Shown here piece after piece: positions 1-46,974 of a stretch of DNA of 46,974 nt. The translations under genes were made by a program, and so were the position numbers. The stretch covers positions 1-46,974 of the forward strand of contig NJBH01000031.1 in NCBI GenBank assembly GCA_005223125.1. Direction: 5' to 3'. The notes under the pieces are model-generated. The model worked only from the letters and a program-made list of their open reading frames with translations. It searched no databases and was not told the DNA's origin. This stretch comes from Promethearchaeota archaeon Loki_b32. GTDB taxonomy: Archaea; Asgardarchaeota; Lokiarchaeia; Sigyniarchaeales; SOKP01. How positions within the stretch are numbered: position 1 is the stretch's first letter; each line of letters starts with the position of its first letter.

Positions 1-1
1 A

Positions 2-337
2 CTAATTCAATTTAATAAATTGGGAAAAAAGAAATTTAATAAAGAGGATATATTTACGACCATTCTATCATTGATTGAGTATCCTCTAGGCTCGAAATAT
101 GATAATCTAACAATAATCTTTCCATCTACAATTCACTATGAGCAAGCTTTTAAAAATGCCCTACTTTTGAGAGAAAAAGGTACTCCTATACCCACTATCG
201 ATATTTTAATAGGTACCATTACTGTAGACAAAAATCTCATATTAGTTTCTGACGATCTTCATTTTCAATATCTTCAAGAAGTCGAACCCCGCTTGAAGAT
301 AATTAGTTCAGAATCATTCATAAAAAAAATAGGATAG
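2..337 (+). CDS. PIN-domain (VapC-like) toxin, 5'-truncated by the window edge
   Basis: Frame is open from nt 2. PIN-type motifs TTILSLIEYP, PIPTIDILIG and LVSDDLHF. Confidence 0.8.
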   Translation, partial: LIQFNKLGKKKFNKEDIFTTILSLIEYPLGSKYDNLTIIFPSTIHYEQAFKNALLLREKGTPIPTIDILIGTITVDKNLILVSDDLHFQYLQEVEPRLKIISSESFIKKIG

Positions 338-393
338 AAATTTATGAAAATAAAAGAAATAAAAAAGAAAATTAGATTTTGTACTTAATGTGT

Positions 394-630
394 TTACTTT
401 ACAGCTTCAAAATAGATATACCATTGCTCATCGTCATCTATGAAGTCTGTTCCTAAATGTTTGTGTTTTGTTTTTGCTAAATCACGTGGAACAGATTCAC
501 TGGCAGGCTTATAATCTGTTACAACTTTTAAAACTGTACCAGGTCTCATTTTCATGAGCTGTTTTTTGGTTTTTAAAGCAGGAACAGGGCATACTGACCC
601 GCAGACATTTAATTCCATATCAAATTTCAT
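394..630 (-). CDS. tusA: TusA/SirA-family sulfur carrier (last gene of the hdr operon)
   Basis: LNVCGSVCPVPALKTKK carries the CPxP persulfide motif, followed by LKVVTD. 78 aa. Confidence 0.9.
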   Translation of the reverse strand: MKFDMELNVCGSVCPVPALKTKKQLMKMRPGTVLKVVTDYKPASESVPRDLAKTKHKHLGTDFIDDDEQWYIYFEAVK

Positions 631-665
631 ATTTTTTTTCCTCTTAATATTTATTAGTTTAGATT

Positions 666-3134
666 TTAATCACATATTAAAGTAAAAATTGGCTCAACCA
701 TTTCAGGATCAACTTTCATTTCAATTTGCATTAATTGAGCTAGTCGAAGTGCTTCATATCGTACTTTTTTAGGTTCTATATTTAATTGTTTTGCCATATC
801 ACTTATAGTACTTGGTCCTTGAATGGTGATATAATCTAAAACCTTTTGTCTTGGAGTTTTTTCAAAAGTTAAAAGCTCGCGTTTTGATTTAAGATTTATA
901 GCATTATTTATTTCTTCCTCGTTTACTTCTCCTTCTTCAAATAAACCACTATTGATCGCGGCCTCTACAATATTGTTACCTCTATCTGTCCAAACTACTA
1001 CTGTTGTATATCCTTTTTGAGAACCAACTTCACCAGCAGTTAAATCAGAATAAATTGCAGGAAAATCTTGGCAATGAGAACAGAAGTGATTACAACTTAA
1101 ACATCGACGAGCTTCTTGTAACGCTATATCTTCATTAAATATTTGATCAATCTCTTCAAAATTCCATTGAATCTCTTCAGTAGCCCTTTCTAGAGTTTCT
1201 GGTTTTAGAGAATAATCCTTTGGAGGCTTTTTAGGGCCTGTGAAAAACATTTTATCTTGCTTATATCGTCCAGCTATCAAATCTTCTCCTTTTATGTATC
1301 TATCTATGGAGATGGCGGCTTCTTTTCCATGAGCTATTGCAGCAATTGCAACAGCTTTTGAATTGTTAATTATATCACCACCAGCAAACACTCCAGGTAT
1401 ATCAGTTTCAAAAGTCACATCATTTACTTTAATCTTATTTCGCTCTTTTTCTAATATGTTATCAGTAGCGACATCAATTTGATCGAAATCAACAGCTTGA
1501 CCAACCGCAATCACAATAGAATCAACTGGAATTTCATAATCTGAATTTTCAACTTTATTTAAAGGTCGTCTACCACTATCATCTGGTGTTCCCCATTCTG
1601 TTTTGTAACAATGTAACACCAGTTTGTCATCTTTATTCTGAGTAATTTGTGATGTTGAGGTTGTGAAATGATACTCCATGAATTTCATTTCATTCTCTGG
1701 GATTTCTTTTAGTGTTAATTCAAGCTGTTCTTCAGTCATGATGTCAACTAGATGAACCTTTTCAGCACCCAGTCTAAGAGCTGTCTGAGCAACGTCAACC
1801 GCAACCGGACCACCCCCAATAATACTTAAGGTTTTCCCATTGAATTCTTCCTTATTTTCCCAGAAACGATATTTTCTATCCATGAGAAACGTAATAGCGA
1901 CATGAACATTAGGTAAGTCTTCTCCTTCTAAGTGAAGTGTTCGAGGTTTATATTGACCAGTGGCGATGAAAATAGCCTCAAATTCATCATTTTTTAGATC
2001 TTCAATAGTCATTTCAGGTCCTAATGGTTTATTTAGAACTATCTCAACCCCTGAATTTTGAATAGTAGTTACATCATAATCTAATACATAGTTTGGTAAT
2101 CTAAATTGTGGTACACCGAATCGTAGCATCCCTCCGGTTTGGTCTGATTTTTCGAAAATCGTAGGAGCATAGCCCATTTTTGCTAAGAAATATCCTGCAG
2201 TTAATCCTGCGGGTCCAGAGCCTATGATTGCTATCTTTTTAGCATTCTCTTTATTCTTCTTCTTTGATTTTGAAACATTTTTAGCTTGTTCGATTTCCCA
2301 TTCTGTCACAAATTTCTTTAGTTCTCGGATTGCTACGGGATGATCATCTCCAATCAAAGTACAATCATGTTCACATTCATTAGTACAAATTCTTCCACAG
2401 ATAGAAGGAAGTGGATTACTTTCACGGATTAAATCAACAGCGTCTTGATATTGACCTTGCCTAATCAAGGAAATATATCCTTGTGCATTTACACCTGATG
2501 GACAACCACTACAGCAAGGAGAACATACTATACCTTTATCAGTTTGTTCTGTTCGCATATGAGAATTACAAAATAAACCAATTTTTAAGATATCTCTATT
2601 CATTGCTTCCTCCAATTCAGCAGCACCTCTCATCTCACAAGGAACACCAATAATTCCTATGGGTTCGAATGTTTCTCCAACAACTTTTACTAATTTTTCT
2701 AAAACTCCTGAACGGCCGTATACTACTCCAGCCTTTTTTATAACTTCATCTGGATCAGTTACAATGTCTGCTTGAGGTTTCTCATCGACATCTTGGACCA
2801 TAATTATTTCAGCAAGCGATTGATTATCCAATAGATTTTTAGCTAGGGTTGTAACTACACCACCATTAGCAGCTTTTGCCAAAATTTCAGGATTTTTACT
2901 TCTTAAAGAATAAATTGCTTTAGGTTGTTTTTGTATAAACTTTTTCTGGATAACTTGAGGACAACTTTGATAGCATTTTCCGCATTCTTGTCCATTTCTC
3001 TCGAGAATACAATAATCCTTCAATGAAGGGCGTAATACTTCCATCTCTATATGCTTACATGAGCCTACGCATAATCCACAACCTTGACATAACCCAACAT
3101 CAATAATTTCTTTTTTCAATAATTCAAAACTCAT
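666..3134 (-). CDS. Fusion flavoprotein: FrhB/FdhB-like domain split by an inserted GltD/NfnB/SudA-like Fe-S/FAD/NAD(P)H module, plus C-terminal winged HTH
   Basis: N-terminal CxxCxxCxxxC and FrhB motifs GGVVT, GVPCE, IGLFC (aa 1-190). GltD-like CP..VN..GYI, NPLPSICGRIC, IIGSGPAG, GGMLRFGVP, GVFAGGD, EARRCLSC (aa ~204-681). FrhB C-terminal CSHCQDF..SDLTAG..GS..GYTTVVVWTDRG. HTH-like tail GPSTISDMAKQLNIEPKKVRY. Confidence 0.8.
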   Translation of the reverse strand: MSFELLKKEIIDVGLCQGCGLCVGSCKHIEMEVLRPSLKDYCILERNGQECGKCYQSCPQVIQKKFIQKQPKAIYSLRSKNPEILAKAANGGVVTTLAKNLLDNQSLAEIIMVQDVDEKPQADIVTDPDEVIKKAGVVYGRSGVLEKLVKVVGETFEPIGIIGVPCEMRGAAELEEAMNRDILKIGLFCNSHMRTEQTDKGIVCSPCCSGCPSGVNAQGYISLIRQGQYQDAVDLIRESNPLPSICGRICTNECEHDCTLIGDDHPVAIRELKKFVTEWEIEQAKNVSKSKKKNKENAKKIAIIGSGPAGLTAGYFLAKMGYAPTIFEKSDQTGGMLRFGVPQFRLPNYVLDYDVTTIQNSGVEIVLNKPLGPEMTIEDLKNDEFEAIFIATGQYKPRTLHLEGEDLPNVHVAITFLMDRKYRFWENKEEFNGKTLSIIGGGPVAVDVAQTALRLGAEKVHLVDIMTEEQLELTLKEIPENEMKFMEYHFTTSTSQITQNKDDKLVLHCYKTEWGTPDDSGRRPLNKVENSDYEIPVDSIVIAVGQAVDFDQIDVATDNILEKERNKIKVNDVTFETDIPGVFAGGDIINNSKAVAIAAIAHGKEAAISIDRYIKGEDLIAGRYKQDKMFFTGPKKPPKDYSLKPETLERATEEIQWNFEEIDQIFNEDIALQEARRCLSCNHFCSHCQDFPAIYSDLTAGEVGSQKGYTTVVVWTDRGNNIVEAAINSGLFEEGEVNEEEINNAINLKSKRELLTFEKTPRQKVLDYITIQGPSTISDMAKQLNIEPKKVRYEALRLAQLMQIEMKVDPEMVEPIFTLICD

Positions 3135-3136
3135 AT

Positions 3137-4372
3137 TTATCCCTCAATTATCGTAATTTCTTTAATAATACCATTAGGATCTACGGTATATTCAACTGAA
3201 CCGTTCTTATAGTTTCCCTCAACCACATCAAAAACGTGGGTTTTATAATCATCAAATGTGTCATTTTCATTAATTTTTGATTTAAATCCACCAAAGAAGA
3301 TATTAGATAAATTCATATTACCCGCAATTTTTCGTATTTTATTTGTTATTTCTTTATACTGTTTTGGATTTTCATTTTCTAAAGCTTTCTTAAGATCAGT
3401 TTCTAATGTCAATAATTCTTCACGATATTTCTTTGTTCCCTCGCTTATTTCAATTTGATTCGCTTTTTCATATGATTCAATAATTTTTAGCGTTAATGAA
3501 ATTGACTTACTTCCTCCTAATAATCCAGAAATTAATGGCAATTCTTCAATTAATCTTCCTGTAAATACATTTTCTAGTAATGTACCCGAGGATGTTATTC
3601 TTCCTTTAGGCAAACCTGAAGTAGGCAATGTGAATCTAAAGAAATTACCAAGAATATCTGGTAAACTTCTTATTACATCATCTTCTTCATCCCCAAGTTT
3701 ATCGGTAGCACCTTTTTCAGAGTGTTCAGTTGCTACTTCGATATTTCCCATAAGAGTACCAAACATTCCTAACATTCTAATACCAGATCTTTTTACCATC
3801 GGTTTGCAACCTCTGCAAGGTGTGTTGTAGTTGATACATCGTTCTTTACATTCTTTAGCAATAAATCCATTACATAGAAATCCTAAATCATTATAACACG
3901 TTTCGTTATCATCTAATTCAATTTGGCGGTGTACAGAATCTAAATATTCACAAGTTGCACTACGTGCACACACCTCACAGAGAGTTTTCAGTTCTGATGG
4001 TTCATCACCGGTTATCAATGACTTCAATTCCTCAATTTCCCCTAAACAACCATTAACATTTATTTGATTATCAATAAATTCTTTTAAAGGTGTAATTTCA
4101 TAACCATGTTGATTCGCTAATGCGAAAATTCCTCCCATTGTTGTACAATTCCCATAAGCAATAACACGTTCTGAGTTTGTTTTAATTTTTTCTAAATTTT
4201 TCTTATCACTCGGTAATAAATACCCCGTAATTACAGCTACTTCAGTTTTTTCTCCCTTCCAATTTTGTGGTTCACTAATAAATTGTATCTTATTATCAGT
4301 ATCAAGCTTCAGGAGTAAGGTTTCATTAAAACATTTATTACATCCATTAAATTGAAAAATTTTAACATCCAT
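3137..4372 (-). CDS. MvhG-like hydrogenase small subunit fused to a degenerate [NiFe] large-subunit (MvhA-like) remnant
   Basis: Small-subunit motifs GCNKC, AYGNCTTMGGI, NGC, LCEVC, CY..LGFLC.G and C..RC....PCRGC. The C-terminal ~145 aa resemble MvhA segments but contain no Cys. Confidence 0.75.
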   Translation of the reverse strand: MDVKIFQFNGCNKCFNETLLLKLDTDNKIQFISEPQNWKGEKTEVAVITGYLLPSDKKNLEKIKTNSERVIAYGNCTTMGGIFALANQHGYEITPLKEFIDNQINVNGCLGEIEELKSLITGDEPSELKTLCEVCARSATCEYLDSVHRQIELDDNETCYNDLGFLCNGFIAKECKERCINYNTPCRGCKPMVKRSGIRMLGMFGTLMGNIEVATEHSEKGATDKLGDEEDDVIRSLPDILGNFFRFTLPTSGLPKGRITSSGTLLENVFTGRLIEELPLISGLLGGSKSISLTLKIIESYEKANQIEISEGTKKYREELLTLETDLKKALENENPKQYKEITNKIRKIAGNMNLSNIFFGGFKSKINENDTFDDYKTHVFDVVEGNYKNGSVEYTVDPNGIIKEITIIEG

Positions 4373-4820
4373 CTTTTATAGTCCCCTCATCTTTAATTGC
4401 TGTTGATAATCTTTCTATTATATCTTCAAAATCTCCTACTGCAGTTTCACCCTCTGCGGCTCTTGAAGTATACTGGTTTACGAATTGATCACTATATCCT
4501 AATTCTTTAAATAACTTCTTCATAAGTTTAATTCTGTGCATTGAAAGCACATTTCCGTTAAAGAAATGACACGCTCCTAAACAGCATCCAACACAAGCAA
4601 CCGCATCTGCCCCATTATTTAATGCATCCATAATCTGAATAGGACCAATTTGACCAGTACATTGAACTCTGATAATTCTTATCGATGGATCATATCCTAT
4701 TCGCGCAACACCTGCAGTATTGGCAGACCCTTGTCCACATTCATTACACATGAATACAACAACATCCTGAATTTTTTCTTTTATTAATTCATCCGTGATT
4801 TCACATTCGCTCATTCGCAT
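4362..4820 (-). CDS. mvhD: MvhD/FlpD [2Fe-2S] subunit (start probably the second Met, 4814)
   Basis: FMCNEC, IRIIRVQCTG, GADAV..VGC..GACHF.NGN. Overlaps the hdrA stop. Confidence 0.9.
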   Translation of the reverse strand: MRMSECEITDELIKEKIQDVVVFMCNECGQGSANTAGVARIGYDPSIRIIRVQCTGQIGPIQIMDALNNGADAVACVGCCLGACHFFNGNVLSMHRIKLMKKLFKELGYSDQFVNQYTSRAAEGETAVGDFEDIIERLSTAIKDEGTIKDGC

Positions 4821-6841
4821 ACAGCACCTCCGCCAGATACTGCAATAATTTCATCTAATAGTTGATCATCGCTAAAATTAATTAATTGAATTGCTCCTGT
4901 AGGACACACTGGCATACACATGCCACAAGATTTACACGCAATTTCATTTACAACTGGAACACCATTTTCATCAATGTCTATTGCTGCCGGAGCGCATACA
5001 GTTTTACATAATCCACAATTTACGCATAAATCATAATCAATTGAAGGAATTAACATTTCTCTTTCGATATAACCCTTGACTAAAGGAGCTGCAGCTAAAG
5101 CGGCAGCATTTCCTGCATGAGCAACAGTTTCTGAAATATCTTTGGGACCCTGAATTGCTCCTGCTAAGAAAATACCTCCCTTACTACTTAAGGTTGGATT
5201 CATTTTAATGTGAAATTCTTTTAGAAATCCTTCTTTGGATCGTAAAATTTGAAGTTTAGAGCCAAGAGGACCAATACCCTCAGGAGGAACCATAGCAGCA
5301 GAAAGTACAACTAAATCTGCTTTTAGTTTTAAGGGTGTCTGGCTTAATGTATCCTCAACAATTACTCTTAATTCTCCTGAAATTGGATCTTTAATAATCT
5401 CTGATGGTCTTCCTCGTATAAATCTCACTCCAATCTCTTGAGCAGATTTGTAAAGCTCTTCAAAATTCAATCCTGGAGTTCTTATATCTATATAACATAT
5501 AGAAACAACAGTATCAGGGTACATTTCTTTAATAATTCGCGCGTTTTTTATCGCAAATTTACAACAAACACCAGTACAATATTGATTTCCTACTTGATCA
5601 TTTCTACTTCCTACACATTGGATCATAACCACATTTTTTGGGATCTTTCCATCAGAAGGTCGTAAAACTTCACTGTTTGTTAATGAAGTAGGAGATAACA
5701 TTCTCTCTAATTTTAATTGCGTAATGACATCTTCGTATCCTTCTTGACCATAATGATAAGGTTCAATTTCAGCTGGGTTATATTCATCATAACCGACAGC
5801 AACAATAATCGAGCCAACTTTTACAGTCTTAGTCTCAGGTTGCATAGAAAAATCAACGGCTTGGACAGGGCAGACATTAATACAAGTATTACATTCGATA
5901 CAATCTTTCTTATCTCTTACGTATGTAGCGGGTATTGCCTGTGGATACGCTTTATAGATTGCATTTCTCATAGACATTCCCATATCCCATTCATTTGGCA
6001 ATTCAACAGGACAATTTGCAGCACAATCTCCACATGAAGTGCAGTTATCTTTAACATATCTAGGCTTTATTTCAATTTCAACTTCAAAATTTCCTAAAGA
6101 TCCTTCAATGTTTTTAATTTGAGCATTTGTATATAGTTCTATTAAATTATGATTCGCTACTCCATTCGTGAGAGGTGAAATTGAACATTGCGGACATTCT
6201 AATGTTGGAAATGTTTTATTTAATCGTGTCATATGACCCCCTATAGTAGATTCTTTTTCTACTAAATATACGGGAATCCCTAATTCAGCCATATCAAAAG
6301 CTGATCGGAGTCCCGCAATTCCAGCTCCGATAACTAAAGCTGCTTTTGTTGTCGGAATCCTTCTAGTTTCAACATCTTCCAACTTTCTTGCTCGATTAAC
6401 ACCTGCTTCAACTAATCTCATAGCTTTCTGAGTTGCTTTTTCTTTTTCTTTTTGGTGAACCCAACTATCATATTCTCTCACATTGACTTGTTGGTGGCGA
6501 TGTTTATTTAATCCAACTTCTTCAATTGCTCTTGCAAAAGTTTTACCATGTTGATTTTTAGAACATGATGCAACCACCGTTCTGTTAACGCCTAATTCCT
6601 TGATAGAATCCTTAACCATTTGAACTCCTGGTTTTGAACACATGAACATATAATGCTCAGCCTTAATAACATTAGGTAACGTTTTAGCATACTTAGCAAC
6701 TTCAGCCACATCGACAGTTCCAGCTATATTATGACCACAGTGACAAACAAACACACCAATTCTAGGTTCTTCAGAATCTTCAGCTATTGCCACACCCTCA
6801 ACTTCTTCTGTTTCTTTTATTTTATTATCTTTAGCTGCCAT
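4811..6841 (-). CDS. hdrA: Heterodisulfide reductase subunit A (FAD, electron-bifurcating type)
   Basis: IGVFVCHCG.NIAGTVDV, IGAGIAG, KTFPTLECPQC, inserted and C-terminal 2x[4Fe-4S] domains, IQCVGSR...YCTGVCC, GIFLAG..QGPKDI. Confidence 0.95.
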   Translation of the reverse strand: MAAKDNKIKETEEVEGVAIAEDSEEPRIGVFVCHCGHNIAGTVDVAEVAKYAKTLPNVIKAEHYMFMCSKPGVQMVKDSIKELGVNRTVVASCSKNQHGKTFARAIEEVGLNKHRHQQVNVREYDSWVHQKEKEKATQKAMRLVEAGVNRARKLEDVETRRIPTTKAALVIGAGIAGLRSAFDMAELGIPVYLVEKESTIGGHMTRLNKTFPTLECPQCSISPLTNGVANHNLIELYTNAQIKNIEGSLGNFEVEIEIKPRYVKDNCTSCGDCAANCPVELPNEWDMGMSMRNAIYKAYPQAIPATYVRDKKDCIECNTCINVCPVQAVDFSMQPETKTVKVGSIIVAVGYDEYNPAEIEPYHYGQEGYEDVITQLKLERMLSPTSLTNSEVLRPSDGKIPKNVVMIQCVGSRNDQVGNQYCTGVCCKFAIKNARIIKEMYPDTVVSICYIDIRTPGLNFEELYKSAQEIGVRFIRGRPSEIIKDPISGELRVIVEDTLSQTPLKLKADLVVLSAAMVPPEGIGPLGSKLQILRSKEGFLKEFHIKMNPTLSSKGGIFLAGAIQGPKDISETVAHAGNAAALAAAPLVKGYIEREMLIPSIDYDLCVNCGLCKTVCAPAAIDIDENGVPVVNEIACKSCGMCMPVCPTGAIQLINFSDDQLLDEIIAVSGGGAVCE

Positions 6842-7762
6842 TTAAATTGCTTCCTCTCCCTCTTTTTTCATTTCTTCTCCCCCAAAAATATAATTCTTGC
6901 CCATTAATTGATATTGGAGACCAACAAATTCTTGATCCATTCCCATACAATAGGCAGTTAATTGAGAAAGATGAATTACAGGATAATCGTAATTACAATT
7001 CTTATTTTTATTCAAATAATCTTGCCCAGTTTCATATTGTAAATGACAAAACGGACAAATATCTAATATAAAATCGGGTTTTACTTCATCAATATTTTTC
7101 ATTTTTTCAGCAAATATAGTCATACTTGCGTTTCCATCATAAGCTTTAACCCCTCCTCCAGCACCGCAGCAAGTAAGTTGTTCTTTAAATCTAACTGATT
7201 CTATTCCTAAAACTTCAACAAATTCCTCTACAATTGTTGGTCCTTCTGAACTTTCAATCTCTCTAATCCTTGTTGGTTTCAGAAAATGACAACCGTAATG
7301 AACAGCAGCTTTAGCATTTACCTTTCGAACGAGATGATCTTCAATACCCCATGGTCCAACCTCGTATCCTAAGACTTCTGCAATATGTCTTACATCTATG
7401 GAGCCCTTAAACTCATAATCTCCGATCAGTTTCAGCCTTTCATTTACCAAATCCCGATGTTCTTCACTCTCCTTTAAGTGTTTATTAACTTCTTGGAGTG
7501 TACCAAAACACCCATTACAAACAGTTAAAATATCAGCATCTAACTGTTCTGCTATACAAAGATTTCTTGCTGCTGCTACCATCCAATCAACTTTATTAAA
7601 TGAACGGAATACTCCTGGAGCAGGACAACATGTTGCTCTTTCCATATCTAAAAGTTCATAACCTAGTTTTCCCATTACAAATTTTGTTGATTTTTCAATA
7701 GCAGGATACCGATTTGGCATCAAACAACCCAAAAAGAAAGCAAATGTGTTTTCTTTAGTCAT
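6842..7762 (-). CDS. hdrB: Heterodisulfide reductase subunit B (two CCG domains)
   Basis: FLGC, TCCPAPG, VCNGC, HYGCH, TCCGAGGG, ICPFCHLQY. Confidence 0.95.
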   Translation of the reverse strand: MTKENTFAFFLGCLMPNRYPAIEKSTKFVMGKLGYELLDMERATCCPAPGVFRSFNKVDWMVAAARNLCIAEQLDADILTVCNGCFGTLQEVNKHLKESEEHRDLVNERLKLIGDYEFKGSIDVRHIAEVLGYEVGPWGIEDHLVRKVNAKAAVHYGCHFLKPTRIREIESSEGPTIVEEFVEVLGIESVRFKEQLTCCGAGGGVKAYDGNASMTIFAEKMKNIDEVKPDFILDICPFCHLQYETGQDYLNKNKNCNYDYPVIHLSQLTAYCMGMDQEFVGLQYQLMGKNYIFGGEEMKKEGEEAI

Positions 7763-7765
7763 TTT

Positions 7766-8323
7766 TTACGCATCCTCTTCTTCTTTCTTTTCCTCTTTAA
7801 CTGGAGGTAAATCAAACATATGTTCTTCAATATTTTTCAAATCTTTATCATCCCCCTCCTGTTTAAATTTAAACGCAGTAGGGGGTAATTCTTCTAATCC
7901 TAATTCGACTCTTCGTTTTTTAATTTCATCATTTATTGGTACGGCATGTCCAAAGTTCTTCAAATACCCTACAACAGCCCTATGATTAGGAGAAATATTT
8001 CCTAATTTAGTAGCATAATTTCTTAACTCCATGATTACATCTGTAGGTCTCACATCACGCGGACACCGTTCATAACACTGATAACATGTAGTACATAACC
8101 ATATATCAGGATCCTTTAAAACCGATAAATCTCCTAACACAACTTTTCTAATTATTAAACGAGTCTTTAAAGCAGTCCATCTACCACTTTCACAGCTTGC
8201 TGTACATGTTCCACATTGGATGCACTGCCAAATATTTGATTTTCTCTCAATATTTTTGAAAAAATCTTTATCAAAATCTTCGTCTGTTTTAAACTCCCTT
8301 GATTCTTCTTCTACATCAGACGT
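7766..8323 (-). CDS. hdrC: Heterodisulfide reductase subunit C, apparently ACG-initiated (185 aa)
   Basis: The frame extends upstream of the ORF-track start to include the first cluster motif CIQCGTCTASC. The second motif is WLCTTCYQCYERCPRDV. The frame is closed by TGA-TGA-TAA just before ACG at 8323, which follows GGTGA. Confidence 0.9.
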   Translation of the reverse strand, partial: TSDVEEESREFKTDEDFDKDFFKNIERKSNIWQCIQCGTCTASCESGRWTALKTRLIIRKVVLGDLSVLKDPDIWLCTTCYQCYERCPRDVRPTDVIMELRNYATKLGNISPNHRAVVGYLKNFGHAVPINDEIKKRRVELGLEELPPTAFKFKQEGDDKDLKNIEEHMFDLPPVKEEKKEEEDA

Positions 8324-8383
8324 TTATCATCACCTTTTTTGAAATATAAAATAAAAAAAAAAAATTTTATGTTAATTTATAAT

Positions 8384-8806
8384 TTATAAGGAGACTATTC
8401 TGCCTCCATTGCTCATTTCTAAAAATGAAGCAGCTCCAACAGGATCTTCAGCAAAATCGAGTATATTTTCATGCTTAATTCCCATTAAATCCATTGTCAT
8501 TTGACATGGAAATAATTTTAAATTACCACTTTCGACACCGTCCTTAATTAAAGCCCATGGATCTTCAATACCAAACTTTTTCATCCTTTTTCTAAATATT
8601 TTTGCTCCCATACCTTTCATAGGAGTAGGCATGCCAGCAACTTTTGGTTTAAACTTTCTTGTTAATAGGTTCAAACCCCAAAAAGTAAAGAAAAAGTTCA
8701 TCTTCATATCCATAGCGTCCCCTGTTGAACCAAGGATAGCCATCATCGCAAACTTCTCGAATGATTTATCCTTTACAATAAAATTTATTGTTTCAGTTTC
8801 AGCCAC
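8384..8806 (-). CDS. DsrE2/DrsE-family sulfurtransferase (peroxiredoxin-like fold)
   Basis: FFFTFWGL, FPCQMTMDLMG (conserved Cys) and GAASFL. Likely GTG start at 8806 after AGGTGG. Confidence 0.85.
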   Translation of the reverse strand: MAETETINFIVKDKSFEKFAMMAILGSTGDAMDMKMNFFFTFWGLNLLTRKFKPKVAGMPTPMKGMGAKIFRKRMKKFGIEDPWALIKDGVESGNLKLFPCQMTMDLMGIKHENILDFAEDPVGAASFLEMSNGGRIVSL

Positions 8807-8928
8807 ATATACCACCTTTTTTTGTTTGTTTTTTTTTGGAAATTTCCTTTATTTTGTTTAATACTAAACTTTTTCTGGTTTTAACCAGATTTTATTTAAA
8901 AATTTTTTGATTAAATTTTTTTATTCCA

Positions 8929-9270
8929 CTACATCCATGATATAACTTTTGGTGTAGCATCAATAACATCTATAAGATCATCATATTCTATTGATTTAAT
9001 TTTGTCAGCTATATATTCTGGAGCTATCCCGCGAGCCTTCAAATCTGATTTCAATGCAAATACAACCACATCTAAGCTAAGGAGTTCTTCCATTTGTTTT
9101 GGTATTTTTCCCTTTGTTGATATACCAATTACACCATCGTGAATCAAGACTAATCCAAGTTTCGTGTTCTTTTTAATCTGACTTTTTAAAATTGGTAATA
9201 ATCTCTGCAATTGATTCCCTGTTAACCCACTAAATCCAAACAAATATATAATATCAAGATTTTCTGTCAT
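8929..9270 (-). CDS. DsrH/TusB-like sulfur relay subunit
   Basis: LIHDGV, FALKSDLKARGI and IEYDDLIDVI..TPKVISW. Third gene of an E-F-H triad. Confidence 0.8.
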   Translation of the reverse strand: MTENLDIIYLFGFSGLTGNQLQRLLPILKSQIKKNTKLGLVLIHDGVIGISTKGKIPKQMEELLSLDVVVFALKSDLKARGIAPEYIADKIKSIEYDDLIDVIDATPKVISWM

Positions 9271-9286
9271 ACTTTTTTATCCTTCC

Positions 9287-9655
9287 TTAAAATCTAAAAG
9301 ATGTATCGGCTTGAGCAATCAAATCTGTTAAATCATCATAATCAATGATTTTCAGGTTCTCATACTCAATCAAATCATCTTTTGTTAATCCTGCCTCAGT
9401 TAAAGCTGATTCAATAAGAAATACTTCCAAATCAGACAGATCCGCCATCTCTAATACTTCTGCTAAAGGATCCATCCCTACAGCTTCAGGATCACAATAT
9501 TTACTAAATAGATACACAGCATCTCCCGTGAATACAATCTTACAATCTATAAATTCTCCAAGGGCAGTGAATCCTGAACCGATCCTTATTGCTTCACCTG
9601 CCGAATTTCTTCCAATAGGCGATTGGTCACTTATTATTACTACAGATTCCACCAT
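9287..9655 (-). CDS. DsrF/TusC-like sulfur relay subunit
   Basis: SPIG...AGEAIR, VFTGDAVY and SALTEAGL. ATG at 9655 follows GGAGGT. Confidence 0.8.
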   Translation of the reverse strand: MVESVVIISDQSPIGRNSAGEAIRIGSGFTALGEFIDCKIVFTGDAVYLFSKYCDPEAVGMDPLAEVLEMADLSDLEVFLIESALTEAGLTKDDLIEYENLKIIDYDDLTDLIAQADTSFRF

Positions 9656-19501: not shown

Positions 19502-20044
19502 TTAATGCTGACCATGTATCCTATTCTTTATTAGTGAACTTTTTGATATCATCTTTCCATTTTTCAGGTAATAATCCATCAAATTAATAACAGGATTATG
19601 CTTTTTTTCATCTGCCATCCTTTCGATTTTTTTATTTCCTTTTTCAGTCAATGCAGTTGAGATTGTTTTCCAGGTTGTGGTTGTTGTTCCATCTTTATTT
19701 TGAGTTAAACTAATCTTACAATGCAATAATAAATCTTGCTGGAATCTTACAAATTCTACATATTCATTAGGCTTGAATCCAGTAAAAGTCCACAAACCCT
19801 CACCTGCAGAATTAGATTTATTAGTACGAAATACACATTTGTCTTCAGCATATCCCGAATTGGTATAAATTAACTCCGCATCCCATCCAGGAATCCAATC
19901 AGCTTCACGAGCAGGACATAAAAGAGGGAAAATCTTCTCCGGAGTTGTTCCAAACGTTCCAGAAAATTCATATACTTTTCTTTTATATTTGGGTTCACTT
20001 TGTAAAAAATCTTCTACTAGGCTTTCTGATCTTGAAGTATCCAA
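19502..20044 (-). CDS. SRPBCC-like protein (copy 2, TTG start)
   Basis: Highly similar to 14771-15313. Confidence 0.6.
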   Translation of the reverse strand: MDTSRSESLVEDFLQSEPKYKRKVYEFSGTFGTTPEKIFPLLCPAREADWIPGWDAELIYTNSGYAEDKCVFRTNKSNSAGEGLWTFTGFKPNEYVEFVRFQQDLLLHCKISLTQNKDGTTTTTWKTISTALTEKGNKKIERMADEKKHNPVINLMDYYLKNGKMISKSSLIKNRIHGQH

Positions 20045-20081
20045 ATTTATTACCTGTTAAGTTTTTATTATAATTTTGTCT

Positions 20082-20100
20082 GTGTTTAGTATCTAAACAC
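20082..20100. promoter_or_regulatory. Putative MarR operator GTGTTTAG-TAT-CTAAACAC
   Basis: Perfect 8-3-8 palindrome. Confidence 0.75.
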
Positions 20101-20166
20101 TATGAAGAATAAGATTTTGATTGTTTATAAACCTTTCTGTATATCTTAGACAATATTGTATAGAGT

Positions 20167-20616
20167 TTACTGAACCTTTTTATGCATTATTGAAATCATT
20201 GTATCAAGAAAATCTGAAATCAATTGTTTTTCTTCTATAGATTTCGATTCTAAATAATTTAGAAATTCAGTTTCAAGAAGACTTCTAAATTCATTCACAT
20301 GCTCCATTAGAATTTTTCCTTTATCCGTAAATTGAATATGTAATTGGTTTTTTTTTAATGGTTCAGTCTCTTTTATTATGATCCCCTTTCTATTTAAGCG
20401 AGAAAGAGTTTGAGAAATTGCTCCCTTGGTCAAGCCAAGGTGATCAGCAATTTTTGTTATATTTGTGTCTTGAATATGATAAATAAATAATAAAAGATGG
20501 ATTTCTGAAGGATAGAGTTTGATATTTTTATATGTTATATTTCTTCTTCTATCTAAAAACACTAATTTACTGATAGTCCCTAAAATTTTGTTTAAAAGTT
20601 TCCTATTATTTACCAT
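20167..20616 (-). CDS. MarR-family regulator (copy 2)
   Basis: HTH nearly identical to that of 15440-15886. Confidence 0.9.
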   Translation of the reverse strand: MVNNRKLLNKILGTISKLVFLDRRRNITYKNIKLYPSEIHLLLFIYHIQDTNITKIADHLGLTKGAISQTLSRLNRKGIIIKETEPLKKNQLHIQFTDKGKILMEHVNEFRSLLETEFLNYLESKSIEEKQLISDFLDTMISIMHKKVQ

Positions 20617-20621
20617 ATTAT

Positions 20622-20636
20622 GTTTAGTAACTAAAC
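20622..20636. promoter_or_regulatory. Putative MarR autoregulatory operator GTTTAG-TAA-CTAAAC
   Basis: Same sequence and offset as 15892-15906. Confidence 0.75.
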
Positions 20637-20671
20637 TCTTTAAAAAAAGTTATCGGATTATGGATAATATA

Positions 20672-20760
20672 TTAGATATAAATCCCTTCAGGAGGTGGTT
20701 TATGATAAGGAGTTCTAATTCTATAAATTTCTCTCAATATTTCTCTAAAAAGCCTAAAAT
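20672..20760 (-). pseudogene. Diverged copy of the J-domain gene 3' end
   Basis: Aligns with 23160-23250 and encodes FREILREIYRIRTPYHKPPPEGIYI*. Confidence 0.85.
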
Positions 20761-20913
20761 ATGTTTTATTTTTTTAAAACCTCGTTATATCACTAAATTT
20801 GAAGATTTTCTATGGAAAAAAAAGCAAGTCTAAATTCCCTTTCTACTTAGTTTTTTAAAATTGAAAGGATATATTTAATATAGAACAACTTTTTCAAAAA
20901 TAAAATCGCTTTT

Positions 20914-21330
20914 ATGAATGAACGAACAGCCAATTGGCTAGCGGAAGCAAACTGGGATCTAGAAAATGCTAAGATATTATTTGAGAATGATAGATTCAAT
21001 ACTGTAGTTTTTCATTGCCAGCAAGCTGCAGAAAAAGCAGTGAAAGCCTTGCTATATCATAATAGACTAAATGGATGGGGACATTCTATTCATTCTCTTT
21101 TAGAAAAATATAAAGAAATAAAAAATGAGAATTTTAACGATATCAAAAGGACAGCACTAAGCCTTGATAAACACTATATTACAACACGTTATCCTGATGC
21201 GCTTCCAAATATTGCTCCACATAATGCCTATACTAGACAAGAAGCAGAATTAGCAATTATTCAAGCAACAGATATAATCAATTTTGTAAATAAAGAAATT
21301 AAAGGAAATCAAGGAAATGCTAGAAGCTGA
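20914..21330 (+). CDS. HEPN-domain protein (toxin)
   Basis: WL.EA.WDLE.A, FHCQQAAEKAVKA, RLNGWGH (Rx5H) and YITTRYPD. Confidence 0.9.
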   Translation: MNERTANWLAEANWDLENAKILFENDRFNTVVFHCQQAAEKAVKALLYHNRLNGWGHSIHSLLEKYKEIKNENFNDIKRTALSLDKHYITTRYPDALPNIAPHNAYTRQEAELAIIQATDIINFVNKEIKGNQGNARS

Positions 21331-21739
21331 TTTAAGGGATTATTTAATCAAATTATCAGAAATTACTAACAAAATAGTGCCACTAGATTGTGTCATTTTA
21401 TTTGGCTCAAGAGCTAGAAGTGATTATATGGAAAATAGTGATCTAGATATAATATTTGTTGGAGATTTTAAAGAACATTTTATCAATAGATCGACTATTA
21501 TTTATGAACATTATAAATTATCTATAGGACTGGACGCATTTTGTTATAGAGCAAATGAATTCAATAAGATGTTTCATGAGGGTATTGTATCTATTTTGGA
21601 TGCTATTGATCACGGCATTTGTATCTTTGGATATGACTTCTATAAAGATTATAAAGAAAAACTGGAAAAACTTAAAGAGAAAGGGCTTAAAAGAGATCCT
21701 CCTGTTTGGAGACTTCCAGAAAGTATGTTTTTAGATTAA
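21317..21739 (+). CDS. Minimal nucleotidyltransferase (MNT antitoxin)
   Basis: ILFGSRARSDYMENSDLDI. Overlaps the HEPN gene. Confidence 0.9.
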   Translation: MLEADLRDYLIKLSEITNKIVPLDCVILFGSRARSDYMENSDLDIIFVGDFKEHFINRSTIIYEHYKLSIGLDAFCYRANEFNKMFHEGIVSILDAIDHGICIFGYDFYKDYKEKLEKLKEKGLKRDPPVWRLPESMFLD

Positions 21740-21820
21740 AAGATCTTAACAAATTGAAGAACTAATGATAATACTTTTTAAAAACAAAAATAAATAAATT
21801 AATTAGAGAATAGAAGAAAT

Positions 21821-22096
21821 TTATTGAATATCTTTTATTTTTTTAATTAAATCCTTATTATCTTTCCCAAAAATATGTATATATGTGTCTTTCTCTTTTT
21901 CAATATCAAATTTAGATGTTATACCTCGATTTTTTAATTCTTCAAAGAGATCCCATAATGAAGCATCAGATGTATTTGCGGCTCGCTCCAGTGTATCTCC
22001 TTTTTGATATAAATCAAGGGCTACTTCTATTTTTTGTTGTCTAATTCCGGTATTAATTATTTTTCTTACAATTGTAGCTCTATCTATACCAAGCAA
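21821..22096 (-). pseudogene. UPF0175-like antitoxin, probably 5'-truncated, with no partner toxin
   Basis: DRATIVRK...ALDLYQKG.TLERAA...SLWDLFEELK.RGI. No convincing start codon. Confidence 0.55.
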
Positions 22097-22199
22097 TTTC
22101 GCTATACTAAAATCTAATTAGTAAATATTCTTATATACAATATTGTCTATACAAACATAGGTCAGGTTAAAATAGATCTAAATTAAATTTTTCTTAATA

Positions 22200-22496
22200 T
22201 TGAAGTTGAATGACTTAGAGAGAATTAATCAATTATTAGGTTGGTATAGTATAAAGAGAAAATACATTTCTGGGTTAGTCTTAACGGTAATTGGAACTTT
22301 TGTCTTGATAGTAGATTTGATAGGGCTACTTTATATCTTTCCAGATCAAATTGTTTACCATTACAATGTAATTGTTTACAATGGACCTTTGATTAGGTTG
22401 TATGTGGGGATTATAATGGGGGGCATAGGGGGATTACTTTTGTTAATTGGATTGCCATTATTAATCATTAACACTAAAAAGAAGAAAAAGCTCTAA
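22200..22496 (+). CDS. Small two-TM membrane protein (start uncertain)
   Basis: Two hydrophobic stretches and a basic C-terminus. Confidence 0.55.
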   Translation: MKLNDLERINQLLGWYSIKRKYISGLVLTVIGTFVLIVDLIGLLYIFPDQIVYHYNVIVYNGPLIRLYVGIIMGGIGGLLLLIGLPLLIINTKKKKKL

Positions 22497-22719
22497 AATT
22501 AGCACTTCATTCGATTATTATCCCTGAGAATTTTAAAAAAGAGATTCTATGGGTCTTATTGAAACACTTCGCAATAATTAATTTTTATAAATCATTAAAA
22601 CATTCTTAATTCAAATAATTGATAATTTCTTTTAGTTTCACTAGATTTTTTTCCCTTTTTAAAAATATCAAGTAAGTTTAAATGATTTTATATAATCTGC
22701 AATTGTAATTAATAAATCA

Positions 22720-23107
22720 ATGCGAATTTTAAGTTAATCAATAAAAAAAGAAAAAAAGGCATTTTTATCATATTAGCATTTTTATGGGCAATTGCAACTA
22801 TATTCATAAGTGCTGACAATCTGAATAATCAGAATTATATATATAATGATAGAAATTTCGAGTTTGAAAAATCGAAGAACAGCCTTAAGTTTTCTGGATC
22901 ATATACTAATATAACAATTAATGACCTTCCAGGAAGCCCAAATAATTGGGCTTGGGCAAAAACTCAACCATGGTGTTCTGGTTCAGGAACGCTATTAGAT
23001 CCGTATTTAATTGAAGATCATATTTTAAAAATGTACAGAAGAATGGAGGCGATCCACATTGAAAATTCAATTTCTTCTTATTTTATAATTAGAAATTGTA
23101 CATATTA
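22720..23107 (+). pseudogene. 5' remnant of a NosD-type surface-protein gene
   Basis: Early stop and frameshift, then NNWAWAKTQPWCSGSGTLLDPYLIE...YFIIRNCT*. Confidence 0.8.
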
Positions 23108-23159
23108 ACATCCATTTCTCTATAAATTTAAGAAGACAATAATTTCAAATGAGATTTTT

Positions 23160-23507
23160 TTAGATATACATACCTTCAGGAGGAGGTTTATAATAAGGAG
23201 TTCGATTTCTATAAATTTCTCTCAATATATCTCTAAAAGTCCCAAAATCTGAAGTTCTAATTAGGTCACTCCAATCGAAGGTTTGAGGGTTATTTTTTAA
23301 CTGATCATAAGTTTTACGTTTTATAGGATCGATTAACGTGTCATAAGCTTCCTTTACCTTGATAAATTTCTCCTTCGCTTGAGGATCTGTCTTATTAAGA
23401 TCAGGATGATATTTTTTAGCTAACTTTCGATATGCGACCTTAATATCCTCTTCAGTGGAATCTTTCTCAATACCTAAAAGGTCATAATAATCTTTTTTCT
23501 CATTCAT
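23160..23507 (-). CDS. J-domain-only (type III DnaJ-like) protein
   Basis: DYYDLLG, YRKLAKKYHPD and AYDTL. ATG at 23507 follows AGGAGA. Confidence 0.9.
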   Translation of the reverse strand: MNEKKDYYDLLGIEKDSTEEDIKVAYRKLAKKYHPDLNKTDPQAKEKFIKVKEAYDTLIDPIKRKTYDQLKNNPQTFDWSDLIRTSDFGTFRDILREIYRNRTPYYKPPPEGMYI

Positions 23508-23614
23508 TCTCCTTTGTTGTAGAAGAAAATCAGAATATAAAAACATTTAGTTGATGTTATATTGAAGCTGTAAATTTTTTTTTTTAATATAATCGTCTAT
23601 CAACAACTTCACTT

Positions 23615-24622
23615 TTAAGATATAATGTTATTTTCCTTTTTTTCCTTATTATTGGGGGATTTGAGATTTACAAGAGTTATTCCTAATATTACTAAAAACA
23701 AGGCAAAAGGATAGATAAAGACATCAAATTGTTCTTGTAAAAAAATAGCGGAAAATATTACTCCAAATAAAGGTACTAATGTTTGGAATATTGCTGCTCG
23801 ACTAGCACTTAAACGTTTTACTCCTTCTAAATAAAATGTGTAAGCCCCAACTGTAGATAAAAATGCTAAATATGCAATTCCAATCCATACACGGTTAGGA
23901 ATGGTAAAATATTCCAGCGGATTAAAAAACTCTGGACTACTTATTAATGCTAGAGGAGTTGTTGCTAAAAAACCAAAAAAAGATACCCACGTCATTATCC
24001 ACAACGACGATGGTTGATATAAATTAGGACTATGTTGAGTTTTATTCATAAAATAACGTGAAGTTACAGTATATACGGCATAAGCAAAAGCGGCTGCTAA
24101 TATTAATATGTCCCCCAGAATTCGATTTGGGACATCCACATTCGGAGAAAATCCTACGACAATTATAACAGCCATGAAGGCTAACAGAGTTCCAGCAGCT
24201 TTTTTCCAACTAAAAAATTCTGTTTTTAAAAATTTACTTGAAAGAATTACAACCCATGTGGCATTTGTTGCGACCATTATACTAGCATCGCTAGCAGAAG
24301 TAAAAATTTCACCTAAAAGAAAACCTGCTTGATAAATTGTAACTGACAAGATTCCCATTAAAGTTAAGATCCTCCAATTTTCTTTAGCAAAATGCCAATT
24401 TAACGTTCCTTCTTTAAATTTAAGAATGAAAAAAAAGCAAATTATTGCTAGGAAATAGCGTATCACAGCAATCATCATTGGTGGGATGGTTTCTCCTCCA
24501 ACATCTTCATCTACTAACCATTTGCCCAGTGGCCAAGTACCACCCCAAATAACCATTGTTAAGATTAGCATTAAATAGGCAATAATTTCCTGCTTACTTT
24601 TAACATTTGAGATGATATTCAT
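23615..24622 (-). CDS. EamA/DMT-family transporter
   Basis: About 10 TM segments. IWGGTW, GDILIL.AA..YA.Y and LVPLFGVIFSAIFLQE. Confidence 0.9.
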   Translation of the reverse strand: MNIISNVKSKQEIIAYLMLILTMVIWGGTWPLGKWLVDEDVGGETIPPMMIAVIRYFLAIICFFFILKFKEGTLNWHFAKENWRILTLMGILSVTIYQAGFLLGEIFTSASDASIMVATNATWVVILSSKFLKTEFFSWKKAAGTLLAFMAVIIVVGFSPNVDVPNRILGDILILAAAFAYAVYTVTSRYFMNKTQHSPNLYQPSSLWIMTWVSFFGFLATTPLALISSPEFFNPLEYFTIPNRVWIGIAYLAFLSTVGAYTFYLEGVKRLSASRAAIFQTLVPLFGVIFSAIFLQEQFDVFIYPFALFLVILGITLVNLKSPNNKEKKENNIIS

Positions 24623-25266
24623 GTTTCTTTATACCATTTACTAATTAACTCATGTTTCTTCATATATCTAAGAAGATAAAGAGAGATTACTAAGGTAATT
24701 AAAGTTTCAATACTCCAGATAAGGCGATATACAGTTAAATCTACGTCTATTAACATTTCCCTAAAATAAACTGGGTCTAAATCTATAATTGGGTATAATA
24801 ATATATCAGGTGATTGTAATATTAGTGGAAAAAATAATTCTATAGTCGCATGAGCCGGAAGATCCAGTAAAAGATGAGTCAATCCTCCGATTAAAGCAGA
24901 ATATGAAGCAACAATAAAAAATCTTCTATTATATTTCTTTTCTTTTAAATAATCCCACTCATCAATACCGAAATATTTCAATGGTTTAGCAAATACTCCA
25001 TTTCTCTTCCCAAGTTTAGCAAAAAATGGACCAATATAGGAACAGAATATTATGGTGAGAATAAGTGTTAAAGGTACCGTGTATAGTACTAATCCTAAGA
25101 AACTATGGGTAATTCCTCTTAAGTTAAAGGGCATAAACCATCCTAAAATTACATCTATATCAGGTATTATTGTACTAAGACATAGAGCTGTTCCATCGAA
25201 TTTTTTTGGATACTTTATTTTTAGTATTAATGCTGGTGCTTGATGAGAAAGTACGCTGCTTGGCAT
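24619..25266 (-). CDS. DUF4184-like membrane protein (putative metal-dependent hydrolase)
   Basis: MP...SH.APAL, IIPDID, ITHS and THLLLD. Confidence 0.7.
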   Translation of the reverse strand: MPSSVLSHQAPALILKIKYPKKFDGTALCLSTIIPDIDVILGWFMPFNLRGITHSFLGLVLYTVPLTLILTIIFCSYIGPFFAKLGKRNGVFAKPLKYFGIDEWDYLKEKKYNRRFFIVASYSALIGGLTHLLLDLPAHATIELFFPLILQSPDILLYPIIDLDPVYFREMLIDVDLTVYRLIWSIETLITLVISLYLLRYMKKHELISKWYKET

Positions 25267-25312
25267 ATGAATAAAAAATTCTTTTTAATAGTATGGATTT
25301 GATAATACTTTT

Positions 25313-26128
25313 TTAACTTTTTGAAAATCCTCCATGGTGAAATTCTATCTTGTAAACAAGATTCAATTCTTTACAATAAGCATCAATTTCAGACTCTATT
25401 TTTTCCCATAAACTGTTATCCCTCCTAAACTTTTGATAAATAGGTAAAAGTCTAGGATAATGATTTTCTATTATTTTTAGTATTCTTGGAACATTATGAG
25501 GTCTAAAATTTAAATTTTCAAACATGTAAGAATCTGTATAATCCAAAGTCTTTTTAACAATGGCTTTATAATCTGTTATGTATGGAAAAAAGGGGGAAAT
25601 AAACGTATATGTTTTTATTCCGTTTTCATGAATCTCCTTTAATGCATCTAATCTTTCAATGGGTCGTGAAGCGCCTTTTTCTACTATTTTAGCGAAATTC
25701 TCATCTAACGTGCTAATTGAGATTCCTACTTCCAAATCATCAAATTTTTTAAATATATCAATATCTCTTACAACAAATTTCGATTTTGTTAAGATTGAAA
25801 CATGAGCAGTTGTACTAATAAGCTTCTCTAAAATCCTTTTTGTATTTTGATATTTTAATTCAAGCGGTATATAAGGATCTGTAACTGAACTAAATAATAA
25901 TCTCTTTCCATTATATTTCTGCGGTTTGATTTTATCGAAATCGAACGTTTTTATATCTAAAAACTCTCCCCATTTATCTCCCTTGTGGCCTGTGAACCTT
26001 ATCATAAATTCAGCATAACAATAAATACAACCATGCTGGCAACCAGTATAAGGATTAATTACAAAATCAATTGAGGGGATATTACTCTTAGTTATAATAC
26101 TTTTCGCTTCCCGAATAGCTATTTTCAT
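25313..26128 (-). CDS. Radical SAM protein, spore-photoproduct-lyase-like family
   Basis: INPYTGCQHGCIYCYA, SSVTDPY.P.E and ILTKS..V.RDID. Confidence 0.88.
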   Translation of the reverse strand: MKIAIREAKSIITKSNIPSIDFVINPYTGCQHGCIYCYAEFMIRFTGHKGDKWGEFLDIKTFDFDKIKPQKYNGKRLLFSSVTDPYIPLELKYQNTKRILEKLISTTAHVSILTKSKFVVRDIDIFKKFDDLEVGISISTLDENFAKIVEKGASRPIERLDALKEIHENGIKTYTFISPFFPYITDYKAIVKKTLDYTDSYMFENLNFRPHNVPRILKIIENHYPRLLPIYQKFRRDNSLWEKIESEIDAYCKELNLVYKIEFHHGGFSKS

Positions 26129-26171
26129 TTTTTTATAATTGAATTTCTTACAATTTAAAAGGATAAATAAA

Positions 26172-26816
26172 TTATAGTATTTCTGTCAAATTAAGGAGAC
26201 TGAGAAACTGTTTCATAAATTCTGGTAATCCTAACCATGAAGGAGCTGTTACTAATTTGCCATCTGTAAAAGTTAAATTAGCAGGATATTGTTCTTCGAT
26301 TATTGCTCCTTGTAAAGAACAAGAAAGAGCAACTGATGGATATGGATACATTTTTTTCCCTTTTAAGTATTCAATTTCTTTAAAAGCAGCATCAGTGTGA
26401 GCTAAAATTTGAGGACCATGACAAATTGCCCCTATTGGTTTATTTTTCTTCATAAAATGAAAAACAAGCTTTTGGACGTCAGGAAGTAAAGATAAATATT
26501 CTGGAGCCCTTCCGCCAGGAATAATAAGCCCATTATAATCCTCTGCCTCCTTTTCAACATTTTTCCAATCAAAATCCTCATCTAATCTGTATGGGTGTCC
26601 AAGAGATTCAGAATAGGTCACGGCTTTTCCTTTTAAAGCTAGCTCCCAATCTTCTATTGAGATATAATGAATAGCTGTTTTGATAAATTCCCCTTTTCCT
26701 TTCCCAGGACAAATAACTTTAACTTCACAGCCAAACATCGATAGAACTGAATAAGGGACCATTAATTCATAATCATCAACAAAATCTCCTGTTAAAATTA
26801 GAATTTTTAGAGTCAT
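26172..26816 (-). CDS. DJ-1/PfpI-family protein
   Basis: GDFVDDYE, IPGGRAPEYL and AICHGPQIL. Confidence 0.9.
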   Translation of the reverse strand: MTLKILILTGDFVDDYELMVPYSVLSMFGCEVKVICPGKGKGEFIKTAIHYISIEDWELALKGKAVTYSESLGHPYRLDEDFDWKNVEKEAEDYNGLIIPGGRAPEYLSLLPDVQKLVFHFMKKNKPIGAICHGPQILAHTDAAFKEIEYLKGKKMYPYPSVALSCSLQGAIIEEQYPANLTFTDGKLVTAPSWLGLPEFMKQFLSLLNLTEIL

Positions 26817-26875
26817 ATTTTCATTTCTGATAAAAACTATAAAAAATTTACTGATAGAATGTAAATGAATTCATG

Positions 26876-27703
26876 TTATTGCATTGAATTCTCAGATGAT
26901 TTCTGGCGTAATCTCTTCTTCATAGTTTGAGAATAGAATAATAATACAGTTAAATTCGTCATTAGATGGAATATCCAAGGGTATAATAAACCTAATTGAA
27001 TTAAAGCGAGAGAATAGATTATAGATGATATGAGTGTAGAAATTACATGCCCCCAATTTTGCGATGTTGAATAATGTACTAATCCAAATATAATTGAAAT
27101 TACTAAAATACTCAAAATATAATCCCAATTGAGATAATAACTTAAAACACTTAGTAAAAAACTTCGGTATATCAGTTCCTCAATAAATGCTACAAGAGGA
27201 AAGAGAATAACCAATAATATTACTTTTTTATATGTTATATTCTGGGTAAAAAATTTAAATATATCATCTCCTCTTCCCTCTTGAAGGATATTCTCATTTC
27301 TGGAAAAATAGAATTTAATTCCAATCAATTTAATCAATATTACTGAGAAATAAATTAAAAAAAGAATAAAGTTATGATTATGATTTATTCCAACTAAATT
27401 ATTAAATGGAATGAAAATAGTGAGTGAAGCATTATGAAATAAAACAATGTTTATGTATAAAGAAAAAGGAATGAAAAAAAGCAAAATATACATTACCTTT
27501 TCATTAGTTGTAAATCCATACTTCCGCTCTACCATAAATTTGATGAAAATTATTAAAAAAATTAAAGTACACATTAACAAGAGTATAGATACATCTTCAA
27601 CTGTAGAATAGAAAAACCAAAATAAAAAAATTAAAAAAATTATCGAATTATATATTAAAGTGTTTCTAATTCTATTTTTTATGAGGCTCTCGTCATAACT
27701 CAT
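26876..27703 (-). CDS. CPBP (Abi/CAAX) intramembrane metalloprotease
   Basis: EELIYR, FGLVH and HLMTN motifs. Multi-TM. Confidence 0.85.
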   Translation of the reverse strand: MSYDESLIKNRIRNTLIYNSIIFLIFLFWFFYSTVEDVSILLLMCTLIFLIIFIKFMVERKYGFTTNEKVMYILLFFIPFSLYINIVLFHNASLTIFIPFNNLVGINHNHNFILFLIYFSVILIKLIGIKFYFSRNENILQEGRGDDIFKFFTQNITYKKVILLVILFPLVAFIEELIYRSFLLSVLSYYLNWDYILSILVISIIFGLVHYSTSQNWGHVISTLISSIIYSLALIQLGLLYPWIFHLMTNLTVLLFYSQTMKKRLRQKSSENSMQ

Positions 27704-27799
27704 TAAAATGGTCTTGAAAATTGTAAATAAATTGAAATTATATAAATTACTACAACCTTTAAACTTAATAGCTTATATTTTATAGATTCGAAATATCAC

Positions 27800-28348
27800 A
27801 TGAATCGTCCTAATCAAATTGAGACAAAAAGACTTATACTAAGACCATTAAACCAAGATGATTTTGAGGTTCTTTCAGATATCATTAAAGATGATGAGGT
27901 TTTAAATAACTTAGAATTTGTTCTAAAGATTAAGCCAATAAAAAATATTAAATCTCTATTCCTAACGGTCATTGACTCTCTTAACTCTAAGAACTCTATA
28001 CTTGTATTAATTGTTATTAACAAAGAAGATGGAAATCGCATTGGATCTTGTGGGTTAAAAGTTTTGAAAGATTATAATGGGGCAGAATGCTTTTATACTT
28101 TATTGCCTAAATACAGGGGTTTTGGTTTTGCTATAGAAGCGATGAAAAAGCTTATAGAATATGGCTTTAGAGAACTAAAATTAGCAAGAATTATAACATT
28201 TATCCAACCTACAAACTCACGCTCGTGGAAAGTTGCTGAAAGAATTGGAATGAAATACTTAGGTCATAAACAAATAAGAAATATTTCATCCAAAGCTATG
28301 TATTTTTCGATAGAAAAAACTGAATTTGAAGCTCAATGGGATTATTGA
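27800..28348 (+). CDS. GNAT acetyltransferase (RimJ/RimL-like)
   Basis: IETKRLILRP, YRGFGFAIEA and N.RS.KVAERIGM. Confidence 0.9.
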   Translation: MNRPNQIETKRLILRPLNQDDFEVLSDIIKDDEVLNNLEFVLKIKPIKNIKSLFLTVIDSLNSKNSILVLIVINKEDGNRIGSCGLKVLKDYNGAECFYTLLPKYRGFGFAIEAMKKLIEYGFRELKLARIITFIQPTNSRSWKVAERIGMKYLGHKQIRNISSKAMYFSIEKTEFEAQWDY

Positions 28349-28358
28349 AACAGTATTC

Positions 28359-28934
28359 TTACTTTGGATACCCAACTGGTATAATATACAGAGGTTCAAT
28401 TTTTTTTTTAAGATCCAAAACATCTTTTACTTTATTATCTTCATAAGCACCTATAGGTACTGAACTTAGACCTAAAGCAACAGCTTCTAAATGAATATTT
28501 TGAGCACAATGCCCAATTTCCATATAGACATATCTTACCCCTCTCTCCCCATATCTTTGGGTAGTTCTTTCAAAAATGGCACAGATAATTACATTGAGAT
28601 ATGCTTCAGCAATAAATTTTTGATCCCAAGAGGCTTGAGCGAGTTTTTTACTTAAGTCTTCACTTGTAATTAATTCTAATACATGTTTTTCAAAGTTATA
28701 ATGGAAGAATCCCTTATCTTTTAAGGTAATATAAATTTCTAAAGGAAATGTTGCACCAGCTGAAGGTACAGTTCGCTTATGTCCTTTTTTCCCCTGAGCT
28801 GCCCATAAAATTTGTGAAATTTTTTCAATTTCAATCTCTTTATCTTTATAACTTCTTACACTCTCTCTTTCGTATATACATTCTTCAAGACTTTTTTCTC
28901 CTTTTAGATTAGGATTTGGAAGTTTTAATTCCAT
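28359..28934 (-). CDS. SagB/ThcOx-like nitroreductase-family protein
   Basis: R.SVRSY, LWAAQG, RTVPSAGA.FPLE and E.GH.AQN..L.A.ALGL. Confidence 0.88.
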   Translation of the reverse strand: MELKLPNPNLKGEKSLEECIYERESVRSYKDKEIEIEKISQILWAAQGKKGHKRTVPSAGATFPLEIYITLKDKGFFHYNFEKHVLELITSEDLSKKLAQASWDQKFIAEAYLNVIICAIFERTTQRYGERGVRYVYMEIGHCAQNIHLEAVALGLSSVPIGAYEDNKVKDVLDLKKKIEPLYIIPVGYPK

Positions 28935-29048
28935 GATATCACGATTTTTAATTTTTTATTTTATGTTTTTTTAAATTCCTTCATTATAATTTATTTCTGA
29001 GATAATAATAAGTTTTATTTTGGTTAATAGTTCGAAAAAGTCATAAAC

Positions 29049-29180
29049 TTCTATATTGTAGGAGATATTGTTGCTAAAGATTTTCTATCTAATCATTTCT
29101 TGAAGAACTTTATAAAAATCTGTATTATTGATGAAAAAACTCAAAGAAATCATATAAATTTAGAATTTGAGGAATATTAA
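29049..29180 (+). pseudogene. Internal fragment resembling DUF359 (archaeal GTP-dependent dephospho-CoA kinase)
   Basis: YIVGDIVAKDFL...ICIIDEKTQR matches the VGD..(T)...IID.KT.R signature. No start codon, early stop. Confidence 0.55.
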
Positions 29181-29495
29181 AACATCAAAGCTTAATAATT
29201 ATAAAATGGATAATTGAAGAATATCATGCTGTCGATGAATTAATTAATAATGATTAAGATGTGCTTAATGCAAACAAGAGTAGATTCTCAAAATCAATAG
29301 CTCTCATACTCACTAATAAAATCTTTATTAAGCTTACTTGGTGTCTTTACAACCTCAAAATTTTCAATATTTAGTTTTATCCTATTAAAATCTATTTAAG
29401 CCAATTAGACATAAATATTAAATACTTATATACTAATTTTATTTATAATCCAAAACACTTTTCATTAAATTAAATTCAATTCGGATTGATCTAAA

Positions 29496-30038
29496 ATGAA
29501 ATTAAGATGGCAAATTTTGATAATATTTGGGTGTCTGGTAATTGTACAACTAGTATTGGTCCTCGTAGCGTTTCTGATAGACTGGCCAATAATCCATGTA
29601 ATTGGTGAAGAAATTTCAGTAGCGGTGTTTGATTTCTGGAGCATGGGACATCTACTACTCGGAATTGCAGTTTTTATTTTCGTTTTTACTATTTATTTTA
29701 TACTTAAAAATCGCGATGTTCCTCCCGAAAATGTTTCTATACATACAGTAAAAATACCAGCGCCAAAGAAGATGTTCATAAGTTGGATAATTAGTGTCAT
29801 AGCGGCGATCCTGTGGGAAGTTCTTGAAAATACCTTACTTTTATATTTGGAATGGAAGAATAAATTTGATAGTCCATTAAATGCAATTTCAGACATTATT
29901 TTATGGAGCATTGGTGGTCTCGGAGCCTGGTACATTACTCATTTGACATTTGTAAGTAAACAATATATCCTTGGGTATTATTTTTACGGAATTATAACTT
30001 TGCTAGTTGGTGTATATTATGTGGTGCTTTTTATTTAA
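29496..30038 (+). CDS. Membrane protein, DUF2585-like
   Basis: D.WS.GH...G, WEVLEN and DS..NA.SD within TM helices. Confidence 0.55.
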   Translation: MKLRWQILIIFGCLVIVQLVLVLVAFLIDWPIIHVIGEEISVAVFDFWSMGHLLLGIAVFIFVFTIYFILKNRDVPPENVSIHTVKIPAPKKMFISWIISVIAAILWEVLENTLLLYLEWKNKFDSPLNAISDIILWSIGGLGAWYITHLTFVSKQYILGYYFYGIITLLVGVYYVVLFI

Positions 30039-30097
30039 TCAAATTTCACTTCTAAAAACAAATTTTTTTTAAAATCATTATTATGTTATAATAATGA

Positions 30098-31504
30098 TTT
30101 TCTGGGGCAAATAATCTTCAAAAAAGTGAGAGTGTACTTCCGACGCTATTAACTTATTTAGAAGGGAATAATATCGTAGGAGAGCTTATGAAATCAGGAA
30201 TAGATGATGCTTTTATCTTAGAAAGCTACGCACAGCTCTTTAATCCTTCGAATAAAGATGGAATCAACACTTATGAATCAAATGTTTATAAACATATTAA
30301 TTCAATTTCAAGAGCAGAAATTAGCCAAAATTACTTAGCTACATTTTTGGGGTCAATTTATAATCAATATCAAGGTGAAATTCTTGAATTATCTGTCGTT
30401 GATAACAAGCTCAACATTTTTACATTAGATGGCAATAAGAGAGTTGTCGTTATAAATCCAGTAAGCAATTTTGATGATGAAATCTCTATTTAAGAGGTTG
30501 TTAGAGAAGCTACAAGTGGACTATATCAATGTTTCAAGTCTAACTTAGATGCTCAAGAACAACATAACATTGTTTATGAAGATGAGACCAAAATTAACCT
30601 CTTTACTCAAATGCAAACTGAAAAAGGTCTTGATACTCTGGAAAGCTTCTTTAAGAAAGTTCTTTATTAATGGAAATTAGTGAGCATTTCTCAATTCATC
30701 ACAGATGATTTTCAAGGCACTCTTTCTAAACAAGATTATTTAATAACAACGAAAACTATTACCATAGAACAATTAAAGAATCTAGGAATTACTAAAATAT
30801 TTGATGCACATGGCAGAGAATTATCCTTGAGTGGAGTACTAAAAGGATCTTATCGAATTCTTACAAGTGAAGATCGCAAATATCGAGCTCTCATTGAGGT
30901 AACTGGAAAAAATATTAGAGCACCAGAAGGGTGGGTCGATGGTATAGGTATAGCCGGTACATGGATTCGCAGCGCTCTATTGACCAATAAGGAAGGAAAC
31001 TTGCTTTCAAGTAGTTTCTTTAATCCATACAACCCTACATCATTTAAAATAAAGAATTACAATTGGCTCGAAGTTGAGTTCCTTCAATCATTAAGCGATG
31101 TTAATAAAGACTATCTATACTATGATGAGAACGGGAAACCCTATGGTGTGAACTTGTTCACTGTATTTTCACTAACGGATGGAGATTCTAATTTGAACCT
31201 CGAAATGCTAGTTAGCTTCATCAATCCCGTATTCAGAACTGATTACTTGAAGTTTGAATTTTCTCAAATTAAACCATATTTCGAAAATTTAATAATAAAT
31301 CAAGATTCAAAGAGAGATGAATTAGTTACAGTTTACCAGGGGAGTCCACCACCACCAGAATTTAAAGACAGAGACATTATTGAAAGCGAATGTAAAGCAG
31401 AATTAGACGCTTTAAGTCTATTGTTTTATCATATTAGAGAATATTTAATGGATCAAAAGATCAGAGATTTACCAATAAATTTCCTCTATGAATGGTTAAA
31501 ATAA
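30098..31504 (+). pseudogene. Single reading frame broken by two TAA stops; remnant of a large unknown protein
   Basis: The ORFs at 30188 and 30680 and the gap between them share one frame. Stops at 30491 and 30668. Confidence 0.7.
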
Positions 31505-31633
31505 ATGAAATCCTAACCTCTAATGATACCCCTGACCAACTCCGAAATAATGAAGGAGGAAAAATTTATGAAAAATTGGCTTTATTAAAATCTAATGAAA
31601 AAAATTAATAATTAAAAAAATTAATAATTTAAT

Positions 31634-31990
31634 ATGAATAATTCATCGATGGAGGAGTATTTCCAAGAATGGAATGAATTAAATTCGAAAGTCCAAGAAT
31701 CAATGGGCAAATTTGATTTCGCAAATATCAAGAAAATTAGAGAGGGTCAGAAAAAAATTGAAGATGCAATCTATGAGATCCTGAAAGAAAATGCGCCAGA
31801 AAATATCAGAGAAATAATTCCAGAAGATTGTGGCGAGATGGAAGTTGGTTATGACACAGAGGGAAATAAATTCTATTTTGTCATGATGGACCTTGAAGCA
31901 GAAGAGGAAGAAGAAATTAAGCTCATTGCCATAACTATCGATGTTGAGAAAGTAATTTCTATGATTGAAGATTTTGAAATCGAAGGGTAG
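31634..31990 (+). CDS. Acidic hypothetical protein
   Basis: Clean 118-aa ORF with no recognisable motif. Confidence 0.7.
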   Translation: MNNSSMEEYFQEWNELNSKVQESMGKFDFANIKKIREGQKKIEDAIYEILKENAPENIREIIPEDCGEMEVGYDTEGNKFYFVMMDLEAEEEEEIKLIAITIDVEKVISMIEDFEIEG

Positions 31991-32133
31991 AATATTTCAT
32001 TTCTAACATATATCCAGTTCTTCTAAAAAGATAAAAATAAATATTTAGAATAAAATTATTCTACTAATGAAATTTAATTCCTAAATTCCTAATACTCTTG
32101 CTTTATTATTGAATAAATTAAAGTGATTTCAAA

Positions 32134-33750
32134 ATTTCAATCCCTGCATCTTTACGCGTTGGACCTAGAACTACAAATATTCTTGCTAAAAAACGATACT
32201 TAATTATCTACTTTCTGATAATGGTATTAAGCGCTCAACCACCATTAATTCTGATGTGGTATTTCTGGCAATTCTTTCCTACTCTTAATTTAGTTTTCTA
32301 TGTACTCTTTCCATTTGTTTTCTTTTTTGGGATCCTAATTCTAATACTAGGTTCTAGTTTAATCGCAAAAGTTTTTTTAATTTTTATAAATCTACTACAT
32401 AAGCCTAAAGAGGGTATTTTCTTAAGAAATAAGAGTGATAAGGACTATTGCTATTGGAGTTTAAGAGCAGTTGTCAGAAAATGGCCAACATGGTTAGCAC
32501 GACAATTGTCATTACCTGTGCTTGAGACATTAATCTTAAAAATTCTAAGTATAAGAACTTCTTTTTCAAACTCGTTGTATGAAGGATGGATCGATTGTGA
32601 ATTTATTGAATTTGGAAAAAATGTAAAAGTTGGTCAAGGAAGTTTTATTATTTCTAATATCATCATTCAAAACAAGTTGATTTTAAAAAAAGTATCAATT
32701 GAAGATAATGTAATTATAGGCGGTCATTCAATTGTATTACCTGGAACAATAATAGGGGCTAATACAATATTAGATGCGATTTCGATGACAACAATTAATC
32801 AACGATTAGAAAGTAATTCAATTTACCACGGTTATCCTGCTAAGAAGATAGAAAGAACAGAAATAATCGAAAATATTAATCAACTTGAAGAAATTATATT
32901 TGATAAGAAGAGATTAGAAGGATATGATAAAGAAGATTTAAATGCCCAAGCAAAAGAACTCTCTGTTCCATTTCATTTTTATATAATCACTGGTTGGATT
33001 ATAGTAGGTTTTTCTTTTATATTGCCTGGATTTTTGTTTTATCTCTTTCTCTTTGGATTTTTAACTCCTAATTTGTTTTCAATTACATTTTCTTTTAAAT
33101 TATTTTTAGATCTCAAATTTATTCTTATTTTACTCCTCACTCCTTTAATATTTATTTGTATATATTTAATACATCTATTTTTTATTGCTCTATTTACAAA
33201 GTGGTTCTATAAATGGGCAAATGAGAGAGGACCTGATCAGGGTGTATTTGATCGAAATTTAGATGAAATGTCTACCGTATTAGATTATTATCATTTTAGA
33301 TCTTTTTTATTTAAATACCCCATTTTTGCTTTTATTCGTTCACCCTTTCCTTGGCTTATCAATTGGGAATTAAGATTCATAGGTTCGAATAAGGTTGGGA
33401 AAGGAACAGTATTTGAAGATACTTTTTTTCATAGTCATATTGATTTTGGTAAGAATTGTTATATTGGAACTAATTCACATGTCAGTAACCATTTAGTAGA
33501 TGGAGTTTATGGAGAAGAAAATTTAACATTTTATGGTTGTGATATAGGAAAGAATTGTATTTTTAGTCTATCAAATGGTGCTATGCCTGGTTTAAAAATG
33601 GAAGACAATTCGACAGTATTACCTATGTGTGCTACAATTAAATATGATAAGCTTGGAATAAATGGAATTTATGGTCGATTTCCTGCGAAAAAACTAAAAC
33701 TTGATGAAATTAGGAAATTTACTGGAGGTGTGTATGACGGAGAAGAATGA
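32134..33750 (+). CDS. Membrane protein with two (TM hairpin + left-handed beta-helix) units; likely ATT start (first ATG at 32221)
   Basis: Hexapeptide repeats (IEDNVIIGGHSIVLPGTIIGANT; IGKNCIF) alternate with TM pairs. Confidence 0.75.
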   Translation: MSIPASLRVGPRTTNILAKKRYLIIYFLIMVLSAQPPLILMWYFWQFFPTLNLVFYVLFPFVFFFGILILILGSSLIAKVFLIFINLLHKPKEGIFLRNKSDKDYCYWSLRAVVRKWPTWLARQLSLPVLETLILKILSIRTSFSNSLYEGWIDCEFIEFGKNVKVGQGSFIISNIIIQNKLILKKVSIEDNVIIGGHSIVLPGTIIGANTILDAISMTTINQRLESNSIYHGYPAKKIERTEIIENINQLEEIIFDKKRLEGYDKEDLNAQAKELSVPFHFYIITGWIIVGFSFILPGFLFYLFLFGFLTPNLFSITFSFKLFLDLKFILILLLTPLIFICIYLIHLFFIALFTKWFYKWANERGPDQGVFDRNLDEMSTVLDYYHFRSFLFKYPIFAFIRSPFPWLINWELRFIGSNKVGKGTVFEDTFFHSHIDFGKNCYIGTNSHVSNHLVDGVYGEENLTFYGCDIGKNCIFSLSNGAMPGLKMEDNSTVLPMCATIKYDKLGINGIYGRFPAKKLKLDEIRKFTGGVYDGEE

Positions 33751-34621
33751 AAATCCTATTCCTAATGATAATAATAAATCGATTGATATTACTAAAATTC
33801 CTATTACAACAAATGGATTTAAGTGGTCTTTTACCTCCACTTTGCTATATTTATTATTACACGTCCTTTCAATCATCATGCCAACAGTAATGGTATTAAC
33901 TTTTTTTAACTCTGCGATGGATTCAAATTTATTTCATTGGAGGATATTATTGATCTTTATTGATGTATTAGCATGGTGGGGGTCTTATCTCCTCATTAGT
34001 TTACTTCTAGGTAAATTATTTTTGATTTTGCTTAAATTATTACATAAACCAATAGAGGGAATCTTTAAAATTGACCAAAAAAATGGAGACTATTCATATT
34101 TTTGTTTACGAGTATCTGTTAAAAAATTTATTTTCTGGATCTGGAATAATTTTTGTTTTCCATGGGTTAGTAACTGTGTTTTTAAAATGTGTGATATTAG
34201 AGCAGATTTCAAGAGTACCATGTTTGATGGTTGGAGTGATGTGGAATTTATAGAGTTTGGGAATAACATTATGATAGGACAAGGAGCTCAAATCTTTTCA
34301 AGCATTATAATAAGAATTGATAATGAAGATTATCTATTAATCAAAAAAGTAGTTATTGGTGATCATGTTGTTTTAGGTGCGAAATCTATCGTAACACCTG
34401 GCACTATTATAGGAAAAGGATCGACATTGGGAGCATGGACAGTTACCCACATTAATCAGATAATCGAACCAGATTGGATATTTATAGGAAACCCTGCTCG
34501 TAAATATCAACCTGCTCAAAAAATAATAGAGGAAAGTAAGAAACAAGCAATGAGAAGGTTAGTAGATACTGGAGAGAGAATAAAATTTGATATAACACAA
34601 TTTTCAAACGGTAAAAAATAA
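33734..34621 (+). CDS. Membrane protein with one (TM hairpin + LbH) unit
   Basis: ATG follows GGAGGTG. IGDHVVLGAKSIVTPGTIIGKG and IFIGNPAR. Paralogous to the preceding gene. Confidence 0.8.
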   Translation: MTEKNENPIPNDNNKSIDITKIPITTNGFKWSFTSTLLYLLLHVLSIIMPTVMVLTFFNSAMDSNLFHWRILLIFIDVLAWWGSYLLISLLLGKLFLILLKLLHKPIEGIFKIDQKNGDYSYFCLRVSVKKFIFWIWNNFCFPWVSNCVFKMCDIRADFKSTMFDGWSDVEFIEFGNNIMIGQGAQIFSSIIIRIDNEDYLLIKKVVIGDHVVLGAKSIVTPGTIIGKGSTLGAWTVTHINQIIEPDWIFIGNPARKYQPAQKIIEESKKQAMRRLVDTGERIKFDITQFSNGKK

Positions 34622-34778
34622 AAAAAAAGCAAGTTAAAAAAACGTTAATATTTTTAATGGATTATTTATAACTTCTCTTTTAATTTGGAAATATATGAAG
34701 TAAAAAGTAAAGAGATATATATTAAGTTTTAAAATAATTAAATAATACGAGAATTACAATTTAAGAATATGATTTAAA

Positions 34779-35525
34779 ATGTATAAAGTAGTACTTTTAA
34801 GACATGGGGAAAGTACATGGAATAAGGAGAATAGATTCACAGGTTGGACTGATGTTGATCTTTCAGAAAAAGGAATACAGGAAGCTGAAGAAGCGGCAAA
34901 ATTATTGAAAGAAGGAGCATATACTTTTGATATCGCGTATACATCAGTCCTAAAGAGAGGGATTCGTACTTTATGGATCGTTTTAGATAAGATGGACTTA
35001 ATGTGGATTCCCGTTTATCGTTCTTGGCGATTAAATGAAAGGCATTATGGTGATTTACAGGGTTTTTTCAAAGCAAAGATAGCAGCTGAAGTAGGTGAAG
35101 AACAGGTATTAATCTGGAGACGAAGTTATGATATACCCCCACCTGCACTTAGAACAAGTGATCCACGGTATCCTGGAAATGAGAGAAAATATAAAGATTT
35201 AAACGCTGATGAAATTCCTTTAACTGAATGTTTGAAAGATACAGTCGCTAGAGTATTACCATATTGGCATGATACTATTACTCCCACTATAAAATCAGGA
35301 AAGAAAGTTTTGATTTCAGCACATGGTAATAGCTTAAGAGCACTTGTCAAATATCTTGATAATATGCCTGATGAAGAAGTAGTCATATTAAATATCCCTA
35401 CTGGCGTACCTCTTATTTATGAATTAGATGATGATCTAAAACCAATCAACCATTATTATCTTGGTGATACTGAAAAAATAGCACAAGCAATTGAAGCTGT
35501 TGCTGCTCAAGGTAAGGCAAAATAG
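34779..35525 (+). CDS. gpmA: 2,3-BPG-dependent phosphoglycerate mutase
   Basis: [39 protein letters not shown] and NIPTG.P. Confidence 0.95.
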
Positions 35526-35550
35526 TTTTTATAAGAGAGATCAAACAAGC

Positions 35551-36057
35551 ATGAATTATATTTCAACAAGAAAAACAATTTGTAAAATTATCCTTTTTGT
35601 AACAATTATTACCCTTATGTTTAATCTGCCCAAATCTATAACTATAGTTAAAGCACAATCATACAATGATATCTCTGTGCATGATGCTTATAATATGATA
35701 AATAATAATACCTAATATCCAAATCTTATTATCTTAGATGTTAGAGATCGATCAGAAGATAATGTTAATCATATATGTGAAGCAATTTTAAAACCTCTCT
35801 CAGAGCTTGAATCGAAGCTTAACGAACTTAACTCTTATAACGATGCTGAAATAATTGTATATTTTTTGTTGGGGGGTAGAAGTGCTTTAGGAAGTCAGAT
35901 TCTTGTTGATAATGGTTTTACAAAAATTTATAACATGCTTGATGGTATTACGGAATGAATATCTGCTGGTTATGAAACATGTCCCGTTGTAAACCGTCAA
36001 TCAACAATAACATTTATATTTAATATATTTGTTATGGTATTTGGGGGAGCTAGCTAA
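35551..36057 (+). pseudogene. Secreted/membrane-anchored rhodanese pseudogene
   Basis: IILDVR...H, IIVYFLLGGRS (catalytic Cys position is Phe) and GF..IYNM.DG..*. In-frame TAA at 35713 and TGA at 35956. Confidence 0.85.
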
Positions 36058-36113
36058 ATAATTACCTTATACCTAAGGAAAAAGATAAAAAAAAAAAGTT
36101 AAACAATTTATTA

Positions 36114-36425
36114 TTACCATTGCATTCCTACTAGTGCTTTCATACTATCGGTTACTCCAACTAAATATTCCATATCAATTTTGAAACCTTCAATTTCATT
36201 GGTTAAAGGGAGGAAATATTTTTGTACTTCTAACCAAGCTTCTTCTCCTTTTCCTCTTTCAGTATATATTAGATGATATTGTTTACTACCTTTTAGACCA
36301 CCGGCAGTATTAAAAGCACGCCATTTTGTAACAAAAGGTATCTCTCTTGGTCTTTTTAGATATAATTTCCCAACATCCATCCCTTTTTGCAGAGGAAACC
36401 AAACCGTTAACATAAAAATTGCCAT
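36114..36425 (-). CDS. Small hypothetical protein
   Basis: ATG downstream of AGGAGT. 103-aa ORF. Confidence 0.7.
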   Translation of the reverse strand: MAIFMLTVWFPLQKGMDVGKLYLKRPREIPFVTKWRAFNTAGGLKGSKQYHLIYTERGKGEEAWLEVQKYFLPLTNEIEGFKIDMEYLVGVTDSMKALVGMQW

Positions 36426-36587
36426 AATTAGATTGCACTCCTTTTATTTTTTCATTATTGGATTAAACGATAAATAGATATTTTTGTGGATTTTATTTAA
36501 GAATTTTCATTTTTGTATAATATTTTTTTAACAAAGAATAAAAACATTAAAGCAATTGTATTAAATTAGGACGAGAGGTTTTCTAAT

Positions 36588-37376
36588 ATGGTAAAAAAAT
36601 CTTTAATTGATAATCCAACAGTTTCGAACCAGATCTTTTTTCCTCGAAAAATACCCGAGCCAACTAATCTAGACTCAAATATTAGAGTATTGAAATTTGA
36701 TATTAGCAAAAAAATTGTTATCGGTGGTTTTTTTTATCTAAATGAAACTTATTTTCCAACTATTCTATTATTTCATGGAAATGGGGAAATTGCCGCCGAT
36801 TATCAATATTTCTTAGATTTTTTTTTTGATTGTGGAGTAAATTTGGCAGTAGCCGATTTCCGAGGGTATGGTTTTAGTACTGGAGAACCAGTCTATAGTG
36901 GTTTAATTTCAGATGCCTTACCAATTTACAATAAATTTTATGATTGGTTAATCTCGAATAACATGTATGATTCTTTATTTCTATTAGGGCGATCACTTGG
37001 AAGTGCTTGCGCAGCAGAAATTGGCGCATATAATCCAGATGGTTTACGAGGCATTATTTTTGAAAGTGGGTTTGCAAGTATGTACAATATGATGACAAGA
37101 TTATTCAGAGTTAGTGGACCCGGTATCACACCTGAAGGATTGAGCGAATATTCAAATGATACTAGAATTAGGCAATTTCAAAAACCAGTATTAATTATTC
37201 ATGGAACGCAAGATTGGATTATTCCATATAATGAGGGAGAATTAATATATGAATGTATTCCTGATGGAATTGAGAAAAAACTAGTTTTGATTGAAGGTGC
37301 AGGTCATAATGATATCTTCTCCTTTAGAGAGGAGTATACTAATCCTTTAAAAGAGTTTATTCAAAAAAATAAATAA
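36588..37376 (+). CDS. Alpha/beta hydrolase
   Basis: FHGNGE, DFRGYG.S, GRSLG (nucleophile), IIHG..D and GAGHND. Confidence 0.92.
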   Translation: MVKKSLIDNPTVSNQIFFPRKIPEPTNLDSNIRVLKFDISKKIVIGGFFYLNETYFPTILLFHGNGEIAADYQYFLDFFFDCGVNLAVADFRGYGFSTGEPVYSGLISDALPIYNKFYDWLISNNMYDSLFLLGRSLGSACAAEIGAYNPDGLRGIIFESGFASMYNMMTRLFRVSGPGITPEGLSEYSNDTRIRQFQKPVLIIHGTQDWIIPYNEGELIYECIPDGIEKKLVLIEGAGHNDIFSFREEYTNPLKEFIQKNK

Positions 37377-37483
37377 TAAATTAAGCCGATTTTTCAGTCA
37401 AAAATTGGACTAAAGATCATTTTACTACTATCTTAATTTTTATTTAATTAGAAAATAAAATTCTGTTTTTCAGTGAATAATAA

Positions 37484-37792
37484 TTGTCTAATAAAATTTA
37501 TAATTTCTGTCCTTATTGTGGGAAGAGAATACCTAAATTTAATACGAATAAGACGTATTATTGCTGTTTTTGTGGTTTAAAACTAAAAAAAAGGAGTAAT
37601 AACACTTTAAAAAAGGTTCAATGTACAATTTGCCATAATTTTATTGATTCAAATAAGTATAAAACAATTAAGTGTTCTTTTTGTGGAAGCATGTATCATT
37701 CAACATGCGTATCATCTTGGCTCCACAAATATAATGCATGTCCTATGTGTCAAAATGTTTACATCTTTCCAAATAAGACAATACATATATAA
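37484..37792 (+). CDS. Zinc-ribbon + RING-type (C4HC3) finger protein, candidate E3 ligase
   Basis: CPYC...CCFC followed by CTIC-x13-CSFC-x4-H-x2-C-x3-W-x6-CPMC. Confidence 0.8.
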   Translation: MSNKIYNFCPYCGKRIPKFNTNKTYYCCFCGLKLKKRSNNTLKKVQCTICHNFIDSNKYKTIKCSFCGSMYHSTCVSSWLHKYNACPMCQNVYIFPNKTIHI

Positions 37793-37864
37793 AATAACAG
37801 TGAAACCCTTTGAATTGAAATAATAAAACTAGAATTTAGATTGATTTTTTCTATTTTATCTATC

Positions 37865-38086
37865 CTAATAATCCTTTAAAAATTCATTAACTAGTAATTG
37901 CTTATAATCTGAACTTCTTTCTCTAAAAGGTATATCTTCCTCTCCGGTATAAATATCTGATGGAGATTTCTCTTTAAATATAACCGGAAAAGGAATAATT
38001 AAATCAGAAAGATTTGAAAAATCTTCGTGAAAACTAATTTCATCAATAATTTCATAAATTTTCTTATTAAGTACCTCTAATCCCAT
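37865..38086 (-). CDS. Small protein, paralogue 3 of a tandem triplet
   Basis: C-terminal P.DIY...YK.LL..EFL motif. Confidence 0.7.
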   Translation of the reverse strand: MGLEVLNKKIYEIIDEISFHEDFSNLSDLIIPFPVIFKEKSPSDIYTGEEDIPFRERSSDYKQLLVNEFLKDY

Positions 38087-38185
38087 TTTTCATCTCACAT
38101 TGAGTTCTCTTTAATTACTCAATAAAAATTTCTCTACTTAAATTGAAAGTCCCGACAAATTTAGTGATAAATCCTAAATTCTCCT

Positions 38186-38497
38186 TTATTCAGCAAGAAA
38201 TTCTTCTTTCAAAATACGTTTGTACTTCGAGTTAAAACTTTTAAGAGAATTATCTTCTATATTTGAATAAATATCAACTGGAAATTTTTCGTTATAAATA
38301 TTTAAGATTAAAACTATTAAACTTGAGATGTTATTAAAATAAACTTGCGAATTTTTACTATTAAATAAATCAGCTACAAGTTTAGACAGTAGAACAAATT
38401 TCTTCCTTTGGAGGTATTTTTTATTAAATGTTGTTTCTGATTTGAAAATATTTCTCAAAAAATCTTCAACTTCTCTTTCAATTGTAAGTGAATTCAC
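38186..38497 (-). CDS. Small protein, paralogue 2 of a tandem triplet
   Basis: PVDIY...YKRILKEEFL. Confidence 0.7.
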   Translation of the reverse strand: MNSLTIEREVEDFLRNIFKSETTFNKKYLQRKKFVLLSKLVADLFNSKNSQVYFNNISSLIVLILNIYNEKFPVDIYSNIEDNSLKSFNSKYKRILKEEFLAE

Positions 38498-38583
38498 AAT
38501 CCATCAAGATTTAATCTCTTTTATGGATTATTTTAAATTAAATATAAAAACAGATTGAATTTTTCAAATTAATATCGCGTTAG

Positions 38584-38796
38584 CTAGGTTAAAAACTCCT
38601 GAATGAGGATTTTTTTGTAATCTTGACGTCTTTCTTTAAAATTTATTTTTTCATGTCCACTATAGATATCTAAGGGTTTTTTAGAATCATCTTTTGCAGA
38701 AAAAGGAATTGAAAGGTGTGATATGTCAAGAAAAGGGGGATTTTCTGATAAGTTAAAAATCTCTTCCCAAATTTTATTATATTCATCAAGAACCAT
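38584..38796 (-). CDS. Small protein, paralogue 1 of a tandem triplet
   Basis: PLDIYSG...FKER..DYKKILIQEFL. Confidence 0.7.
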   Translation of the reverse strand: MVLDEYNKIWEEIFNLSENPPFLDISHLSIPFSAKDDSKKPLDIYSGHEKINFKERRQDYKKILIQEFLT

Positions 38797-39005
38797 TATT
38801 TATTCATCCAAATTTGTAGTTTTTAAACTTAACTCGTACTTTTTTTAATTATTTTATAAATTTCATATATTTAAACTCAAAGTAAACGAAAGATTTTTAT
38901 ATTAAAAGCTTCAAATTTCCGATTTTCCTACGAAAAAAAGGAAATAATCAATATACTGACATATATGGGTAAAAAAAAAAATGAAAGATTTTAAAAATTA
39001 AAGTT

Positions 39006-39857
39006 TTAATTGGTTTTTTTAATAAAGTATTTTTCAAAGAATTCAGCATTTTCTTGAAGTATTTTTTTTGAGCAGATCTTTTCATGCCCGGGAATATATG
39101 TATCAATGTCTTTTTCCATGTAATTAATTAAAGTGTCACAAAGTCGTTGAGGATTCACAGGATTTGGTGCGGGATCAGTTGTTGTTGCCCAATTAGGGTC
39201 AGTTTCTTCAAAAAGCAGATCTCCCATGAAAACCATTTTTTCTTTTTCAAAATAGGCAACCATATCTCCTGTTGTATGAGCGTCTCCAATTTAAATTATC
39301 TGAACTTTATTCTTTGTTCCCTCTATTATAATAGAATCATTTATAATAAAATCTGGAGGCCTCAGTTTGAAGTTTGGATCTAACATTTCATTATAAGTAT
39401 TGATATCATTATTCATTTCGAGAATCTTATCAGGATTAGACTCTTTTTTTATTTCTTCTTTTATTCTTTTTAATTCTTGAGTGGCAATTCCTCTGAAGCG
39501 TTTAATCGTGTCCTCTAGATTTTTATGATATACTGATAATGTTTCAGAGCTACTAATTATTGGTATTTCTATTGGAAACTTGCGATTACCATATAAATGA
39601 TCCATATGATAATGGCTATTTATTAGGAAGGAAGGATCCTTCTTAGTAAACTTTTTAGAAGCTCTAATTAAGTCATCAGTTGAGTATGGATCCATCATTG
39701 TATCAAAGATGACTAAATAATTACCAAGATCAAAAAACCCAGCGTTTGAAGATGGTAATTTTTCTGCTGTTATAGCAGCGTAAATTCCTGTATTGAGTTC
39801 ATATAGGTCAAAATAAATTGACTCGAAATCTAATTTCTTAACCTCCATATTTTTCAC
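39006..39857 (-). pseudogene. MBL-fold metallo-hydrolase split by one in-frame TAA (39291-39293)
   Basis: SHYHMDH..GN, then after the stop IGDAHTTGD, FMGDL and IPGH in the same frame. Confidence 0.85.
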
Positions 39858-39920
39858 CTTATTTTGTTTTAATTTTTATTATATATGAAAAAAAAATCTT
39901 GTATAGTCAATTAAAAGAAT

Positions 39921-40229
39921 TTAATCAGAAATTCTCTCTAATTTAAAACATACAGGTCTTACTCCGTCACTACATGTATCATACGCCGTACCTTCTTCTG
40001 CCCAATGTTTAAAATCACCACCGAATCGTAATACATTTATGGTACGAGTTAAATCTGTCCATGCCCACCAACAGAACCCTTCTGGCATTTCTCTATTTTC
40101 ACTAATCCATTCTTGCCCATCTTCAAATGAACATTTCTCTACTACTTTGCCAGTAGGTGTTTTATATTCATGTCCAAACACATCTTCAGGACTAAACCGC
40201 TTTATAACTGTTATTTTTATTTTTGGCAT
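39921..40229 (-). CDS. TIGR04076-like small Cys-containing protein
   Basis: KITVIK, C...DGQE, PEGFC.WAW..L and CSDG.RPV.FKLER. Confidence 0.8.
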   Translation of the reverse strand: MPKIKITVIKRFSPEDVFGHEYKTPTGKVVEKCSFEDGQEWISENREMPEGFCWWAWTDLTRTINVLRFGGDFKHWAEEGTAYDTCSDGVRPVCFKLERISD

Positions 40230-40517
40230 TTTCTTCTATACACATCTATTGTATTTTTTTTTAGATTTCATAAATTATAGTTGTTTTCTCTTAACTAAAT
40301 TTAATTATATATTTAGAGTATTTAAGATAATGAAATTTAATAATTTATAGTTTAGACTATTGAAGTTCAACAGAACTTAGAATAAGATGTGAACTTGACG
40401 TCAATCATAACTCTGTATATTTATTATTAAATGAAAAAAGAAAAATATATAAAAAAAATAAACTACTTTTCTATCCTTAACTTATTATTAATTTACCTAC
40501 AAAATGTGAAAAAATTG

Positions 40518-41798
40518 ATGAATAAAACAAAATCTAATTTCTCATTTACTGAGATTCAAAAGAAAATTGGTTCGAAATCTCTAATCGCTCTTATTATTAT
40601 CAACATATTGATGAATTTATTTTTTATACAGGGTCTGAGAGGATTTTTTCCAGCTTTACGTATCGCATTATTTCATGTTGTATTTGGAGAAGAGGTTCTG
40701 GTGAATCTCATTTCCTTATTAGCTTTAATTTTCTTATTTTTGCCAGGTTTGACTAATACAATCTGTAAGAAGATTGATAAAGGGCGTGTAATGATCTCAT
40801 CTATTTATATCATTGTTATCGTGAGACTTCTATGGGCTTTTCATTTACCATTTAATTTAGAAATAATCTATTCAGGAATAATAATAGCGTGTTATGGTTT
40901 TTACATGAGCACATTCCTTACAGTATGGATAGAAGAAAGTGATGATATTGAAGTAAATCATAAAATGGTAATCATTATATTTTCCTTTTTTAGCGCCTTC
41001 CTTATTGACTATTTAATAAGAACAATTGGTTTTTCTCAAGATATTTCGCTAATAACACCAGGTTTAATCGCAGATTGGCGTCTAACGCAGTATTTTTGGT
41101 TATTTATTCAAATACCTTTAAGCATTTTATGTATATATTTCACAAAAATACATTTCCCGAGATTTTCAATAAGAAATAATAAATCTCCTCAAGAAGAGAG
41201 TACGGGCAATAATCTTAGAACATTAAATTCTCTAATTTTTGCAGGGATTGGGATGTTTTTATTCCTCCTATTTAATCTTTTTCTCTATCCAAGTGGAATT
41301 GGGCAATTTACTGACACTAATTATTCATTCAATAATATTTTGAACATAGTTTCTGTAATGATTGCAATTTATATACTGGTTTATGTAAAAATTGAAATAA
41401 TTTCAAATAAATTGATTATCGGAATCTTAAATGGCTTTATGATTTTATCGCTGTGTTTATTCTTTACGATTGGGAAAGAGTTAACGTATATTGCTAGTAT
41501 TTTCATTTCAATTTCACTCATAGTCATGTATTTAAACTGTTATTTGTTATTCATCCGGTTATCAAAAATAAGTTTCAAATGGGAGAAAGTAAAAACAGTT
41601 TCTAACGGTTTAACTATAGGGTTAGCGTTTTTGATATTATTTACCTTTTTACACGCTTTTACAACAGAGTGGGCAGCTATAATTACCGCGATGAAAGGTT
41701 TAGGGCCCTTGATAATGATTTTAGCAGGAATTATTTTTTCTATTTCAACTATCTATGCAATTAGTATTAAATCAAATGAGGAGGTTTTAGAAAGATGA
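40518..41798 (+). CDS. Polytopic membrane protein, translationally coupled to the EEP gene
   Basis: About 11-12 hydrophobic segments. ATGA overlap with the next gene. Confidence 0.75.
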   Translation: MNKTKSNFSFTEIQKKIGSKSLIALIIINILMNLFFIQGLRGFFPALRIALFHVVFGEEVLVNLISLLALIFLFLPGLTNTICKKIDKGRVMISSIYIIVIVRLLWAFHLPFNLEIIYSGIIIACYGFYMSTFLTVWIEESDDIEVNHKMVIIIFSFFSAFLIDYLIRTIGFSQDISLITPGLIADWRLTQYFWLFIQIPLSILCIYFTKIHFPRFSIRNNKSPQEESTGNNLRTLNSLIFAGIGMFLFLLFNLFLYPSGIGQFTDTNYSFNNILNIVSVMIAIYILVYVKIEIISNKLIIGILNGFMILSLCLFFTIGKELTYIASIFISISLIVMYLNCYLLFIRLSKISFKWEKVKTVSNGLTIGLAFLILFTFLHAFTTEWAAIITAMKGLGPLIMILAGIIFSISTIYAISIKSNEEVLER

Positions 41799-42646
41799 AT
41801 AAAAAACGTAGAATCATTTTCGTAAGTTTATTTTGTACGCCACTTATTATCTCTTTTGTGATGTTTGGTATCAGTGAGCTTCCTATAGAAAGCCCCTCTC
41901 CAAAAAATGAATTCAAGTTCATGACCTATAATATTCATTTTGGTGTTGGGATGGATGATTTATTGAACTTAGAGAGATTAGCACAGAATATTCTAAGTGA
42001 AGATATCGATCCAGATATAATAGGCCTCCAAGAAGTAGAAAATGGAAGAATGACTTCCCAAGGAGTAGATATGGCATTCTGGTTGGCAAAAAGACTTAAT
42101 ATGTATTATTTTTATTTTCCTGCAATAAATGAACATGCATACGGATTAGCACTTCTAAGTAAATATCCAATAATATCGGCAAGAGGATATCAGATTCCCA
42201 GTATTTCTTTAGAGAGGGTCTTAATTCATGGTGTTGTTAGATTAAGTGAAACACTTGAGATAGATGTATTTGTAACCCACTTAGGGCTTATAGATTGGGA
42301 TGAAAATATGGCAGCTCAAGTTAATTTTGTTCTTCAAAAAACAAATGAGGTTAATGAAACTTCCAAAAAGATTCTCATGGGAGATTTTAATTTAGAATAT
42401 GACTCTTCTCAAATTGCTCCAGTATATACATACTTTGATGATACATTAGGTGGAGTTCCAAGACCAATGACATTTCCAAGTATAAATCTATTTGATGAAT
42501 CAACGAGTAGTATTGATTACATATTTGCAGCGGGATATAATACCATAGTTGATGGGCATGTAATCACAGATTTTTTACCAGGTAATAGTCCCTCTGAATT
42601 CGGTTCTGATCACTTGCCTGTGGTATCAACTTTAACCTTCTCCTAA
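41795..42646 (+). CDS. Membrane-anchored endonuclease/exonuclease/phosphatase (EEP) protein
   Basis: MTYNIH, IIGLQEV, LLSKYPI, VTHL, MGDFN, IDYIF and SDHLPV. Confidence 0.9.
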   Translation: MNKKRRIIFVSLFCTPLIISFVMFGISELPIESPSPKNEFKFMTYNIHFGVGMDDLLNLERLAQNILSEDIDPDIIGLQEVENGRMTSQGVDMAFWLAKRLNMYYFYFPAINEHAYGLALLSKYPIISARGYQIPSISLERVLIHGVVRLSETLEIDVFVTHLGLIDWDENMAAQVNFVLQKTNEVNETSKKILMGDFNLEYDSSQIAPVYTYFDDTLGGVPRPMTFPSINLFDESTSSIDYIFAAGYNTIVDGHVITDFLPGNSPSEFGSDHLPVVSTLTFS

Positions 42647-43095
42647 AATTAAATAAAATATTTTTTTCTTTTTTATTACTCAATTTTATCCAATTATAAA
42701 ATTTTAAAGAAAAAATAGTATCTGTACTTGATTAACACCTCATTACTTTTATGGTGAAATCATATTAATTAAAAAGTAGTATTCTTTACAAATTCTTGCT
42801 TGAAAAACTCAATGAAGAAACTAAATAAATTATAAACAAATATAATATATCATATATGAAAACAATATTACGGATGGAAAGGAAGAGCTTTAATTATATC
42901 ATTAAGAATCTTAAAAACCAAATTTTAAAATGTTTAGAAAATAATTTGCTCTTTAAATAATTCCAATTGTTTTTTTTATGAATTCATTTCATGGATTTTC
43001 TTTTTTATAAGATCAACAAATAGGGAAAAGTTTATACCTAAATACTTAAAAAGAGTTATTCTTAAGATAACCTAATATCTGCGAACTAAAATGAT

Positions 43096-44595
43096 ATGAC
43101 ATTTAAAAAAAGTATTGTGGTTATATTAATTATTATAATTTCACTAATCCTATTCTCAAGTGAACTAATGATTCATTTTATCAATTTTCTTAATATTTAT
43201 CCAATGGTATATTGGATCACCTATATCTCTGCTATCATTAGTGTTTTAACCGTTATTATTACTTTATTTTGGTATGGAAACGCGAGAAAAAGGTTTTCAT
43301 CACCAATCAAAAAGAAGACATTTTCTTCTGTTAAAATAATTCTCACGATAATTACAATTTTAGGAATCATTCAGGTAATATTATCTCTATTCGCTCAAGA
43401 ATTATTATATCAATTAACTTCTATATTATTTATCACATTATCAGTATTTTTTGGTTTTAGAACTTTTATTAATTTATCTACTTCACTCTTGTTTCGTTCG
43501 AATATTAAGGAGTTTGGGACAATACCCTCAGTTTCAATAATTATACCTGCCTATAATGAGGGTAAAGTGATTGAAAAAACAATAAGATCAGTTTTAGAAC
43601 TGCGTTATAGTCAAAAAGAGATTATTGTTGTGGATGATGGCTCATGGGATGATACTTTAAAAATTGCAAAATTGATGGAAACTAATAATCAAATTAGGGT
43701 CATTTCAAAAAGAAAGAATGGAGGAAAGTGGAGTGCACTAAATGAAGGGATAGAATCATCTATATCAGATATAATAGTATGTATAGATGCTGATACAGTA
43801 TTGGATAAGAACGCAATACAGCCATTAGTAAATCATTTCATTGATAGTAAAGTTGGAGCAGTAGCAGGGAATATAAAAGTTGGAAATCGAGATAAGTTAC
43901 TTACAAAATTACAAGCTTTGGAATATATTTCTCAATTGAATATTCAAAGAAGAAGTGAGGCATTTTTTCAAAAAATAACAGTAGTTCCAGGTCCTCTAGG
44001 AGCTTTTAGAAAATCTATAATTAAAGAAGTGGGTTTCTATACTGGAGATACATTTGCAGAAGATGCAGACTTAACTTTAAAAATATTAAAAGCAGGATAT
44101 AGAATAAAATACGAACCTAAATCAATTGGATATACAGAAGCTCCAATATTTTTTTTTGACTTAGCTAAACAAAGGTATCGTTGGTATAGAGGATTATTAC
44201 AAGTAATAATTAAACATAAAGGCATGTTTTTTAATCCAAAATATGGAACTACAGGATTGTTTATAATTCCTTGGATATCTTTGAATGGATTAATCTTTTC
44301 TTGGTTTAACTTTTTCGCAAGTGTATGGATTTTTATACTTATATTTAATCCATTTTCTGGATTTCTTATATATATACAAATTTATTTTTTCTGGTTTTTT
44401 TTCTTTCTGATAATAGAAGTAGTTATGAGTATGTATGCAATATATGTGGATGTAAGGGAAAAGCCAAAAATTTTGTTTTATATAATCGCTTATAAATTAT
44501 TCTACGGATACATGACTAACACAATCAGAATTTTAAGTCAATTAGAGCAATATTTAAAATATCCTATGAAATGGGAGACTATTAGAAGAACTTGA
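43096..44595 (+). CDS. Processive GT2 glycosyltransferase (IcaA/PgaC/cellulose-synthase-like)
   Basis: IIPAYNE, VDDGS, DADT, AEDADLT and QRYRW. TM segments at both ends. Confidence 0.9.
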   Translation: MTFKKSIVVILIIIISLILFSSELMIHFINFLNIYPMVYWITYISAIISVLTVIITLFWYGNARKRFSSPIKKKTFSSVKIILTIITILGIIQVILSLFAQELLYQLTSILFITLSVFFGFRTFINLSTSLLFRSNIKEFGTIPSVSIIIPAYNEGKVIEKTIRSVLELRYSQKEIIVVDDGSWDDTLKIAKLMETNNQIRVISKRKNGGKWSALNEGIESSISDIIVCIDADTVLDKNAIQPLVNHFIDSKVGAVAGNIKVGNRDKLLTKLQALEYISQLNIQRRSEAFFQKITVVPGPLGAFRKSIIKEVGFYTGDTFAEDADLTLKILKAGYRIKYEPKSIGYTEAPIFFFDLAKQRYRWYRGLLQVIIKHKGMFFNPKYGTTGLFIIPWISLNGLIFSWFNFFASVWIFILIFNPFSGFLIYIQIYFFWFFFFLIIEVVMSMYAIYVDVREKPKILFYIIAYKLFYGYMTNTIRILSQLEQYLKYPMKWETIRRT

Positions 44596-44740
44596 TAATA
44601 GTAATTTGAAAATGGTAATAATTGTTTTTTTACGACAATTGTATATATATTGTTTGCTCAGTAAATTCTGTATATAATTTCTATTCTTGATTTTAAATAG
44701 AATAAAAGAAGTAAAAGAAAATCGTATTTGGTTAAAAATT

Positions 44741-45643
44741 CTATCTGATTTTTTTATACATGGGATAGAATATAGGTGAAATATAAGCTCCAATTACTTT
44801 CGAGTAAAACTTAACAGTATCTCCGCCCACCCACATTATTTCGCAAATATCTACGCCTTTTTGCTTAATGTCCCATAAGCACCATAAAAAGAGTATAGTC
44901 CCTATTCCTTTTCCTCGTAAAGATTCTTTAACTCCTGTAGGACCAAATGAACCTGGAAAAAACTGACTATGTGTAGCCCATCCAACTATATTATTGTTTG
45001 TATCTTTCGCAATAAAAGTCGTGGGAGGATTAAAAGTAAATGAGAATTTGACTTCAACAGCCCAAGTATTTTTAGGAAATTGTTGCTTGACGAAATCATA
45101 AGTTTTATCAAAATCTTCAGGTTGAACGCGCTCATACCTGTAACCTTCTTTTTTCAACACAGGTTCATTTTTAACGTCGTCCGTAGGAACTGTGAGGTTG
45201 AATATAGCCTTTTGGGATCTAAATCCATGTTTTTTTAAAAAGAAATATAAACTAGTATTGCGTATATCAACACCGGGTTGCCAATATTCAGGAACGCTAG
45301 GACCATAAATTGCTTGAGTAATTTCTTTCTCCTTAGCTCGCCTTATAAATTCAGAAAACATCTTAGAACCAAGCCCTTGTCGTCTATATTGCTTGTCGAC
45401 GACACATCCCTTAAAAAAACAATAGTTTTCATTTATTTCTTTTCTCTTTACAATGATAAAAGCAGCAATTGGAAGATTATCTTCTGAGCTAAATAAAATT
45501 AATGATAAATCATAATCTATTCCATCGTCTTCTAGAGTTCCCCTCCGAAAATAATCAAACGGTATCGAAAAAAAGCGAGAATTATCTTCAAATAACTGAT
45601 ATACGCTCTGAATATTATCCTTTGATAATTTTCTATAAATCAT
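44741..45643 (-). CDS. Tandem GNAT acetyltransferase
   Basis: Two acetyl-CoA motifs: VDKQYRRQGLG and FGPTGV..SLRGKGIG. Confidence 0.88.
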   Translation of the reverse strand: MIYRKLSKDNIQSVYQLFEDNSRFFSIPFDYFRRGTLEDDGIDYDLSLILFSSEDNLPIAAFIIVKRKEINENYCFFKGCVVDKQYRRQGLGSKMFSEFIRRAKEKEITQAIYGPSVPEYWQPGVDIRNTSLYFFLKKHGFRSQKAIFNLTVPTDDVKNEPVLKKEGYRYERVQPEDFDKTYDFVKQQFPKNTWAVEVKFSFTFNPPTTFIAKDTNNNIVGWATHSQFFPGSFGPTGVKESLRGKGIGTILFLWCLWDIKQKGVDICEIMWVGGDTVKFYSKVIGAYISPIFYPMYKKIR

Positions 45644-45939
45644 TTTATCTAAGACTATCTGCTTGTGATTTGATTGAGTTTACACTATTTTAGCACAAAA
45701 AATAGGAGTATCCGGTATTTCTTTCATGAAAAAGCCCATCTTTATTACTTCTTTTATTTAAAACCAATTTAATTTGAAAAAGGAATTTTATTTTAAATCT
45801 TTATTTATTATTATTTGTCTTCTTCATATATTTATTCAAAAACGCTTCTGTGAACAGAAAAAGTATAATTTAAAAGGTAACAAAATTTTAAATATTTCAA
45901 ATTTATAATAAAAATCAAACTTAATTTTAGTGATTTAAT

Positions 45940-46470
45940 ATTCCTCCACATTGCGATACTATAGATGGACCAGTAGTTTTAGCTGCAAAAGAAGCTTTAG
46001 AAAGGCAAAATGTTAACATTATTCTCCCTTGGGTACATTTGGAAGGAGAAAAAGAAGTTAAAGATGCTTTTACAAAAGCTTTAAATGTATATAATAATGG
46101 GAATGAAGATACAAAAAAACTTGTTGAATATTGGTTTTTTGAAACGGTTGTTCGAATTCATAGAGAGGGTGAAGGTGCTGGCTATACAGGTTTGAAACCT
46201 GCTGGGTTAGATCCAGGACCAATGGTACCAAAAGTTGATAAAGCATTAGAAGATGGGGACATTTCAGAAGTAATAAAGCACCTACAAAATGCCGTCGCAG
46301 AAGAAATAACGGAACATTTTAAACATGTAATGCACTCAAAAGATTATGGTGTTGATGATGTTCCTTCTGCCCGAAAACATATTAATGCCTATTTACATTT
46401 AACTCTATATTCTCATCATTTATATCATTTTATAAAGAATCCTGTTCTACACGAGAAAGATGAACATTAA
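45940..46470 (+). CDS. DUF6448-like protein, apparently ATT-initiated
   Basis: The frame extends upstream of the ORF track to (I)PPHCDTIDGPVV.AA..AL. Also FFETVVRIHR.GEGA.YTGLKPAG. Confidence 0.75.
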   Translation: MPPHCDTIDGPVVLAAKEALERQNVNIILPWVHLEGEKEVKDAFTKALNVYNNGNEDTKKLVEYWFFETVVRIHREGEGAGYTGLKPAGLDPGPMVPKVDKALEDGDISEVIKHLQNAVAEEITEHFKHVMHSKDYGVDDVPSARKHINAYLHLTLYSHHLYHFIKNPVLHEKDEH

Positions 46471-46700
46471 ATATTAATTATTTTTTTGCTATCACCATCA
46501 ATTAATGCAACTTGACCAGCATCACGCAAAGTCACTGAAAAAATATTTGAAATATCATACTTATTCATCTTCTTCTTTGGACGTTTATTTTCAGGAATAA
46601 TAACTTTCCAGCTATCCTTCATTTCCTTCATACCCCACTCTGGAGGTTGAGGTGGCTCATGTTGTAAATAACGTACCATCATATCAATTTCTTTTTCACT
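46467..46700 (-). other. nirS: Internal fragment of cytochrome cd1 nitrite reductase (chimeric)
   Basis: RYLQHEPPQPPEWGMKEM..SWKV..P...RP...N.FSVTLRDAGQVALIDGDSKKI. Confidence 0.8.
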
Positions 46701-46974
46701 TACATCTACAAAGGCCTTGTGTACCACTGCGTCAATAAAGAGGGGAAGGTCGGTTCGTTCATTCATTCCTGAGAAATTTGCTAGGCGGACGTCAAAAGCA
46801 TCAATCATCCCCATTGATATCAACTCCTTTTTTAGATTGAACTCAGAAGTTGTCTTGAATTTCGGGACGTAAACTACAACCTTCTGTCGATGAAGTTTGG
46901 ATAGCCAACCCTGAACATTCTCAATGGTGAATTTGTCTTCGAGGTCTTTTAATCCATCTGTCTTTCTTGGAAGG
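46691..46974 (-). other. Serpin fragment (chimeric, runs off the window edge)
   Basis: LP...GL..LE...V.VYVPKFK....NLK..L..MGM.DAF....ANFSGM......I..VVHKAFVDVSE. Confidence 0.8.

Follow-up and report, generated by a model that had tools for sequence, protein, structure and literature searches.

Several described systems resemble, each in part, the gene analysed here. In Elp-Hdr and Fdh-Hdr an FrhB-family subunit (ElpB/FdhB) and an MvhD-type connector lead into HdrA without a hydrogenase and beside a dead relic, and Elp-Hdr is the precedent for combining a catalytically dead partner with a flavin input subunit on Hdr (PMC12350162). FlxABCD-HdrABC, as described in PMC5861303 after Ramos et al. 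2015, couples an NADH dehydrogenase to heterodisulfide reductase, and HdrL carries a GltD-like NADH site in HdrA itself (PMC2702500). For FrhB the contacts to F420 are known: a three-stranded sheet (residues 148-172, with IGKGK) binds the cofactor, and S209 also lies beside it (Mills 2013, PMC3591093). Circularly permuted GltD modules with a C-terminal RCLxC and a Lys-ligated cluster, embedded among the Fe-S domains of a larger chain, are found in StnC of Sporomusa ovata (8OH5) and in NfnA of the Bfu-type NfnABC (9N5U, 9BOV). There they serve as non-bifurcating NAD(P)H input sites, whereas the bifurcating NfnB has a Glu ligand (PMC10482914, PMC12018979). Lokiarchaeal Hdr loci are usually interpreted as H2-linked MvhADG-HdrABC (PMC7015854), and a preprint links H2 to TusA/DsrE persulfide reduction (10.1101/2025.07.22.663070).

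We analysed a stretch of 46,974 nucleotides from the Promethearchaeota archaeon Loki_b32, referred to as the window. A preliminary description had proposed that one of its genes carries a GltD/NfnB-like module nested inside FrhB. The gene is composed as follows:

666..3134, minus strand: nested fusion gene of 822 aa, in the order ferredoxin, FrhB N-half, GltD-like insert, FrhB C-half, winged helix
2949..3134, minus strand: aa 1-62, 2[4Fe-4S] ferredoxin domain (FpoF matches aa 9-198)
2517..2948, minus strand: aa 63-206, FrhB N-half with the FAD-pyrophosphate motif ANGGVVT, C166, C189 and the 17-aa host hairpin N190-P206
1083..2516, minus strand: aa 207-684, the insert, by alignment with NfnB 4YLF a circularly permuted GltD/NfnL-like module
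1743-1745, minus strand: codon of D464 at the end of the second Rossmann strand (GGGPVA...LVDIM)
882..1082, minus strand: aa 685-751, FrhB C-half with ligands C685 and C688 and with E702 at the S209 position (aa 684-751 match 3zfs_C 191-256)
669..857, minus strand: aa 760-822, winged-helix domain, kept in every form of the gene

The domain scan, the structure model and 158 orthologues all agree with a nested module. Pfam placed FrhB_N at aa 75-146, FrhB_C in two stretches (with a match at aa 685-735), Fer4_20 at 192-283 and Pyr_redox_2 at 300-603, and NCBIfam frhB aligned aa 684-742 with profile positions 190-248. The FrhB cluster ligands are split as had been proposed: GVPC (C166) and GLFC (C189) precede the insert, and CSHCQDF (C685, C688) directly follows it. 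The expected size of about 480 aa also held, while the bounds shifted from about aa 204-681 to C207-F684 (478 aa). Orthologues are single genes; more than 120 full-length ones share 71-96% identity, and nearly all named ones belong to Promethearchaeota/Lokiarchaeota, among them the cultured Promethearchaeum syntrophicum and Ca. Lokiarchaeum ossiferum. Across 158 full-length orthologues no Fe-S ligand varies, the four FrhB ligands and the eight ferredoxin cysteines (C16, C19, C22, C26, C42, C51, C54, C58) included. In the full-length AF2 model the two host halves fold into one FrhB (206 residues on 9r51_B, Z 23.3, rmsd 2.9, model range 66-758); the Fe-S parts at 1-65, 190-209 and 634-690 had a pLDDT below 50, and no distances were taken there. 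Because every Fe-S ligand is invariant and the FrhB halves close in the model, the nested fusion is real and under selection, and reflects neither chance nor misassembly.

The best PDB matches to the insert were StnC and NfnA (E 1e-77 to 1e-89). Its residues 205-617 match NfnB 4YLF 45-462, and residues 648-681 match the N-terminus of the same protein (9-42), indicative of a circular permutation. With its permuted order, a C-terminal RCLxC, two clusters, a Lys ligand and an FAD Rossmann fold the insert has the features of the StnC/NfnA module. Homology and the deletion stub described below suggest C207/C258/C678/C681 as ligands of a stapling cluster and C211/C250/C254/K273 as ligands of an FAD-proximal one. 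C207 and the last motif of the insert, RCLSC (C678, C681), would then share one cluster, such that the insert ends lie adjacent in space. Both ends closing on one cluster would be sufficient reason for a clean insertion into loops. K273, which aligns with K170 of StnC and K165 of NfnA, is invariant in the 158 orthologues, as is R345; the FAD and dinucleotide glycine motifs are invariant, too. NfnB/NfnL of NfnAB (4YLF, 5JCA) have the same fold and cofactors but are not permuted, Glu-ligated, bifurcating, NADP-specific and dependent on NfnA; the Glu ligand is absent from the insert and no nfnA lies in the operon. By its sequence features the insert thus classes as a Lys-ligated, non-bifurcating module of the StnC/NfnA type.

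Related modules were seen in other hosts. An HdrD-like protein of the same genome (920 aa; L022:6155-8917, G000:C50) has an acid-type GltD module, 57% identical to the insert, nested in its first CCG domain, and is widespread in the genus. Permuted GltD modules also occur in a NuoG-like 844-aa protein with the strand end CLECRE (G000:C67:57423-59969, minus strand), in a 1648-aa HdrL-like protein (L031:529-5475) and in a 768-aa HdrA-like protein (L038:6021-8327). Downstream of an nfnA-like gene, an end-to-end fusion of 905 aa (G000:C64:7347-10082, plus strand) joins a winged-helix-like N-terminus, an FrhB with F420 sheet and a canonical NfnB (Glu, YRR).

The fusion is the penultimate gene of an operon with the order tusA-dsrE-dsrF-dsrH-dsrE2-(lrp)-hdrC-hdrB-hdrA-mvhD-mvhG*-fusion-tusA. 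Its neighbours in the window are:

394..630, minus strand: second tusA, in nearly all loci the next gene downstream of the fusion
3137..4372, minus strand: mvhG*, MvhG-like aa 1-256 plus about 155 aa that are probably a metal-free NiFe large-subunit relic
4362..4820, minus strand: mvhD (Pfam FlpD)
4811..6841, minus strand: hdrA of the methanogen type, with the equivalents of Lys409 and Glu356 (5ODC) kept
6842..8323, minus strand: hdrB and hdrC, the hdrC start lying upstream of the listed GTG
8384..10279, minus strand: sulfur-relay genes tusA, dsrE, dsrF, dsrH and dsrE2-like, in conserved order
10544..11050, plus strand: Lrp/AsnC regulator, divergent from the operon in the window and part of it in other families

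The fusion is thus encoded together with hdrABC and mvhD. HdrB, like HdrA of the methanogen type, scored above the TIGR03288 cut-off (CoB-CoM HdrB), and HdrA is of the bifurcating type. No mvhA is present in the operon; the two MvhA-type genes of the genome lie elsewhere, each beside its own small subunit. MvhG* retains all cluster cysteines. Its C-terminal 155 aa or so (3137-3622) resemble the N-terminal helices of NiFe large subunits, which were their best matches (FrhA E 0.0025, others E 0.1; MvhA of the same genome E 0.0018 at a probability of only 15%), and the RxCGxC nickel motif is replaced. We take this as a weak lead to a probable metal-free MvhA relic, fused to MvhG in Loki and in another Asgard family. 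Among 201 sampled genomes of the phylum about 32 had the mvhG* marker, most of them from the family of the fusion and one other.

Further features were noted in and around the operon. An imperfect inverted repeat (TCACTA...TAGTGA) between tusA and lrp at 10425-10458 is a candidate operator; together with a TATA-like box, TTTAAATA, at 10377-10388 it is partly conserved in related loci. PIN/VapC-like ORFs recognised by eye flank the operon (20-337 and 12909-13679), one with a small upstream partner gene, and two NosD-like surface proteins of the beta-helix type, each with a membrane anchor at its C-terminus, are encoded at 11316-12683 and 17823-19319. An RNA run (X1) was rejected as evidence of transcription: the P. 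syntrophicum locus forms one 20-kb contig in it, with a flat depth equal to that of the flanks.

The slot directly after mvhD and mvhG* is conserved across several Asgard families, and five forms of the gene were found for it: insert-free proteins, acid-type fusions with D/E at the end of the second Rossmann strand (151 of the 158 orthologues), YRR-type fusions (the other 7), deletion stubs, and a ferredoxin with the winged helix alone. No parts other than ferredoxin and winged helix occur in all five. The insert-free relatives (about 345 aa) were found by a search with a short allele; they share the operon slot in another Asgard family (one is labelled Thorarchaeota) and already possess the winged helix. 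The deletion stubs (366-399 aa) retain two pieces of the insert, 77% and 50% identical, and four cysteines that match the stapling cluster, which indirectly supports the ligand grouping given above. In the tree they group in a single clade (92/98) that lies within the full fusions. Owing to these remnants and this nesting we rejected the short alleles as an ancestral empty state, and they read as a derived deletion. The complete genome G044 and locus L067 have, in the slot after mvhG*, a protein of 142-143 aa comprising only ferredoxin and winged helix; such proteins are encoded at L055:8865-9293 and L067:780-1211, and the tail of the fusion is 45% identical to this form. Locus L067 carries two operon copies, one with this short protein and one with a YRR fusion. 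Since insert-free, stub and ferredoxin-winged-helix forms, all without an NAD(P) site, occupy the slot, the complex can work without an NAD(P) port.

From these data we infer, with moderate confidence, that the fusion acts as the NAD(H) input/output arm of a hydrogenase-free, methanogen-type bifurcating HdrABC-MvhD-MvhG* complex. Electrons would pass from NAD(H) to the insert FAD, the Lys-ligated cluster, the stapling cluster and the FrhB cluster, and onward over the two ferredoxin clusters to MvhG*, MvhD and the HdrA FAD. From HdrA one part would go to ferredoxin and the other to a disulfide or persulfide at HdrB, this acceptor being probably carried by the co-encoded TusA/DsrE proteins, and the complex may operate in reverse. 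The FrhB fold would be a chassis that no longer binds F420, with ferredoxin and winged helix as constant adaptor. A broader version, which we put forward only tentatively, is that Asgard archaea possess a bifurcating Hdr, fed by NAD(H) and free of hydrogenase, for the reduction of persulfides bound to TusA/DsrE, in which a ferredoxin-FrhB-winged-helix socket takes up swappable input cartridges (none, NADP-type, NAD-type or stub) and the winged helix may self-regulate the operon.

The winged helix itself might have another role. As had been proposed for the C-terminal 60 aa or so, the tail has a winged-helix fold: an insert-free orthologue was modelled at a pLDDT of 92, and its residues 283-346 match such domains with a Z of 10-12 and an rmsd of 1-2, among them MarR, ArsR and Z-alpha domains, and in the window protein Pfam HTH matches were sub-threshold only. 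Z-alpha domains recognise their target via Asn/Tyr residues; these are absent from the tail, and a Z-alpha identity was rejected despite the matching fold. A winged helix related to the tail (E 1e-4) is also found at the C-terminus of an MvhD of the same genome (G000:C6:26348-27118, minus strand), and winged-helix-like segments were seen by eye on FrhB and HdrA-MvhD proteins of its contig C36. The fusion could be a PutA-like trigger enzyme whose winged helix binds the operon promoter while the clusters report the redox state, the ferredoxin-winged-helix proteins being pure redox sensors. The fold matches would suit such a function, as would the near-invariance of R792, L796, R797 and Q800 in the fusions (R792 and R797 of the recognition helix are invariant) and the persistence of ferredoxin and winged helix, with slightly basic tails, at two loci where all flavin parts were deleted. 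However, the mean net charge of the tail is -2.1 in full fusions, -2.7 in stubs and -3.4 in insert-free forms, compared to +2.2 for Lrp-type HTHs of the same genome, the basic residues of the fusions are not kept in insert-free forms, and the related domain on MvhD, the winged-helix-like segments seen by eye on FrhB and HdrA proteins and the dedicated Lrp gene of the operon also speak against it. We therefore consider a trigger enzyme unlikely. Given the mostly negative tail and the Lrp/AsnC gene that travels with the operon, a structural role is more likely than the DNA-binding moonlighting that the preliminary description raised as a possibility.

The NAD(H) arm proposed above depends on the nucleotide site of the insert. 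GGGPVA (440-445) and LVDIM (D464) align with GGGNTA..YRR of NfnA, StnC and NfnB, which bears out the earlier reading of this motif; the NADPH-selecting YRR after the second Rossmann strand is not present in the window protein. By the textbook rule a dinucleotide-binding strand that ends in an acidic residue favours NAD(H), and the prevalence of D/E among the orthologues agrees with the preference suggested before. The fingerprint is mixed: the acid-type site retains the GxGxxA alanine, which is classically linked to NADP. Between acid and YRR forms a nucleotide-binding patch of about 55 aa is only 20-25% identical, compared to 49-58% elsewhere, and the MPA motif is missing from the remodelled patch of the acid forms, such that this site might prefer another ligand. 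In a tree built without the patch the two types are separated by a single split (100/98), and repeated NAD/NADP patch swaps were rejected on this ground; a module tree with outgroups gave a polytomy that includes the HdrD-nested copy. Depending on the genome, YRR forms sit in the common operon slot or at a duplicate position. Their presence in the common slot together with the divergence of the whole patch is as expected for an NAD/NADP specificity switch, and the pattern fits one such switch. Some genomes have a second copy of the fusion, of the YRR type and with an eroded FrhB FAD motif, 3' of the downstream tusA (L023:1647-4090, where the copy is split into two frames, and L069:10001-12448). 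An acid-type site that is still NADP(H)-specific, or degenerate, in a module that would only conduct electrons through its Fe-S clusters and flavin or let another donor dock, seems rather improbable to us. The kept GxGxxA, the replacement of the GGGN asparagine by P or A, the strong remodelling and the deletion of the module in one clade with four cysteines left would be in line with it, yet two features speak against it: at the ribose position 151 sequences, and also the HdrD-nested paralogue, have a strict D/E followed by a hydrophobic residue, and the FAD and dinucleotide glycine motifs are invariant. A preference of the acid-type fusions for NADH is thus likely from the residue pattern.

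The arrangement of ferredoxin and FrhB at the N-terminus is that of FpoF/Fsr-type FrhB proteins. With FpoF, the Fsr N-terminus and the F420 reductase subunits 8RIU and 8RJA the fusion shares the ferredoxin, the FrhB fold (Z 27-33 for an insert-free orthologue), the four ligands and, for the most part, the FAD motif; it differs by the added winged-helix tail and 478-aa insert and by its F420 site, where about 40 residues of the F420 subdomain, with the 148-172 sheet and its IGKGK, are missing. The S209 of S209-V210 is altered to E/D in 157 of 158 fusions and to F in insert-free forms. The linker from GLFC to CxxC measures 57-58 aa in canonical FrhB and 17 aa in insert-free proteins, the length of the host hairpin N190-P206. 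Since the insert-free linker is as short as that of the fusion host, the insert entered exactly before the first Cys of CxxC, removing nothing. This contradicts the earlier proposal that the insert replaced the FrhB middle segment, which insert-free orthologues already lack. In a host-only tree rooted on canonical FrhB nine insert-free proteins are sister to the Lokiarchaeal fusions, while a tenth, stand-alone and on a long branch, falls among the fusions. The missing F420 sheet of the insert-free slot-mates and their sister position suggest that loss of the F420 site probably preceded insertion. Of the proposed F420-type input subunit re-wired to NADH, the electron-input role for the adjacent Hdr is retained, but not a re-wiring by the insert.

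A second flavin on the host is plausible: in the xxGGxVT motif GG is kept in 154 of 158 orthologues and Y139, the Y76 equivalent, in 151, with V/I at the K75 equivalent, and this site has no obvious hydride donor. That its FAD still handles F420 or another hydride carrier, in an F420:NAD(P) transhydrogenase or a two-port Hdr input, is quite improbable. The kept motifs and the need of insert-free forms for some input would speak for it, as would cofD and cofE, with which the genome makes F420 and which also count against the NAD(H) arm proposed above. The absent F420 sheet, the changed S209, the intact end-to-end FrhB-NfnB fusion and about 10 intact FrhB paralogues that the genome already has for F420, and the complete loss of the FAD motif in one YRR subclade speak against it.

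Each module of the NAD(H)-fed complex that we favour is already known, and the permuted module is embedded in larger redox chains in StnC, NfnA and HdrL. The combination differs: StnC and NfnA have a NuoG/Fdh-like host, a HydBC-type core and an NADPH/YRR site, compared to the FrhB host, D/E and Hdr partner of the fusion. ElpB has an intact site that oxidises F420H2, whereas the fusion lacks the F420 sheet and contains an inserted pyridine-nucleotide module; the relic near the fusion, unlike that of Elp-Hdr, apparently derives from MvhA and forms one protein with MvhG. In Flx an FNR-type FlxA works together with FlxBC, and neither Flx nor HdrL has an FrhB chassis or MvhG*. The proposed complex would thus work like Flx-Hdr and be built like Elp-Hdr, as a member of neither. 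In the open-access papers searched we found no account of this module inserted into an FrhB without F420 site, in an Hdr operon that has sulfur-relay genes and no hydrogenase.

A single gene slot hence documents domain insertion, a switch of the cofactor site and deletion as a natural series of unusual completeness, and the insertion has a structural rationale. The operon is present in two cultured species, which makes the proposal testable. The operon has no hydrogenase active site and would have its own pyridine-nucleotide port which, if true, would alter the way in which NADH, ferredoxin and sulfur are balanced in these fermenters.

Follow-up and report, generated by a model that had tools for sequence, protein, structure and literature searches.

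The window analyzed here is the whole 46,974-nt stretch of contig NJBH01000031.1 from Promethearchaeota archaeon Loki_b32 (assembly GCA_005223125.1). Close to its first position, an operon on the minus strand encodes HdrC, HdrB, HdrA and MvhD, followed by a fusion protein, an FrhB-like flavoprotein and a TusA sulfur carrier, with DsrE-family genes and a second tusA lying upstream (Table 1). The fusion gene is an intact hydrogenase iron-sulfur subunit joined to a shrunken, metal-free relic of the H2-splitting subunit.

Table 1. Genes and protein segments of the fusion operon, with positions in the window
Feature	Position	Strand	Basis
TusA sulfur carrier (CPxP)	394..630	-	Pfam, E 7.9e-18
FrhB-like flavoprotein: N-terminal ferredoxin, GltD/NfnB-like insert, winged-helix tail	666..3134	-	Pfam; conserved position
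MvhG::large-subunit-relic fusion gene, 411 aa	3137..4372	-	ORF; homologues; structure model
Relic of group 3 [NiFe] large subunit, aa 260-411, no Cys	3137..3595	-	Profile and structure matches
Segment 3, aa 381-409: three-stranded sheet	3146..3232	-	Model strands; hhalign
Segment 2, aa 346-369: GGxxxHP...GG equivalent without His	3266..3337	-	HMMER and hhalign
Segment 1, aa 265-327: L1 helices and following long helix	3392..3580	-	Ungapped; hhalign 95-96%
Dead L1 motif LLGGSK, aa 284-289, for RxCGxC	3506..3523	-	Alignment register
MvhG-type small-subunit domain, aa 1-259, 12 Cys for three [4Fe-4S] clusters	3596..4372	-	PDB sequence and fold match
MvhD	4362..4820	-	Pfam FlpD, E 1.2e-31
HdrA	4811..6841	-	FAD and Fer4 families; 37-42% to the genome's other HdrA copies
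HdrB, both CCG motif sets	6842..7762	-	Pfam CCG; motifs
HdrC, start ACG	7766..8323	-	ACG where relatives have ATG/GTG
DsrE2-like, DsrH, two DsrE/F-family genes, second TusA	8384..10312	-	Pfam; upstream, same direction

The gene order hdrC-hdrB-hdrA-mvhD-fusion-frhB-like was found in 43 loci, some of them near duplicates, as far as their contigs reach. The FrhB-like gene directly follows the fusion in every locus that extends far enough, it is followed by tusA in 34 of the 37 loci long enough to show it, and DsrE-family genes usually lie beside the operon. No large-subunit gene (mvhA) was present in any of the 43 fusion loci. The ACG start of hdrC (8321-8323, minus strand) stands after the same Shine-Dalgarno-like run in eight loci; other hdrC relatives have ATG or GTG at this place, and some appear to use ATA. 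A gene for an Lrp/AsnC regulator (10544-11050, plus strand) is transcribed divergently to the operon in most Lokiarchaeia and lies inside it in Promethearchaeum syntrophicum, Ca. Lokiarchaeum ossiferum and Ca. Harpocratesius.

The FrhB-like flavoprotein is the candidate electron-input module, and its architecture differs between lineages. The GltD/NfnB-like insert occurs in most Lokiarchaeia and is absent from one locus (L011:11239-12381), as well as from the FrhB of Methermicoccus shengliensis. The Methermicoccaceae proteins retain the middle sheet, which in FrhB lines the F420 pocket (PMC3591093), and this sheet is missing in Thorarchaeia (L057-L063, L111). In Ca. Harpocratesius repetitus (L064:8865-9293, minus strand), the gene is still in the operon and is cut to 142 aa, with the N-terminal ferredoxin joined straight to the winged-helix tail and no flavin domain. 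Given this variation of the partner in Thorarchaeia and Ca. Harpocratesius, no single electron donor can be named. The winged-helix tail (666-860 in the window) is common to Lokiarchaeia, Thorarchaeia and Methermicoccaceae. A 55% identical paralogue of the GltD/NfnB-like insert (in the gene at 666-3134, minus strand) is encoded on contig C50 of the same genome, and at another locus (L069:1647-4090, minus strand) tusA is followed by a second, split copy of an FrhB::GltD gene.

The open reading frame of the fusion gene, as well as the sequences quoted from it in the initial annotation, were all present at the expected positions; the remnant had been placed there from position 3580, which is the first base of L265, and the quoted stretch runs from this residue to the stop codon. 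We identified 360 homologues of the fusion, named as Promethearchaeota and other Asgard archaea, and their length was 409-413 aa throughout the 120 that were listed. Pfam covered residues 17-110 of the protein only. The predicted model of the whole fusion (pLDDT 88.5, pTM 0.89) has two domains, and the relic consists of four helices and a terminal three-stranded sheet; an earlier model built from a shallow alignment had a pLDDT of 51. A frameshift or assembly artefact was rejected because in 246 of 254 cases the relic domain follows an MvhG motif in the same frame, and most of the others are fragments at contig ends. Open-access main texts, searched also with orthologue locus tags and accessions, contained no paper describing the fusion.

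The first part of the protein (residues 1-259) was compared with solved hydrogenase subunits. A PDB sequence search matched it to the solved MvhG 9sw2_E (E 7.7e-15), and in a structure search its closest fold was 5odc_E (Z 19.4, rmsd 3.2, 241 aligned), followed at lower scores by group 3b (Z 14.1) and FrhG (Z 12.5) subunits. The lists from Foldseek and from this structure search were filled by small subunits. The 12 cluster cysteine columns are kept in 48-49 of 49 aligned sequences. The initial annotation had called this domain a normal MvhG, which the 12 cysteines and the fold bear out; the description needs to be amended for a gap of about 32 residues relative to solved MvhG (9sw2_E 104-135 are missing) and for NGCLG in place of PGCPP in Lokiarchaeia. 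The domain thus has the fold and cysteines of MvhG and is co-encoded with mvhD and hdrA, and the usual pairing with an intact mvhA is absent. The common database label, FrhG, was rejected, since the cysteine spacing is of the MvhG type and the protein lacks the C-terminal ferredoxin domain with two CxxCxxCxxxC motifs that characterizes FrhG (PMC3591093). An insertion at residues 210-231 (3680-3745, minus strand), with T223, D224, L226 and D231 invariant, has no counterpart in solved MvhG and may replace contacts lost with the large subunit. A tree built from the small-subunit part unites all fusions in a single clade (100/100), which splits into branches for Lokiarchaeia, Thorarchaeia and Methermicoccaceae; the tree did not put this clade within group 3c or group 3b.

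Detection of the second part (residues 260-411) depended on the depth of the alignment. As a single sequence, searched against Pfam, NCBIfam and the sequences of the PDB, it matched no hydrogenase family, and a shallow profile of 50 sequences matched no hydrogenase in PDB. Against 1.84 billion proteins, this profile of close relatives found members of the family, plus a few matches that were repeat-rich or fragments, with no large subunit among them; in 400 genomes, it picked one true large subunit (E 2.8e-4). A feature search in ESM Atlas gave nickel-hydrogenase clusters at 0.88, which is below its threshold and serves as a lead only. We then used an alignment of 38 sequences (A4), in which divergent members from other Lokiarchaeia, Thorarchaeia and Methermicoccaceae were added to the close relatives. 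Its profile, run against 177,635 PDB sequences, placed FrhA of Methanosarcina barkeri on top (E 5e-5), and the top twelve also included MvhA and six other large subunits of group 3 (sulfhydrogenase alpha, FrhA, HyhL, HydL), all large-subunit matches falling on the L1 region. Comparison by hhalign with 31 Asgard group 3 large subunits gave a probability of 96.2% (E 2e-9) over 105 columns, the reversed profile reached 1.3%, and none of 60 column-shuffled profiles exceeded 2.6%. The frhA, HydA and VhuA models weakly matched 9, 6 and 5 of the 38 fusion members, respectively. In the structure search with the whole-chain model against 48,161 chains, five chains of large-subunit fold were listed after the small subunits. 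They comprised FrhA (6qgt_A; Z 10.5, rmsd 6.3, 166 aligned, in a range that includes stray N-terminal residues), two NuoD-type proteins, MBS subunit L and HyhL, the latter four with Z 8.6-9.3. As these Z scores are moderate and come from the whole chain, the structure matches corroborate, rather than prove, a large-subunit fold. The profile comparison, which the initial annotation had named as a check on its reading of residues 260-411, thus found the predicted similarity, and confirmed that these residues descend from a group 3 [NiFe]-hydrogenase large subunit. The relic scores alike against groups 3a, 3b and 3c. The order mvhDGA is established in methanogens. The order mvhD-G-relic matches it and the partner is of the MvhG type, so MvhA, rather than another group 3 subunit, is favoured as the donor.

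Three segments of the large subunit are retained in their original order. Segment 1 aligns without gaps to large-subunit residues about 40-102. In this register, the nickel-binding RxCGxC motif of L1 is lost, as previously noted, and it is replaced by LLGGSK (L284-K289), one residue off from the GLLGGS that had been proposed; G287 corresponds to the invariant Gly of CGxC, and orthologues from Methermicoccaceae keep the L1 Arg (SRVFG). Segment 2, which matches GGxxxHP...GG and had been overlooked in the initial annotation, is the second HMMER stretch on FrhA (144-176) and falls within the 105-column hhalign match, being not significant alone. Segment 3, weak when taken alone, is matched by hhalign at 48% to the C-terminal sheet and at 1% to the N-terminal sheet of the large subunit, with the EAPRG loop trimmed relative to the former; 188 of 254 tails score better against the C-terminal sheet, a modest preference. 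About 210 residues between segments 2 and 3 are deleted, together with the N-terminal sheet and the L2 end, so that about two thirds of the large-subunit chain is lost. On MvhA, the relic aligns to residues about 40-178 and 388-403. Invariant positions in the relic are R273, E277, G287, E302, R317, G351, S356, G362 and G401.

All catalytic sequence features of the large subunit that were examined are gone from the relic. The earlier observations that residues 260-411 contain no cysteine and that the protein stops before L2 both hold: the last cysteine of the protein is C189, and no DPCxxC is found in the tail. This loss is conserved. Among 254 distinct full-length orthologous domains, none has RxCGxC, both L1 cysteines or DPC, and the chain ends at the sheet; 205 are entirely devoid of cysteine, and their lengths cluster at 150-160 aa. 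The proton-gate Glu motif RxEGH, the canopy Arg motif EAPRG and the proximal-cluster His were all absent from alignments A3 and A4. A split C-terminal L2 peptide was not found next to the fusion, where the next gene is FrhB-like. Since each of these catalytic features is missing, the fusion is, judged from sequence, not a hydrogenase. The median dN/dS is 0.13 for the relic and 0.12 for the MvhG part (297 gene pairs, not independent). This purifying selection and the constant length led us to reject a pseudogene, and the relic, judged from sequence, appears to have lost its metal site but not its function.

The fusion is present in 71 of 332 Asgard genomes that are at least 80% complete, including 59 of the 117 genomes of the window's family, and its distribution covers Lokiarchaeia, some Thorarchaeia and Methermicoccaceae. 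Orthologues occur in the cultured Promethearchaeum syntrophicum (DSAG12_01149) and Ca. Lokiarchaeum ossiferum (NEF87_002001). In M. shengliensis, the neighbours and order of the locus equal Amam_01014-01024 (PMC8630106), which identifies the orthologue by gene order as Amam_01018/BP07_RS03525. This gene was annotated as FrhG within 'FrhBG-HdrA2B2C2' (Kurth et al. 2021, PMC8630106). On methanol, its transcript in strain ZC-1 was at about the mean ribosomal-protein level (1.04), the protein was detected in the proteome (30.2 and 28.7), and both M. shengliensis strains are stated to have no hydrogenases (PMC8630106). This expression is the strongest evidence that the fusion protein works without H2. 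Together with the absence of mvhA from the 43 loci, it sustains the proposal of the initial annotation that H2 input was lost. As a cultured methanogen reported to lack hydrogenases also produces this fusion protein, the electrons of the Hdr complex most likely come from NAD(P)H or F420, not H2.

These observations suggest the following scenario. A single fusion would have joined mvhG to the mvhA next to it, within an mvhD-G-A series neighbouring hdrCBA, and a subsequent deletion would have removed about two thirds of the large subunit and all nickel ligands. The remnant would persist as a folded, metal-free domain on that side of MvhG which is otherwise buried under the large subunit, where it may shield and stabilize the proximal [4Fe-4S] cluster. 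The retained segments correspond to the L1 helices and to the segment that carries the His229 equivalent in solved enzymes. In the large subunit this His lies 3-4 Å from the proximal cluster, and in complex I beside N2 (PMC3940037). The cluster-facing His is gone from the relic, and cluster tuning must therefore differ. We consider it probable that the relic acts as a structural lid, under which MvhG stays folded with a shielded proximal cluster and can act as a wire between the FrhB-type flavoprotein and MvhD/HdrA. The fusion would then conduct electrons over its three clusters within an HdrABC-MvhD complex that does not depend on H2. Electrons would enter at the flavoprotein, putatively from NAD(P)H via the GltD/NfnB-like insert in most Lokiarchaeia and from F420H2 in Methermicoccaceae, and, if they flow in this direction, would pass from MvhG to MvhD, HdrA and HdrB. 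HdrB keeps its CCG motifs, and the co-encoded TusA/DsrE carriers suggest, in analogy to sHdr systems (PMC11094781), that the sulfur substrate may be a protein-bound persulfide on TusA/DsrE.

A less probable role for the relic is that of an active adaptor, which docks the FrhB-like flavoprotein (or TusA/DsrE) at the former place of the large subunit and lets electrons enter at the proximal cluster. The invariable position of the FrhB-like gene behind the fusion is consistent with such a role, as are the survival of the ferredoxin and winged-helix ends of the FrhB-like protein after deletion of its flavin core, and the constraint on the relic, which equals that on the cluster-binding domain. The invariant residues of the relic, however, are mostly inherited from the large-subunit fold and require no new partner, and docking is compatible with the lid explanation rather than exclusive of it. 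Complex prediction for the fusion and its FrhB-like partner (L011 pair) scored 0.00 and is evidence neither way. One can go further and tentatively suppose that the relic is a docking platform where flavin modules able to replace one another (F420-type FrhB, NAD(P)H-type GltD insert) feed the old proximal cluster, and that the complex is an electron-bifurcating reductase or oxidase of TusA/DsrE persulfide, not of CoM-S-S-CoB. If true, this would be a soluble group 3 parallel to the transition from hydrogenase to complex I, in cultured Asgard archaea and a cultured methanogen.

The arrangement of the relic is open to a second reading, to which we give somewhat less weight than to the adaptor: a circular permutation that carried the N-terminal sheet to the end of the chain, where it would form the last three strands. 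Such an arrangement is conceivable because the N- and C-terminal sheets of the large subunit repeat each other. The Gly-to-Asp spacing of the turn fits the N-terminal sheet, HMMER put the tail weakly on FrhA 16-30, and a permuted template scored nearly equally (97.65% against 97.82%, both global). Against this, the tail alone favours the C-terminal sheet both by hhalign and in the majority of sequences, and simple deletion needs fewer events. In addition, five structural alignments place model residue 411 at chain positions that we take to fit the C-terminal sheet.

It is much less likely that the complex is still driven by H2, through an intact large subunit encoded elsewhere, with the tail as an accessory. 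The Loki_b32 genome does encode two intact group 3 large subunits and hypD, and an intact group 3 large subunit is also present in all five related genomes checked, but each of the two intact large subunits of Loki_b32 has its own small subunit alongside. Moreover, the segments from which the relic derives lie at the interface in a complete large subunit, and M. shengliensis makes the protein while being reported to lack hydrogenases. Given the intact hydrogenases and hypD, the organism keeps H2, and only the fusion complex gave it up. That the tail is an unrelated helical domain of chance likeness or a decaying pseudogene fragment is highly improbable, since the failure of the single sequence and the shallow profile to find hydrogenases is outweighed by the first ranks of large subunits with the deeper profile, the failing controls, the five large-subunit-fold chains, the purifying selection and the constant length.

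The operon can be compared with known systems. MvhAGD-HdrABC (group 3c; 5ODC, 9SW2) shares HdrA, HdrB, HdrC, MvhD, the three-cluster subunit of MvhG type and the mvhD-G-A order, whereas here the putative MvhA is cut to about 150 aa and fused to MvhG, the Ni ligands, L2, the N-terminal RxEGH and the EAPRG Arg are missing, and an FrhB-like flavoprotein and sulfur carriers are co-encoded. The closest analogue of the fusion is the Elp-Hdr complex. The F420H2 input arm of ElpABC-HdrABC from Methanothermobacter marburgensis has no nickel, and it includes an FdhA homologue that is truncated and lacks the cofactor (Nomura et al. 2025, PMC12350162). This homologue is encoded together with FrhB/FdhB and MvhD homologues, and electrons pass from the FrhB/FdhB-type flavoprotein to the MvhD homologue and Hdr. 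Both systems thus contain a truncated catalytic subunit that lost its metal cofactor. The fusion is nevertheless not an Elp: ElpA derives from the formate dehydrogenase subunit FdhA and is a separate chain, while the relic comes from a [NiFe] large subunit, forms one chain with an MvhG that was kept, and is accompanied by TusA/DsrE genes.

The 'FrhBG-HdrA2B2C2' of M. shengliensis is the same operon with the same order of neighbours, and it is expressed; it was proposed to be a ferredoxin-dependent F420:heterodisulfide oxidoreductase, with the gene called FrhG and the fused relic unmentioned (Kurth et al. 2021, PMC8630106). In complex I NuoD/Nqo4 and MBS subunit L, as is probable for the relic, a large-subunit fold without [NiFe] is packed on a small-subunit homologue; both scored Z 8.9-9.3 in the structure search. 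The initial annotation had drawn a parallel to NuoD, which is a loose one. NuoD and MBS subunit L derive from group 4, have kept their full length and the cluster-facing His, and work in membrane complexes with a new catalytic site, whereas the relic, of about 150 aa, is a group 3 derivative cut to a third, which lost about two thirds of the chain and the His and lies in an operon of soluble proteins; ElpA is closer. The group F hybrid HyhS::HydA (Greening et al. 2024, PMC11216029) likewise joins a group 3 small-subunit domain to a hydrogenase domain in archaea including Lokiarchaeia, but its partner is [FeFe], and HyhL, for which an active site was modelled, is encoded separately, while here the partner is a dead large subunit. 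The sHdr-LbpA system (PMC11094781) resembles the present operon in combining Hdr-type genes with the sulfur transferases TusA and DsrE, and differs from it in that sHdr-LbpA is marked by lipoate-binding proteins and a duplicate hdrC/hdrB set, and the operon described here has a single hdrC and hdrB with mvhD, the fusion and the FrhB-like gene, in anaerobic archaea.

The fusion is real and conserved, and is a new version of the Hdr electron-input arm. Here, for a second time and independently, a [NiFe]-hydrogenase module has lost its metal site and was probably retained for its structure. This time the module belongs to a soluble enzyme of group 3 and is joined to its partner in one chain, and the relic would mark the minimal core of the large subunit that the small subunit needs. 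For annotation, it implies that about a fifth of the Asgard genomes searched carry a gene under the label FrhG, MvhG or NuoB-like that may be mistaken for a hydrogenase component and is predicted to be unable to activate H2. It also offers a handle on the role of the Hdr complex in Asgard archaea, which are not methanogens. The real MvhG of the Loki_b32 genome (L018:66-1379, contig C41) has 437 aa and appears to duplicate its C-terminal two-cluster domain, and the MvhA beside it stops before L2, like the split enzymes of the Vhu type.
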